This document shows positions 1-64,000 of a stretch of 64,000 bases of DNA, piece by piece. Source of the DNA: Prasinococcaceae sp. CCMP 1430 (taxonomy: Eukaryota > Plantae > Prasinodermophyta); the NCBI GenBank assembly GCA_013416795.1, contig RQSC01000032.1, positions 1 through 64,000 of the forward strand, read 5' to 3'. The notes beneath the pieces are model-generated. The model did no database searches. It was not told the DNA's origin and saw nothing but the letters and a program-made list of their open reading frames with translations. A program made the position numbers and the translations under genes. The first letter of the stretch is position 1. Each line of letters opens with the position of its first letter.

Positions 1-959
1 CCGAGCTCGCGCGCGCGCGCGCGCGCCGCCGCTCGGGCGCTCCTGGCCCCCATGGCCCGGCTGGTCTCTGCGGGCGCGGCCTGCCCTTCCTGGTGCCGCA
101 AGCAAGCAGGGCGTTCAGCAGCTCCGCGCGGGCGGGGCCCTGCAGCAGTGCTCGGCGGTAGTCGTGCCCTGCCGCGCGGGCGCGTGCGCGTGCCGGCGGG
201 GCGGGCGCCGGGGAGCACTGCTGTGCGGGCGTGAGAATACGCAACGGTAGCGTTGGCTCGTCGACGCCGCCTTCCCGTCCCGCACAAAGCGTGTCCGCAG
301 CTTGCTCTCCCCACCGTCGCCACCACTCGCTGTCCCGCAGCTAGCAGCCCCGCAGCGCCTGCCCCGCTCTCGACGCCTCGCGCCCTTCCCCGCCTCCTCG
401 CTCTACCGTAGATGCTGTCGTTGGCCACCACGGGCGCGCGTGCTGTGGCGCCGGCGTCGCGCACGCGGAGGGTTCCCCCGGCGCACCGAGCGCGGCGCGT
501 GTGTTTCAGCCGCGCACGCGTTCATCTGTTCATCACGCGTTCTGGCGGAAAAAGATGAACACTTTGCGTTCCGAAAGTGCTGGATCCTCACGTGAAGTGA
601 TGCTCAATTCGGTCGCGCGGGACGCGCTTTTTTGATTCCACGTGGGTAAGAAGCTGCCACGCGTCGCTTCGATGGCATCACTTTCATTACATAACGGGGG
701 CACGCGTCCGCGCACGCATATCACCTGCTCGTGGATTGGTTGTAACAACCTTTGCGGGGCCGGGGGGCCGCGAAAGCTGGCGTAATTCATAATTTTTTCG
801 AAGACCAAAGTCGTTCGACGCGTCGACGCCGATTCGAGCGCGACAGGAAGAGTGCAGCCGCCCTCACGCGTGTGCTGCTCGCGCGCCCGCGCGTTTTCTG
901 TGCGTGTGCCCGCGCGTTTGCGGCGTGTGCGCCCGCGCGTGTGCGGCGAGAGAGCGGGC

Positions 960-1853
960 AGGCGGGCGGGCGGGGCACGCGGTTCGCGTGGGGCGCGTAC
1001 GTCTTCCTGCACTACTGCCTGCTCGTGGCGTACATCTCCAGGGGCGGCCAGGCCATCGAGGTCGCCACGGGCCTCAGCCCGGCCGTGGGCGGCGCGGCGT
1101 TCGCCGCGGCGGTCGGCGGCGCGTGCTACTTCCTCCAGCCCAAGGTGCTGGACGGCCTCAACGGCGCGCTCTTCGCGGGCGTCGTGGGCTCCTTCGGCGT
1201 GTGCCTGGTGGCCGCCGGCGGCCAGGCCAGCGCGGAGAACCTGGCGCACGCCGACTGGGGGGCCGTCACCGGCGCGCTGCCCGTCATCGCGCTCTCCTTC
1301 GTGTACCAGAACATCGTGCCGACGGTGGTCACCAGCCTCGAGGGCGACGTCGCCAAGATTCGCACGGCGCTCCTGGGCGGCACGGCCGTCCCGCTCGTGA
1401 TGTTCCTCCTGTGGGAGGCGGCCGCGCTGGGCGCCGCGCCGCCGGGGTCCGCCGTGGACCCGCTGCGCTCGCTGTCGGAGGCGGGCCTCGGCGGCTTCGT
1501 CGAGACCTTCTCGCTGCTGGCCGTGACCACCTCCTTCGTCGGCTTCGTCCTGGGGCTGAGCGACTTCCTCGCGGACGGCCTGGGCCTCCCCACTGGGCGG
1601 CAGCCGCTGCCGTACGCGCTGACGCTGGTCCCGCCGGTGGTCTTCGCCGCGCTGCAGCCGGACGTCTTCCTGGACGCCCTCGACGTGGCGGGCACCTTCG
1701 GTGTGCTCACGCTGTTCGGCGTCATGCCCGCGGCGATGGCGTACAGCGAGCGCTACCTGGGCAACGCCGGCACGGGCGAGGCGCCCTCGCTGGCCGCCGC
1801 GCGCGCGCAGCGCATGGTGCCGGGCGGCGCCGCGGCGCTCGCGCTCATCGGCG
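960..1853 (+). CDS. Aromatic amino acid permease (TyrP/Mtr, Trp_Tyr_perm family), partial. The N-terminal TMs are not found and the C-terminus runs into an N gap.
   Basis: Multi-TM ORF with FAWGAYVFLHYCLLVAYISRGG, LPVIALSFVYQNIVP, SFVGFVLGLSDFLAD and ALDVAGTFGVLTLFGVMPAAM, which are typical of plant/algal TyrP-like transporters. A possible transit-peptide exon at 52-230 is followed by a GTGAG donor. Confidence 0.8.
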
Positions 1854-2749
1854 NNNNNNNNNNNNCGCGGCGCGGCGCGAGCGTCCCGCGGGCGGCTTGC
1901 GCGCCGGATCGGGAACGTTACGCGCGTGGCCGTGTCCTGTGTATGCCAAACCTTGGAATGTGTCTCAACAATTCAGATTCTTGGTTGTCCCGAAGGGTGG
2001 GTGGGTGGGCGGGCGACGCGTCGCGTCGCGAGCAGCAGCAGAACTGGCACGGCCCGCCGCGCGCGCGCGCCCCGCCCCCCCCCCCAAAGGCCCGTGGGGA
2101 ACGCCGACTGTACTGTAACCTCTCCCATCCATGGGTATTTCGTCGAAATGGCCGGAACGAGCGCGGGGCCCGACCCGGTTCCTCTTCGCCAGTCATCCTC
2201 AGCCACAGCATCGAGCACGCGCGGCGTGCCATGCGCCGCGTGGCCACGCGACTCAACACCATACAGCATGATCAAAATTAAAAATAACATAATCTACAAC
2301 CACGGGAGAGCATCACCAGCGATTGACACAGCGATTGTATTGTACCATCGATTGTACGTACTCGGTTCCCCGAGACCGCGCTGGCGACCCAACCTGAGGC
2401 CTGTCTTCACGGGTCCGAAATTTTGCGAGGCTGCGACCACGTGATTTCGGATGGGATGCGCCGTGCCGAACGACGGCGACGCCCCTCGATCGATCGAGCC
2501 CCGCTCCAGCCAGTGTTTTTTTTTGGGTGTCCTGCGGGGAGCGATGCGGGCCGCCTTCCGCCTTCCGCCTGTCTGTGGCTGGCGGCGTGAAGGCGGGGCC
2601 GCGAGGGAGGAATCGAGCCGGGCGGGAGGATGGGTGCCGGGTGCGCTGACGCGCTGCCGCGCGGAACGGCTGTCGTGTCCTCCCCTCCCCGCGGCACGCA
2701 GGCGGCGGTGAACGCCCGAGGTTTGGGCGCTGGCAGGCGCGGCGCGGCG

Positions 2750-3500
2750 ATGGACGCGCGCCTCACGAGCGGCGCCCCCAGCAGCAGCGGCGGAGGCGGC
2801 GGAGGCTCGTGGCCGGAGGTCGCACCCGGTGAGCACATGGTGCACCTCAACGTATATGATCTGCCTCTCGAGGGAGTGCCCTCGTGGATCACGCCTTGCA
2901 CGTACCATTGTGGATTTGGCATCTTCCACAGCGGCGTCGAGGTGCGCGGCAGTTGACGTGCGCGCCTCCGCCCGGTAGGCCGGCCGGCCGCTCGCCCGCG
3001 TGCACTCCGCCCGCCCCGATCGCTGACACTCTCCCTGCACACCCCCCAAGGTGCATGGTGTGGAGTACTGCTTCGGCGGGCACGACGAGGACTCCAGCGG
3101 CGTCTTCAAGCTGCGGCCGAGGTCTGGTTACCAAGGAGCGGTGCTGCGTAAGAGGCACATGCTGGGCGGGACGCGCGCGACGTCCGCCGAGGTCGAGCAG
3201 CTGTGCCAGGCACTGGGAGACACCAAGTATCGCGGCCGCAACTACCACCTGCTGCACAGGAACTGCAACCACTTCACGACCGACCTGGTGAACGAACTCA
3301 CCGGCAAGGATGTGGCACCCCTCTACGTCAACAGACTCGCGAGCATGGCCATCACTTGCTCGCCGTGCTTACCCGAGGAGCTCGTGGGCACCGTGGAACC
3401 AGCGCTCTTCGACGACGTCGCGCCAAGATCAGGCGGGTCGGTGAACGAGACCGACCGGCTGCTCAACGCACCCGTGTCGACGAGCGGCATGTATCGCTGA
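2750..3500 (+). CDS. PPPDE/DeSI-family desumoylating isopeptidase, 2 exons (intron 2942-3050)
   Basis: VHLNVYDL...GIFHSGVE|VHGVEYCFGGH and YHLLHRNCNHF; the catalytic His and Cys are intact. The GT..AAG intron restores the frame. Confidence 0.92.
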
Positions 3501-3830
3501 CGGCTGCACACCCGACGCGCTCCTTGAGTGGAGGTGCTGGCAAAACGCTCCGTGCGCGCTGTGCCGCCATCGGTCGAGCGCCGCGCCCGCAAACACGCAC
3601 TGTGCAGCGACTAATAATTACATAGCAAGCGAACAGCATTTGCGGAGACTCACTCGTGATTTCTCGCTCGCCGTGAGTCCTGCGAGTGGGAAAGCAGCAC
3701 TCCCACAGGACAGCCGATGGTGTCAGGACAGCGCGGCGCGGTACGTCGGAACTTGTCCATTCACAGTATTATCTGGCCTTGCGAGGAACCGTCCGAAGGC
3801 GCAGCGCATGGGATCCCAGCGCACGAAGCA

Positions 3831-4445
3831 CTACTGCACGCCGACGCCGCTGGCCCTGAGAGCGGCCGATCGCGGCGACTGCTTTGCGGTCTCCACGAGC
3901 CAGCAAAAGGCGTCATCGACACCGTCGCCCTCGAGTGCTGAGATTGACTGTATGCGCACCTGCCGCTCGTTGGGACGCCCGCGCATGCCCAGTCGCGACC
4001 ACGTTTCTTCCTCGCCCACGGCGCCCTCCTTGTCGCGCTTGTTGGCGAGCACGAGCAGTGGCGCGCCGTCCAGACGCTCCGACGCCAGAACGACGTCGAT
4101 GGCACCCCGGGCATCCGCCCAGCGGTCCGCGTCGTCGTCCGCCGCGTCGACCACAAAGACCACTGCGTGTGCTTCCTCGTAGTAGTTCTCCCAGATGGAG
4201 CGCAGCCCGGCGGCCCCGCCGAGGTCCCAAAGAATGAGCTTGGTCTTGAAGGCCTCTATCCTACCGATATTGAGCCCAACCGTTGGAAGAATCTTCTCCG
4301 GGGGCAGGCTTTCTTCGCGCGAGTACTTGCCCTTCAAGTGCTCCAGCAACGTCGTCTTGCCCCCGTTGTCCGCGCCCAGCATAAGCACATGGTACTCCTC
4401 CCGCTTGAATAAGTACCAGAAGAGGCCGTAGAAGAACGAGAACAT
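3831..4445 (-). CDS. ARFRP1: ADP-ribosylation factor-related protein 1 (ARF-like GTPase)
   Basis: MFSFFYGLFWYLFKREEYHVLMLGADNGGKTT, PTVGLNIG, WDLGG and LANKRD, with the ARFRP1-type N-terminus and SALEGDG. Confidence 0.9.
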   Translation of the reverse strand: MFSFFYGLFWYLFKREEYHVLMLGADNGGKTTLLEHLKGKYSREESLPPEKILPTVGLNIGRIEAFKTKLILWDLGGAAGLRSIWENYYEEAHAVVFVVDAADDDADRWADARGAIDVVLASERLDGAPLLVLANKRDKEGAVGEEETWSRLGMRGRPNERQVRIQSISALEGDGVDDAFCWLVETAKQSPRSAALRASGVGVQ

Positions 4446-4538
4446 GGGAAGTGGGCGGGCGGCACAGGCACCAGCGCGCACGTGCGCGCGCGCCCGCACC
4501 CACGCGCCCGCACCCACGCGCCGCTGCAATGGGCAAGG

Positions 4539-5011
4539 CTACTGGCCTTGCTGCTGCTGCGCCTGCTGCGGCGGTGGCACCTGCTGCGCCTGCTGCGGCT
4601 GTTGTGGCTCCTGCTGCTTTGGTTGTCCTCGCTCCTGCTCCTCGTCGGTGTCTCCCTCCAGCGCCACGCCCGCAAAGCCGAAGGAGCGCTTAATATCTTG
4701 TTCCTCTCGCTCTAGTCGCTTCACTTCGGCAAGTGCACGGTCGCGCAGTACCCGCAGCGACGACTCCTGCGCGGACAGCGCTCTGTGTCCCGCCAGTTGG
4801 CCATGTGCGGCGGGGCGCGAAGGTGCGCGCGCGGAATGCGTCAGATCAGGCCAATCGCCGAGTACGCACACGGCTGCGAGCTAGGCACGAGCACCACCGC
4901 CCACCCTGAGCACGCCACGCAGCAAGCGCAGGCTCGGGGCGCCCCTGCGCGCGCGGCGCGAACGCACCGCGCGAGCTCGCTGTAGTGCTCCTCGCGGGGC
5001 CAGTCGGGCAT
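4539..5011 (-). CDS. Small coiled-coil protein with a Gln-rich tail, SNAPC5(SNAP19)-like, 2 exons (intron 4967-4783)
   Basis: The spliced product is MPDWPREEHYSELARALSAQESSLRVLRDRALAEVKRLEREEQDIK, with a GTGCGT donor, CTGAC branch site and CACAG acceptor (phase 2). The spacing of L/E/L/L/RL/EE matches the SNAPC5 N-terminal helix. Confidence 0.5.
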
Positions 5012-5397
5012 TGACGGGCCGCGGGCTAGGCCTCGATGTAGGCGTGCGCGTGCAGGAGGCGCGCACGCGCGTCCCTCGACGCGTGCGGGTGCGCGCACGC
5101 GCGTGGAGGGTGTGTGTGTGTGGGGGGGGGGGGGCAGTGCGCGCGCCGTGCACCGCCACGCAGTGCCGTGAGCGCGCGCTGTAGGGTACGCGCGCAAGCG
5201 GCGCTGCTAGAGACGAGCGGGCGAGAGCAACGGTCGAAAAAACCACGGCGGGGATTCGGTGCGCGGCGGGCGCCGGCGTGTGGCAAGCGTATGTCGGCGG
5301 CGCCGCCGCTGGGGCGCCACAAGGCGCGCGCGCCCAGAGCGAGCGCCAGGGGCGGGGATAGGAGGGGGGTGGAGGTTCGCCGGGGCGCGGCGCGGCA

Positions 5398-7040
5398 ATG
5401 CCCGACCGACGGCCCGGGGTCAGCCGCGGCGCGCCGCTCTGCCGGTACTTCGCGCAGGGCCGCTGCCGCTCGGGCGCGTCGTGCCCGTTCCGCCACGACA
5501 AGACGGCCGACCCGTGCCTCGAGGTGTGCCGCTTCTACCTGCGCGGCGAGTGCGCGCACGGCAACAAGTGCCGGTACAGGCACACCAAGCCAGCGGCAGC
5601 CGCCGCGGCGCCGCCGGCGCGGCGCGCACCGGTGCGCCTAGCCGCCGCCGCGCGCTCGGCGCACGCAGCCGCAAGCATCGCGGGCGCGCACGGGGAAGGA
5701 GGGGGAGGGAGGGCGAGCGTCGCGATGGCGGATCGGCGCGGCGGAGAGGGTGCGCCCCCCTGGCGCCGCGCGCCCCGCGCGCGCAGTGGCTTGCCCCGCC
5801 CCAAGTGCTCTCGCCAGCCCGCTCTTTTTCCACCATCGACTCGTCCCTTACGGTACCGCCCCGCTCGCGCTGCCCGGCGGCTGCTGGCGGCTGCGTGCGC
5901 CAGCCACATCGCGCGCACGGGGGAACGAGCATGCCAAGACGGCGCGCACCGGTGCGCCTCGTGCCGGCGGCGCCGCTGGGCGTCGCCGACCTCGCAGAGG
6001 CCCTGCCCCCGGTGCCGGCGGGTGGCGCTGGTGAGGGCGCCTCGGCGACGGCCGACGACGACCGGCCGCTGTGCTCCCTGTACGCGAAGACAGGCGCGTG
6101 CGAGCGCGGTGAGGCGTGCCCGTTTGTGCACGGCGACACGTGCCCTCGCTGCGGCCTGCCGTGTCTGCACCCGTCACCAGCACGCGCCGCCGAGCGGGAA
6201 CAGCACGAGGCAGAGTGCGCGGCGCGGCACGAGCGCGCCAAGGCCATCCGCGACTCGCGAGACGTCGAGTGCTCCATCTGTCTGGAGAAGGTACTGTCGG
6301 ACCACTCGGGCGGGCTCGACACGTCCGACGGCGGCACGCAGCCTGACCCGAGCTACACGGCCAAGAAGTTCGGGCTCATGGAGGTGAGGGGAGCGGCATG
6401 AGCGCGGCTGTTGCGAGCGCGCCGCATCGCTGTCGTGGTGGGTGGTGCGCTGACACGCGCATTTTTCTCCTGCGCTCGCGCACGCCTGCGCGCGTCCTCC
6501 GGCGGCCGCCCTCTCACAGGCGTGCGACCACCCCTTCTGCCTGTCGTGCATCCGGCAGTGGCGCGGCGGCGATGCTGACAAGGGCCAGGCGCGCACGTGT
6601 CCGCTGTGTCGCACGCGCTCGAACTACATCGTGCCCTCGGCAGTGTGGCCGCGCGATGCCGACGAGAAGGCTGCGCTCATCGCCGAGTGGAGAGGGCGAT
6701 TGGCGAGCATCGACTGCATGCACTGGCGGATGGGCGAGGGGACGTGCCCCTTCGGTGAGTTGTCGCGCGAGGATCGGACGACACGAGCTCGCGAGTGCCC
6801 GGTAGCGCCGCCTGATGCCAAGATTTGCCGCGCTCGTGCTGACGCGGCTGCCGCCTCTCGAACTGCGCGCGCCTGTGCTCGCGCGCGCCAGGCGGCTCGT
6901 GCTTTTACCGCCACGCGTACCCCGATGGCTCGCTGCAAGACCGAAGCAAGTCCGTGCGCTTCGTGACAGTGGGCGACGACGATGGCACCGGCCACATCGT
7001 GGCAGCGCCGAGGCTGTGCGACTTCCTCGGCCTGCCGTAG
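5398..7040 (+). CDS. MKRN: Makorin-family RING E3 ubiquitin ligase with CCCH zinc fingers, 4 exons
   Basis: CRYFAQGRCRSGASCPFRH, CRFYLRGECAHGNKCRYRH, a third CCCH finger, the makorin Cys-His motif CPRCGLPCLHP, RING CSICLE..CDHPFCLSCIRQW..CPLCR and a final GTCPFGGSCFYRHAYPDG. Introns are at about 5632-5903, 6384-6519 and 6756-6891. Confidence 0.93.
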
Positions 7041-7205
7041 TCTCTATGTAGTAATCTCCTGTATATTAGTTGTAACATATGGTGTGTGCGGGGGCTCGGT
7101 GCACGGACGGCCGCCGCCGCATAGAGCACAGAAAGAGCACGCCGGCGCGAGCACCGCCCCCAGCGCGTGGCGACGCGCCGCAGCGCGATTTCAGCGACCA
7201 AGAGA

Positions 7206-8198
7206 TCACTGTCCATCGAGCGCATCTATTTCCAAGAGCTCTGCCTCCGTGAGTTTCAGATCGGCGGCGGCCAGCGAGGTCCGCATGTGCGCCGGATTCG
7301 TGCTGCGGGGGATGACGGCCATGCCGCGCTGCAAGGCCCACGCGAGCGTCACCTCGGCGGCACCGACGTCGCCGTGCGCCTTGCCTATGCGCACGAGCGT
7401 CGGGTGCGCAAGCACTGGGTTGCTGCCCCGTTTGTGTATGTGCTGCGTCCCAAGGACTGAGTACGCCTGGTAGACGGCACCGATGCGCTCGGTGGCTGCG
7501 CGCGTCGAGCGGTCCTGGTGCAGGGGATCCGCCCAGTTCTGCACGACGTGCGGGCCCTCGCGTGCGAAGTTACCGAGCTCTTCGAGGTCACTCGGCCAGA
7601 AATTGGAGACACCAATGGCGCGGAGCTTGCCCTGCGCGTACGCCTCCTCGAGTGCGCGCCAAGAATCGCGCCACGTGCCCTGCTCGACGTGGTCGCGGCC
7701 GCACAGGTCGCCCCAGCAGCGAGGATAATGCAGCAGCATAAGGTCGAGATAGCTCGTCTGAAACTGCTGCAACGACCGCTCGACGGCTCGCAACGCGGTC
7801 GAGTAGCCGTGGTCGCGGGGATGTATCTTCGTCGTGATCCACACGTCTTCGCGCTTCGCACCGCTCGCGCGCAGGCCCTCCGCGACGAGGTCCTCTCGAT
7901 ACCACTCGTACGCCTGCGCTGTGTCCAGGAGCGTGTAGCCTATGCTGAGCGCCGACTCGACAGCGGCTCTGCAGTCCCCGCCCATCGCAGCCGTACCGAG
8001 GCCAATCGCCGGCATGAGCAAGCCGTTCGAGAGGCGTATGACAGAGGTACCGTCGCTCGCGCGCTCGCGCGCGAGCTCACCGCCCCACCCCACGAACGCT
8101 TCCTCGAGTTCTTCCCCGCCGGAGAGCTGCGGCGCGCCCAGCGCGCACGCGGCGAGCGCCGCCGCCGCCAACAGCCGGCACGCCCGGCGAGCGATGCG
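7206..8198 (-). CDS. Aldo-keto reductase (AKR superfamily), 5' end uncertain (N at 8199)
   Basis: MPAIGLGT, LLDTAQAYEWY (catalytic Asp/Tyr), WITTKIHP (Lys), YLDLMLLHYP, GKLRAIGVSNF and VIPRSTNPAHM. Confidence 0.9.
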   Translation of the reverse strand, partial: RIARRACRLLAAAALAACALGAPQLSGGEELEEAFVGWGGELARERASDGTSVIRLSNGLLMPAIGLGTAAMGGDCRAAVESALSIGYTLLDTAQAYEWYREDLVAEGLRASGAKREDVWITTKIHPRDHGYSTALRAVERSLQQFQTSYLDLMLLHYPRCWGDLCGRDHVEQGTWRDSWRALEEAYAQGKLRAIGVSNFWPSDLEELGNFAREGPHVVQNWADPLHQDRSTRAATERIGAVYQAYSVLGTQHIHKRGSNPVLAHPTLVRIGKAHGDVGAAEVTLAWALQRGMAVIPRSTNPAHMRTSLAAADLKLTEAELLEIDALDGQ

Positions 8199-8439
8199 NC
8201 TCGCGGTGACTAAGCGCGCTGCCGCTGCCGAGCGCTCGTCTGACGCCCGCGCCACCTCCCCGCCTCGCTCTGTAGGTGCCGGTGCGATGGGAGCTGTCGC
8301 TCGCGTTCGTGGACGCGGCAGGCACGGTGCGCCCCCTACCTGCGGCACGCCATCGAAGGGCGCTGCTCGACGCTGAGAAGCTCATCTTCCGAACTGACGC
8401 CGCCGCGCGCGTCGAGGGCTGGACGAGGTCTCGCAGGCC

Positions 8440-9315
8440 ATGTCCGAGTGGGGCTTCTTCAATGCGAGCGGCCACGGCGTGGACGCGCGCATCGCCGCGC
8501 GCTTCGAGGCGGCACAGCGGGCATTCTTCGCGCTGCCCAAGGAGCACAAGACGCGCGTGAAGCGCCAGGCGGACAACTCGCGCGGCTGGTTTGATGACGA
8601 GCTCACGAAGCAGAAGCTCGATTGGAAGGAGTGCTTCGACTTCGGCGCGCAGGATGGTCACCTCGACGGGCGCTCGGATGTGGATGGGTACAACCAGTGG
8701 CCGGCCGAGCCCGCCGATTTCCGCGTCGCATGCGAAGAGTACTACGCGGAGGCCTTCGCGCTGGCCACCGACCTGGCGGCCGCGGCAGCGCTCTCGCTCG
8801 GCCTGGCCGAGGGCTACTTTGACGCGTGCTTCGAGAAGCACACGAGCTATTTGCGCTCAAACTGGTACCCCCTGTGCCCGGACACGTCCGCCAACCTCGG
8901 GATCGAGCGCCACACGGACGCGGGCTTCCTCACCGTCCTCATGCAGGATAGCGTGAGCGCGCTGCAGGTGTTCCACGACGGTGAGTGGACGCTTGTACCT
9001 CCCGTCGAGGGGGCATACACCATCAACGTCGGCGACCAGCTCCAGGTCTTCAGCAACGACCGGTACCGCGCCGCGTTGCACCGCGTGCTGGCATCGGAGG
9101 ACGCGGAGCGATTCTCCGCGCCCTTCTTCTTGAACACGAGCTACGGCACGGACGCGCTCCCCGTGGGCGTCGCAGACGAGGACGCGCTCTACTCGCCCGT
9201 GAATTGGGGCGACTTCCGGAGGCGGCGCTTTGAGGGTGACTTCAGCGACCAGGGCGAGGAGGTGCAGATTGCACACTTCCTCAAGGCCGGCGCCGCTTCC
9301 CGTGCGGGGCAGTGA
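8440..9315 (+). CDS. 2-oxoglutarate/Fe(II)-dependent dioxygenase (DIOX_N + 2OG-FeII_Oxy, IPNS/flavonol-synthase-like); upstream exon(s) are likely
   Basis: WGFF..GHGV, FFALPKEHK, ERHTDAGFLTVL (HxD), NVGDQLQVFSNDRY, LHRV and RFSAPFF (RxS). Confidence 0.92.
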   Translation: MSEWGFFNASGHGVDARIAARFEAAQRAFFALPKEHKTRVKRQADNSRGWFDDELTKQKLDWKECFDFGAQDGHLDGRSDVDGYNQWPAEPADFRVACEEYYAEAFALATDLAAAAALSLGLAEGYFDACFEKHTSYLRSNWYPLCPDTSANLGIERHTDAGFLTVLMQDSVSALQVFHDGEWTLVPPVEGAYTINVGDQLQVFSNDRYRAALHRVLASEDAERFSAPFFLNTSYGTDALPVGVADEDALYSPVNWGDFRRRRFEGDFSDQGEEVQIAHFLKAGAASRAGQ

Positions 9316-10934
9316 AGAAAACGCAGCGGCGTCATGAAGGACGGCGGCGTAACTCCGTGTGAGTGGTGCCCAGCTCGCGCGCAAGTTTTGCGCTTGGCTG
9401 CGGTGGCGAGGTGGCACATTGCTGCTGCCACCGCGGCCACGGCAGGTGCACCGAGCGGGAGGGGGCGCAACGAAGGTGTGTGTGCGGCGAAGCGTTGCAC
9501 ACACGATGTAGCACTATTGTACATAAGATCATTTGTTCCTCACAAGGTTCGTCGGCGTTGATCGTTACGGCGTAGTTTGAAGGGGGAGGGGGGGAGAGGG
9601 AGGCACAGGCACTCAAACGACACGACACGACGCTCGCCCCCCATTCGCCGCCTTACCTTTTGCGTCGTGGCGCTGCCGTGGTGGTCTTGCGTCTCTCGCG
9701 CCCAGGCTGCGCAGCTCCAGCGGGCGTGCTCGTTGCGTGTGTGGACGTCCAGCGCTCATGCACTCATGCAGCCATTCGCTCATCCACTCATGCAGCCATG
9801 CGCTCATCCTCTATCCCTCCTCCCTCGTGTGATTCGTTAGAGTCTGTCCTAGCATTGTGGCAGCGCGCGCCTCGGTCGTGTCTGGTTTGTTGTAGTGTCT
9901 GGTCTTGCTTGCCTGCGTGCCGTGCGTGAGAGCAGCGGGCGCACGCGCGCGGCAGCTTTTTCTTCTGCGCCATTTTCCGCGCGGCGAGCAAGTGCAACAG
10001 CGGCGGCGGCGGCGGCAGCTCGCACGCGCGCGCGCGTGATATCCCCAGGGAGGCTGTAGTATCCGCGTGTTCAAAGGTTTGTGGCGGCAGGAACGCACTC
10101 GTGCTGCGGGCTGCGTGCGCGAGCAAAGCAAATGGCGCCGGCTGAACATGCCTGCAACACGCACATCGGCGTGGCCACGCACGGCACAAAAAAGGAAGAC
10201 CGGCGCGGCAGCACCCACCGAGCACGCACGCGACGCGCCCGAGCGCGCGCGGCCGCGCGTGGGCGCGCAGCAGGGGGCGTGCGCACGACACGAAGAGGTG
10301 TCAGCGACCGATCGCCACGGCGCACAAAAAAATAGTCTGCATGCGCAAGCGCAAGACACTGCAGTGTGGTGTGGTTGTGCTCCAGTCTCTCCCCTCCCAC
10401 ATGCGTTTCCCCGCCGCCGCCCTGCCGCCCCTCCTCCCGTCCACTTAGGTCACCCGCGCTCGGCGGGCGCGTTGTGGCGCCTCCCCTCCCTTCCCCCCCA
10501 CCCCCGGGCGGGCACGGCAACGCGGGGCGGGCGGCGCGGTACGGAGCGCGGCTCGCCCGCGCGTTTGTTTGTGCGGGCAGCGCACACGCACACGGAAAAA
10601 CACGTACGTGGTAGGAGCTTTTGTCGCAGCGAATATGTGGGCAGCGCATTTCCACGTCGGCACGCCGCGTGTGCCCGCGCACATTGTATGATATACCTGG
10701 CCGTCTGACGTGTGTGCTGACGCGGCCGGCGATCGTTTTCAGGCGTATCATCACACGCAACTTGCAACCTGTGTCTGAGCGGCGCGTGTTGCATGCGACG
10801 ACGAGCGACGCCACCGGTGGCGGTGGGCACTACACAGAGCGAGGGGCGCCAGCAGGAGGCGCTAGCGGCGCACGGGAAGGCGCTGCGAATCGAGCACGCC
10901 GCGCTGGTCGTCACAGAGTCACGGCCCATTGCCA

Positions 10935-12119
10935 TTACGACGGCGGGGAATAGTGCGTCGGCCACGAAGATGGCACAATGTCATTCTCGAAGAACGGCAG
11001 GTACGTGTCTACGAGGCTGTGCGGGCCACGGAAACCGCTAAGCAGTGGGAAGCTGCCGAGCGCGTCGTCTGAGTCATCGCTAGTGTGAAGCACCGGCGCG
11101 TCTTTCCACCGAGTGTCGATGTACATCTGCTGGGCTCCGTGGGCGTAATTGTTCGACCAAGTAGACGGATTGTACGGGTACACCTGTGGGGGCAGGTGCG
11201 TTATCTTGTCGCCCTTGTTGACGACTCGCAGCTTGTCGAAGGGCTGCGCATCCAGATACTGTGCGAATTGTTCACCGCCAAGGCGAGGCTGTCCAATCGT
11301 CACGAGCGAGAGCGGCAGGCCATCCACCGCATCGACAAGCTCCTTGCTCAGCCCTTGCTCGACAGCCCCTGGCTTCTGCGCGGCGTTCAGCCTGAGCGCG
11401 CAGAGAGTAGCCATCACTCCGCCGAGCGAGTGCCCCGTCATAAGCACGCGCCAGCCTGGGCCTGCGTATGCCTTGCACACTGCGGCGATCTGGTGCTCTA
11501 GGTCAGGTTGAACCGAGAAATAGCACTCGCGCCACCCCCGATGCACAAAAGAGGGATCCTCTGCCGCGGCGTCGCCGATCTCCAGGGGCGTGCGAGAGCG
11601 CAAGCCTTGCCAGATGCTAATGAACCAGTCTGTAAGACTCTCCGAGCCCACGAAAGCGACGACAACGCGTTTCCTGCTCGGAGAGATGAGAACTGCGCAC
11701 TCTGTGTCGTACTTCTTAGAACAGATGAGCTGGAAGTTCCTGGCCATTTCATCACCGTCTGGAGGCAAGACGAGGTCGTACTTCTCCTGAGCTTCGCGCA
11801 CGGCCTCTTTCAGCTCCTTGCCGAAGGTGGCAGCAGCTGTGGCGGACGCGCCGTTGGGCGGGGAGCCGAGCAGCGCAGTGCTCTGCGGGGTTGACAGATC
11901 TTCAGCTTTGCACAGGTCCACGTCCGAGCCCTCGTTGCTCTCGTATTGATACATGAGCAACGATGCGCGGCACGCGAGTCGTGTGTCCTCAAGCGTCGGC
12001 AGCCCGATGGCCGCATCGCCCGCGAGCCCGTGCGTGACAGTGCGGGTGCGCCTGCGTGCGGTCACTGCAGAGCCCAGCAAGAGGGCGCTGGGCCGTCGCG
12101 GTGCCACCAATGTCGTCAT
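10935..12119 (-). CDS. Class 3 lipase, probably plastid-targeted
   Basis: VAFVGSES..DW, VHRGW, VLMTGHSLGG (GxSxG), TIGQPRLG, RVVNKGDKITHLPP and H..DTY. The N-terminus is Ser/Thr/Arg-rich like a transit peptide. Confidence 0.88.
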   Translation of the reverse strand: MTTLVAPRRPSALLLGSAVTARRRTRTVTHGLAGDAAIGLPTLEDTRLACRASLLMYQYESNEGSDVDLCKAEDLSTPQSTALLGSPPNGASATAAATFGKELKEAVREAQEKYDLVLPPDGDEMARNFQLICSKKYDTECAVLISPSRKRVVVAFVGSESLTDWFISIWQGLRSRTPLEIGDAAAEDPSFVHRGWRECYFSVQPDLEHQIAAVCKAYAGPGWRVLMTGHSLGGVMATLCALRLNAAQKPGAVEQGLSKELVDAVDGLPLSLVTIGQPRLGGEQFAQYLDAQPFDKLRVVNKGDKITHLPPQVYPYNPSTWSNNYAHGAQQMYIDTRWKDAPVLHTSDDSDDALGSFPLLSGFRGPHSLVDTYLPFFENDIVPSSWPTHYSPPS

Positions 12120-12707
12120 GTCAATCCACCCACCTAGTCAGCGCCTTCCTCCAACGCCAAGCTCTGTCGGCAGGATGAGGTCCGAGGCAGGCGGTGGTGC
12201 AGCACGAGGATGCGCGGCGCACTCCGGCGCCCTTGGCCCGCAGAGCGGGGCCGCGCCTCGCTCCGCCAAAGAAGGGGGAGCGCGCTTGCTTTCCCGGTAG
12301 CACGCGGGGCGTCGCAGGCGGACACACCGCGCCCCACGGCGCCGCGGCGACAGCGCACTCGCCACGCGTGTGGCGCGGGCCGCGCACACGCACCGCGCGC
12401 CCGCACACGCGCGCATCTGCTCGCTGCACGTGCACGCGCGCGTGGCACGTGCCCCCCTGCACGTGCACAGTCTTTCAACGTGGTGTTAGCCCACTCGAAA
12501 ATTTGTGCCGGCTGGAGGCTGCAACAAAGCGTATCAAATTGCGTGCTGACCAGGTGCTATGAATAGGAATAGGATCTCCGCTCGCAAATGCGACATGTCA
12601 GACGGCGCGCGTTGAGCCGTTGACACGGTTAAACAGCAGAGGGGCTGAGGGAGTGTACGCAGAGCGGTCGCTGCGGAGGCGTGCAGGTGCCACACGCAGT
12701 GCATGTG

Positions 12708-13844
12708 TTACGGAATCGGCAGCACGGGCCACGCGTCGAGCGCGTCGCCGCCGCTCAGGTCGAGCTCCGGCCACGCGGCAGCGGCCACCGCCGCCATGTC
12801 CGGCGGCATCTCCGCGCGCAGGCGCAGGGGCGCGCCGCCGTTCGGGTGCGGATTCGGGTGCGGCACGTCGAGCTGGGCGGCGTGCAGCGCCGGGCGCTTG
12901 CGCAGCTCGACGGCGGCGCCAAGGGCCTCTCGCGCCGTCCGAGCGGCGGTGCCGGCCCATCCGCCGTACGCATCGTCCCCGAGCAGCGGCGCTCGCAGGA
13001 CGTGCGCGCAGTGCACGCGGATCTGATGCGTGCGCCCGGTGAGCAGCGCGATGCTGACCAGGCTCAAACCCGTGCGCTCGCAGTGGGCGTGCAGCCGCGC
13101 GATCGACCGCGCCGCCTTGGCGCTGCTCATGCGCGTCGCAGCGCCACCAGAGACCATCTTGCCCGGCCTGCTGGCATCCTTGGCGACAGGCACGTTCACC
13201 ACCAGCGCGCCGCCGCCGCCGCAGGCGTCGGAGCAGCCGCAGCCGCGCGTCGGCCTGCCGCACAACAGGGCCACGTATGTCTTTTTTGCCGTGTGCCGTC
13301 GGAAGGAATCCGCAAGCGCCCGCTCCGCGGCGGGCGTCTTGGCCAGCACCATCACACCCGTGGTGCCCTTGTCCAGTCTGTGCACGACGCACCGCGGGAT
13401 GAACGAGTCAGCCTCGCCCGTGTGCGACTGCCTATGCTCAAGCATCTGATCGGAGAGCTCCGAGAACCCTGCTAACCGCTGCCTGCCTCCGAGGGCGTGT
13501 ACCACCGTCCCTGAGTCCCAGTAGCCCGGGCTGGGGTGGCACAGCATGCCCGCGGGCTTGTTGACGGCGAGTAGCGCCTCGTCTTCGTGCACCACCGGCA
13601 GCGCGGCGCTCTCCTTGCCACCACCGCCGCCTCCATGACGCCGCTCACCCTTGGCGCGTTCCCTCTTTTTCGCCTGCTTCCTCACGCCTCCCTGTGCGAC
13701 CAGCCTTGGCCCACGCGATCCCCCGCCCGCGCCGCCGCGGTCATCCACGGCGCGCGGGGGCGCGCGTGCGGCGGCCGCTAGCCGCGGGTCGGCGGCGCGG
13801 CGTGCGAGTGCTCTCTTCCTCTGTGCCCGCGACTTCTTGCTCAT
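12708..13844 (-). CDS. RluA-family RNA pseudouridine synthase
   Basis: VNKPAGMLCHP, VHRLDKGTTGVMVLAKT (catalytic Asp), KTYVAL, LLTGRTHQIRVH, PLLGDDAYG and LHAAQLDVPHP. Confidence 0.93.
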   Translation of the reverse strand: MSKKSRAQRKRALARRAADPRLAAAARAPPRAVDDRGGAGGGSRGPRLVAQGGVRKQAKKRERAKGERRHGGGGGGKESAALPVVHEDEALLAVNKPAGMLCHPSPGYWDSGTVVHALGGRQRLAGFSELSDQMLEHRQSHTGEADSFIPRCVVHRLDKGTTGVMVLAKTPAAERALADSFRRHTAKKTYVALLCGRPTRGCGCSDACGGGGALVVNVPVAKDASRPGKMVSGGAATRMSSAKAARSIARLHAHCERTGLSLVSIALLTGRTHQIRVHCAHVLRAPLLGDDAYGGWAGTAARTAREALGAAVELRKRPALHAAQLDVPHPNPHPNGGAPLRLRAEMPPDMAAVAAAAWPELDLSGGDALDAWPVLPIP

Positions 13845-13850
13845 GGGTGG

Positions 13851-15652
13851 ATGGCGGTGAAATCACGCGGCGCCGCCCTCTCGCGCGCGCCGCTCGGTCC
13901 CGCCGCGCCACGTGCGCCACCTCACGGCTGGAGGGGCCAGTGTTGGTGGCGCCCGGCGGCACTCCGCGGTGCTACAGCACGCCCCGCGCGCCGCGCGTGG
14001 AGTGGTCCGCCTGGCCCTGTGCGCCCCGCTGGGTGTGCCGCATTTTTTTGCTCGTGTTCGCGCTTTTTTGCTGCTACCTGTGTGGCGCACGCACGCGCCG
14101 CGCGTGCGTTCGCGCCGCCGCCCGCCTGCTCGCCCCGCGCGTCGAACATCGACGCCACCGACTTCACGCACGCGGGCGCAGCGGCCGGCGGCAGCAGTGG
14201 CGTCGGCGGTGCCGCAGTCGGCACCGGCGAGGGCGGCGCCGGTGTCGTGCGGCACTCGCTGGGCGGCGTCGTGCGCGGTACGCTCCATCGCAGGTACAAG
14301 CGCTTCCTCGCCGATGTCGAGCTTGACCCCGCCGCACGCGGCCTTCCCGGCGCGGACGCGAACGCGCAGGCTGAGGAGGGGGGAGGCGTCACACTCACGG
14401 TCGTGCATTGCCCGAACACAGGGCCGATGACGGGCCTGCTCGACAGCCTGCCCGCGCCGTGCCTGCTGTCGCATCACCCCTCCAAGACACGGAAGTACGG
14501 TACGTGTGCGCAGTCGGGAGCGTGGGCTGCCGTTTGTGCGCATACGTGAGGCGCGGGTGTGAGACACGGTGGCGCCCACTTGCGACACAGGTGCATCACT
14601 CGCACACACACTCACACACTTGCCTCAGCTACGCTGACGCCGCTCGGCCTTTCGCTCGCCCCGCTTGCGCATGCTTGCACACATGCACACGCACGCACGC
14701 ACGCGTGAACGAACGACACAGCGTTCTCCCTTGCGGCGATCGAGGTGGACGGCACGTGGGTCGGCGTCAACTCGGCCAGGGCGAATGACGTGGTGGGCAC
14801 GGCGGTCGCCGCGGGGCTGCTCGACGCGCCGCTGGCGATGGGCGCGGGTGGCGTGCGCCGCGGCGCCGTGCGGCGCGAAGTGAAGTGCGGCGACGACGGC
14901 AAGTCACGGCGCGATTTCGTTGTCGAGAGGCTGCCTGCAGACGGCGGTGGCGATGCGCAGGTGAGGCGCGAGTGTGTGTGTTCCTGTGCGATTGCGTGTG
15001 CGCGTCCCACGCGCGCACACGCGCGCAAATGTCGCTGTGTCGCGCGTGCCCGCCAGAGCTCTCGCACTCACACATCCCTGCCCTCAATGCCCGTGGCTGA
15101 CACACACACGGACGCCCAAATTCGCACGCGTGCTCGCGCGCGCACGAAAACTCCGGTGCCGGTGTCGCGCCGCAGGATGTGCACCTCGAGGTGAAGGCCG
15201 TCACCCTGACCAACGGCGAGCCCTCCGCCGAGCCTGGCTGCGAGGGCGGCCTCGTGGCACTCTTCCCCGACACGGTGTCCAAGCGCGCGTCGAAGCACAC
15301 GCGGGAGCTCATCGAGCACCAGCACGCTGCGTCGGCCTCCTCACGAGGGAGGGACGAGGCGGGCATGGCCGCCGCGGCCGTCATGCTCATCCTACGCGGC
15401 GACTGCTCGAGCTACTGCCCCGCGGACGATTGCGACCCGGCGTACGGCGCGCTCGTGCGCAGCGCGGCGCTCGAGGGAGTGGGCGTGCTGCCGCTCCGCG
15501 CCGCGCTCAGCCTCGAGGGGGAGGCCGACGCGCATGGCATGCGCGAGCTCATTGTTGATGTGCGACCGGACCTCGCGCCGCTCGAGTCGCGGCTGTGGGA
15601 GCGGGAGGACGGGCGAGGGCGTGAGGAAGTCGCAGCTGCTGGGCCGCCGTAA
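13851..15652 (+). CDS. sfsA: SfsA (sugar fermentation stimulation protein A) family PD-(D/E)xK nuclease-like protein, 3 exons; start uncertain
   Basis: RRYKRFLADVEL, HCPNTGPMTGL, RKY|AFSLAAIEVDGTWVGVNS, REVKCG..SRRDF, VHLEVKAVTL, FPDTVSKRASKHTREL, PADDCDPAYG and A..EGV. Introns are at about 14500-14721 and 14961-15175. Confidence 0.9.
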
Positions 15653-15712
15653 TAACACACGCTCACAATCACACCCTACGACGACTGCGTGTACTGTCTA
15701 CTCCTTCGCCCA

Positions 15713-16633
15713 TTACGCACTCTTGCGCTCGAGCACAAACTGTATGTCGGGCACGATCTCCTTGCGCCCGGCTATATCCACGTACTCACCGTTGGACACG
15801 AGCGCCGCCATGACGGCATCGAAGCTCTGGCCCTCGGCGTCAAACAAGCAGGGGACGTAGATCGTCGCGGGGGGCGCAGTCTGTGTCACACACACGCGTG
15901 CGCGCACACGCGCGTACACACGTACGCACGCAACGTGAGCGCGTCAGTACGGCGCGAGCAGGTCAGCGCGCGCACCTCGCTGGCTCTGAGGCGCATGCAC
16001 GAAAACTTCCACACCTCCACACCCCACACTCCCCGTAGCGCTGCACGCACACACGCACACGCATTCAGACTCGCGCTCGCGCGCTCTCACGTAGTAGCTC
16101 ATCGTGTCCACGGGCGGCTTGACCGGCAGGACCGCCGTGCACAGGCGCAGCACGTCCCCAGGGCGCACGTCGAAAGCCGCCGCGTTCGAGCCCTCTGCCA
16201 CCTCGCTCACTGTTGTGAGGCCATCGCCAAGGTCCTCAAACTAAGGTAACGCGCAGCGAGCAAGCGGTTGCGCACGTGTGCATGTTGATGCGCGTACGCA
16301 CGTGCGCACACCGTGGGCGTTCGCGTCTCTGGCGTCAGTGCAGGCGCCTCTCGCATGAGTGCGTGTGTGCACCGCGCGCGGGGCGGGGCGCGCTGCGGCC
16401 GCACGCACCGTGATGCCCAGCGGGCGTTCAATCGTGTGGCACACAAACTCCGCGCCCGCCGATTTCGCGACGAGCGTCTCCGTCGCCTGCTTGCCGCCGA
16501 CGAGGTCGAAGCGGAAGTTCTCCTTGCACGCCCCGGCGTCCGTCTTCTCGCTCACGCCCGTGCGCACGACGCCGCACACAACGCGCGCGCGCCGCGGCGC
16601 GGGCGAGCGGTGGGTGCGCGATGGCGTGCCCAA
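15713..16633 (-). CDS. Small PDZ-like-domain protein, probably plastid-targeted, 3 exons; start codon not identified
   Basis: IERPLGIT|FEDLGDGLTTVSEVAEGSNAAAFDVRPGDVL (PDZ-like) and ..CLFDAEGQSFDAVMAALVSN. The sequence RRARVVC resembles the end of a transit peptide. Confidence 0.6.
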
Positions 16634-16971
16634 TGCGCGTCTTTCTGGTCGCTGCGTCGGCCCTCATTGCGCTCGCCGTGGGTCTGCTGCAGTGGCGCGC
16701 GGCTAACGAGGAGGACGGCCTGCTGGGAGCGGTATGTCCCGCAGAGCATGGCGGACACACCACGCTGCCCACAGGGCCGCCAGGACCCTGCGGCGGTGCT
16801 CGCTCCCACGAGCAAAGTGCGACAAACAAGGGCGCACCCATGGACAAGCTTACGCCCGCCGGGCGTGGTGGATCCCTGTGGTTCCTCTTCGACTCATTCA
16901 GCGGCAGGTACTTGTACGACGCATGGAAGGTCTGGCGAGCGGCACCTCGCGTTGCGGCAAAAAGAGAGTAG
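16621..16971 (+). CDS. Small membrane protein of a plant-conserved uncharacterised family
   Basis: N-terminal MACPMRVFLVAASALIALAVG and C-terminal LWFLFDSFSGRYLY, resembling the plant MCPLR..L / W..D..SGRYLW small proteins. Confidence 0.65.
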   Translation: MACPMRVFLVAASALIALAVGLLQWRAANEEDGLLGAVCPAEHGGHTTLPTGPPGPCGGARSHEQSATNKGAPMDKLTPAGRGGSLWFLFDSFSGRYLYDAWKVWRAAPRVAAKRE

Positions 16972-17455
16972 CGCTTGCGACGTCGCATGACACGTGTGGA
17001 GACCTGAACGTGCACACGCTGCCAGCGCGTGGCCAGCTCGCAACACATGCACCACGGCCTCGCTGTTGCTGAGGTCTCGCACCACTGCACTCACTCTGCG
17101 GTGCTGGAAACCATAATACTCATTCTAGTAGCCCCAGGCGTCCGTGCACGTGCGCGCATGCTGAGCGTCGGTGTCAACGGTGCGCGCTTGAACACCATCG
17201 AGCCATGGCTACACGCCCGAACGAAAAATGCCGGACTTGAGGGGCGGCACAACACTCCTGCTCTTCATTATTCATCACATGAGCTCGACTACCCGTGCTG
17301 CTAATCGCACGGGCCTCGCCACAATTCCGGCGCGAGCTGCGCCCCCTCAGGGCACGGGGTTTAGCTTGTGTGTCTCACGAGCGTGTGGCGCACCCGCCGT
17401 AGGGATTCGCAGCAGGACCTACACGCCTGCGTGTAGTATACAATACAGGAGCAGG

Positions 17456-18514
17456 TCAGGCTGCCTTGGCCTCCGCGGCGGCACGTTTCTGCTTCTCCCT
17501 GGCCGAAGACATCGAGTACAAGAAGACGCCCGCGATGGCAATGATCGTGCCTGCGGCGGTCTGCGGCGTGATTGCATTGCCGAAGTACAGGATGGAGAAG
17601 CCGATCACAAAGCAGCGCTTGGCGACGTTGCCAACCGACGCGGTGAGCGGCTTGTCGAATGCCTCGATGGCGTTGAAGCACAGCTGGTTGTACAGATGGT
17701 ACGTCAGACCTACGAAAAAGAGGTCGCCGAGGAAGGGGATCGTGCCGTGCGACGCCGCTGCGGCCTGCATTGCAGGCCAGAGCTTGGTGGCCTCGAGCAT
17801 GAAGATGGGCGGGATGCACCACAGCAGTGACACGATGCTCAAATGAATGTACTGGTTGGTGCTGTTGAGCTCCTTGCTCAGGCCCTCCTTGGCAAGGTAG
17901 TTGCGGAACGCGAAGGCCACATTGGAAAACATGGCGCCGTTGAAGCCTACCCAGTTGAAGCTCAGCTCGTGCGCCGACGCGAGAGCCACGCCCGCAACGA
18001 CAGGCACGAGGGACAGCCACACTGGCAGAGCGACCTTCTTGCGAAAGACGAGCTGGCTGATGGCCGCAGCAACGAAGGGCTCCATCGCCTTCACGGTGTG
18101 GGTGAAGCTCACCGCGACGGCTCCGAAACTGAAGTTCACCGCCGTGTGGCCCAGCCCATGGAACATGGCCTGCAGCTGGAAATTCCTCCCGAGCAGCAGC
18201 TTGCGCGGCATGATCTGGCGTTGCGGGAAGACGGCGTTGCCTTTTGGGAAGGCCAGCCAGCCGACGATGCCCCAGAGCGAGCCCACCGCTAAGTGCAGCG
18301 CAGACACGAAAGCCGGGCACGGGAAGTAGTTGTACAGGGCCTTGTTCTTGATGTTGAACACGACGTTGATGAAGTACCACAAGAACACAATGAGAGGGAG
18401 CTTGTTGTCCGCGACGAATGACCTTGTCCTGCCAAGCAAGCTACGACACACAGATCGCGCGACCGTCGCGACGGGACGGGTGGCGTGGATCAGCGTCAGC
18501 GTGAGGCGCTGCAT
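17456..18514 (-). CDS. TPT: Plastid triose-phosphate/phosphate translocator (TPT family); transit peptide possibly incomplete
   Basis: WYFINVVFNIKNKALYNYFPCP, SFTHTVKAMEPF, LSFNWVGFNGAMFSN, YHLYNQL and SVGNVAKRCFVIG. Confidence 0.93.
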   Translation of the reverse strand: MQRLTLTLIHATRPVATVARSVCRSLLGRTRSFVADNKLPLIVFLWYFINVVFNIKNKALYNYFPCPAFVSALHLAVGSLWGIVGWLAFPKGNAVFPQRQIMPRKLLLGRNFQLQAMFHGLGHTAVNFSFGAVAVSFTHTVKAMEPFVAAAISQLVFRKKVALPVWLSLVPVVAGVALASAHELSFNWVGFNGAMFSNVAFAFRNYLAKEGLSKELNSTNQYIHLSIVSLLWCIPPIFMLEATKLWPAMQAAAASHGTIPFLGDLFFVGLTYHLYNQLCFNAIEAFDKPLTASVGNVAKRCFVIGFSILYFGNAITPQTAAGTIIAIAGVFLYSMSSAREKQKRAAAEAKAA

Positions 18515-18705
18515 GCGCCTTCGTCTTCGCGGCACTGAACCCAAAATGCCACAGCGGACCCTTCCAGGCCACGCCGAGCGCCGTGCAGGCGCGCGCCGCT
18601 TGCGCCCTCCCACCGCGGGAGGCGCAAGACCCGGGATTCATCCATGCTCCCGTATGCGCCCGCGCGCGGGCGGCGTCTCGCCGGCGGGCCGCACCGCGCG
18701 GCGGN

Positions 18706-18990
18706 GCGACCCCGAGCGTGCCGGCGAGCACGCCTACGATTGACGCGTCCTTGGCTTTCTCGACGAGGAAGTAGCGCCGCTGCAGCGCGCGAAACGCGCC
18801 GGGTTCGTCAGAGAGCCAGGCTCCGCCGCAGGCGCCGTCGCCATCGCCATCGCTGTCGCCGAAAGCGCCGCCGCTGCCATCGTCGCCGGCGCTGCGCACG
18901 GGCTCGAGCGCGGGGTCATAGCGGCAGTAAATCGTCGGTGCGAGCGTCATGAGTGCAGATGTCAGCGCGGGGCCCTCCCCCCCGGGGCCC
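18706..18990 (-). CDS. DPH2: Internal fragment of diphthamide biosynthesis protein DPH2
   Basis: ALTSALMTL..CRYDP and LQRRYFLVEKAKDASIVGVLAGTLGV, which is the DPH2 signature. It is truncated by the N at 18705 and the N-terminal half is not present upstream. Confidence 0.75.
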
Positions 18991-19704
18991 GCACCCGCCC
19001 TGCGGCACGACGCCAGGCGCTTTTCTGCCCTCCTCGAGATATTGTGCAGCCGAAAGTGCGCGGAAAGCGCGAGCGCGCGAGGAGCAAGCGCCGCCCAGGA
19101 ACGCATCCGCCCCGCCGCGCCGGGAGCGCCCGAGACGCCACAGGCGCAACCCCGCGCCAGCCCAGCCGCGGATCCGCGAGGACTGGCTGGGCCGGAAGGA
19201 AAGTGCCCCTCCTTGGGGTTAATAAAAAGGTAGGGTCCCAAAATTTGGCCAAACAACGGGAACTGATGGTATCATTCGAAGGACGTCGTCTCTACAGTTG
19301 AAATGGCGCATGATGAAGCGCCCCGACGGAGGCGGACGTGCGCGCCCCCGGCCACACCGCGCGCCGCTCGCTGCAGCCCGCTGCGGCCCCCCCCCCCCCC
19401 CCCCCCCCCCCCGGGGGGGCGGGGGCAAGCGGCTGGAGCGGGCAGTGGGAGAGGCGCGCTTCGGAGGTGCCCCTCTTGCCATTTCGACCGCGGTGCACGC
19501 GCACACGCGCCACTTCGTTCTTCCGCCCGCCGTACGCGCGTGCCTGTGCTGTTCGCGCCCTTGTGCGCGCGGTAGTACCTCTGTGCCCGGCCCGCAAAAG
19601 CAAGCGCCCCTCCCCCCCCCCCCCCCCCCCCCCCCCCCTCCCCCCAAGGGCAGCGGCCGCGGCGGTGATTGGCGCGCGTGCCACCTCGAGTGCAGGGCAG
19701 AGCG

Positions 19705-20370
19705 ATGTCGGGGTGGAGGGTCGATCCGGAGGGCAAAGAGGGCGTGCTTGTGATCAGCGGTCTCGGCAGCATCGTGTCCGTCGACAACGTGCGTACGGCG
19801 CTGTCGCAATTCACAGAGGTGAAGCGCATCAGCTGTTGTGAGCGCGCCGCAGAGGATCCCGGGCATAGGAGACCGCAGCGCACGATGGTGGTGGATGTGG
19901 GCGGGCTGGCGCCAGCTCGGCGCCTGGCCGAGCAATTCAACGACCACTTCTTCATGATTGGGGGGATGCCGCGCCCCGTCAAGGCTGAGGCTGTCGAATG
20001 CGACTTCGAGGCGGCGAAAGCGGCAGCTGCACGTGCGGAGCAGAGCGCCGCTGACGGTGATACCGTGAGCGCCGAGCCTGCAAACGACGCTGAAGCCGCG
20101 TGGGCGCACCGCGTGGCGAAGCTGTTGAGACAGCAGGCGCTCGAGCGGGAGGTTATGGCGGAGCGTGCACTTCACGCCGAGTACAAGCTGCACAACCAGC
20201 AGCGCCGACAGCACGAGGACCAGCTGCTCAACTCGAAGGACATCGAGGGGCTGGTCAAAAGCCACCCGCTCGCCAAGCTCTCCCGCTTGCACGGCGACAG
20301 CCCGCCGAGGAGGTGGAAGAGGGTCGAGAGGGATCTCCAGGGGGGTCGAGACCCTCGGAGGCGATGGTGA
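19705..20370 (+). CDS. RRM protein similar to plant AIPP1/EDM3 (ASI1-immunoprecipitated protein 1)
   Basis: RRM-like VRTALSQFTEVKRI and FFMIGGMPRPVKA (AIPP1 signature FM..GMPRPVRA), followed by a helical region with KL..QQ and L.RL. Confidence 0.72.
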   Translation: MSGWRVDPEGKEGVLVISGLGSIVSVDNVRTALSQFTEVKRISCCERAAEDPGHRRPQRTMVVDVGGLAPARRLAEQFNDHFFMIGGMPRPVKAEAVECDFEAAKAAAARAEQSAADGDTVSAEPANDAEAAWAHRVAKLLRQQALEREVMAERALHAEYKLHNQQRRQHEDQLLNSKDIEGLVKSHPLAKLSRLHGDSPPRRWKRVERDLQGGRDPRRRW

Positions 20371-20389
20371 GCCTGCGCGTGTGTAATTA

Positions 20390-20407
20390 TTTAGGGTTTA
20401 GGGTTTA
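20390..20407 (+). repeat. Interstitial plant-type telomeric repeat (TTTAGGG)x2.5
   Basis: TTTAGGGTTTAGGGTTTA lies directly after a TGTAA poly(A)-signal-like motif. Confidence 0.8.
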
Positions 20408-20428
20408 CAGTATTATCCGCAAATTTCC

Positions 20429-21400
20429 GTGTGGGCGGCGCGGCGCACACTCCGAGGACGCGCGCAGCAGCCACACACAGCAGCCACACAGCGCCCCCGT
20501 CTCTGTCCCTCCCCCTCCCCCTCCGCTACTAATCGCACGTTTCCTGGAGAAAGTCGTGGGCGAGGCGTATCTCCAGCGGCGCCTTTCCCTCCGCGCTGCG
20601 GCGCGGGCCGCCTGTGCACGCCCCGCGTGCGATGGCGGCGGCGGCGGCGGCGGCGACCTCGAAGATGGCATCCCTGGCGGCTTGGCTCTGGCCCGAGGCG
20701 CGAGGGGCGCGCGGCAGCGGCCGTCGCGGCGACGGCCGCTGCGGCGGCACGTGCGGCACGCGCGCGTGCGTTGAACAGCGTGGTAGAGGCCACCGCCAAG
20801 GAGGTGCAGCCGGGCGAGGGGTGCACCGGCGGGCAGCTGTCAGAGCGCGTGCGCGAGGCGTTGCGCATGCACCTTGCACAGCCCGTGTCAGTGGTGACTG
20901 CTGCGGCTGCCGACGGCAGCCTCGTGGGGTTCACGTGCGGTAGCGTCACGCCCGTCACCCTCTCACCCGAGCCAGTGCTGGCGTTGAATGTGAGGGTCGA
21001 GTCAGCGGGGGGGCGGGCGCTCGCACCACGCACAGGTGCGCGGGGCTTCGCCGTGCACCTGCTGGGCGAGGGTGGGGTGCAGCTCGCGCAGACCTTTGCC
21101 TCTGGCGCTACCAACTCGGAGACGCACTCGGCGCGCTTCGACAGAAGCGGTGTAGCGTGGGAGCGCTGCGTGCGCACGAGTGCGCCGCTGCTGCGCGCTG
21201 GCGGTGTGCGTGCCGCGCTGCTGTGCGAGCCCCTCGATGGCGCCGATTTGTGCGTCGGCGACGCGCGTGTCGTGCTCGCCAAGGTGGTGGGCGTCGACCC
21301 GCAACGAAGCAGCCAAGGCGACGGCGCGCGCTCCAGCGCAGGGTCTCCGCTGCTGTATCTCGACAGGCAGTACGCCGCACTGGCGCCATTGCAAATATGA
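20429..21400 (+). CDS. Flavin reductase-like FMN-binding protein (Flavin_Reduct); start uncertain
   Basis: REALRMHLAQPVSVVTAA, GFTCGSVTPVTLSPEPVLALNV, FAVHLLGE..QLAQTFA, RFD and PLLYLDRQY. Confidence 0.82.
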   Translation: MWAARRTLRGRAQQPHTAATQRPRLCPSPSPSATNRTFPGESRGRGVSPAAPFPPRCGAGRLCTPRVRWRRRRRRRPRRWHPWRLGSGPRREGRAAAAVAATAAAAARAARARALNSVVEATAKEVQPGEGCTGGQLSERVREALRMHLAQPVSVVTAAAADGSLVGFTCGSVTPVTLSPEPVLALNVRVESAGGRALAPRTGARGFAVHLLGEGGVQLAQTFASGATNSETHSARFDRSGVAWERCVRTSAPLLRAGGVRAALLCEPLDGADLCVGDARVVLAKVVGVDPQRSSQGDGARSSAGSPLLYLDRQYAALAPLQI

Positions 21401-21442
21401 TAAAGAAGCCGCTGCATATTACTGAGAAATCGCGCGCGCGCC

Positions 21443-24400
21443 TCATGCCATGGAATGCACCTTCGACTTGACCGCGAACGAGTCGGCACCACTGAGGCCA
21501 CCCTCGGCGCTCTCGTCCGCCGTACCCACGCCGAGAGTACGCACGGAGAAGCCGCGTCCACAGCGCACCTTGAAGCGCAGCTCGCGCCCCCAGGCACGCT
21601 CGCCGGCGAGCGGTGCGAAGGTGATGGCGACCCGCTGCGTGCGGGGCCTGCCGAGTCCACAAGCGCCGATGACGCCCGCAGCGGGCTGCGCACTGAAAAC
21701 CGACCGCTCGCCAACCTCGCCCACCGAGACGTCATCCCCCGTCTCCACCAAGCTCCACTCGGCGTCAACATTGGACGGGTTCTCCAGCGTGATGGTGAGC
21801 GTGCGCGTGCTCTCTGAGTGTACGGGTCCAAAGTGAAGTGCATCCCCACCATCGCTGAGCGGGCCCGACGCTCGCGCCACAACCTCAGGGTGTACGAAGG
21901 AAGCCACCAACGGGAGCGTCTGTACCGCACCCGAGCCGGCGAAAGTGATGTTCAGCGAACCCTCGATGGTCGAGTCTACGCGCGCACTCTCCTCGCTCGA
22001 GGCGACGGGCGCGTGGTACTTGAGCGCGACGTCCACGCACTCACGCGGCGGCAGCTCGACGTCATACACCCCGCTTCCGGATCCGCCATCGAGCACGAAG
22101 CGCGGGTGCGCCACGTCGACACCAGTCGCCTCGAAAGGGTTGCTCGCGCTCAGGGTGAAGCGCTGCATGCAGGGCTGCGTGTTGGTGAGTATCACCCTGC
22201 GCGTGCCTCGTGAGGCGCTCTCGGGCACAGGCGCCGCGACAACGAAGCTGAGGCCCCCATCGCCGTCGAAGTCGGCCTCGAGCGAGGGTGCGACGCTGAG
22301 CGCCTCGAGTTGCAGCGCCAGCGGGCTGAGCGGCACCGCACTCCGCGCAGCCGTGGGGTGCATGCCGCCCACGAGGTTGATCGCCAGCGAGTCTGCGTCC
22401 TTGGCCAATGCCCCCTTCTTGCCACGCATGGTCAGGCTGAGCGGGACCTCGCACGCAACGATCTGCTGCGCGCCGCTGAGGAAGCCGCGGAAGTGCCCCG
22501 CGCTCTCCGACGCGAAGGTCACGTCGAAGCGCGCCGCCTCGCCGCCTGCAATGAGCGCCTGCGAAGGCTCCACCGCGAATACAGCAGGGGCGAGCTCAGT
22601 CGACCCAGCCTCGAGGGAGTGCTCGCTCACCTCCACCACAACGCCTGTGCGCGTAGGTACGAGCGTCGCGTCCGCCGCACGCCCACAGCCGTTGCCTGCT
22701 TCACCCCCTTCGTCGCCGCAGTACATGCGCACCGACCAGTCGACGCGCATGGGCAGCGGCCCTGTGTTGCGGACGTAGAAACCCTTCGTGGCGGTCGGCG
22801 CCGCCTGCATCGTCTTGCCCCACAGCAGCGATCTGAGGGGCCGCGTCAGGCCCGCGACCTCGGCGGCGGCCGGGGCGCGGTCGCGTCGGATCTGCAGAGG
22901 CGTGCCAACCACTCCCGCGCGCACCGGGATCTCGCGCGGTGCGATCGTGCCCACGCGACACTCCAACGTGTCATCGTACTCTCCCGGCAGATCCGAGTAG
23001 CAAGTGAGCACACAGCGGAACTCCCCCCATGGCGGTAACGTGCCCGCGCTCGGCGAGAGCGTGATGGCCACGCCGTCGTGAGCGCCCAACAGGCGCGCCT
23101 CAGTGTCCTGGTCGTCGCGCGCACGCGTGAGGGCCTGCCCAGCCTTTGAGGAAAACGTGCGGTGGTGCTCGTGGGCATCGCTCAGAACAGGCTGCGTGGA
23201 GCCGTGAGTGCCGATCCCGCGACGCACAGTCGCACCTCCCAGGCTGTAGGGAGTGCCAAAGCGCGATGCACCGCTGCCGGCCGTGGTCGGCGGAACAGGG
23301 CGCGAGTGAGCGCGCGAGAGCCCGCCGCGGGCACCGCCAACGCTCGAGGAGGTATGTGGTGGCACGGCTGTGTACGCGTGCATGGTCGATCCAATGCTTG
23401 CAGGCGCGCCCACGTCTGAACTGCCTGGCCCGTCGGGCAGCGCGGAGAAGCGCCGCAGCGACAGCGCGACCGGTGCCTCAATGGCGGTCGTGTTGCGGAT
23501 GACCAGCTCGACGCGTGTGGGCTCACGCAGTGCGCATTCCTCCCCAAAATCGAGGAGGTCAGGCTCGGACACGACAGGCTGCCCGGCGCGCTCCATGGCA
23601 TAGGTGACACCGAGCGAGCGGACGCTACCGCTCACAGCGAAGGCAAGCGGAGACTCCATGCCAGCAACGGTGCCCACGACGACGGCGTCGAGCTCGCCTG
23701 GCATGCGCGGAGTAGCGGTCACAAGGAGCTCGGCCTCGGCACCCGGCTCCAACCTGCCCATCCGTGGCTCGACAGTCAACGAAACGGTGGCCTTGCCGTC
23801 CTCGCCGGCAATCGGGTCCGCGCCCCAGTCAAAGCTCGCCGGTAGCATCGTCATGTTGCGTATTGGCAACACGCGGATCTCGGGTACGCCCACGAAGGCC
23901 TCACCCAGTTCGAGGCAGGCGGCACCGAGCGCCGCGCGTGGTGCTAGCGCCTCCGCGCAGAAGGCCGCGTACGCAGGCGCACCACCCGCAACCGTGCAGA
24001 CCACGCAACCACGCACGGCGCCAGCCTCAGCGCGCGGAGGCACGTACGTCGCAGGCACATGCGTCTCGCCGCCCGGAGGAAGCACGCCGGCGGTTTCCTC
24101 GAACGTCAACCCCTCGAAGTCGGTCGTGCCAAGTGTCCACTCCGCAGGCGTGTCGGAAAAATTGCACAGCTTCACGCTGGTGTCCCACGCCTTCTCCACC
24201 TCGACGAGCCCAATGTCCACGGCAGGCTCACCGAAGCGCACCTCAGGCGCAGCCACGCGAGCCGCAACGCTTACCTCAAGCGGCGGCCCATGATCGACCA
24301 CGCACTGCACACGCGCGTCGATCGCGCCCACTGCGGTAGGACGTAGCTCCAGGCGCAACTCGACCGACTCGCCTGGTGGCACCTCTCCCTCCGAGGGCTC

Positions 24401-27073
24401 CACAAGCACGTCGGCCGCGCCTTGCGTCTTTGCTGGCGCGGCGGCTGCACAGCCCAGAAGCGACACAAGCGGAGGCGCCTCCGCACCGCTGCCGTTCGCG
24501 CTCGGCAGACGGCGCGAAGAGGCACTCGCAGATTGCCAGCTGAAGCTTGCCGCGCTGCTTGAGTTGTTGTACAGAGTGACCGTTGACGCGTACGTCTTGC
24601 CCACGAGCATGCTCTCGGCGAAGCGCACGAAGCGCGGAGCAAGCTCTACATCGCGCGCAGCGCCCATGGCCTCAGCGCGTAGCCGCGCGGCTAGCACCTC
24701 ACCACCCCCTGAGCCCTCCGCTCCCTCCACCGACGTGTCAACCACAAGGTCCAGCGCGACCCCGAACCTCGCCACCGCGTCCGGAGCAAACGTGAGCGTG
24801 AAGGCGAAGTCCGCCGTCGGTGGGAGCACGCCCGATGCAGGGCTGATGACGAACGCGCCAGCCGCCTCAAGAGGCGTGCGCACGCGCGGCGCGCCTGGCG
24901 CACACGGCGGCGCGCGCACTTCCCAACGGTATGGGAGCGGCACAGCCGTCGCCGAGCGCATCACGACGGTGCGGGCAGTGCGTGCGCCGGGAACCGTCTC
25001 ACCGAGCCACAATGGCCTCTCCGCAAGGTCGCCGTCAAGCTCGCCGGGCAGCACCGCACGCCCGTCGACCTTCGCGGCGGCCACATCGAGGCTCGTGCCC
25101 TGCCCCGAGATGCAGAAGGTCTTCACCTGGCAGTTGTCGCACACCATATGGAAGGTCGTGTTGTGCGGGCCCGAGACACTCGGTGCAAAAATCACCTCGA
25201 GCTCGAGCACCTCGCTCGGTTCGAGCGCGAACGCGCGCGGTGAGATCGTGAAGAGGCCACCCTCGAGAACGAGATCGGGGGAATCGTCTGCCATTGCAAG
25301 CGGCGCTCCAGGCAGCGGTTGGCCATCGCCGTCGAGCGCGCCCTGCCTGGATCGCGCCCACTCCTCCGCGCTGAACAACCTGAAGGAGCCCGCTCCACCG
25401 ACGTTGCGGCACTCGATCACCTTGCGCTTGGTGAGGCCCTCAAGGCAGTTGGAGCACTGAATCGCCTGCGGCACGGTAAGCTTGGGCGGCGCGCGGTGCC
25501 CGCGCAGCTCCACGCTGAACGTTCCCTCCTCGGTGGCAACAGTGAGTGCGTCCTGGTAGTCAGCCAGACTGTCAGGGAAGAAGCGCACCACTATTCGCAC
25601 GCCCATGCCCGGTGCAAGAAGACCGGAGCCCGCGGGGAAGCTCTGCTCTGAGATGGAGAAGAACTCTGAGGTGGGCGGCAGCACCTTGATGCGACGCGAG
25701 AAGCGCGACCTGTTGCGCACGTGAACCGTCATCTCGTACACCACACCTGCCTCGTAGTCCGTGAACTCGACAGTCTCGGGTTGCACCACGAATGGGTTGG
25801 CCTCGTGCGCCATGAGTTCGCCCGACGCGCCCGCATCGCCACCGCCGCCCACGCTCACGCCCGCGCCTGAGCGCAGCGTCGCCGATGCCAGATCGCTGAC
25901 GGACGCGGAGGACGCGTTCTGTCCGACCGTGTGGCGCGGGGTGCGCAGGAAATTGAGCTTGGCGGCCATATTTTTCAGCAACTTGCGCTCGATGTCCATC
26001 TGTGCGGCGGGCATCTTGGGTTTGGCCTTGGGTGGTGTCGGCGCGCGCATCGAGGAGGCGTGTTCGCCCGCAAAGGCTGATCCGAGCGTGTCGGTTCCGA
26101 GGCCACCCAAATCCGCGGCCCCGCCACCCCCGCCCCCTACTGTGCTCGTAGTGTGCATCGCCAGGTCCTCCGCCTCGCGCTCTGCGCGCGCGGTCGCCGT
26201 GCGCGCGAACACATGCGGGAAGGTTCGTTGCTGGATAGTGGTGCGCATGCGCTGATTGACGGTCGGCTGGAGATACGCCGCGGCGCGCCCCATGAATTCG
26301 AGGGTGGCGGGCGGCTGCTGCACTTCCCACACGCCGCGCTCGTGCACGTCCAATAGGCCGAGCACAGATATGAGCCCGTTCGACTCGAGCTCGGCCGGAT
26401 CCTGGCGAAGCTGCGTGCGCATGCGCGGCAGGCCTGTCTCGCGATGGCCGGCCGTGTAGAGGTCGTCGGCCTCAGCCAGGGCACGGCGCTCCTCCGCTCG
26501 CGCGGCCGCAGCTGCGCGCAGTAACTCCGCCTCGAGGGCATCGCACGCTGTGAGCGTCGCGTCGCACGCGCGGTCGATCTCGGCGATGCGCTGCTCGTAC
26601 TCGTCGTCTTTGCGCAGCTCCTCGGCCGATCCGCGGGCGGCAGCGTCAGCTCCGCCCTCAGGAGCGGCGTCAGCCCCCTCAGCAGGCTCTGCGCCGACCG
26701 CGGGGGGTTCCTCATCGCCCCCGTCACCGCCGTCGGCCGAACCTTCATTCGCGTTGTCAGGATCGGCGCCCGCCTGAGCGTGGGCGCCTGTGTCGGTGCC
26801 CCCGCCGTCGGCGCCTCCGTCGGCGCCTCCGTCGGCGCCACCGTCGGTGCCGTCCGCGGGATCATCCGCGTAGAGCGACGCAAACTCCTCTTCCAGCAGT
26901 GTGCCAATGTATCCGACGCCGGGCACGAGCGGCCCAGGCATGGTCACCTCCTCGTCGCCCCTGACTTCGCCCTTTGCCGCCGCCGCGCCGTCTGCGCCGG
27001 TCGCGCCGTCCTCGTGCTGGGCCTCGGCCTCGGCCTGGGCCGCGTCCGTGTCGGCGGCCATGCCGCGCCCCAT
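21443..27073 (-). CDS. DLEC1: DLEC1 / CFAP81 (FAP81), central-apparatus ASH/Ig-like repeat protein
   Basis: About 1870-aa intronless ORF with KLNFLRTPRH, PETVEFTDYEAG.VYE, KVLPP.SEFF..GLLAPGMG...VRFFPDSLADY.D.L, PPKL.VP..CLEG...ECRNVGGAG.F and several ASH-like domains. Confidence 0.85.
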   Translation of the reverse strand: MGRGMAADTDAAQAEAEAQHEDGATGADGAAAAKGEVRGDEEVTMPGPLVPGVGYIGTLLEEEFASLYADDPADGTDGGADGGADGGADGGGTDTGAHAQAGADPDNANEGSADGGDGGDEEPPAVGAEPAEGADAAPEGGADAAARGSAEELRKDDEYEQRIAEIDRACDATLTACDALEAELLRAAAAARAEERRALAEADDLYTAGHRETGLPRMRTQLRQDPAELESNGLISVLGLLDVHERGVWEVQQPPATLEFMGRAAAYLQPTVNQRMRTTIQQRTFPHVFARTATARAEREAEDLAMHTTSTVGGGGGGAADLGGLGTDTLGSAFAGEHASSMRAPTPPKAKPKMPAAQMDIERKLLKNMAAKLNFLRTPRHTVGQNASSASVSDLASATLRSGAGVSVGGGGDAGASGELMAHEANPFVVQPETVEFTDYEAGVVYEMTVHVRNRSRFSRRIKVLPPTSEFFSISEQSFPAGSGLLAPGMGVRIVVRFFPDSLADYQDALTVATEEGTFSVELRGHRAPPKLTVPQAIQCSNCLEGLTKRKVIECRNVGGAGSFRLFSAEEWARSRQGALDGDGQPLPGAPLAMADDSPDLVLEGGLFTISPRAFALEPSEVLELEVIFAPSVSGPHNTTFHMVCDNCQVKTFCISGQGTSLDVAAAKVDGRAVLPGELDGDLAERPLWLGETVPGARTARTVVMRSATAVPLPYRWEVRAPPCAPGAPRVRTPLEAAGAFVISPASGVLPPTADFAFTLTFAPDAVARFGVALDLVVDTSVEGAEGSGGGEVLAARLRAEAMGAARDVELAPRFVRFAESMLVGKTYASTVTLYNNSSSAASFSWQSASASSRRLPSANGSGAEAPPLVSLLGCAAAAPAKTQGAADVLVEPSEGEVPPGESVELRLELRPTAVGAIDARVQCVVDHGPPLEVSVAARVAAPEVRFGEPAVDIGLVEVEKAWDTSVKLCNFSDTPAEWTLGTTDFEGLTFEETAGVLPPGGETHVPATYVPPRAEAGAVRGCVVCTVAGGAPAYAAFCAEALAPRAALGAACLELGEAFVGVPEIRVLPIRNMTMLPASFDWGADPIAGEDGKATVSLTVEPRMGRLEPGAEAELLVTATPRMPGELDAVVVGTVAGMESPLAFAVSGSVRSLGVTYAMERAGQPVVSEPDLLDFGEECALREPTRVELVIRNTTAIEAPVALSLRRFSALPDGPGSSDVGAPASIGSTMHAYTAVPPHTSSSVGGARGGLSRAHSRPVPPTTAGSGASRFGTPYSLGGATVRRGIGTHGSTQPVLSDAHEHHRTFSSKAGQALTRARDDQDTEARLLGAHDGVAITLSPSAGTLPPWGEFRCVLTCYSDLPGEYDDTLECRVGTIAPREIPVRAGVVGTPLQIRRDRAPAAAEVAGLTRPLRSLLWGKTMQAAPTATKGFYVRNTGPLPMRVDWSVRMYCGDEGGEAGNGCGRAADATLVPTRTGVVVEVSEHSLEAGSTELAPAVFAVEPSQALIAGGEAARFDVTFASESAGHFRGFLSGAQQIVACEVPLSLTMRGKKGALAKDADSLAINLVGGMHPTAARSAVPLSPLALQLEALSVAPSLEADFDGDGGLSFVVAAPVPESASRGTRRVILTNTQPCMQRFTLSASNPFEATGVDVAHPRFVLDGGSGSGVYDVELPPRECVDVALKYHAPVASSEESARVDSTIEGSLNITFAGSGAVQTLPLVASFVHPEVVARASGPLSDGGDALHFGPVHSESTRTLTITLENPSNVDAEWSLVETGDDVSVGEVGERSVFSAQPAAGVIGACGLGRPRTQRVAITFAPLAGERAWGRELRFKVRCGRGFSVRTLGVGTADESAEGGLSGADSFAVKSKVHSMA

Positions 27074-28003
27074 GCCCTTGCTTGTCCGCGCGCCCACCCG
27101 CGAGCGCGGCCAGCGCCACGCCCGGGCTTGCGTTCGGACGGCGGGTTCAAGGGGCCGGGAGGGGGCGAAGAGGAGGTGCGGGGGCGCGCCGCCCGCCCCC
27201 CGCCGCGCGCACACTGGTGCTCCGCGCCCGCGCTCGGTCCTTCGCCTTCACTGCGCTGCGCGGCCGGCGCGCTCGCGCGCCGCGCCACCAAAAAAAAAAA
27301 AAAAAAAAAAAGGGTTCCATATGCGCGCGAACGGTCCCGTCGCGCGCGCGGCCGCGCGGCGCGCTTGCGCGCGCGAACGCACGCCATCGCAGCTCGGCGC
27401 GCCCCTTTTGGATTCCAAACGGATTCCGCTGGATTCCATCTAACGTCCCAACGCGAACGCGCGCGCGCGGCGCGCCCGATGCGGCGCTGGGCTCGGAGCA
27501 ACGAACGAATGGACCCTGAAAATGAACGTACCCCAAATGTGTTGTACGCGCGCACGGGGCCGTACCCGCAACCGGCGCGGAGGGTGCGTTCGGGGGTTTG
27601 GGGAGGCGAGGAGATATTTGGGCGCTGCCGCCGGCCGCTTGCCAGCCGCTGCCACAGCGCGGCCCGTGCGCGTGCGCGCCCGACGCCAGGGCTCCCCTCT
27701 TCCCCTCCCGTGCGGGTGACACGCTACCTCCGCGCGCGCCAGGCGCGTGCGAGCAGCTCCCCTCCGGTCGCGCCGCCTCGGCTCGAGCGCGGCGGGCGGC
27801 GGAGCGAGTGCCGTTCCTGCGCCTCCCACAGATGCGTCTGGACGTGGTGGGGGTGGCCGGCGGCTCGAGACCGAGGCCTCGGTCGCGGTGCGGCGGGGAG
27901 CGCCGGAGGGCGGAGGGGGCGGGCGGGGCGGCGTGAGGGTGGCCAGGGGAGATAGGGGGAAGGGAGATCTCGACGACGCGCCTCAAGGCCGGTCTGCTCA
28001 GGG

Positions 28004-28849
28004 ATGAGCGCAACCGCAGCGGCGCCGCGCGCGGCGCGGAGCGGAGCGGCGGTGCGCCGCAGCGGGTGGCGCCGCAGCGTTCGTGGCGGACTTCGCGGCG
28101 GACTGCGTGGCGGCGCGCGCGGCCTGTGCGCCCCTGTGCGCGCGGCGCCCATCGAAGGCGAGAGCGAGACAGAAAAAGATGACACCGACGGGGCTGAAGC
28201 CGAGCCCGTGGTCGCAATGGACGCAACTGACCCGACAGTCCGCGCCGCATGGGACTCGGTTCGCAAGCAGCTCATCTCGGTCGGACGCGCTGGCGTGCGC
28301 CAGTCGCACGCCAATTCGCTCGCCGAGGCGCTGCGCGCACACTCGCTCGTCAAGGTCAAGCTCGCAAGCGACGCCATGGACGCGGGTCGCGCGGCCGCCG
28401 AACTGACGGCGCTCGTGAAGCGGGCAGGTGGCAGCAGCGCGTACGTCGGCGCCAAGGGCCAGATGCTCATGTTCGCGCGCGACGAGGGCGCCGTCGCGGC
28501 GGCCGCGGCTGGCGCTGCGAGCGGCGGCTGCGGCAGCAGCAGCGCGCGCGCGCCGGGCGCGCGGCTGCGAAAGAGCGCGCCAAAGCTCTTCATGGGAGGG
28601 GTGCCTCACGATATGACGGCCGAGGACGTCGAGGCGCTGGTGAGGCCGCACGCTGGCGGGCCTGCCGCCCCGCTGCGCATCGAGCTGCCGGTGGCGCGCG
28701 ACGGCAGCGGCAACAAGGGCCACGCGCTGCTCACCGTCGGGAGCGCCGAGGCGGCGGCGGCAGTCACGGCGGCTCTCAACGGCAAGGCGGTCGGGCAGGA
28801 GCGCACGCTCTCGGTGCGCCCGGACGGCGCGAAGCACAAGAGGCGATGA
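28004..28849 (+). CDS. Organelle-targeted CRM (CRS1/YhbY) domain + RRM protein
   Basis: Arg/Ala-rich transit-like N-terminus; CRM motif LISVGRAGV...LAEALRAHSLVKVKL..VG...LMF; RRM with KLFMGGVP (RNP2) and KGHALLTV (RNP1-like). Confidence 0.8.
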   Translation: MSATAAAPRAARSGAAVRRSGWRRSVRGGLRGGLRGGARGLCAPVRAAPIEGESETEKDDTDGAEAEPVVAMDATDPTVRAAWDSVRKQLISVGRAGVRQSHANSLAEALRAHSLVKVKLASDAMDAGRAAAELTALVKRAGGSSAYVGAKGQMLMFARDEGAVAAAAAGAASGGCGSSSARAPGARLRKSAPKLFMGGVPHDMTAEDVEALVRPHAGGPAAPLRIELPVARDGSGNKGHALLTVGSAEAAAAVTAALNGKAVGQERTLSVRPDGAKHKRR

Positions 28850-29381
28850 CCCCGCCGCCGGTCCCGGTCCCGAGGCGCGCGCCCGCCGTCCCGGCGCTGC
28901 GCGCTCAGCTGGCTCGCCCGCCCATTTTATTAGTAAACCCTACACTTCGAAAGCCCCTAAACCCCTCATCATCCCGGACCCTGCGCCGTCGTCGATTTCG
29001 AGCAAGTTTTTCCTTTGTTGCCGCATCGGAGGCAACACTCGCGGCGATTGTTGCCTCAGAGTCAGTCCGGGGCGACAACGCTCCCGGCGGCGGATGGTCG
29101 AACGGACATCGGCGCCAGCCGGCCGGGCCGCGCGAGGTTTCTTTACCTATGATGAGACCCGCAGCTCGGCACACACAGGATCATCCCGAATCAATCATAA
29201 ATCCCCACAGGCCGAAAGTGATGGGAAAGTGATGGGGCGCGCGCGCCCCGAGCGCGGCGCTAAGGGGCACGAGAGCGCCCGCGATGCGCGCATGCGAACT
29301 CGAACTCGCACCCGCATGCGAACTCGCGCGAGGGCGCTCTCTTTTTCTCTTTGTTTCGCTTGCCTTTCTTTGGGGGCGAGC

Positions 29382-29420
29382 GCGGTGCGGTGCGGTGCGG
29401 TGCGGTGCGGTGCGGTGCGG
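29382..29420 (+). repeat. (GCGGT)n microsatellite, about 8 units
   Basis: Read directly from the sequence; it lies immediately before the bacterial-like fragment. Confidence 0.9.
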
Positions 29421-29441
29421 CCGCGGCGCGCGCGCGCGTGG

Positions 29442-29516
29442 CGATACCTCGCCTCTGACGAATCCGGCTTCACCACTGGTGCCGAATTCCGCATCGACGG
29501 CGGCAGCTCGATCTGA
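29442..29516 (+). other. Orphan C-terminal fragment of a short-chain dehydrogenase/reductase, bacterial-like
   Basis: YLASDESGFTTGAEFRIDGGSSI* is the classic SDR C-terminal motif. The rest of the SDR is absent, and its stop overlaps the next ATG (TGATG). Confidence 0.7.
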
Positions 29517-29816
29517 TGAACCCGATCAGCCTCGCCTCGGGCGTCGTCCCCGAATTCGGACCTGTCGAGACGATCCTCGCGGCGCGCACCGGCGGGCGGC
29601 TGACGCTCGCCGAGGCGAGCGGGGCCATGGGCGACCTCGGCACGTTCATCCCGCTGACGCTGGCGCTGGCGACCAACCGCGGCCTCGACCTGGGCACCAC
29701 GCTCGTCGGGACGGGCATCTACCACGTGCTCACCGCCTTCGCCTTCAAGATACCCATGCCCGTGCAGCCAATGAAGTCCATAGCTGCCATCGGTGAGGAG
29801 CGCGCGCGCGCGCGCA

Positions 29817-29847
<31 letters not shown>

Positions 29848-31245
29848 TGCAAGGGGGGGGGGGGGGGGGGGGGGGGCCGTTCTCGCCCTGCGCGCGCGCG
29901 CGCGCGCGGCACGCGTCGGGCCCCGTGCCGCAGGGCCGTGCGAGGCGCACGAGGCTGACCCTCTTCCGCGCGTGCGCGCGCAGCTATCGCCGAGGGCGTC
30001 TCCCTGGATGAGGCGCTTGCGGCGGGCATCCTCACGGGCGCCATTGTGTTCGCGCTGGGCGTGAGCGGCCTCATTGGCGTCATCGCACGCCACACGCCGC
30101 GCACGATCGTGCGCGGCATGCAGCTCGGCCTGGGCGTCTCGCTCGCGCGGCGCGGGCTCAACTCTAGCTTGTACGACGAGAGCGGCGACTGGAAGCCGTG
30201 GGTGGACGCCGATGGGCTGCTCGTCGGCGCGTTGGCGGTAGTCTTCGCCGTCGCGGCAGTCTTCCCGGGAGCTGCGAGGGCGACTGCAGCCACTGATGCC
30301 CCGCGACGCTAACGCCCTTGGTCGCGACGCCCGCTCTTGAGCTCGGGTGGCCCGCTTTCAGGCCAGCACCCCCGTCTGCGGCAGGCGAGCACGCGGGGCG
30401 ACCCGACGCCGCGGCCCGCGCCGCCACCCGCATCCGGCGCGCGCACGAGCAGTGGCGCGACGGTCCCGGCCGCACTGGTGCTCGCGGTCGTGGGCGTGAT
30501 CATCGCGCTTGCGAACGGCGGGACGGAGGTCACAGACGCGCTGCAGCTCGGGCCCAGCGAGCCAGCGATGCATGTTCCCAATCGCTCGGATTGGTGGCGC
30601 GGCTTCGTCCTGGCGGCGGTGCCGCAGCTGCCGCTGACGATCCTCAACTCAGTCGTGAGCGTCTGCGAGCTCAGCGAGTCGCTGTACGGGGCGAGCGGAC
30701 GCGCCGCACCGCCGCGAGAGGTCGCCACGTCGGTCGGCGCTATGAACCTGGTGGGCTGCTGGTTTGGCGTCATGCCGTGCTGCCACGGCGCCGGCGGCCT
30801 TGCGGGCCAGCACCGCTTCGGAGCCCGCTCGGGCATGGCCATACTCTTTTTGGGTGGAATGAAGATCTTGCTCGGACTGCTGTTCGGCTCGAGCCTCGGG
30901 CCACTGCTTGGTGCCTTCCCCAGCACCGTGCTTGGCGTACTGCTGCTCGTCGCAGGTGTCGAGCTCGCGTCCACCTGCCACAAGGAGACCACGCAGCGCG
31001 GCGCCTTCGTCATGTTGGTCACTGCTACAGTGACGCTCACCTGGAAAACCGCGGCGGGGTGCGGTGCAGGCATCGCGTGTGAGCTGGTGCTGTGGGCGCG
31101 CGATAGTATATCGCGGTGGCGAAGCGCGCGGCGTGACCGCGCTGCTCCTGTGTTGACCAAGGCCGACGATGAGTCCGTTGTCCGCCCTGGCGTCGACATT
31201 GAGGTGGGACCTAAGCACGAGTTGATGCCGCTGTCGCGGAGCTAG
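29516..31245 (+). CDS. MOT1: Molybdate transporter MOT1 family, 3 exons; the first ~23 codons look foreign
   Basis: RLTLAEASGAMGDLGTFIP, IPMPVQPMKSIAA, IVRGMQLGLG, AVPQLPLTILNSVVSVC, VGAMNLVGCWFGVMPCCHGAGGLAGQHRFGARSG and FPSTVLGVLL. Confidence 0.92.
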
Positions 31246-31515
31246 CTACAGTATCTAGCTAGAGAGAGAGATGTTTGCTGTAGCTACGTAGCAATGTAGG
31301 ACGAGGTGGTTGAATAATAAGATGGAGCGCGCGTGTTCGAAGGACATGACCCGACGATCAAAGTCAGGGGCTATGCGTCGAGGGTCTCACGGGCGCGCCC
31401 TGGGCAGGTTGGCTGGGCGTGACAGATCGTGGACGGACGTCAAACACTTTCGTGTCGTCTACATGCAGCTATGAAATTGGCCCTCCAAGGAAGGTTGTGG
31501 ATGTGCAGGGCGAAG

Positions 31516-33546
31516 CTATTTCCTGAGCGCCGCCATGTTGGCTTGCCTATGGCGCGGCGGATTGGGCACCAGCCTCTGCCCGCTGCTGCTGCCGCGGCTG
31601 AGCGCTGACAGGCGGACCGCGGCGGCGCTTGAAGTGGTCGTCGCGCGCACGCGCGGGAAGCTCGAGAAGTCAGCGTGCGCCGCCGGCGCTCGCCGCGAGT
31701 CGGCCAAGCGCCCCCCAGCGGAACGAAGGCCGCCCGTGCCCACGCCCGCTCCCGAGCCATACGTGGTGCTCATCGGACGCGCGGCGCCTTCAGGCGCCGC
31801 CCACGCTCCGTTTGTGCCATCGCGGCTGCCCCCTAGGGCGTAGCTCACACGCTCCCAAGGCTTGCGCGCCAGGCGAACGTCGCAAGCGACCATCATTTCC
31901 TCGGGGTCAATGCGGCGCCGACCCGACTTGGGGCTCAGACCCGCGCGATACTCCTCCCCAGTGACGACGTTGTAGCCGTTGTACTCCGTGTTGATCTCCT
32001 TGAGCCTCTGGCGGCGAGCGTCCTCGCAGCGATTCCCGCGTTCACGGCGACTTTCAAGGTGGGCCAGCTGTTCGTCGTCCCACAGCGTCATCGAGCTCAG
32101 CGGGCGGCGACTCTTCCAGCCGCTGCGGAACCGGTTACGCTCGTCGAGAGACGCCACGTGCGTAGGGCACATCCGACGCAGAAGATGTGCGGGCACGGGC
32201 GAATCCTCCCCACCACTGCCAGCACCGCTTGCCTGAGCCGTGTCGCCGCGCGGGCCACCCTTCAGGTAGTCCCATTCGCTGTACTCCGTGCCTGTCGTGG
32301 GATCGATGCGCTTGCGCGACTGCAAGAATTTGGCCTCGCCGTCGTCGCAGTGCAGCTCGGCCACCGCGCGCTGCGTGGGTCGCGCACCGAGCTGGACCTG
32401 CCGACGGAGCGCTGGGTGGCTGACGGTGCGACGCCTGTGGGCACGAATCGCCAAGTTGCCGTGTGAGAACACGTGGCTGACATTCTGCTGCCCCTTGTAC
32501 CCCTTGGCGACCTCGTTGTTCGCCCTGACGGCCGCGTGCATGGCCTTGAGATCAACGCTCCGGTGGTTCGGCTTGGCAGTGGCAGCACCCGTGCCCGGTC
32601 CCGCACTGGGCGCCTTGGTGGGCCACCATGCGCCAGCGTGCGTGGGCTCAGGCTCGCGCACGCCACAGCGCGTCTTCGGAATGCCATTGCCGCCGAGGAC
32701 GAGGTCCATCTGCGTCGATGCAGTGTCGCGATCGGCGTACTTCATGCTGTAAGTACTGGCAAAGGCCTCGCGTTGGCTCAGGGCTTCTGAGACAACCATG
32801 CCAGAGGTAAGGGCGGAGGCCGTGTCTCGGCCAGCGTGCTCGTCTCCATACGCCGCAAAGTCCTCGGGCCGAGCTGCCTCTTTCGACGCCCTCATGCCAG
32901 GGCCGATTCCTGACGCCGTGTCGCGGCCAGCGTGCTCCTCTCCGTAAGTCCCTGCAAAGTCCTCCCGCCGCGATGCCGCCGCCGTGGGCATGGCCGTCGA
33001 CGTCAGCCCTGACGCGACGTCCTTGCCCACATGCTCGTCCCCGTATGCCGCAGCGAAGTCCTCCCGCCGCGATGCCGCCGCCGTGGGCATGGCCGTCGAC
33101 GTCAGCCCTGACGCGACGTCCTTGCCCACATGCTCGTCCCCGTATGCCGCAGCGAAGTCCTCCCGTCGCGATGCCGCCGCCGTGGGCCTCGCCGTCGACG
33201 TCAGCCCCGACGCGACGTCCTTGCCCACATGCTCGTGGGGCATACGGCGTCGCTTCAGGAGGGCAGCGCTACGGCGGCGGCACCCGGAGCGTGTCGACGT
33301 CAGCCCTGACGCGACGTCCTTGCCCGCATGTGCAAACCCGTACGTTCCTGCGAAGTCCTCCCGTCGCGATGCCGCCGCTGTGGGCATGGCCGTCGACGTC
33401 ATTCCTGTCGCTGTGTCGGGACCCGCGTGCGCTCTCCGGGCGGCGGCCACCGGTGCGGGCGCAGATGCACTCTCTGCAAAGCTCACGCGAGGCCGCGCCG
33501 CGGCGGGCGCAGGCGGCAGCGCCGGCGCTGCGACATCGGCGGACAT
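31516..33546 (-). CDS. Uncharacterised ~675-aa protein with internal 33-aa tandem repeats
   Basis: Long ORF with host-like codon usage and repeats of GKDVASGLTSTAMPTAAASRREDFAAAYGDEH. Confidence 0.65.
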   Translation of the reverse strand: MSADVAAPALPPAPAAARPRVSFAESASAPAPVAAARRAHAGPDTATGMTSTAMPTAAASRREDFAGTYGFAHAGKDVASGLTSTRSGCRRRSAALLKRRRMPHEHVGKDVASGLTSTARPTAAASRREDFAAAYGDEHVGKDVASGLTSTAMPTAAASRREDFAAAYGDEHVGKDVASGLTSTAMPTAAASRREDFAGTYGEEHAGRDTASGIGPGMRASKEAARPEDFAAYGDEHAGRDTASALTSGMVVSEALSQREAFASTYSMKYADRDTASTQMDLVLGGNGIPKTRCGVREPEPTHAGAWWPTKAPSAGPGTGAATAKPNHRSVDLKAMHAAVRANNEVAKGYKGQQNVSHVFSHGNLAIRAHRRRTVSHPALRRQVQLGARPTQRAVAELHCDDGEAKFLQSRKRIDPTTGTEYSEWDYLKGGPRGDTAQASGAGSGGEDSPVPAHLLRRMCPTHVASLDERNRFRSGWKSRRPLSSMTLWDDEQLAHLESRRERGNRCEDARRQRLKEINTEYNGYNVVTGEEYRAGLSPKSGRRRIDPEEMMVACDVRLARKPWERVSYALGGSRDGTNGAWAAPEGAARPMSTTYGSGAGVGTGGLRSAGGRLADSRRAPAAHADFSSFPRVRATTTSSAAAVRLSALSRGSSSGQRLVPNPPRHRQANMAALRK
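32740..33420. repeat. 99-bp coding tandem repeat (about 3 near-perfect and 3-4 degenerate copies)
   Basis: The unit GTCGACGTCAGCCCTGACGCGACGTCCTTGCCCACATGCTCG...GAAGTCCTCCCGCCGCGATGCCGCCGCCGTGGG recurs at a 99-nt period. Confidence 0.9.
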
Positions 33547-34130
33547 GCCTTGGCTGCTCCTGGCTTTGCACCCTGCGAGTCCGTTTGCGCGCGCGCGCCT
33601 CCTGCACGCGCGCAACGCCCCTACGTCCGGCGCGTGGTGTGCCACTTGTGCCCCCCCCTCCGCCCCCTCGGAGCGCGCGCACGCGAGACAGTGTTGGCTC
33701 CGGTCCTCGCACACGCGTGCGCGTGCACTCAGTGTTACCCAGCCGAAACCAGTAGTGCCGAGGCCAGTGGTTGGGTTCTCCGTCACGAAATGCGTTCGGA
33801 TCTGAGATCGCTTGCCCCCTCCTCGGGCCGGCGCGCGATGGGGGTCTGAGGCCGCGCGCGCCGAAAGCGGCACGGCCCGCGCGGACCCATGCGTTCTGAT
33901 GGCGGGAAGTTCCCTGCGCGCGAGCACGCGGGTGCGCATCCGCCTGCGTTTCGACCAATGCTGCAAACAGGTCCTTTCGACCCTCCGCAGCGCGACGGTG
34001 GCAATCGGGGTGATAGTATTTAGTCTACAGGCATGCGATGTGCATACGTGCATGTGCGCTCATGCCCCGCCGCGCGCGCTCGAGCAGCAACGCGGCACAC
34101 GCGCGCACAGGGGACTACGCGCGCGTGCAT

Positions 34131-37100
34131 TCAATGCGCCATAGCCTTCACTGGGCCGTCCACGGTGTCGATCATCTGCTGCAGCCCGGTGGCGTCCCCC
34201 GCTACCACGTCGGCGATGAGCCCCTGAATTTTCGTGTTCAATTGTCCATTTCGCTCCTGCTCGAGGCGCAGCGCTTCCATGAGCGACTGCATGCGCGTGA
34301 TGGACTCCCGCAGGGCGCCCATCACCTTCGCGCGCATGAATGCATGTCGAGAGTACGCGCAGGTGCGGGCACGAGTCGAATCGGGGCGTCAGTGAATGAG
34401 TGCAGGGCGCGAAAGAGTGCCCATGCGGCCGGCTTCAGCATCCGCGGCGCCCGCGAGCATGCGCCTCACCTCGTCGTGCACCTCCTGCTGCACACCTTGG
34501 ACCACTGTCGGCGCCGCGCCGCGCGCCGCGGCCGCCTCAAGTACGCTCACACTCTCCGTGAGGCTCTCGATGCGCTCGCGCATCAGCGCCTTTGCTGCCT
34601 CCTGAGCCGCGCGTTCGCGAGCGGACTCGGCTGCGGCAGACCGCACACACGCCAGGTCCCCCTCGAGGTCAGCCACGCGTCGAAGAAGGTCGCCCTCCTT
34701 GGCGGCGCCCTCACGCACGGCCGCTGTGAGGCGGTCCACCTCAAGCGCGCTCGCGTCACGTGCCGCTTGTGCTGCATTGGTCTCCTCCTTAGCCGTGCGT
34801 AGCTCTGACCCGAGCGCGGCGGAGCGCGCGACTGCCTCCGCGGTGGCTGCTTCAGCAGCGCGGAGCTTGGACTGGGCAAACGCAGGGCGCACGGCGCGTT
34901 AGAACGTGGAAAGACCAAATGGGACGACGCATGCATACACGTGCATCCGCGCAAACACGCCAGCACGCACGGGCAGTGTCACGCACACACACAGTGACTG
35001 ACAACACATGACGCACCACGAACGAGCCCTGCTCCTTTGTCAGCGCCTCGGACGCCGCCGTCAGCGCGGCCTCCGATGCCGACAGTGCGGTGGCAACCCG
35101 AACGCGCTCCGCTTCGATCCCTGCCGCGCGCTCGCGTTCGGCTGCGAGCTCATTCCTGGCTCCATCCGCCGCAGCCTCCGCAGCCACTGCCGCAGCGCGA
35201 AGCTCAGCCACCGCACTTTCCGCCTCCGCCTCCGCAGCACGCGCGCGCGCATGCGCTCCCTCGCACGATGCGCGCATCGTCTGGGCCTCACTTTCCAAAG
35301 CAGAGATTGCCGCGCGTGCACTGGGGAGGTCGCTCACGTCGTCCCACTGACGGTCCGCAACGGTGGCCATCCCCGGGGCAGCCTCGAGCGCATTCGCCTC
35401 GGTCGCCTCGGCCCCTCCCTCGTCAGTCTCAGCGACGTTCACCTCGCCTTTGTCGACTGCAAGCAGGGAAGGAGTTCCGGCAGTAGCTGCCTCAGCATCG
35501 GCGATGGCGCTCTCGGCCTTGGCGATCACCGCTTCTGCTTGAGCGGTGGCGCTCCCGCCCGCCTCGGCGTCCCCGTCTAGCGCAACGCCGACCTCAGAGG
35601 CACCCACCACGTCATTATCAAGCGATTCAGCTCCGGCGGCATCCACTTGCTGCGCATCGGTTTCTGGGTCGTCTACCTCGATGGAGGCGTCGTCGATATC
35701 ACTGCTTCCAACATCGGACGCATCGTCTTCAGGTGCTTGCTGCGCATGTGGCGCCTCACGTACGGCGGAGCGCGCCGCCACCATCTCGATCTCTGCCTGC
35801 ACAGCCCGCCCGGAACGCGGTGCCGAGGCGGGGGCCGCGCTGGTCGGCTCCTTCTTTGGCGCAACTGTTGGCTCTGGTGACACCGGGAGCTTGGCAAGCG
35901 TGTTGCCGCTCAAGGCGCGCGGTATCGCCTCGCTATCACGCTCCCAGGGCTTGCCAGGCGGGTCGAGCGCTTTCCAAGAGCACTCATACACCACCTCAAT
36001 GCTAAGCGTGCTGCGCAGGGACTGCGCGGGAGCATTGCGAGCGTTCGGCGCGACAAGTATTAGGATCGCATGGAAGATAAATGGGCGCGGGCATACACGC
36101 TGGTGCGCGCACGCACACAAACGACCCCAGCCCGACCCAGTCCGCGCGCGCCCCCCCCCCCCCGCACCTCGTCGCACTTGTCCACGTCCTTGCCTGCGAC
36201 CGCAAACATGCCGCGCACCTCCGCACCCTCCTCAACTTTGCGAGCGACATCGGCGTCAGCTGACTTTCGCGCGGCCTCCAGCGAGTAGAGCGCCTCGTAG
36301 CCTGTCTGCAGCCACGTGTAGCCCACCATCGCTTTCTTGTCCGCGCGTGGCCCGCGAAAGACCTGCACGCGCACGTCGCCTTCAACAAACGTCGACGCAC
36401 GGAACGTGAATACGTGACGGCTTTCTTCGAAGGAGTGCTCGATGCTTGCGTCGCCAGACGCCGCCACGAGCTCCATCGCCGTGCTACCTGTCCGTCGTTG
36501 CATTACGCGCACGGACGGACTGAGCGACGCCGGACCTTCGACCACCACAGCGCGCGCGAGCAGCACGGCACGAGGTGGGGGTGTTAGCGGCACCGCCAGT
36601 GCCATGCGCGCGTAGTACGACACGTAACGCCGCTGCGAAGGGATGGTGACGCCCTTGCCGTCGCTCGTGCGCTTCTCTGCATAAAATGCCATGGCCTCCT
36701 CGGCCGACCCGAAGGCGCCGCTGTGCACCAGGTAGGCGCACACGATGGTGCCGGTTCTCCCCTTCCCTGCCTTGCAGTGCACCGCGCACACGTTTTGCTC
36801 GTCGGCAGCGATGTGTGTCGCCATGTGCTCGCAACAATCGCGCATGAGGGCGAGACTCGGCGTGTTGTGGTCATCGAATGGAAAGCGGTGCACACTGCAA
36901 CTAGGTGCCAGCAGCGAGGCCTCATAGGAGCGCTCGGAGCAAAGGTTGTACACGGCCACGGGCTGCTGTGTGAACACAAACCCCAGAGTGAGAGCGCGCG
37001 ATAGTGCGCGTATGTGAGCGCGCGCTTGCATGTCATCGGGGGCGCGACCGAGGCCAGCGCACATCGCCCATCCGCTGTGCGCTTGTGCGCAGTCGCAAGC

Positions 37101-37536
37101 GCATGTGCACGCGTGCGCGGACTCCCACTCACCGTCCCGTCACCAGCAGAGTTGTCACCATGGCGCGCCTCCATGAAGCGCCGCACGGAGCGCGCGGGAT
37201 TGCGGTAGAGCGCCTGTGCGCCAGAGCGCAAGGGCGCGCGCGTGCCATCGCGCGGCAGTGTCGTGCAGACAGAGGAGGTTGGTGGACAGCGTGTGGGCGC
37301 GTGCGTGAGAGCGGGATGATTGTTGTATGCTCCACTTGTCAGCGTGCGTCGCGCCGGCGCACGCGTGAGCGGTGGCGCCTGCGGGCGCGCCAGCGCACCT
37401 CTTTGCCGCTCGAAGGGTATGCCATCGCGATGAGTCGCGGCGTGATGTACGACAGGTCGAGGTCAAACGTGCCGTCGTCGTAGCGCAGCTTGTTCTTGGA
37501 CACCTGCACGCGCATGATCGCGCACGGCGTGCACAT
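34131..37536 (-). CDS. PTEN: PTEN-family phosphoinositide/dual-specificity phosphatase with a long acidic and coiled-coil C-terminal extension, multi-exon
   Basis: VSKNKLRY..FDLDLSYITPRLIAMAYPS, YRNP, VYNLCSERSY, FPFDDHN.P, VHCKAGKGRTG, GVTIPSQRRYV and a C2 domain. In-frame GT-AG introns at 36167-36022, 35016-34872 and 34469-34326 join the tail exons. Confidence 0.88.
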
Positions 37537-37858
37537 GGTTGCGAGCTCTCCCTACAGAGAGAATAAGGGGGCCGCACGCGCTCACGTCGCCGCACACAGG
37601 CTCGAGATTCGACGAGGAAAGGAGGCGGGGGGCACCCGCCCGCGCCGCGGGGTGTGGGTCAGCCCGCGCCCCGGTGCAGGCCGATCGCCGCCGCTTTCGA
37701 ATTGAAAATCGCACGAACACAACAAACGGAGCTTGCCACAAACAAAAAAAGAAAAACAGGATGAGCGTGGGCATGGCATGCTGTGCCGACGCCGGGGATC
37801 TCCTGTACGACTGTGGGATTTGATGCCGTTAATGTGATCTAGTCCTAGTGGTGGTTTT

Positions 37859-40800
37859 CTACAACGCTTTCCGCTTCTTGAAGCCATCAGCGTCGAAGCC
37901 CTCCGACTTGAGAGGCTCAGAGAGGCCATTCTCGTCCAGCGCCGCGTTGGCAATGACGTTGTACGTATCGGACTTCTTGGGCTCGTCGGCATCGTCGCCA
38001 TCACCGCTGTCGCCGTCGTCACCACCAGCGCCTGCTGCGACTGAACCCTCGATGCCCTTCAACGCTGTATCACCCAGCACCCCCGCCTCGCGCATGGAGG
38101 CAAAAAACATTGAGGTGACTTCGTCCTGTGTGATAGTACTCTTCTTGGAGGCCACTTGGATGAGCGCCTTCAGTAGGAAGCCATAGCGCATGTCGACGTG
38201 CACTTCGATCTTGGGCGGCTCACCCTTCCACTGTTTGGTGTCTGTCTCCGACCACGAGAACTTCTTGATGAGCGAACGCGCGTCGCTCTCAGTGTCCTCC
38301 ACATCCGGCTTTCGATTCTGCAGGTAGCGGACCATGGCCTCGAGGTTGACCCTCTGGTTGATGCGGTAGCGGATGGAGAGCACGCCGCCGGCCTCATCGC
38401 CAATCTTTCGCATGAGACGCATGAGGTACGTTCCTAGTGCCGCCCAGAAGGCCATGTTGATGAGGAAGATGGCAAAGGGTGTGTTGTAGACGGGTTCAAA
38501 CCAGTCGTTGGCCCAGCCAAGGTCTGGGCCGATCGACAGATAGAGCGTGTGGGAGCGATCGATAATATCGAAGGCGAGCGAGCCGGCGAGCACGACTTGC
38601 ATGATCTCGAGCGAGGCGCTTGCGCGCTCGTTCGCTCGGAACAGATCCTCAAGGTTCTTGGTGTTCGTGCGCACCGACTCTGCCACGCGGTATTCGCTGG
38701 CCTCCGACACGACGTCCGCCTGGTTGCGCAGCGCGCTCACCTCACCCTCTGCGCCGTCCACGTTCTTGCGCATGTCCACCACGCGCCGAACCAGCCTGTG
38801 GAGCGACGCCTCAATATTGAGGATTTCAAACAAGCGTCGACCGCTCGTCGTCGTTGGCGCCGACGGCACCTCAAAATTCGCCATCGACTCGTGCAGATAG
38901 CTCTGGATTTCCCCAAGCAGGATGACGTCACTTGAGGCGTCCGCCAGCAGCTCGCGGATCATTCTCATCGAGTTGGGATTCGTCTCGTGGTGGTCGATCA
39001 GCCGTCGGATTTCCTTGAGTACATCCGCCAGGATGAATGTGCGTTGGAAGAGCGAGCGCATAAACATGTTGCGAGTCATAAGCGACAGGTAGCTCGCCAC
39101 GAGCGGTTCGTGCTCACGCACGCCCGGCCCGCCGAGCAGGATGCCGTTGCGCCCGATGATGAGCACCTGCTCGTCCGAGATGTCGTGCGAGGCCCACGTG
39201 TCCCCGAGGACCTGCCGCAGCTCATTCTCATTCGCCTCCCTGTCCAGATACATCTCGGCTTTGAGCTGCTCCTCCACGCCCTCTTTGCAAATCTTCTCGG
39301 CGAAGAGCACGTTGAACTTGTCGCGACTAGCGGCGTCGTTGAGGTAGGTGAGGTCGAGCATCGCGCGCTGATGCGGCGAGAGAAGATTGTCGACCACAGC
39401 CGACGAGTCACTGTGCACGTCCACCAGTAGACGGCTCATGTTGTCGAGCGACAGGCCGTCCTTCACGGCGTGCATGATGGCGTTGCATTCCATGCCGTAC
39501 ATGATGAAACCGTCGGCGTTGCAGTTGATCCCGAAGTTCTCCACCTGCACAATGCCGTCCTCCTCGGGGAAGTGGATTTCGGCCTCGTAGTTGACGTAAC
39601 CGGTGTCGTCGAAGTCGAGGATGTCCACGCTTGTCAGGCCCTCGTTTGAGCCCACAAACTCGGAGCTGTCCGGGTCAGGATCGACAACGTTGGTGAAGAA
39701 TCCGCCCTGCACGCGCTCGGAGCTGCCAAGCTTCTCATTGAGCGCGACGATCTGGTTGGTGCCCATTGGCACCCACTCGCCAATCATGAGCACGCACTCG
39801 TTGAGCGTCAAGTTCTCGTCGAGCTCGTCCTTGATGTTGGATTGTGCGTCCTTGAGCATGTAGCAGCGGTCGCTGTTGTCGGTAGTCTCGCGCCCCCCCT
39901 CGCGGCTGGACTCGGGGATGTAAGGCGAGGTCACGTACGACACGCTCTCGATTTCAGTAATGGACGACTCTCTTCGTAGCCTAAGCCGTCGTACAGCATA
40001 AACTTCAGTTCTTCGGTATTCCAGCGTACGCGCAGCAGGCCTTTGGCCTCGCCCTTGGCAGACAGCAGCTCGTCCACCGCGTCCTTGTCTTCCTTGGTAA
40101 GGCGCTCGCGGAGCACCTTTTTGCCGACATGCGTGGTGCGCAAGGCCGTGGTTGACTGGTACTTCTTTGATGAGAGCTTGAGCGAGTACAGGCAGCCTGC
40201 CTCGCGCAGATCGTCGATGTCGTCGCGCCCCTCTTGCGATATGTTCATGTACACACGCTTGCCGCCGACCACGTCCGGCGCCGGCGCGTAGTCATAGCCG
40301 AAGACACCTTCCACGATGCCCTCGTATATCATGACCATGAGCGGCACCTTTCGCACCCACGTGTCGTCTAGGCGGCTTTCGAACATGTCCTCGGTAAGCG
40401 TAGGCGGCTGGCCAGCCTTGGCATTCGCGCTGTCGCCTTCAGGCCCCTCGCGGATACTCTGCGAGGAGATCGTCGACTCGTTGGCCAATTTCTTCTTCTT
40501 CTTTGCCGTGTGGAGCTTCGAGAACTGGTCGATCAGGTACAGCAGCCTCAGGTGGTCCTCCGTAAGTTCGTCGATCTCGTCCTTGTCGTCGGTCGACAGC
40601 GCTGTGCTGCGCTTGCTCGATAGCCGTTCGAGCGCATGCATCTTCATCTTGCGCGCGATGGAGCGCTCCATCTCGGTCATGCCCTCCAGGTCCAGATTCA
40701 GGCGATTGAGACGCTTCTGCACAGACGCGAGTGCCACGGTTATAGCGAACATCTGTCCAGCGTCCTTGATGCCCCCATCGGTGCCCTTCGAGAGCGCCTT

Positions 40801-41472
40801 CATCAGTATGTTCTTGCGGACACTTTGGCGAATCTTGTCCCAGCGCATCTGGCTCAGGGTCGGAGACCCGCTCCCCGCGCTTTTGACTGAGCCTGGCGCG
40901 CTCATCCTTGAATCCGCGCTGGGACGGAGCCCGCTCGCCTGGTCAAAAGCGGCTGGTGTTTGGCCAGGCCTGTCCGACCGCGCGCTACCCGGCATACTCC
41001 CCGGGAGGTCCGCTTCTGCCTGCTCTGCAGCTGGCTGGCCCCCAACACCGATGGGCGGCCCCGCTGCGCCACCACCTCCACTGCCGCCGCTCCCGACAAG
41101 AGGTGCGAGTCGCTGAGGTGCTGCAGTGAACGGCTTGAGCGCGGGCAGCGAGGATTGCGGGAGGCCCGACCCTCGTCCAGCCTGCCTGCCCCCATCGGTG
41201 CCCCCACCAACCCTCGCCTGTTCCGTGGGCGCGTCGGCGCTGTACTTGCGCGCGCTGCGGGGCGTCGTGCGCCCATCGCCCGGGTGCCGCGGCGAGTCCG
41301 CCCCACGCGGCGTGCGTCCGCCGATTCTGGAGCGCGAAGCGACCATGTCGAGCGGTAGCGGAGGCAGACCGCGGCCACTGGCGCCAGCACGGCGCGCATC
41401 GGCGCGCCGCGCACGGCGATCCGCCACCCGCGACGCATACGGCGGCGGCGGGCCCGACTGTTCCTCCTCCAC
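37859..41472 (-). CDS. Large uncharacterised membrane protein: low-complexity N-terminus, conserved middle domain, and a CorA-like coiled-coil + 2-TM C-terminus. Split by a one-base frameshift near 39970.
   Basis: Two same-strand ORFs overlap by 13 nt and read through as GYEE/ESSITEIESVSYVTSPYIP. Motifs include RLLYLI, YEGI..GVFGYDYAP and NISQEGRDDIDDLRE. There are two terminal hydrophobic helices after a long heptad region. Confidence 0.7.
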
Positions 41473-43247
41473 ACGGCCACCTAAGAGATCAAAAGGCGCG
41501 GTCGGGTCCCTGGGGAGCGTGGACAGCGAAGGACGGCAGGGCGGGACGTTGCGCAGCGCGCGGGCGCCGTCACGCGACGAAAGGAGAGAGTGTCAGCGCA
41601 CCAGCCGCAGCGCCAGCGCCGGCCAGGCCTGTAGCACTTGACCCGAGCGACGCGCCGTGGGTAGCATGGTTCGCCGCACCGCGCACACAGCCAGGCAGCC
41701 GCGCGAGCGGGCCGAAGCATGCACGCGCGCTCGCGTCCTCGCCTCGGCGAGTGCGCGCTAGCGCACCGCAGCAGGGCGCTGGGCGCGAGCGCCTCAGGGA
41801 GCCGCGCCCTCGCCCACGGGCGGGCGCCCTCGCGCGGAGACGTACATGCCACCAACCGTCGCGCCCCGAAGCGTCCGTGGGCCCAGGTGTCCGCCGCCGG
41901 CCCCTTTGCCTCGGCGCCCGATGCCGTCGCGTCCCGAGACTCGCGCGGCCGCCGCGCCCTCTTCCCCCCTCCTTCCCGGCCTCCCGGAGGCCCTGCCGGC
42001 TCGGCCGGCCCTGTCTCGCGCTCTCGTGCGCTGCTGTGGCACCCCGCCTCGCCGCGCGAGCCCGGTCGCCCTTTCTTCCGCCGCGTCCGCCGCGCGCGCA
42101 CGCCAGGCCCCGAGCGCGGGCGGGACGCGCGCGCTCTGGCCGCGAGCGCAGCGCGCACGGCAGACAGCGAGGCGTGGGCGCAGCGGCGGGGTGGGGTGGG
42201 GGGGAAGCGGGCTCCGGGCTGCTGGGCGAGCCCCTTTGCTTTGCACATTGATCTCCGCGGAGCAAAGCGCGTCGCGTTTGGTCGCGTTTGCGTTGGTTGG
42301 GGGACTCGAGCGAAATATGATTCCGTGCAATTGCCAATTGGCGCCGCGCAACCTGCCGCTGCGGCGCTCTCGCCGCCCGCGCACCCCAAAGGGGGGGGGG
42401 GGAGGAGGGGGGAGGGGGGGGGGCGATCGCGGGGGAGGCCTCTCTGCGGAGGCCTCGGATGGGAAGGGAGGGGGGCAGGCCAACAGGCAAACCCCCTCAG
42501 GGGCGTGCTGAGGTGGGGCGCGCAGCCCGCGCGCGCCTGGACGCCCGCGTCCCCCTTCCCTTGGCCGCGCGCCCGCCGCCCCCCCCCGGCGGCGCGGCGC
42601 GCGCCGGCGAAAGCGCCCTTCCGCACAACGAAACCGCTCCTTTGCCCTTTTTTTTCACGTCCGCCGGGTCCCCTCCGGAAGAGACAGAGAGACACGCCGC
42701 CGCCGCCGCGGCGGGGGTGCGCTCGCCGGCTGTGCCGCGTCCCCCGAAACGCATGCGAAATCGCCATCAAAATCTTTAGTCGCCCGTGGTTTAATCATAT
42801 ATNTGCGCGCAGCATCAGCGACACGGCATGCGCGCGCGCGCGCGCTCGCGCAGCGGCAGCGAAACGGCATGCGCGGCGCGGGGCACGCGCTCTGCTGCGC
42901 AATCGCCTGCGCCGCCGTCATATGGGGTTCGGGCATCCTCGGCATCCACGGCGCCTGCTGCATTGGATCGAGTGGCTCCCAGGCGCCGCCGTGGAGGCGC
43001 GCGCGCGCGGCGGCCGCCAATTGCAGATTTGTTGTCCCTTCAGATGACGGTAAGAGACGGTTAAGCGTGATCGGTGACGTCCCTCCTGCGTGCAGTGGAG
43101 TGGATGGATGGGGTTTACCGGGCAATGCGCCGCGCCGCCGGGGCGCGCGCCGTGTGGGCGGCAAGGCAAGCGCGCGCGATGTGCGCGGCGTGAGGGACGC
43201 CTACGCCACACCTCCACACGCGCCCACCACCACCCTCTCACAGCACG

Positions 43248-46200
43248 ATGGGACCCGTGGTGCCGAACCCCCCCTTCGATTCGACGCTGCGCGACGAGGA
43301 CCTGGAGGCGGTGCGGAGCAGCGCGGACGCGGACGGGCGCCTGAGCGGCGCGGCCGTGGAGGCGCTCGCGGACTTCCAGACGACGTGCCGCAACCTGGGG
43401 TGCGACGCGCTGGATGAGGCCAAGTTCTGCGAGCTGCTTGATGGCATCGGGTACTCCGTGGGCGCCGGCACTGGGGAGGTGGCGGACGCCAAGACGCTCT
43501 TCGCGGACATGATCGCCATGGTGAGCGCCGTGGCGGGCAGGAAGGTCGAGGTGCTGGACGTGGAGGCCATGAAGTCGCTGTACGCCTCCACTCCGTACTG
43601 CGGGGTGGACGAGGGCGCCAACACCGGCTCCGCGCTGATCGCGTACGTGCAGGAGCTGTTCGAGGAGTTTGACAAGGACGGCAGCGGCGGCATCGACTCC
43701 ACTGAGTGCCGCCAGCTCATCGAGTCCATGCTCGGCGAGGACGACGCGAAGGAGCTGCTCGGCGGCGCCTTCGACATCGACGCCTTCGTCGCCTCGATGG
43801 ATCAGGACGGCGACGGCAACATCAGCCGGGAGGAGCTCTGCGCCGGCCTGCTCAAAATCAAGCAGGAGCGGTACGTCGCGCCGCTGCCGCGCGACTTCAA
43901 CGTGGCCCTCATGGACCCAGCCATCGCGCTCGCGGACCGATTCTGCGCCGTGCTCGGCGAGTGGGTGAACGACCACGAGGCGATGCGCCACCACTTCCTG
44001 TCCAACCTGCAGACGGGCGGCTACGGCTCCAACGCCAAGCGGCTCATCGTGCAGTTCCTCACGGCATACCACCGCTTCAGCACCAACTTCCGCGGCTACG
44101 TCGACGCGGTGCGCGCGCTAGTGCCAGAGGCCGAGGCGGTGCTGATGGAGAACCATGACGAGGAGTGCGGCCGGTACGACAGCGCCATGCTCGCCGAGCT
44201 GCGCAGCGCGGGCATCGATCCGGCGAGTGTAGACGGTGTGCCGCATGACGAGCTCTTTAAGCGCACGATCGACGCCATCGGCGCCAAGTTCGGCGGCATC
44301 ACGTGCGACGACGCGGCGCTGGCCGCGGAGGCCATCGCGCCGCTCATCGAGGCGTTCGAGACGCACGTGGTGAACAAGAGCACGGCGAGCGCGGCGAGCG
44401 CCGTCGGCGCGCTGCTGTTCGGCTCCGAGAACGTCGTGCCCAGGATGTACAAGACGTTCTACGACATCATCCAGGGCGAGGACGCGGAGGGGGCGCTGAC
44501 GAAGGACGACCTCGCCTTCTTCACGCTGCACATGGACATGGACCAGGACCACGCGGCGAAGCTGCTGGGCGTGGCGGAGACGCTGGGCCAGCGGCGCAGC
44601 GGGCGCGAGGAGATGATGCGCGCGGCGCAGGACGTGATGGAGGCACGCATCAAGGTGTACGAGAACGTGATCCGCCTCGCGCTGCATGTGGAGGGCGACG
44701 ACAAGGCGGGCATGGGCGCTGACAAGCTGTACGACGCGCAGAGCGGCAACTGGAAGCGCACCAAGCCGACGTGCCTCAGCGACTTCACTGGGCGCCCGGT
44801 CGTGTTCGAGACGTGCAAGCCCTTCGTGCAGGGCGCCAACGTGCTGGACCTAGGGTGCGGCGAGGGGTACGTCGCGCGCAAGCTGATGGAGATGGGCGCC
44901 GAGTCCGTGGTCGGCGTCGACGTCAGCGAGAGCATGGTGGCGTCGGCGGAGGCGAACAAGGTGAGCAGCAAGGAGAGCTACGTGCAGGGCAACTGCGCCA
45001 CCGTCCGCAGGACGCTGATCGAGTCGCCGTCAGCCATGGGGGTGATGCCGGGGGCGGACCTGGAGACGGGCCCCTTTGGCCTGGCCGTCGGCTGCTTCGT
45101 GTTCAACTACGTCTCGATCAGCGAGATGCGCAGCACCATGGAGGACGTCTTTCGCCTGCTCAAGCCCGGCGGCACCTTCGTGTTCAGCGTGCCGCACCCG
45201 TTCATGCTCCTGCAGAACAGCGGCGACGACCAGACGTTCGGGTTCCGCACCAACGGCGAGGACGTCACCGGCTCATACTTTTCCCTGCGGGATCGCGCCT
45301 TCGGCGGCACCATCAAGACGACGGCCGGGACGGGGCTGAACGTGAAGATGAACTTCAAGACGCTGGATGACTACACGCGGATGCTCACCGACCTGGGCTT
45401 CACCATCTCCGGCATGCAGGAGGCGCGCGTGCTGCCTGAGCACATGCGTGAGAACAAGGCGTTCTTCGACAGCGTGAAGGACGTGCCGCTGCACCTGGTG
45501 TTCAGCGCGACCAAGCCCGTGGAAAGCAGCACCATGGGTAGCAGCAACGTGCTGGACCTCCTGCCGAAGAAGATCCTGTGGAACAAGATTGCGACCAACA
45601 ACCCGGTCCAGTCGTTCGTCATGCCCTTCCCGTCGGACGCGCGGGAGGAGCTCACCGCGGTGTGCCTGCGGTGCTACGACCAGGGCATCGGCGCGGACGA
45701 CTTCGAGATGAACGTGCACGCGCGGGTGAGCGAGATGCAGGCTGTTGCGGAGCACGCCGCGCTGGTCCGCTCGCGCCTGCTCAACGACGTGGGCGCCATC
45801 CTCGTCCGCGGGCTCGACATGGAGCGGTTCGGCGGCCTGGCGAACCTCGAGAAGATGACACACTGTTCCAAACTGGCGTACTACATTTATTCGAGCTTCA
45901 TGGGACAGGTGGACGCGGGGGCGCGCGGGCGCCTCTTCGACGTGAAGAGCGCCAACCTGGACGTCAAGGCGGACAACGTGCTCTTCAGCGTGTCCGACAC
46001 GGAGGCGGGGTGGCACACGGATGGCGCCTCGAAGGACCGCGTGTACGACGTGGTGAGCCTGCTTTCCATCGTCAAGGCGAGCTCGGGCGGCGAGTTCCGC
46101 ATCGCCAACGGCGCGAACGCGCTGGAGGAGCTCAAGCTCCGCCTGCCCAAGTTCATGATGTACGAGCTGCTCCGCCCCATCCCGCGCGACGTGCTGGAGA

Positions 46201-46604
46201 ACGGCAGCGGGAAGGGCGCCGCGGGCATCGCGATGAAGCTGTCGCGCAGCGAGCACCTGCTGGCGAAGCGCATCAAGTACAACTCGTACCCCATCTTCGT
46301 CGACAGGGGGGAGCGGATGCGCTTCCGCTACATGCGCTTCTGGATCGAGACTGCGCACCGCAAGGTGAACTGGCCCATCTCGCCGCTGCTCAAGGTGGGC
46401 ATGGACCTGCTGGATGAGGAGCTCGACAACTCGTGCTGCTTCAACGAGAGCATGGAGCCGGGCGACATGATTTACGACAACAACATGATCGTGGCGCATG
46501 CGCGCAACGCCTTCAAGGTGGCCGACGGCCAAGCCCCGCGCCACAAGGTGCGCGCCTGGCTCCAGATCCAGAAGGCCGAGCTCCTGGCCAACGGCTTCAA
46601 GTGA
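43248..46604 (+). CDS. Multidomain enzyme: 2x EF-hand + heme-oxygenase-like diiron oxidase (HDO; CADD/TenA/PqqC fold) + class I SAM methyltransferase + TauD/TfdA-like Fe(II)/2OG dioxygenase
   Basis: EF loops DKDGSGGIDSTE and DQDGDGNISREE; HDO ligands ENHDEECG, PHDELF, GSENVVP and HMDMDQDH; MT motifs VLDLGCGEG, VGVDVS and RLLKPGG; TauD motifs GWHTDG and PGDMIYDNNMIVAHAR. Single exon with a strong GC3 bias. Confidence 0.88.
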   Translation: MGPVVPNPPFDSTLRDEDLEAVRSSADADGRLSGAAVEALADFQTTCRNLGCDALDEAKFCELLDGIGYSVGAGTGEVADAKTLFADMIAMVSAVAGRKVEVLDVEAMKSLYASTPYCGVDEGANTGSALIAYVQELFEEFDKDGSGGIDSTECRQLIESMLGEDDAKELLGGAFDIDAFVASMDQDGDGNISREELCAGLLKIKQERYVAPLPRDFNVALMDPAIALADRFCAVLGEWVNDHEAMRHHFLSNLQTGGYGSNAKRLIVQFLTAYHRFSTNFRGYVDAVRALVPEAEAVLMENHDEECGRYDSAMLAELRSAGIDPASVDGVPHDELFKRTIDAIGAKFGGITCDDAALAAEAIAPLIEAFETHVVNKSTASAASAVGALLFGSENVVPRMYKTFYDIIQGEDAEGALTKDDLAFFTLHMDMDQDHAAKLLGVAETLGQRRSGREEMMRAAQDVMEARIKVYENVIRLALHVEGDDKAGMGADKLYDAQSGNWKRTKPTCLSDFTGRPVVFETCKPFVQGANVLDLGCGEGYVARKLMEMGAESVVGVDVSESMVASAEANKVSSKESYVQGNCATVRRTLIESPSAMGVMPGADLETGPFGLAVGCFVFNYVSISEMRSTMEDVFRLLKPGGTFVFSVPHPFMLLQNSGDDQTFGFRTNGEDVTGSYFSLRDRAFGGTIKTTAGTGLNVKMNFKTLDDYTRMLTDLGFTISGMQEARVLPEHMRENKAFFDSVKDVPLHLVFSATKPVESSTMGSSNVLDLLPKKILWNKIATNNPVQSFVMPFPSDAREELTAVCLRCYDQGIGADDFEMNVHARVSEMQAVAEHAALVRSRLLNDVGAILVRGLDMERFGGLANLEKMTHCSKLAYYIYSSFMGQVDAGARGRLFDVKSANLDVKADNVLFSVSDTEAGWHTDGASKDRVYDVVSLLSIVKASSGGEFRIANGANALEELKLRLPKFMMYELLRPIPRDVLENGSGKGAAGIAMKLSRSEHLLAKRIKYNSYPIFVDRGERMRFRYMRFWIETAHRKVNWPISPLLKVGMDLLDEELDNSCCFNESMEPGDMIYDNNMIVAHARNAFKVADGQAPRHKVRAWLQIQKAELLANGFK

Positions 46605-46911
46605 GCATGTCAGGCAGAGTCCACGCTTCACGGCGAGCGCACGCATTAGTCAGGGGCATCCGGCGCCTCCCCAACTCCGTTTTAATCCAACCAACCCCAA
46701 GCACTACTGCACGTGTGCGACGCGTCCCGAGCGCGTTCCCATCCGATTCGCGGTGACGACGAGGGCGGGCGCGCGCGCGGCTCCGCGGGGCGTGCGCGCC
46801 GCTGGATCCACGCCCGGCCTCCATCGGTCGAGGGCGAGCGCGCAGACGATGAAACTCCGACGAAAAAAAAGTTACGGCGCGCCGCGCGCTCGTCGCGCGC
46901 CTGGGGGCGCG

Positions 46912-49829
46912 CTACTTGAGCACGACGCCGCTGGTGATCTTCCAGGCCTGGGCGTCCGCAAACCATTCCATCACGTAGCGCGCCTTGTAGGTCGCCTTGT
47001 AGCTGTCGGTCAGATCGGGCTTCCCGCCGTCGAAGAGCGCCGCGCTCTCCTCGAGCGTGCAGTCGACGGTGGCGACCGCGCCGTTGTTGCGCATCGACAC
47101 CTTGTCCACCTGGACGTTTATCAGCTCGTAGTTCCAGTGCCAGCCGCTCTCCAGCGATTCCTCCGCCCGCTCGCGCCATTGCTGCAGCATCTCTCCAGCC
47201 AGGATCTGCGGCAGGCCGCTGAGGTCGTGTTGCCCCCCGAGAGCCATGGCCTTCACGCTCTGCCACCGGCGCAGGAGGCGAGCCGCGAGGGGGCCGTCCA
47301 TGCGCTGCAGCGGCTTTGCGCCGGGCTCCTCAGCAGGCTTGGCCTTGGCGCTGCCCGCGCTCGCGCTGCTCCCGGCTACCGCCTTGCTGCCACTCGACGC
47401 GAGGGGTTTCACCGCATCCTTCGCGGCGCTGGCTGCGTTGCCCGCCGCGCTGGCCGCGTTGCTCGCCGCGCTGGCCAGTCCATTGATCGGAGCGAGCGCG
47501 AGCGCGCCCACAGTCTGCGCTGCGACGGCAGGGTCGCGCAGGGGCGTGCGCGGCACCACGACGACACCGGCGCACACGAGAGCCCCGACCGCGACGAGCG
47601 TCAGCGGGTTCGCCTTTACCGCCTTCCTCGCCTTCCTCTGCTCGCGAATCCGTGCGCGGATGGCGTCAACTGATTCCAGGTCGTCAAACTGTCCGCCTTC
47701 GGCACGGTCCTCCTGCTCGGCGATGTCCCACTGCGTCGCAGCCTCGGCGCTCTCACTGACGGCGGGCACGGGCATCGAAGCCACCTCACCGGCCGCGACC
47801 TTGCGGGTCGCCTCCATGCGCTCCTCGTAGACCGGAAACTTGGCCTTGCGAGCAGCCTCCTGGCGCGCGACGTACCCCGGCACCTTGCCCTTGTTGGCAG
47901 CGCGCGCGGCCTTGCCAGCCACCGAATCTGTGGCGGCGCCAGACTTGTCAGAAGGCGGGCTCGGCGGGAGCACAGGCGGCGGGCTCGGCGGCGGGCCCGA
48001 GGGCGGGCGCGGAAGAGGAGGCACGAGCGGCGGGGGCACAGGCAGGGCAGGAGGCTGCGCCTCATCGCCCATCCGCGGGCCAGCAGCAGCCGACAGCTCC
48101 GACGACGCGACCGTCTGCTCGTCGACTTTGGCGGGCTGCTGCTGGCCTGTAACGGGCTGCGCCTGGCGCTCTGACGTACCCTCAGAGTCAGCCGACGCTA
48201 TCGGCAGTGCTTGCCGGATGGGACCCTTGCGCTCGCGCGCAGCGTCCGCGGTGGCCCGCGCGGCCGTTGCCGGCGTCGGCGCTGGCTTGCCCTTGAAAGA
48301 ATCCTTCACCCGTGCCAGCCCCTGCCTGACCGCGTACCACGACCTCTGTGAGAGGCGGCCAAGCGACTTCTTCGCCGCGCCCACCGGCCCCAACTCGAGT
48401 CGCTCGAGGTCCCGCCGCACGCCCTCGTCGTCGAAGTAGTCGTTGAGCAGGCCGCGCTCACCGGCAGTGTCCCTGAAACGCGCGAACACGGCCTCCGTCA
48501 GCCAGCGCTCCGCGAGGCGGCACAGGCCGAGCAGGAACTCGTCATCGTCCTCGGAGTGGCTCATGACAAACTGTGCCGCTGGGCTGCGCCGGATTGGTGC
48601 TCCATCGGGGGCGACGTCCAGCTGCAGGAAGTTGCGCGCTTTCGCGGGCTCGCCCAGCAGGAGGGTGCACATGGCGCGCTCGAGCGTGACGTCGCCAGGC
48701 ACCTGCGTTCCCTTCGATCCCGCGGGCGCCCTCGCGGCCGACGCCGGCGTCGCCTGGTTGGCCTGTCGCGCTTGCTCCGCCTGTATTTCGGCGAGCAGCC
48801 TGTCGGCTTCAAGGACGAGCCTCGGCTCGCGAGATCTGAATCCGCAGGCAACGTTGGCCAGAGCGGCGGTGTACAGCTCCTCCAGAGTCAGGGCTGGGCT
48901 CGGAGGCGTAGCGGCGAAGATGTCGACGAGCTCACGGGTGGTCATGTGGGCATACGCGGCCGCCTTGAAGCGCCACAGGTCGGGCGGGCCCGCGCTGGTA
49001 CCAGTCTTCGCGGCGCCCGCCGCCGCAGCTGCGGTGATCGCTCCCTCGCGCGACCACAGCAGGTCGCGCAAGCCCTTCAGCCCCCGATCGCGGTTGTGCC
49101 GGTTGTCCTCGCCGATGGGCAGCGCCAGCAGCTCGATCACGTTGCGCGGCTTCATCTCCGCCAGGGTCGTGTCGATGGCGTCGAGGAGGCGTGGGGCGAG
49201 CGAGGTGCCGCCGTGCTCCCGCAGCAGGTGCGCGGCGTGCTCCAGCTGCTCGCACCCGCCGACGACGTCGGGCGGGCGCGCACCCATGGCGACGCGGCCG
49301 AGGTCGCATCGCGCCAGCGCCATGCACACGGCCACGTCGGAGGCGATGGCTCGGCCGGCGCGTCCGCGCATCGCCTCCTCGCCAACCTGGAGCACCACCT
49401 CCTCTTCTCCGGCCTCCTGGAGCAGACTGAGCACGCCTGGCACCAAGCGCAGCGGCACCTCCTGCACCAGCCCGTCGGCGTCGGCTCCCTCCTTGAGGCC
49501 GCGCGCGTAGATGTCGCGGGTGCTCCCGTTGCCGAGGATGCCCGCTACGACGCGCAGCACCTCGAGCCGCGCGTCGAGCGCGTTGGCGCTCAGCCCCTCG
49601 GCGGGCGCCGCCGCCAGGCGCTCCTCGTAGCACCTGGCCACCGATGCGCTGCTCATCGCCGTGCGCAGGCCGAGCACGGCGAAGAAGTTCATCGGCACGC
49701 TCACGCAGCGCTCCTCGGGCCCGGCGGCGAAGGCCGCGCCCGATGCGGCCGCGATCGCGGTCGCCACCGCCGCGGCCATCGCCTCGCCCTGCGGGTCGTC
49801 GCTGGCGGCCTCGCCCCCGACGGCCGAGG
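46912..49829 (-). CDS. ARC6: Chloroplast division protein ARC6 (Ftn2 homologue); 5' end lost in the gap
   Basis: J-like domain (VPMNFFAVLG..RLEVL..A..L....R..Y), VPGVLSLLQEAGE, DV..MALA.CDL, LAPRLLDAID.TL, ERAMCTLLLGE, GLCRLAERWL, a TM segment and the C-terminal DUF4101 region (WQSVK..ALG..HD...L..IL.GEML.QW). Confidence 0.92.
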
Positions 49830-50613
49830 NNNNNNNNNNNNNNNNNNNNNNNNNNNNNNNNNNNNNNNNNNNNNNNNNNNNNNNNNNNNNNNNNNNNNNN
49901 NNNNNNNNNNNNNNNNNNNNNNNNNNNNNNNNNNNNNNNNNNNNNNNNNNNNNNNNNNNNNNNNNNNNNNNNNNNNNNNNNNNNNNNNNNNNNNNNNNNN
50001 NNNNNNNNNNNNNNNNNNNNNNNNNNNNNNNNNNNNNNNNNNNNNNNNNNNNNNNNNNNNNNNNNNNNNNNNNNNNNNNNNNNNNNNNNNNNNNNNNNNN
50101 NNNNNNNNNNNNNNNNNNNNNNNNNNNNNNNNNNNNNNNNNNNNNNNNNNNNNNNNNNNNNNNNNNNNNNNNNNNNNNNNNNNNNNNNNNNNNNNNNNNN
50201 NNNNNNNNNNNNNNNNNNNNNNNNNNNNNNNNNNNNNNNNNNNNNNNNNNNNNNNNNNNNNNNNNNNNNNNNNNNNNNNNNNNNNNNNNNNNNNNNNNNN
50301 NNNNNNNNNNNNNNNNNNNNNNNNNNNNNNNNNNNNNNNNNNNNNNNNNNNNNNNNNNNNNNNNNNNNNNNNNNNNNNNNNNNNNNNNNNNNNNNNNNNN
50401 NNNNNNNNNNNNNNNNNNNNNNNNNNNNNNNNNNNNNNNNNNNNNNNNNNNNNNNNNNNNNNNNNNNNNNNNNNNNNNNNNNNNNNNNNNNNNNNNNNNN
50501 NNNNNNNNNNNNNNNNNNNNNNNNNNNNNNNNNNNNNNNNNNNNNNNNNNNNNNNNNNNNNNNNNNNNNNNNNNNNNNNNNNNNNNNNNNNNNNNNNNNN
50601 NNNNNNNNNNNNN
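49830..50613. other. Assembly gap (784 N)
   Basis: A run of N that hides the 5' ends of both ARC6 and the cysteine protease. Confidence 1.
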
Positions 50614-51786
50614 GGCCGGCGCGCGCGCCGCGCCGGCGGCGGCCGGCGGCGCATTCGCGCGGTACTGCGCCGAGCATGGCAAGGCGTACGGCGACCCCGC
50701 CGAGTACGAGCTGCGTCGAAGCCTCTTCGAGCGCCGAGCGGCTGCGGTGGTCGCGCACAACGCCGCGCGTGCCGCGTCGCACACGCTCAGCGTGAATCAC
50801 CTCTCGGACTGGACCGAGGACGAGCTCAGGGGTCTCACTTCTGGCTACAAGCGGGACGACTTTGAGGCGCTCCCGACCCAGGTGCCCTTCGACGAGGCCG
50901 AGTTCGAAGGCGATGACTTCGAGCTGCCCGAGGAGTTCGACTGGCGCGACGCACAGCCCTCCGTCGTGACGGTGTGTGGCGCCCCCTCGCGACGCGCGAG
51001 CGCCCGTCCGCCCCCGCTCGTGTGCTGACCCCCACCCGCGCCGCGTCGCAGGCTGTTAAGAATCAAGGGCACTGCGGGTCCTGCTGGGCCTTCTCGGCGA
51101 CGGAGACGCTCGAATCGGCCGTGGCGCTCTCAGGAGGGGGAGAGCTGTTCAATGCGTCCACGCAGGAGTTCGTCAGCTGCGTGCGAAACAAGCTCGAGTG
51201 CGGTGGCACCGGCGGCTGCGGCGGAGCGACGGCCCGCCTCGCTTTTGACTGGGCTGTGTCGAACGGGATCACGCCCGAGGGCTTGTATCCGTACACGCAG
51301 ACGACCGGCACGTGCGAGACCGCGAAGCTCGAGCCCAAGGCGGGGATCACGGGTTTCGTCGCGCTGCCGCGCAACAAACCCAACCATCTCGCCAGGGCTC
51401 TCGTAAAGCACGGCCCGATCAGCGTCACAGTTGCCGCAGCGCGCTGGGCGCCCTACGGAGGCGGCGTCTACAACGACACAGACGAGTGCGGGTTCGACCT
51501 AGACCACTTGGTCCAGCTCGTGGGGTACGGCACCGACGCGGCCACAGGCCAGCGGTACTGGACGATAAGGAACTCATGGGGTCCGACGTGGGGGGAGGGT
51601 GGCTACATACGTCTCGCGCGCGAGGCTGAGGGCGACGAGCCCGCGGAGGGCGTCGATACCTCACCGCAGGAAGGCTACACCTGCAAGGGTGGACCCGCGA
51701 ACATAACCGTCAAAGGCGTGTGCGGCCTTTATTCCGACAGCGCGTATCCGACCGGCGCGTACATGAAGACCAAGGCCCAAGCGTGA
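50614..51786 (+). CDS. Papain-family (C1A) cysteine protease with I29 propeptide; 5' end in the gap; intron 50972-51051
   Basis: ERFNIN-like prodomain, VNHLSDWT, FDWRD, VKNQGHCGSCWAFS, DHLVQLVGYG and YWTIRNSWG; the catalytic Cys/His/Asn are intact. Confidence 0.93.
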
Positions 51787-51806
51787 GCTGAGATAAGTGC
51801 GAGTCC

Positions 51807-54800
51807 TTATACTTTGCTGGCGACGTGCTTCGTCTCGAGCGGTGCGCCCCACGAGCTCAGCGGCGGCGCCGCGACTGTGTTGTTGTTCATGGTGAAGTCG
51901 AACTTGGCGGCGGCAAGCTGTGCCGCAGCCTCAGCCTCACGGCACGCTGCCGCCTCGTTGGCAGCGCTGGCGATGGTCGTCTCCATGGCTTGGCCAACTT
52001 CGAGCAAACTACCGGGTCGCGCCTGCACACGGTGGCGTTCCCGCTGCCCGTGCTTGATCCTCGTCGCCCGGTTGTCGTCGCTCACTCGCCCGACGCCGCC
52101 GCTCTCCGCGTCGTCGCGTGCATGCTGCGCGGCACTCGTAATGCCTCGAGGGCTCGCCGCGCCGGCCACACCGTTGATTCGCTCGGCATGCGCGTCCGCG
52201 TCCTGCGCCTTGCGTGCGTCGAGGCGCGAAGCTGCCGACGCAGCGCTGCGATCAAGTCGCGTCTTGTCGCCGTCCTCGCCGCCGCATGTGTCCTCTTGCT
52301 CCGTGGTGGCGATCTCGTAGGGGACGAATTGACGCGATGGCACCGCCAGCCCAGGCACGTCGGTACAGCCCACCCTCGGCATGGGCTCACACCGCATGTT
52401 GAGGTCGACGTCATCGACGTCCGAGTCGTCGTCGCTTTCGAAGGCAATCCCGATCGAGGGTCCCAGTGGCGTCTCTGGGCGTGCCTCGCGTTCCGCGGGC
52501 ATCTTCGCGGCGAGGAGCTCCTCTTGCCGTGCGTCAGCACCGTCGCGCGGGTCGGCCTCGACATCGGAGGGCTCTCCTGCAGAGTCGCTGACGGCGGCCC
52601 CACCCGCGTCGTGCTCTTCCCCGGAGCGACGCTGCGTCAAGACAATCTTCAGGAGCTCGTCAGCAGGCGGTGCCATCGATCTTGCGACCGCCTCCCTTGC
52701 TGCCACGCTCATTGTAAGTGTCGGCGGTAGCGCCCCGGCCGCATGAAGCAGCGGAGAAAGGAGGTCAGTGCCGCTACCTGCGCCACCGCGCCAGTCGCGC
52801 TGGGGCTGCGGGAAGCGCCCGCCGGTCACCTGCGCCTCGTGTGTTTCCTCGCGAGTTGTCGCTGCAATGGCGGAATGGAAGGAGGCACCAAAGCCCATAT
52901 CGAGCGGCGTGGGCTCCTCTGAGAGGCGCTCATTAGAAGCGACTGGTGCCCTGGGCACGTCCACTTTTCCCGCCGATGCAGTCTTGTTCCCATCCGCTGG
53001 AAGCATCGCCTCTGTCTCCACCTCATCCCACAAGTGCTCGCGCTCGGCCTCGACCTCGCGTCTTGCGGCGAGCAGCGCTGCCAGGCCGTCCGAAGCGCGC
53101 GAGACAGCCCGCCGTGCAGACGCAGGTGTCTTCGGCCTAGCACGGCCGCCATCTGCCTCGCCCTGAGAGTCCGCCCTGGACGGGTGCGAGCCAATGCCTC
53201 CAGATTCCGCGTCTGCTCGATCCTGCACCGCCTGCGACCTCGGAGTGGCCGTGTCGATTGCTGGTGTGGTGTCCGCTGCATCACCGAGTGCGCGCGCGAC
53301 ACCACAACCGCCACCGTCATCTGCCGTGCGCGCGAGGAAGGCCTCGATTCTTGCCGCTGCCGTAGAGAGTGGCGCGGACATGTCCTGCCTACGATGTGCA
53401 CGCGCCCGCTCGATCGCAGGGTCCGGCGACCGGTGATCCGCGTCGCCATCACTGGCAACCCCTTCAATAGTTGCCGTTCCCATCTCGACCTGCGCTTCAA
53501 CGCGCGCATTCTTTGACTTTGAAAGAGCTCGCTCGTCTGCGCTCTGACGGACTGCTTCGGCTGGGGAATGCTCCATGAAGGCACCAGCGCTCAGCAGTGG
53601 TGCGCCCTCCGGCGGCACCCCACCCACTGGGCGGCACATGGGGCTCCCCGGGCTCTGTGGGCTCCGTACCGACGCGCTGAGCGACGCTGCGGCTCGTGCA
53701 CCATCGTGCGGAAGTCGCCCCTGGCGCGCGTGCAGGCCAGCCCTCCCCAAGCGGCGCGGTTCGCCACGCGCGTCGATGCTCGCAGCGCGCTGGTCGTCGC
53801 CAGGCCCACCTTCCAGCTCGGGGAAACTCGCGCCTGCTGTGTCACGCTGTTGGCTCTGGTGGACGGGCGCAGGAGGATGGCGTCTGCCTACTCGGTGGTG
53901 GGCGAGTGACTGCATGCGCCGCCGCGGCTCCGCATACTCCTCCTGCTCGGCCAAACCGACTGAATCGTCGTCAGAGGCCTCGTCGGCCTGGATGCAGGGG
54001 TTCGGTGCAGAGCTGGCGGACCGCTCTTGTTGCACAGTGCTCGGTGAGCCCGGCCGCTCGCCCGTGCCTGTACTCATCGAACTCTCCATTGCGCTCAGAG
54101 TGCGTGCCGAAGTGCCAGCAGCGGCCAACGATGGGCGTCGACGGCGGGAGGTCCGGCGGACGGCGCTCCCGTCCCCACGGTGGACACGTGCCTTGACGGC
54201 ATCGAAGCCCATGTCACCTGGGCGGTACGTACCGTACGTCTCCTGAGCGGAGCGACCCACTCGCGCGGGGGCGCGGTGCCTTGGGGCCGGTGGAGCACCC
54301 CATGCGCGGCCGGCAGCGCGGCCAGCGCGTTTCTCGCCCCTCGTCCGAACCTCTCGCTGTCGCTGAAGGGCCGCGTGCGTCAGACCACGCGGACCTGCGC
54401 GCTCGCGGGAACGTGGTCGATCAGATCCGTCCGATCTCGCATCATCGCGCCCATGCACACTGCGCGGGCCCCCATAGCTTGCAAAGCGGTCGCCGCTGCC
54501 GTGGCCAGAGCGCGGTTGCGCACCCTGCGACCGTTTCGTTCTGCTCGCTGGCGCAGTGAACATGGCTTGGTAGGCACACAGCTTGGCCTCTTTCAGGCGG
54601 TCCTCCTCTGCGGCGACCTCGCGCGCGAAGACGTCCCTCTCAACGGCCTGCCGCTGAAAGAGTTCCTCGAGCACCTGAACGTTCCGGCGCTTCTGCTCCT
54701 CCCGCTGACGCGACGCCTCCTCTTGTTCGAGAGCGTCCGCCGCCTTCGTCATGTCGAGCGCTTCGGCGAAGCGCTTGTTGCGCACGAGGATCTTCTGCAT

Positions 54801-55997
54801 GCGCCGCATGCCCCGCAGCTCAGCGCTCTTGCGATAGCCGCCACTGCGCTCGCCGCGCCCGCCCGCTGCGGTGCCCGTACGCGCATCGGCAACCTTCGCC
54901 GCTAGCCTGCTCTGGAGCGTCTCGAGCTCTTCCTCGTGGCGCACTCGCAGGTCGTCCTCCACCTGGCGGCATTTCTCACGAAAGGTCACAAACTGCGAGC
55001 GTCCGCGATGATGAGCGTACAGTGCCGCAGGCCCGGCGGCGTCGGCGACATCAGCGAGCGGCACGAGCGGGCGCTGAGAGCCGGGGGGGTGCGGCTGATA
55101 TCATCGCGTGCGAGCGAGCGCGCACGCCATCCGCAATCGCGCTCGTACCTTTTCCTCCCAGTCCTGCTCAAACACCTGCCGCCGCGCTCGTTCATCAACA
55201 GTTTGCTGTTGGAAGCTGTCCACCAGGCTCTCCACGTGCTGCATCTGCGCAACCACGAGCTCGTCCGCCTCGTTCTCGTCGAAGCGCATGCGTGCCCGGC
55301 CCATACCGGCCTGGGCGTCGCCCATCGCTACCGACCGCACCGCCCGGCGCGCCACGACGCGCGCGCTCAGGGGAGCCTCCCTCTGTCGGAGAGCAGCCTC
55401 GAGCTCCTGGGCACGCTCGCGCTCCTGCAGGCTGCGGCGTTGCTCCTCCAGGCGGGCTCGCTCCTCCTCCAGCATGGACGCCAGCGCGGCCTGGTGACGT
55501 TCGCCGGGGCTTTGCGTGTGGTCGAAGGTGTGTGACGGCCTCTGAGAGCCCTCCGCGCCACCTACTGCGTTCTGCGCAGTAGCCCATCCAGGCTCGCCGA
55601 CTGCTGCATATGACCGTGGGGGGTACGCGCGCACCTGCGGATGCGAGTAGGTGCCCGCGTGCACGCCGGCGTGGCCATGCTGGCCGGCACGCGCGGCGAG
55701 CTCCGCCGAGAGCGTCTGCACGGCGGCGTGCGCACCTCCGTGCTGAAAGTATCGCGTTTGCTCGACGAGACAGCTGTCGTGCTGCGCCCTCGTTTGTATC
55801 TCGCTGCCCGCGCGCGTGGCAAGGCCAGTCGCTTCGAGCGTCGTCCCCAGCGCTCCCGCTGCGGCGTCGGCGCTGCGCCGCGTCGCCTCCGGGCGCTGGG
55901 CGCCGGCCGACGCTGCGGCCTCGATTGCGCCCAGCCGCGCCGCCAGGTACTCCTGCACGCTGCGCGGCTGCTGTGCGTACTGTCCGCCCGACGCCAT
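51807..55997 (-). CDS. Large uncharacterised protein with a coiled-coil core and low-complexity tails, 2 exons (intron about 55148-54993)
   Basis: Two long ORFs join in frame as DWEEK|FVTFREK via a GTACGA donor and CGCAG acceptor. It contains KSAELRGMRRMQKILVRNKRFAEA..AD.LEQEE. Confidence 0.6.
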
Positions 55998-56486
55998 CAG
56001 CCCACGCACAGGGGTAGCGACGGGGCGCGGGCCGAAGGGGAAGGGGGGGGGGGGCGCCCCCCTCCCACGCACCCTTTGTGGCGAGTGACGCGCAGGCTCG
56101 CGCGCTGCTCGCGCTCGCCGCGCGCTCGCATCCGATCCGCGTGCGGCAGGGCGGCGCTGCTCCCTGCGCTCGCGGGACAACTTTACCCACGGGCGAGCTC
56201 ATTCCAGGGACGCGCATCACATTTGGATTCGGGCTGCGAGCGTTCCGCGCGCTCGTCGACACGTTGATGGTACGCGGGACGTTCGCACCAAAAAGCCCTC
56301 CCTTCTCAACGGTTGAAATGTTCGAGTGCTCCCGGTGAAGATCAAAGGGAAGGGGGCGGGGGCGGAGGACACCTGGCGCACGCGCGGTGCGTGCGCGCAC
56401 GCGCGTGCTGGAGAGCTGAAGGGGACGAGGGCACTCTGCGCGCTCGAGGCGGCGTGCGCAGAGGGAGGGCGTGCAAGGGCAGAAGC

Positions 56487-57662
56487 ATGGGCACGTGGCC
56501 ACCGCGCGGCGCGGCGCGCCGGCAACCAGCCGCGGCGGCGGCGCTGGCGCTGGGCGCGCTGGTGCTGTTCGCGATGCCGCTAGTCGCGCTGCTGCCTCAG
56601 CCGGTGCTGGCGGCGGTGGTGATCGCGGCGCTGACCCATTCGCTCGATCCGCGACCGATCCTGCGGCTCTGGGGGCTCAACCGCGACCAGTATATCGCGC
56701 TCGCCGCCGCGCTGGGCGTGCTGGTGCTCGGCGTGCTCGACGGCATGCTCTGCGCGATCCTGCTCTCGCTGGGTGTGGTCAAGGCCTATGACATCGTCGT
56801 CGCCATGACCAATGGCGGGCCGGGCCAGGCGACAACGGCGGCGCCCGTGCGAAGCCAGAGCGGGGGGGAGCTGCCGCGGCACGCGCGCCAGCAGTCGGGG
56901 CGCGCGCGGCTGGCCGCGCCAGTCTTCGCGGAGACATTCAGGGCAACGGCGGTGAGCATTGACGCGCGCACCCACGACGTGTACGACATCACCATCTGGC
57001 ATGACCGCAAGCGAAACGCGGAGCGCCTGGACGACCACACGACGAACACCAGCTACCTCTTCAGCTACGCCAAGGGGATGCTGTACACCACGCGGAGAAA
57101 CAGGTGCACGGCGACGAGAGTCTCGCCCACGATGGCTGCGCCGCGCATGCCGCGCGAGTCGCCGCTGCTCGCTTCGGACCTCGAGGATGTCAACGGCATG
57201 GACGGCGTGGAGCACTGGAGCAACCCGGGCGGGCGCTCACCAGACTGGGAGGAGGTGTGGGTGATGAGGAAGGGGCGCACGTGCGAGCCTGTGCGCGAGC
57301 GCTACCGGCGCCATGCCTCCGCCGCGGCGCAGCAGACGGCGCCCCTCAGAGCCGCCGCCGACGAGAGCAAAGGCGACGGCGGCGACGCGGAGTGGGTGGA
57401 GGTGCAGGTCGACTACACGTCCTTTGAGGCTGGCCGTCTAGATCCGGCAATTTTCAAGGTGCCCGCGGAGAGCGGCTGCGCAGCGAGCCGCGGCAAGGCC
57501 GACATCGCGCGCGTCGAGGCCATCGCCGCGCAGCGCTCGCTGCTGCATGCGAGCCCCATGCATGTCGTGGCGCCGCGGGGCGGGTGGGGTGAAGAGGGCG
57601 ACGGCAGGCGGCGTGGTGCAGCGGACGAGCTGAACCCCTTTGAGGCGCGCACGGAGCTCTAG
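56487..57662 (+). CDS. Ependymin-related (EPDR/LolA-fold) secreted or signal-anchored protein, interrupted in frame by bacterial-like SulP and ABC-permease segments
   Basis: C-terminal part has F.ETF.A, IWHD....ERLD, Y.....C, EHW, CEPVRE and DYTSF..G.LDPAIFKVP...C. The region at about 56560-56835 encodes unrelated transporter peptides. Confidence 0.6.
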   Translation: MGTWPPRGAARRQPAAAAALALGALVLFAMPLVALLPQPVLAAVVIAALTHSLDPRPILRLWGLNRDQYIALAAALGVLVLGVLDGMLCAILLSLGVVKAYDIVVAMTNGGPGQATTAAPVRSQSGGELPRHARQQSGRARLAAPVFAETFRATAVSIDARTHDVYDITIWHDRKRNAERLDDHTTNTSYLFSYAKGMLYTTRRNRCTATRVSPTMAAPRMPRESPLLASDLEDVNGMDGVEHWSNPGGRSPDWEEVWVMRKGRTCEPVRERYRRHASAAAQQTAPLRAAADESKGDGGDAEWVEVQVDYTSFEAGRLDPAIFKVPAESGCAASRGKADIARVEAIAAQRSLLHASPMHVVAPRGGWGEEGDGRRRGAADELNPFEARTEL

Positions 57663-57783
57663 CGAGAGTCGCTCGCACAAGCGCGGCGGGAATCCACCCT
57701 GTCCGTCTAACTGATGCGATTTGTTAATGATGTTGATACAGTGGTCCCGCGCGCCTCGCGTGGCGCGCGCGGGCTCAGGGTAC

Positions 57784-58182
57784 CTAGTTCCCCAGCCTGG
57801 CCACTGTCTCAGGTCCCCGCGAGCCGGTCTTCTTCGAGAGCGACACGGTCTCGCGCTTGAGCACGTGCAGGAGCGTCTGTGAACTCTCAAGGATCTTCAT
57901 GTACGCCGCCTCGGTCTCCTGCACCGTGCGGTCGTACTCAAGGAGGTGGGCCCTCTTCTTGTCTGACTCGGCCTGCAGCTGCGACAGGCGCTTCGTGAGC
58001 ACCTGCAGGTCGTTTTGGATCTTGCTCTTCTCCTCCTCGTCCTTGACAATCTGGCGATTGACCTCCTCGCGCTTCTCCTTGAGGTCCTCGATGCACTTGA
58101 CCAGCTCGTTGTTGTTGTTCTGCAGGCCCGCGCCCTGCTCCGAAGCGCACAGCGCGCAGTTGGCGACGGGATGGGCCGCCAT
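57784..58182 (-). CDS. SSNA1: SSNA1/NA14/DIP13 centriolar and axonemal coiled-coil protein
   Basis: QGAGLQNNNNELVKCIEDLKEKREEVNRQI..EEEK.KIQ.DL and EYDRTVQETEAAYMKILESSQTLLHVLKRE. Confidence 0.95.
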   Translation of the reverse strand: MAAHPVANCALCASEQGAGLQNNNNELVKCIEDLKEKREEVNRQIVKDEEEKSKIQNDLQVLTKRLSQLQAESDKKRAHLLEYDRTVQETEAAYMKILESSQTLLHVLKRETVSLSKKTGSRGPETVARLGN

Positions 58183-59219
58183 GCAGCGCGGCGCTCACGG
58201 GCGTCAGCTCAGGCGCCAGCGCTCGGCGCTCAGGGCAGCGGCGACGCGCGCGAGGCCGAGGGCGCGCATTCGCATGTGCACGCGCCGCGAGCGAGCAGGC
58301 GTGCGTCCTAAGACGTTTGTGGTTGCCGTGCGTGCTCGCAGAGCAGTGCCTGGGAGGCTGCACTCTCAACGTTGCGTCCACGCGCGCGGACCGCGCGCGC
58401 GCAGAGGGGTGAGAGCGAAGCGACGCGCTCGCGTTCTACGATCATCTCCGCGGCATGTGCCTCGACCGTCCCCAGCATCTAGCTCGTGAACGCCGCACTT
58501 TTTCCCCCCATGCGGCGCGAGCGCTTGCAGCAGTGCCTTCCCACCGGGGACGCTTCCCGCTTCTCGCGCGCCCGCCCGCTCATTCCTCCCCGGCACCACC
58601 TTCGTCCCCGAAGCGACCTCGCAGCGCGCGCGCGCCGACTCACCGACATGGCCGCGGCCCTGCTGTCGCTGCGCGTGCGCGCTGTGGCGCGCCACCGCTG
58701 CCCGCGGGCGCTGCACCCGCACCCTCTCGGCGGCGCGCCGCGCCGCCCCCGTCCCGCGTTCGCTGTGCATTTTTTGGTTTGACTTTTTCCGCCGTCGCGC
58801 GCCTGCATTTTCATGGCGCCGGAGCAGCACGGCACCGCGCGCGCCGCCCCCCGCGCCAGAAAAAAAAAAAAAAGCAAGAGCTCTTCCTTCCTCAAATGAA
58901 AGAATGCGTTTCCGTTTTGATTTTTCAAACGGTTCGGGCCGATTTGAACTGCCACTTTGGATTGTACGTACAGTACCATCTGCCCCATCATGATGGTACA
59001 CGTACCATCTCATCTGATGGTACAGCACCATCAGATGGTGTGGGTGGGTGGGTGGGAAATGCACCATCCCTCCCTCCCCCCCACCCCCGGCACCGCGATC
59101 CCCACGCCGCTCCTGGTGAAATCGCGTGCGGCGGTGTGAAGGGCGAGCTGGGAGCGCTGGCGGTACGCCCCTTCCATCTCCATCGCTCTCCCTCTCCGCC
59201 TCTCGCATCCGCTCGCACG

Positions 59220-60691
59220 ATGGCGCGTCTTGCGGCCGCCGCGGCCGTGCTGCTGTGCGCGCTCATGCAGCACGCGAGCGCCGCCGGTAGCGGCGACGGC
59301 GGTGGCGGGCGAGCGCTCGCTGCGCGTGGTGGCGCTTTTGATGGCAGCGAGATCGACGCCGCGCGAGCCGCGAGCTCGGCTGGCCATGCGCTGGAAGACA
59401 GCGGCGAAGCCAACGGCGGAGATGAGCGCGCGGCGCTCGTGTTGGGCCCGGTCCTGCGCAAGGCGGTTGGCAGAGCTGCGCGCGGCGGCGCTGCAGGCTT
59501 GCTCGCAGGTGCGCTCCAAGTGCTCGCCTTCATGTGGCTACGCACGGCCATGAACGTGCAGTACGCGCGCGGAGGGGACCTGCGCACCGCGCTGCGCGCA
59601 CTGTGGCGAGAGGGCGTGGCAGGGCAGCACGGCATGCATGCGGCCATCGCAGGCGTGGCGCGGCTCTACCGCGGTATAGGCTGGGCGATCGTGCAGGCGC
59701 CACTCTCGCGCTTCGGGGACACCGCCGCCAACGAGCTCGCGCTCTCGCTCGCAGCGGGTGAGATGCGCGCCGGTACTCCCTGCGAAGCCCCCCCGACTTC
59801 CCCCCCCCCCCCCCGCGGGCCAGCTGCGCTGCGCTCGACGAGCGTGCGCTGACAGGCGATGATTCGCACGTGCGCGAATCGCGCCCACTCCATGTCTCTC
59901 ACGCACCCGTCCACCCATGGACTTGCACTCATTTGTGCTCACGTGCATGCATCTGCGCGTCCATAAGCCCCGGGCTCGGCGGGCGGCCTGCAGCTCCCCC
60001 TGGCGTTCGCCACCGCACTGGGCAGCATCTGTGGCGCCGCGTGGCGCGTGGCGCTCATGCCGGTGGACGCCGCAAAGACGCTCTCACAGGTCCACGGCAG
60101 CGGAGCAGCAGCAGTGCTGCGCGCTCGTGTTACTGTCGAGGGTATACGCACGCTGTGGGCGGGTGCGCTGGCGACACTCGGCGCGAGTGCCGCGGGCCAC
60201 TACCCGTGGTTCGTCACCTTCAACGTCATGCACCAAGCGTTGCCCGAGGTCCATGCTGATGCGCGCCTGCTCAAGTTGGTGCGCGACGCCGCTTGTGGCG
60301 TCGCTGCTGCGTGTGCCTCGGACTGTGTGTCCAACTCGCTGCGGGTGCTCAAAACGATACGACAGACTACAGCGCCAGGTACGGTATCGTGGAGATATCC
60401 TTGCGAGCGTGCGTGTTCGCATGCCACCGCGAACAATCGAACAGATGCGCCCCTCGAGCTCTCTCTCTTTTCACTCTGACGCGTGCGCCCGCGCCCGCTG
60501 CGCAACCCTCAGGTCGCGGACTGGCGCGAGCACCGACTTACTTTGCGACGGTCTCCGCGCTGCTCTCTCATCAGGGCGGTTGGTCGGAGCTCCTCGGTCG
60601 CGGGCTGCGCACGCGCCTGCTCTGCAACTGCGCCCAGAGCCTGCTCTTCGCAGTCATCTGGCGGTGGGCGCGCGACGCACATCCCGCGTGA
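59220..60691 (+). CDS. Mitochondrial carrier family (SLC25) protein, 3 exons, with an N-terminal extension
   Basis: Three carrier repeats: MWLRTAMNVQY..G, LYRG..A.VQAPLSRFGDTAAN, MPVDAAKT, LWAGA, HYPWF.TFN, DCVSNSLRVLKT and LLGRGLRTRL..N..QS.LF. Introns are at about 59758-59967 and 60380-60512. Confidence 0.85.
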
Positions 60692-61035
60692 GAGCGACCG
60701 CGCACCGCGCCTCGCCGCAAGGAACGCGCGCACAACTCCTAGCTAGCTACTAGACTACCTAGGTGTAGTACTAGGGAGCGACGGTGGTGTAGTGCCAGGC
60801 ATGTAGAAGAGATGCGTGGATGTGTACACGCCTCGCTCGCTCGGCATGCGACCGTGCGCGTGTCTGCGTATGTGTAGACCAGCGACGCCAGGCGCTTCGC
60901 ACCAGCAGTCAAGTCTGTCGACCGTTGGTGGCCGTCGCCTGGCGGCGTGTGTATTTACTTGTACAAATGCTCCCAGCGCCGACGCGCTGGAAGCGCCCAC
61001 GCGCTGAAAATGCATGCAACGCGGATGCTGCGCGC

Positions 61036-63945
61036 TCATGCCGTGTCTTCGGCAGCGACTTCGACAGCCGCGCTCGCTGTGCTGGGGCCGAACGCCTCAG
61101 CCATTGCCCCGGCAAGTGCGGTGTCGTACACAGCGTCGACTGTGGCTGTCAGCGCGGCGTCGTACGCCACAGCCTCCTCGGCCTCACGAATGATCGCAGC
61201 AGCCTCGGCGGCAACTTCGTCAGCAGGCGCCTCGGGCACGGGCGCGATAGGTGTGCGCGCTCTCCCAAGGTACGCCACGTGCTCGGGACAGAGAGTCTCC
61301 TTTGCGCGGTGAAGCGCAAATTCGTCCCATGCGCCACTTGCGCCACCGGCAGCCCGGGCAATCCCCACGCGTCTGTCAAGCTCACCAGCGAGGCTGCCCA
61401 CAAGCTCGTCAAACAGCGACTCAAACGCGGTTGCTCCCGCGCCGACGGCCTCGCGCGCGCGCTCTGACAGAAGCGCATCGTAGCGCTCGGCGTCGATGGC
61501 AGCAGCGCGTTCACTGTCACTCTCGGCACCCTCCGCGCCCTCGTCGCCCTCCGCAGCCTCAACGCCTTCCGCACCCTCCGCACCAGGCTCGGGGCCTTCA
61601 CCCTTGTTCTCCATGACCTCAGCTTCTGCCCTGGCGCCCTCTCCCGCAGCCGCAATGGCCTCCGCCACGCCGCACTGCGCCTCGTAAATGGCCACCAGCC
61701 GCACCGCGCGGCGGTGCGGCGGCACCACTGCGCGCGATCGCAGTGCGCCGAGCCTCGCCTGGAGCTTTCCCAGCGCATCTGCAGCCACGCCGCAGCTCTC
61801 CGCTTCTGTAATGGCGCCCTCGAGCGACGCCATCGAGCTATTCCATGCGCCACCAGTACTCACACCTACCTCGTCGTCCTCCGATGGCTCGCCCTCGGCG
61901 GCAATAGCGCCTTCTGTGCCCTCAGCGCCGTCCAAAGCGGCGGCGCTGGCGGCGCGCGCGGCCGCAGCGCAGTCCTCCACCAGCGCAGCGCAGTCGGCAT
62001 GCAGAGAGGGCGTATAGTAAAACTGAGGACGCACACCGGCATTGGAGGCAAGGAAAGCGCGCTCGTCGGCGTTCTCCCCGTCGTTCCTTTCAACCTCCTG
62101 CTGCACGGAAGATGATGCGCGCACCCCCACGGCGCTGATGATTGCATCGAGAGCCTCGCCAACAGCCGCCTTGCGCTCGGCTGCATCGAGGTGCGCGCAC
62201 ACTTCCGCGCGCTCGAGCACCGACGTGTCGCGCGCTCGCGATATGCCACGCGCGTGCACTGTCATCGCCGCGCCCCCTTTCGCGACCGTCGGCAGCGGCG
62301 GATGCGTGCGCAGCGCCCAGCGCCTCGAAAAGCAGCCCGCGTGACCATCAGGCCGGAAAGCCACTGTGAATGTGCGGCGCTCGCCCGGCAGCAGAGAGCC
62401 CTCGTCGGCGTTCAGCGTGAGGGCGCTTCCGGCTCCTCCTTGCCCGCTGGCAAAGGCGAGAGAGCTGACGGCACGTGAGCGCGTGACGCCGGGGACGGCG
62501 ACAGGCTCGAGCTCATCCCACGCAAAGTACAGCACAGTTGTGCCAGCATTGGCGAGCTCAAAAGTCGCGCGTGAGGACTCATGCGCTCCGCAGGCGACGC
62601 ACACGCGTGGCGTGTCCAGCTCGGCGGCGGGGCCCTCGACCAGGCCGCGAAGGCGCAGCGCGGTCGCCTCCGCTTGGGCGGCAATCGCCGCGGCCGCCGC
62701 GCGCGCCTCGGCCTGTTCGGCGAGCGCGGCGCGTGCTTTGCACACCGCCTCCCAGCCACTCGGGTGGTACTGCTCGAGCTCCGCCTCGCATTCGGCCAAC
62801 GTGACTACCGACTCGCCCATGGCGGACAACGCCGCCTCTACACTCACGCCGGTGACCTGCAGGCCACGCGCGTCGTCGTGGTCGGGCAGGTGGCCGACGA
62901 GCTCGGAGATCTGGCGCGCGTACTGCTTCTTCTTGGCCTTGAATGTAGCGTCGTTAGACCAGTGCGTCTTCACCTCCGAGCGCGGCACTTTGGGCTTGGC
63001 GGCAAGCGGCCTGCGCACGAGCTCAACCTCTTCGGCTTGCGGCCTTTCCGGCACAGGGCAGAAAAGCCCCGAGAAGATGTTGCCCACGGGTACGAAGCGC
63101 GTCCAGTTATCACGCAGGCTCATGGTCCACTGGTCGGAGCCGCGGCGCCTTTCGGCAGGCACGGCCAGGTGCAGCATGTCGTTCTCCTCGCGGCGCTCGC
63201 GAAAGTCCTGGTGGCGCTCCATCACGAGCTCGCTGGGTTCCTTGTTGAATTCCTTGGCAAGTGCCTGCTGCACGGCTGACCACTCGGCTTCTTGGCGATC
63301 GAAGTGGTCCAGCGCGCGCTCCTCCGCACCCGCAATCACGCGCGCGCTGATCGTCGAGTTCAGGTCGGTCGTGCGCACACTGGCATCGGCGTCGGCCCCG
63401 AACGCCTGTGCGCGCGCCTCGCGGAGCCGGACTGCGACCTCGCCCGCCTGAAACCGCGCCTCCGAGCGGCGCGAGAACGCGTCGAGCAGCGCCTCTGCGG
63501 CAGCGGGTTCGATGTTGCCGAGAGCTTGCGCCTCAGCGGCTACTTCCGCGGTCGGGCTGAATGCGGCGCGCGAGCGCTGCTGCGTATCCCTGGTGGGCGA
63601 TGGGCTCGCCACGGGCGTGCTCGTCTGCGCGGGCGCGGAGCGCCGCTCGAGCTCGGCCTGGAACGCCGCCACATCGCCGAGCACGTTCGAGGCGTTGACC
63701 TCTCCACCGACCAACACTGCGTCTGCCACCGCCACCCCGTCCACACCACCGTCTGCGCTGCCACCTTCCGGTTGCGTCACCGGCGCCTCCGCCTGCTGCG
63801 CGGGAGGTGCGGCACCGTCCGCGGCCTGCCCCTCCGGCGGGGCAACGCGCCGGCGCACCTTGAGCGTGCGCCGCCCCGGCGGTGGCCCGGGCCGCACGAG
63901 CTTGTCGACAGCCGTGGGCTCTAGGTGCACGAGCACGTCCGTCAT
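61036..63945 (-). CDS. MYCBPAP: MYCBP-associated protein (MYCBPAP / FAP147-like), ciliary ASH-domain protein
   Basis: ELVMER...RERREE..L..AVP, W.MSLRDNWTRFVPVGNIFSGLFCP, L.NAGTTVLYFAW and GSLLPGE..F.VAF.P...G.F...W.L.THP. Confidence 0.85.
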   Translation of the reverse strand: MTDVLVHLEPTAVDKLVRPGPPPGRRTLKVRRRVAPPEGQAADGAAPPAQQAEAPVTQPEGGSADGGVDGVAVADAVLVGGEVNASNVLGDVAAFQAELERRSAPAQTSTPVASPSPTRDTQQRSRAAFSPTAEVAAEAQALGNIEPAAAEALLDAFSRRSEARFQAGEVAVRLREARAQAFGADADASVRTTDLNSTISARVIAGAEERALDHFDRQEAEWSAVQQALAKEFNKEPSELVMERHQDFRERREENDMLHLAVPAERRRGSDQWTMSLRDNWTRFVPVGNIFSGLFCPVPERPQAEEVELVRRPLAAKPKVPRSEVKTHWSNDATFKAKKKQYARQISELVGHLPDHDDARGLQVTGVSVEAALSAMGESVVTLAECEAELEQYHPSGWEAVCKARAALAEQAEARAAAAAIAAQAEATALRLRGLVEGPAAELDTPRVCVACGAHESSRATFELANAGTTVLYFAWDELEPVAVPGVTRSRAVSSLAFASGQGGAGSALTLNADEGSLLPGERRTFTVAFRPDGHAGCFSRRWALRTHPPLPTVAKGGAAMTVHARGISRARDTSVLERAEVCAHLDAAERKAAVGEALDAIISAVGVRASSSVQQEVERNDGENADERAFLASNAGVRPQFYYTPSLHADCAALVEDCAAAARAASAAALDGAEGTEGAIAAEGEPSEDDEVGVSTGGAWNSSMASLEGAITEAESCGVAADALGKLQARLGALRSRAVVPPHRRAVRLVAIYEAQCGVAEAIAAAGEGARAEAEVMENKGEGPEPGAEGAEGVEAAEGDEGAEGAESDSERAAAIDAERYDALLSERAREAVGAGATAFESLFDELVGSLAGELDRRVGIARAAGGASGAWDEFALHRAKETLCPEHVAYLGRARTPIAPVPEAPADEVAAEAAAIIREAEEAVAYDAALTATVDAVYDTALAGAMAEAFGPSTASAAVEVAAEDTA

Positions 63946-64000
63946 GGCCGCCGCCGTCTCTCCCGTCTCCGCTTCCTTGGCCCCCTCCCCGTGCCCGGGC

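Follow-up and report, generated by a model that had tools for sequence, protein, structure and literature searches.

Why would a green alga possess a calcium sensor joined to three oxidative and methylating enzymes in one polypeptide chain? In the window, i.e. the whole 64,000-nucleotide stretch of contig RQSC01000032.1 from Prasinococcaceae sp. [quoted passage not shown] The three catalytic folds are well known, their combination is without described function.

The gene is an uninterrupted open reading frame (ORF) of 1118 codons that starts at the first ATG, 18 codons past an in-frame stop, and given the base composition about 3e-7 ORFs of such length are expected in the window by chance. GC1, GC2 and GC3 are 0.63, 0.41 and 0.95, respectively, i.e. 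almost every codon has G or C in third position, and as the ORF aligns with its homologues from end to end no intron is required. A scaffold gap (49830-50613) 3.2 kb downstream of the gene and one lone N 445 nt upstream could suggest an assembly chimera or a pseudogene; however, the 1118 codons are free of N, stops and frameshifts, an independent assembly contains a 99% identical protein of 1118 aa on a 6.5-kb contig (P0001), and the 90%-identity cluster of this protein holds 15 further 1118-aa variants from other assemblies, which argues against a chimeric join. Moreover, the same architecture is present in full-length single transcripts of diatoms (P0008 and P0244, MMETSP), leaving an artefact with virtually no likelihood.

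Table 1 Features of the four-module gene, with positions in the window
Feature	Position	Strand	Basis
Complete single-exon gene, 1118 aa + stop codon	43248..46604	+	Full-length alignment to homologues
N-terminal region, aa 1-130	43248..43637	+	Alignment; no Pfam match
EF-hand pair, aa 134-199	43647..43844	+	Pfam EF-hand_1/6/7; PDB calmodulin matches; BLASTP
EF loop, aa 142-153	43671-43706	+	
EF loop, aa 185-196	43800-43835	+	
HDO domain, aa 216-485	43893..44702	+	Pfam PF14518; profile vs PDB; model; Foldseek; invariant ligands
HDO ligands E306, H333, E394, H428, D432, H435	44163, 44244, 44427, 44529, 44541, 44550	+	
Family-specific insertion between Glu306 and His333	44172..44243	+	Alignment/profile
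Class I SAM MT domain, aa 486-760	44703..45527	+	Pfam; profile vs PDB
MT CLSDFTGRP	44772-44798	+	
MT motif I	44841-44867	+	
TauD/clavaminate-synthase-like Fe(II)/2OG oxygenase domain, aa 770-1118	45555..46601	+	PF02668; profile vs PDB; model; Foldseek
TauD H923-x-D925	46014-46022	+	
TauD H1084, R1098, R1102	46497, 46539, 46551	+	

At the N-terminus, residues 1-130 are aligned with the first of the EF-hand pairs in the calmodulin-like domain of cyanobacteria, yet they lack canonical loops and thus probably represent a degenerate N-lobe. The following EF-hand pair is recognized by Pfam EF-hand_1 in two stretches (2.3e-11), matches calmodulin in the PDB and resembles the EF domain of Brasilonema (BLASTP, 6e-8). 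In both canonical 12-residue loops positions 1, 3 and 5 are occupied by D/N/S and position 12 by E, the pattern of EF-hand calcium sensors, and the pair is predicted to bind Ca2+.

In the HDO domain Pfam Haem_oxygenas_2 (PF14518) covers aa 285-467 (2.6e-9), and a profile search against PDB sequences yields CADD (6e-13) as well as BesC and HamA. The model (pLDDT 93) is all-helical, as is the heme-oxygenase-like fold, and in Foldseek it matches CADD, PqqC, UndA, BesC, HrmI, PolF and HamA, with a TM score to CADD of 0.8 when normalised to the length of CADD. Judging from the alignment, the E-H-E-H-D/E-H metal ligand set described for HDOs (PMC11363339) is present, and all six ligands are invariant, both in 15 full-length homologues and in 26 homologues of the domain. 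Between the first Glu and the first His of this set lies an insertion of ~17 residues relative to Nostoc-type HDOs and of ~24 profile positions relative to CADD. It is found in the alga, in the cyanobacterial fusions, in Bacteroidota, in PVC bacteria and in two loci linked to the haem sensor H-NOX (L094 and L010), is absent from the HDOs of Nostoc and Waterburya and from CADD, and is a signature of the family.

The MT is the best conserved module (mean column identity 54%). Methyltransf_25 matches aa 532-642 (1.1e-13), eight Pfam methyltransferase models pass their curated cut-offs, and ToxA (7e-21) is found in the PDB by profile, with 3g5l and 3bkw also near. CLSDFTGRP is invariant, and so are D534, G536, G538, E539 and G540 of motif I (D-x-G-x-G-E-G); by these features the domain is a class I enzyme with a predicted Rossmann-like fold and glycine-rich motif I. 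The TauD domain is detected by PF02668 at aa 834-1104 (2.4e-16), and a profile search with it against the PDB yields FrbJ (5e-21) and TtnM (6e-10). Its model (pLDDT 90) matches NapI, FrbJ, VioC, CmnC, AsnO, KDO and OrfP in Foldseek, with E-values of 1e-15 to 1e-12 for NapI, VioC, FrbJ and AsnO, and as modelled it is a double-stranded beta-helix with the H-x-D...H triad and the 2OG arginine of Fe(II)/2OG oxygenases. The triad (H923, D925, H1084) and the arginine (R1098) are invariant among the homologues; a word-indexed search with this domain alone returned only fragments and close relatives from within the family and no informative stand-alone homologue.

These results confirm what the preliminary description of this DNA had observed, namely a single intronless 1118-aa ORF with G/C-ending codons, two canonical EF-hand loops, an HDO domain with a full CADD-type ligand set and an unusual insertion of ~20 aa, a class I MT and a TauD module, in the order given above. 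The HDO and TauD folds, for which it had suggested profile and structure searches, were both recovered, and its concern about a chimeric join is countered by P0001 and the variants clustering with it.

The four-module protein is not confined to this alga, but also occurs in diatoms (Conticribra (Thalassiosira) weissflogii, Skeletonema and Thalassiosira species), in one dinoflagellate, in metagenomic eukaryotes and in the filamentous cyanobacteria Brasilonema (MBW4594700.1) and Microseira. In a concatenated tree a branch with 100% support separates the eukaryotes and the cyanobacterial fusions from the rest. Ten long representatives of the family revealed no new domain architecture, NCBIfam gave sub-threshold generic matches only, and full-text searching of the literature found no paper on the four-module fusion or on H-NOX-adjacent MT-HDO genes. 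The sources name the homologues hypothetical or by their domains, and our searches found no characterised enzyme with this architecture, in agreement with the earlier statement that no such eukaryotic enzyme is known. The preliminary picture needs one correction here: the fusion, EF-hands included, is no invention of the algae, as Brasilonema and Microseira share all four modules.

Separate genes in the same order encode HDO, MT and TauD in Bacteroidota and in a second bacterial group, the Planctomycetota, Verrucomicrobiota and Kiritimatiellia (PVC bacteria). These genes are translationally coupled, stops and starts overlapping, in the genomes of 19 bacterial species (cyanobacteria excluded) and at 66 of 80 metagenome loci. 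The conserved order supports the earlier proposal that the algal chain is a fused bacterial pathway of three enzymes. What varies is the sensor at the N-terminus: EF-hands in algae and cyanobacteria, a cyclic-nucleotide (cNMP)-binding domain in PVC bacteria. The latter is fused to the HDO gene at L013, L059, L083 and L104 (Pfam, 1e-15 to 1e-20), and tblastn detects the extension at 16 metagenome loci. We are thus highly confident that the algal gene is a fused operon with a swappable sensor.

The surroundings of the operon contain further signalling genes. A putative cyclase gene (FHA + Guanylate_cyc) directly follows TauD at L059, L100, L104 and L144. In Planctomycetota-type contigs the operon adjoins an H-NOX haem sensor and a histidine kinase, with HDO, MT, TauD, H-NOX and kinase tightly packed on one strand at L094, L107, L125 and L132; L127 ends inside H-NOX, and L010 (Planctomycetota) has a divergent arrangement. 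The true-orthologue HDOs linked to H-NOX possess the family insertion. A related cyanobacterial MT-HDO pair is followed on the same strand by H-NOX at 53 of 57 loci, and in most of these by an HNOBA kinase; as the Nostocales HDO lacks the insertion and is only ~25% identical, this large set of linkages belongs to a related pair and not to the same enzyme. Bacteroidota operons have no sensor domain and add GNAT, cupin and FNR-like reductase genes, the cupin being a separate gene directly after HDO in some operons only. All-against-all clustering of flanking ORFs revealed nothing convincing beyond these three genes, H-NOX with its kinase and the putative cyclase, and in ~160 loci there are no recurrent genes for NRPS, PKS, transporters or other members of a cluster. 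Class III aminotransferases at four loci share only 26-29% identity at variable distances and are thus regarded as coincidental neighbours. A nitroreductase-family gene also adjoins four loci; as neighbours, this gene and MmgE/PrpD are limited to close relatives. The fusion genes of cyanobacteria are solitary, set among genes for housekeeping functions or ion channels, and Brasilonema and Microseira have no neighbours in common.

Taken together, the bacterial genes stand alone or beside sensors (H-NOX with kinase, a cNMP-binding domain, a putative cyclase) and not in natural-product clusters, which corrects the preliminary description. Such surroundings speak for signalling more than for an osmolyte or a defence metabolite, and on balance we consider signalling the probable purpose of the HDO-MT-TauD system. 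An EF-hand or cNMP-binding domain fused to the first enzyme implies post-translational gating by a second messenger, and the algal enzyme probably makes a signalling molecule upon a rise in calcium. Our reading, tentative and given slightly less than an even chance, is that the gene encodes a calcium-gated, self-contained enzyme, the fused form of the operon, that makes a small signal. Ca2+ on the EF-hands would start a conversion in three steps, by which a small amino-acid-like substrate is methylated with SAM, oxidised with O2 at the diiron site and oxidised by the Fe/2OG enzyme; folds and catalytic residues of the three modules are intact. The substrate may be a basic amino acid, with arginine as leading guess: the structural neighbours of TauD include the Arg/Lys oxygenases NapI, VioC, CmnC, OrfP and KDO, but also FrbJ, TtnM and AsnO, and the best sequence match, FrbJ, is a phosphonate hydroxylase and no arginine enzyme. 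FrbJ, VioC, NapI, CmnC and OrfP resemble the algal domain in fold, HxD...H triad and 2OG arginine, and also in having another arginine four positions further on (R-x3-R), albeit at only 14-18% identity. We would expect the product to diffuse and act as a signal instead of accumulating as a bulk metabolite, the likeliest class being an N-oxygenated compound that either is itself a haem ligand such as NO or gives one off. Points against this reading are EF-hands that are degenerate in the alignment of several diatom homologues and Bacteroidota operons that look metabolic.

Streptozotocin biosynthesis offers a precedent for an NO-type product, as SznE is an arginine guanidino-N-methyltransferase and SznF an HDO-cupin N-nitrosating enzyme. 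Both systems combine a SAM methyltransferase with an HDO having E/H/E/H/D/H ligands, and the Bacteroidota versions have a cupin directly after HDO. SznE/SznF yield an N-nitrosourea from which NO is released non-enzymatically (PMC11705231); such decay would fit H-NOX neighbours, and NO formation by the algal enzyme would be analogous to this outcome. HDOs require an auxiliary reductant (PMC11363339), which matches the FNR-like reductase gene of Bacteroidota. However, Pfam finds no cupin, the N-N-bond-forming module of SznF, after the algal HDO, the operon cupin matches only generic Cupin_2 proteins in the PDB (oxalate decarboxylase, gentisate dioxygenase) and not SznF, and hence lends no support to an SznF-type rearrangement, and SznF is missing among the PDB sequence matches of the HDO profile, CADD being nearest. 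The algal-type system furthermore has an additional Fe/2OG oxygenase and sensor domains and lacks a natural-product cluster. NO or an NO donor as product is possible but doubtful, and the full scheme, a non-haem-iron route to NO or a related haem-binding signal, Ca2+-gated in algae and cyanobacteria, cyclic-nucleotide-gated in PVC bacteria and read by H-NOX, is unlikely. A functional counterpart, by conjecture only, is the animal Ca2+/calmodulin nitric oxide synthase (NOS) with its H-NOX guanylate cyclase: there, too, a calmodulin-like Ca2+ sensor acts on an O2-dependent oxidase, and the bacterial relatives place H-NOX or cyclic-nucleotide parts (cNMP-binding domain, putative cyclase) beside the enzymes. 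The two are not homologous, as NO_synthase, flavodoxin and FAD reductase domains are absent from the algal protein (Pfam) and no haem-thiolate oxygenase with flavin reductase is matched in Pfam, NCBIfam or the PDB, which excludes a canonical NOS.

Other readings share parts of this evidence. Natural-product pathways typically employ HDO, MT and Fe/2OG enzymes for tailoring (PMC11705231), and the protein could, as first proposed, serve specialised metabolism and make an osmolyte, a defence compound, a siderophore-like hydroxamate or an N-N/N-O product, with EF-hands that only tune the flux. The sensorless Bacteroidota operons with their accessory enzymes, the proximity of TauD to the N-acetyl-N-hydroxy phosphonate hydroxylase FrbJ and the nitroreductase-family neighbours would suit such a role, yet the lack of recurrent cluster genes, the sensor domains fused to or encoded beside the enzymes in four phyla and the isolated cyanobacterial fusions make it rather unlikely. 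The adjacency of H-NOX could also reflect regulation by NO or redox state instead of ligand production: H-NOX and kinase, which have the same orientation as the enzymes, like the parts of a sensor-plus-effector operon, would induce, or simply go with, genes whose products modify or repair a metabolite that NO or O2 has damaged. This is improbable, since it leaves the EF-hand and cNMP-binding domains on the first enzyme unexplained and we know of no NO-detoxifying chemistry that uses SAM and 2OG.

CADD, Chlamydia CT610, is a self-sacrificing p-aminobenzoate (folate precursor) synthase, and the algal protein might be a similar enzyme with tailoring domains. CADD and the CADD-like Npun_F6505 are indeed the nearest solved relatives of the HDO domain in sequence and fold and share its H-x3-D-x2-H spacing, and NCBIfam gives a weak CADD match. 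However, when the profile is aligned to 1rcw, Leu251 and Phe404 stand where CADD has its sacrificial Tyr27 and Lys152, which are not conserved in the family, the 17-24-residue insertion lies beside the metal site, and fusion or coupling to MT and TauD would be left unexplained, so that we regard this possibility as very slight.

Thus, the combination of HDO, MT and TauD is conserved in Bacteroidota, PVC bacteria, cyanobacteria, diatoms, dinoflagellates and a green alga, and the exchange of sensors together with the repeated adjacency of H-NOX and a putative cyclase points to a signal-producing enzyme. NOS-like activities have long been reported in photosynthetic eukaryotes that lack NOS. If the product were NO or an NO donor, these activities would gain a named enzyme, the H-NOX sensors of cyanobacteria and planctomycetes would have an endogenous source of their ligand, and the HDO family would acquire a new chemistry. 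Whatever the product, one polypeptide that unites three steps with distinct cofactors under predicted Ca2+ control makes an attractive subject for enzymologists.

A single plus-strand ORF at positions 43248..46604 of the window encodes 1118 aa with zero stops and zero X, and its start ATG is the first after an in-frame stop lying 18 codons upstream. From base composition an ORF of this length is expected by chance ~3e-7 times in the window, and GC3 is 0.95 vs. 0.41 for GC2. Pfam recovers all four modules in the order proposed in the preliminary description, i.e. EF-hands, heme-oxygenase-like diiron oxidase (HDO), SAM methyltransferase (MT) and Fe(II)/2OG oxygenase (TauD), and the motifs quoted there were found where it had placed them. 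Downstream, a minus-strand gene encodes ARC6 plastid-division domains, and thus the window comes from the nuclear genome of a eukaryote with plastids. The ARC6 ORF (46912-50784) contains a 784-N assembly gap (49830-50613), i.e. this gene model crosses undetermined sequence; other N are located at 42803 (single), 1854-1865, 8199 and 18705.

Modules of the algal protein and genes of two bacterial-type operons (L009, L094; coordinates in nt of the respective locus)
Locus	Feature	Position	Model or support
Algal protein	EF-hand pair	aa 134-199	Pfam
Algal protein	Haem_oxygenas_2 (HDO family)	aa 285-467	Pfam
Algal protein	class I methyltransferase	aa 527-658	Pfam, several models
Algal protein	TauD	aa 834-1104	Pfam
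L009	HDO	7974-8711	
L009	MT	9484-10233	
L009	TauD	10237-11205	
L094	HDO	5147-5995	
L094	MT	5992-6747	
L094	TauD	6760-7710	
L094	H-NOX	7808-8386	PF07700, 2.5e-47
L094	HNOBA-HisKA-HATPase-REC kinase	8394-10013	

All three catalytic centres are intact, i.e. the SAM-dependent one, the dimetal site that uses O2 and the Fe(II)/2OG site, which also uses O2. Judged on a full-length alignment of 15 sequences (A1) and on deeper alignments of the domains (A5, A6), the HDO ligands E306, H333, E394, H428, D432 and H435 are invariant, as are D534, G536, G538, E539 and G540 of MT motif I, the upstream CLSDFTGRP block, the TauD triad H923-x-D925...H1084, R1098, spaced like the arginine that binds 2OG, and R1102. 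The insertion noticed earlier, which separates the first Glu of the HDO from its first His, is real and a signature of the family. In profile searches against PDB sequences CADD is nearest to the HDO (6e-13), followed by BesC and HamA, ToxA is nearest to the MT (7e-21), and TauD matches FrbJ (5e-21), TtnM (6e-10) and, further down, BBOX, VioC and CmnC, so that both proposed oxygenase folds, HDO and TauD, are recovered. The AlphaFold models of these two domains are confident (pLDDT 93 and 90, respectively), with CADD, Npun_F6505, HamA, PqqC, UndA, BesC, HrmI and PolF as Foldseek neighbours of the HDO, and NapI, FrbJ, VioC, CmnC, TtnM, AsnO, KDO1/5 and OrfP as those of TauD. Many clavaminate-synthase-like oxygenases (NapI/FrbJ/VioC group) use free amino acids, e.g. 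Arg or Lys. Every domain adds a new member to a superfamily already known. The sacrificial Tyr27 and Lys152 of CADD align to Leu251 and Phe404, and thus the algal HDO is not a CADD-type suicide enzyme. One defining feature each of the CADD-type and SznF-type subfamilies was tested and found lacking, and membership in both was rejected.

An independent assembly holds a 99% identical copy of the algal protein, and the whole-protein search yielded full-length relatives (37-44% identity) in Skeletonema, Thalassiosira exigua, Conticribra weissflogii and many metagenomic eukaryotes, and a partial one in Prorocentrum. As the C. weissflogii sequence derives from MMETSP transcriptomes, the fusion also exists in an algal transcriptome, with the four modules on one transcript in a diatom. 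The same modules occur in the cyanobacteria Brasilonema angustatum and Microseira (32-33% identity). Sources label these relatives only as "hypothetical", "EF-hand domain-containing" or by concatenated domain names. An exhaustive HMMER search gave 108 clusters (50% identity) at E < 1e-30, ~20 representatives having at least 800 aa. In Microseira wollei NIES-4236 (L008:7755-11286) the fusion gene is broken into three ORFs (EF-hands and HDO start; HDO end; MT and TauD, ~390 nt separating the last two), of which the GenBank annotation covers only the last; this may reflect a pseudogene, an insertion or an assembly error.

The HDO-MT-TauD operon suspected in bacteria is present in Bacteroidota, Planctomycetota, Verrucomicrobiales and Kiritimatiellia, where, among the best 80 of 159 relatives from a search covering one genome for each GTDB species, query residues ~242-1107 are matched by separate genes. 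The gene order in L009 is GNAT, HDO, cupin, MT, TauD and FAD/NAD/2Fe-2S reductase, with overlapping stops and starts; 17 further loci mostly exhibit three coupled genes HDO-MT-TauD (exceptions: L015, L073), and Ferruginibacter (L016) already has a fused HDO-MT gene. Searching metagenomes with an alignment of bacterial MTs added 80 loci, 66 of which also have HDO and TauD beside MT, usually on either side. As the algal domain order equals the gene order, this is a textbook case of functionally linked genes becoming fused, which supports and extends the earlier idea that a bacterial pathway was fused and given a Ca2+ sensor. In a maximum-likelihood tree of concatenated HDO+MT+TauD (quick search, unrooted) eukaryotes, cyanobacterial fusions, the Planctomycetota/Verrucomicrobiota/Kiritimatiellia (PVC) group and Bacteroidota each have 100% SH-aLRT, and the PVC+Bacteroidota branch has both fused groups on the same side; a single origin of the fusion would fit. 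Four closely related metagenome loci (L151, L155, L156, L163) have a two-domain nitroreductase-family gene adjoining TauD (e.g. L156:7759-9273, minus strand) and also a cupin gene separating HDO from MT.

The sensor module can be exchanged: algae and cyanobacteria have EF-hands, PVC bacteria a cyclic-nucleotide-binding domain. The latter (PF00027, 4e-15 to 6e-20) is N-terminal to the HDO in L059 (Lacipirellulaceae), L013 (Verrucomicrobiales), L083 (Kiritimatiellia) and L104 (metagenome), i.e. another second-messenger sensor occupies the EF-hand position, and tblastn revealed this extension in 16 metagenome loci. The gene after TauD in L059, L100, L104 and L144 encodes an FHA-like N-terminus and an adenylate/guanylate cyclase domain, a putative cyclase (the match is weak, yet exceeds Pfam's cut-off). 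The Brasilonema and Microseira neighbourhoods contain no biosynthetic cluster and the fusion genes stand alone, the former (L001) between mreBCD/ribD and two TspO genes, the latter among GDT1, Calx-beta and ion-channel genes. In Microseira sp. BLCC-F43 (L003:226-21670) the neighbours are calcium- and ion-handling genes (GDT1, Calx-beta, Ion_trans/PKD channel, Castor/Pollux-RCK channel, bestrophin fragments).

Besides these cyclic-nucleotide parts, haem-based gas sensors are linked to the system at the genome level. In L094 HDO, MT, TauD, H-NOX and an HNOBA-HisKA-HATPase-REC kinase are tightly packed on one strand, as in L107, L125 and L132 (the L127 sequence stops within the H-NOX gene), and in the Planctomycetota MAG L010 the operon and the H-NOX-kinase pair are transcribed divergently. 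The HDOs of these H-NOX-linked true orthologues have the family insertion. In 57 loci of Nostocales type and Pleurocapsales an MT 49-56% identical to that of the fused/operon forms has a CADD-like HDO as its partner (~25% identity, no insertion); a same-strand H-NOX follows in 53 of them, at 124-471 nt from the HDO in 51 of these 53, and the HNOBA kinase is next in most. The Nostocales linkages are largely one inherited arrangement, and the Waterburya H-NOX is 57% identical. Nostocales, Waterburya and two planctomycete arrangements together indicate that the linkage outlasted deep divergence and rearrangement. The HDO ORF of Waterburya sp. (L021:8792-10477) comprises 561 aa, only the first ~225 of which match HDO models, and its C-terminal ~330 aa have no Pfam match. 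The Nostoc H-NOX gene is well studied; the searchable literature on it contains no discussion of the MT and CADD-like HDO genes conserved upstream on the same strand (L071:7968-11805 and 52 other cyanobacterial loci), a pair that may bear on the ligand sensed.

Its genomic surroundings argue for a role in signalling, and the best reading of the fusion or operon is a second-messenger-gated signal synthase. Ca2+ binding to the EF-hand pair would activate the whole chain, a small amino-acid-like substrate would undergo methylation, oxidation at the diiron site and a further oxidation by the Fe/2OG domain, and the product would be a signal able to diffuse. Its most plausible identity would be an N-oxygenated compound, either itself a haem ligand such as NO or a source of one. 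The reactions of HDOs are N-oxygenations or C-C cleavages, and they depend on a reductant supplied from outside (PMC11363339), which fits with the reductase gene in Bacteroidota operons. After SznE has methylated the guanidine group of arginine, the HDO domain of SznF hydroxylates it twice at N, and NO is released as the N-nitrosourea so formed breaks down; HamA, also an HDO match, is part of a diazeniumdiolate pathway (PMC11705231). What speaks against the NO reading is that the alga lacks a cupin, that there is no specific similarity to SznF, and that the best TauD match, FrbJ, is a phosphonate hydroxylase. Moreover, the H-NOX adjacency is also compatible with regulation by NO instead of NO production.

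The circuit logic of such a signal synthase resembles Ca2+/calmodulin-NOS feeding H-NOX, but there is no homology between the two. The searchable literature holds no description of a sensor-gated HDO-MT-TauD unit, fused or as operon, that is linked to H-NOX. Calcium-dependent NOS-like activity has been reported in diatoms (PMC1370914) and relatives of the fusion gene occur in centric diatoms, which is not evidence for the hypothesis, but renders it directly testable. The family is widespread, and its sensor swaps and its linkage to H-NOX are unexpected.
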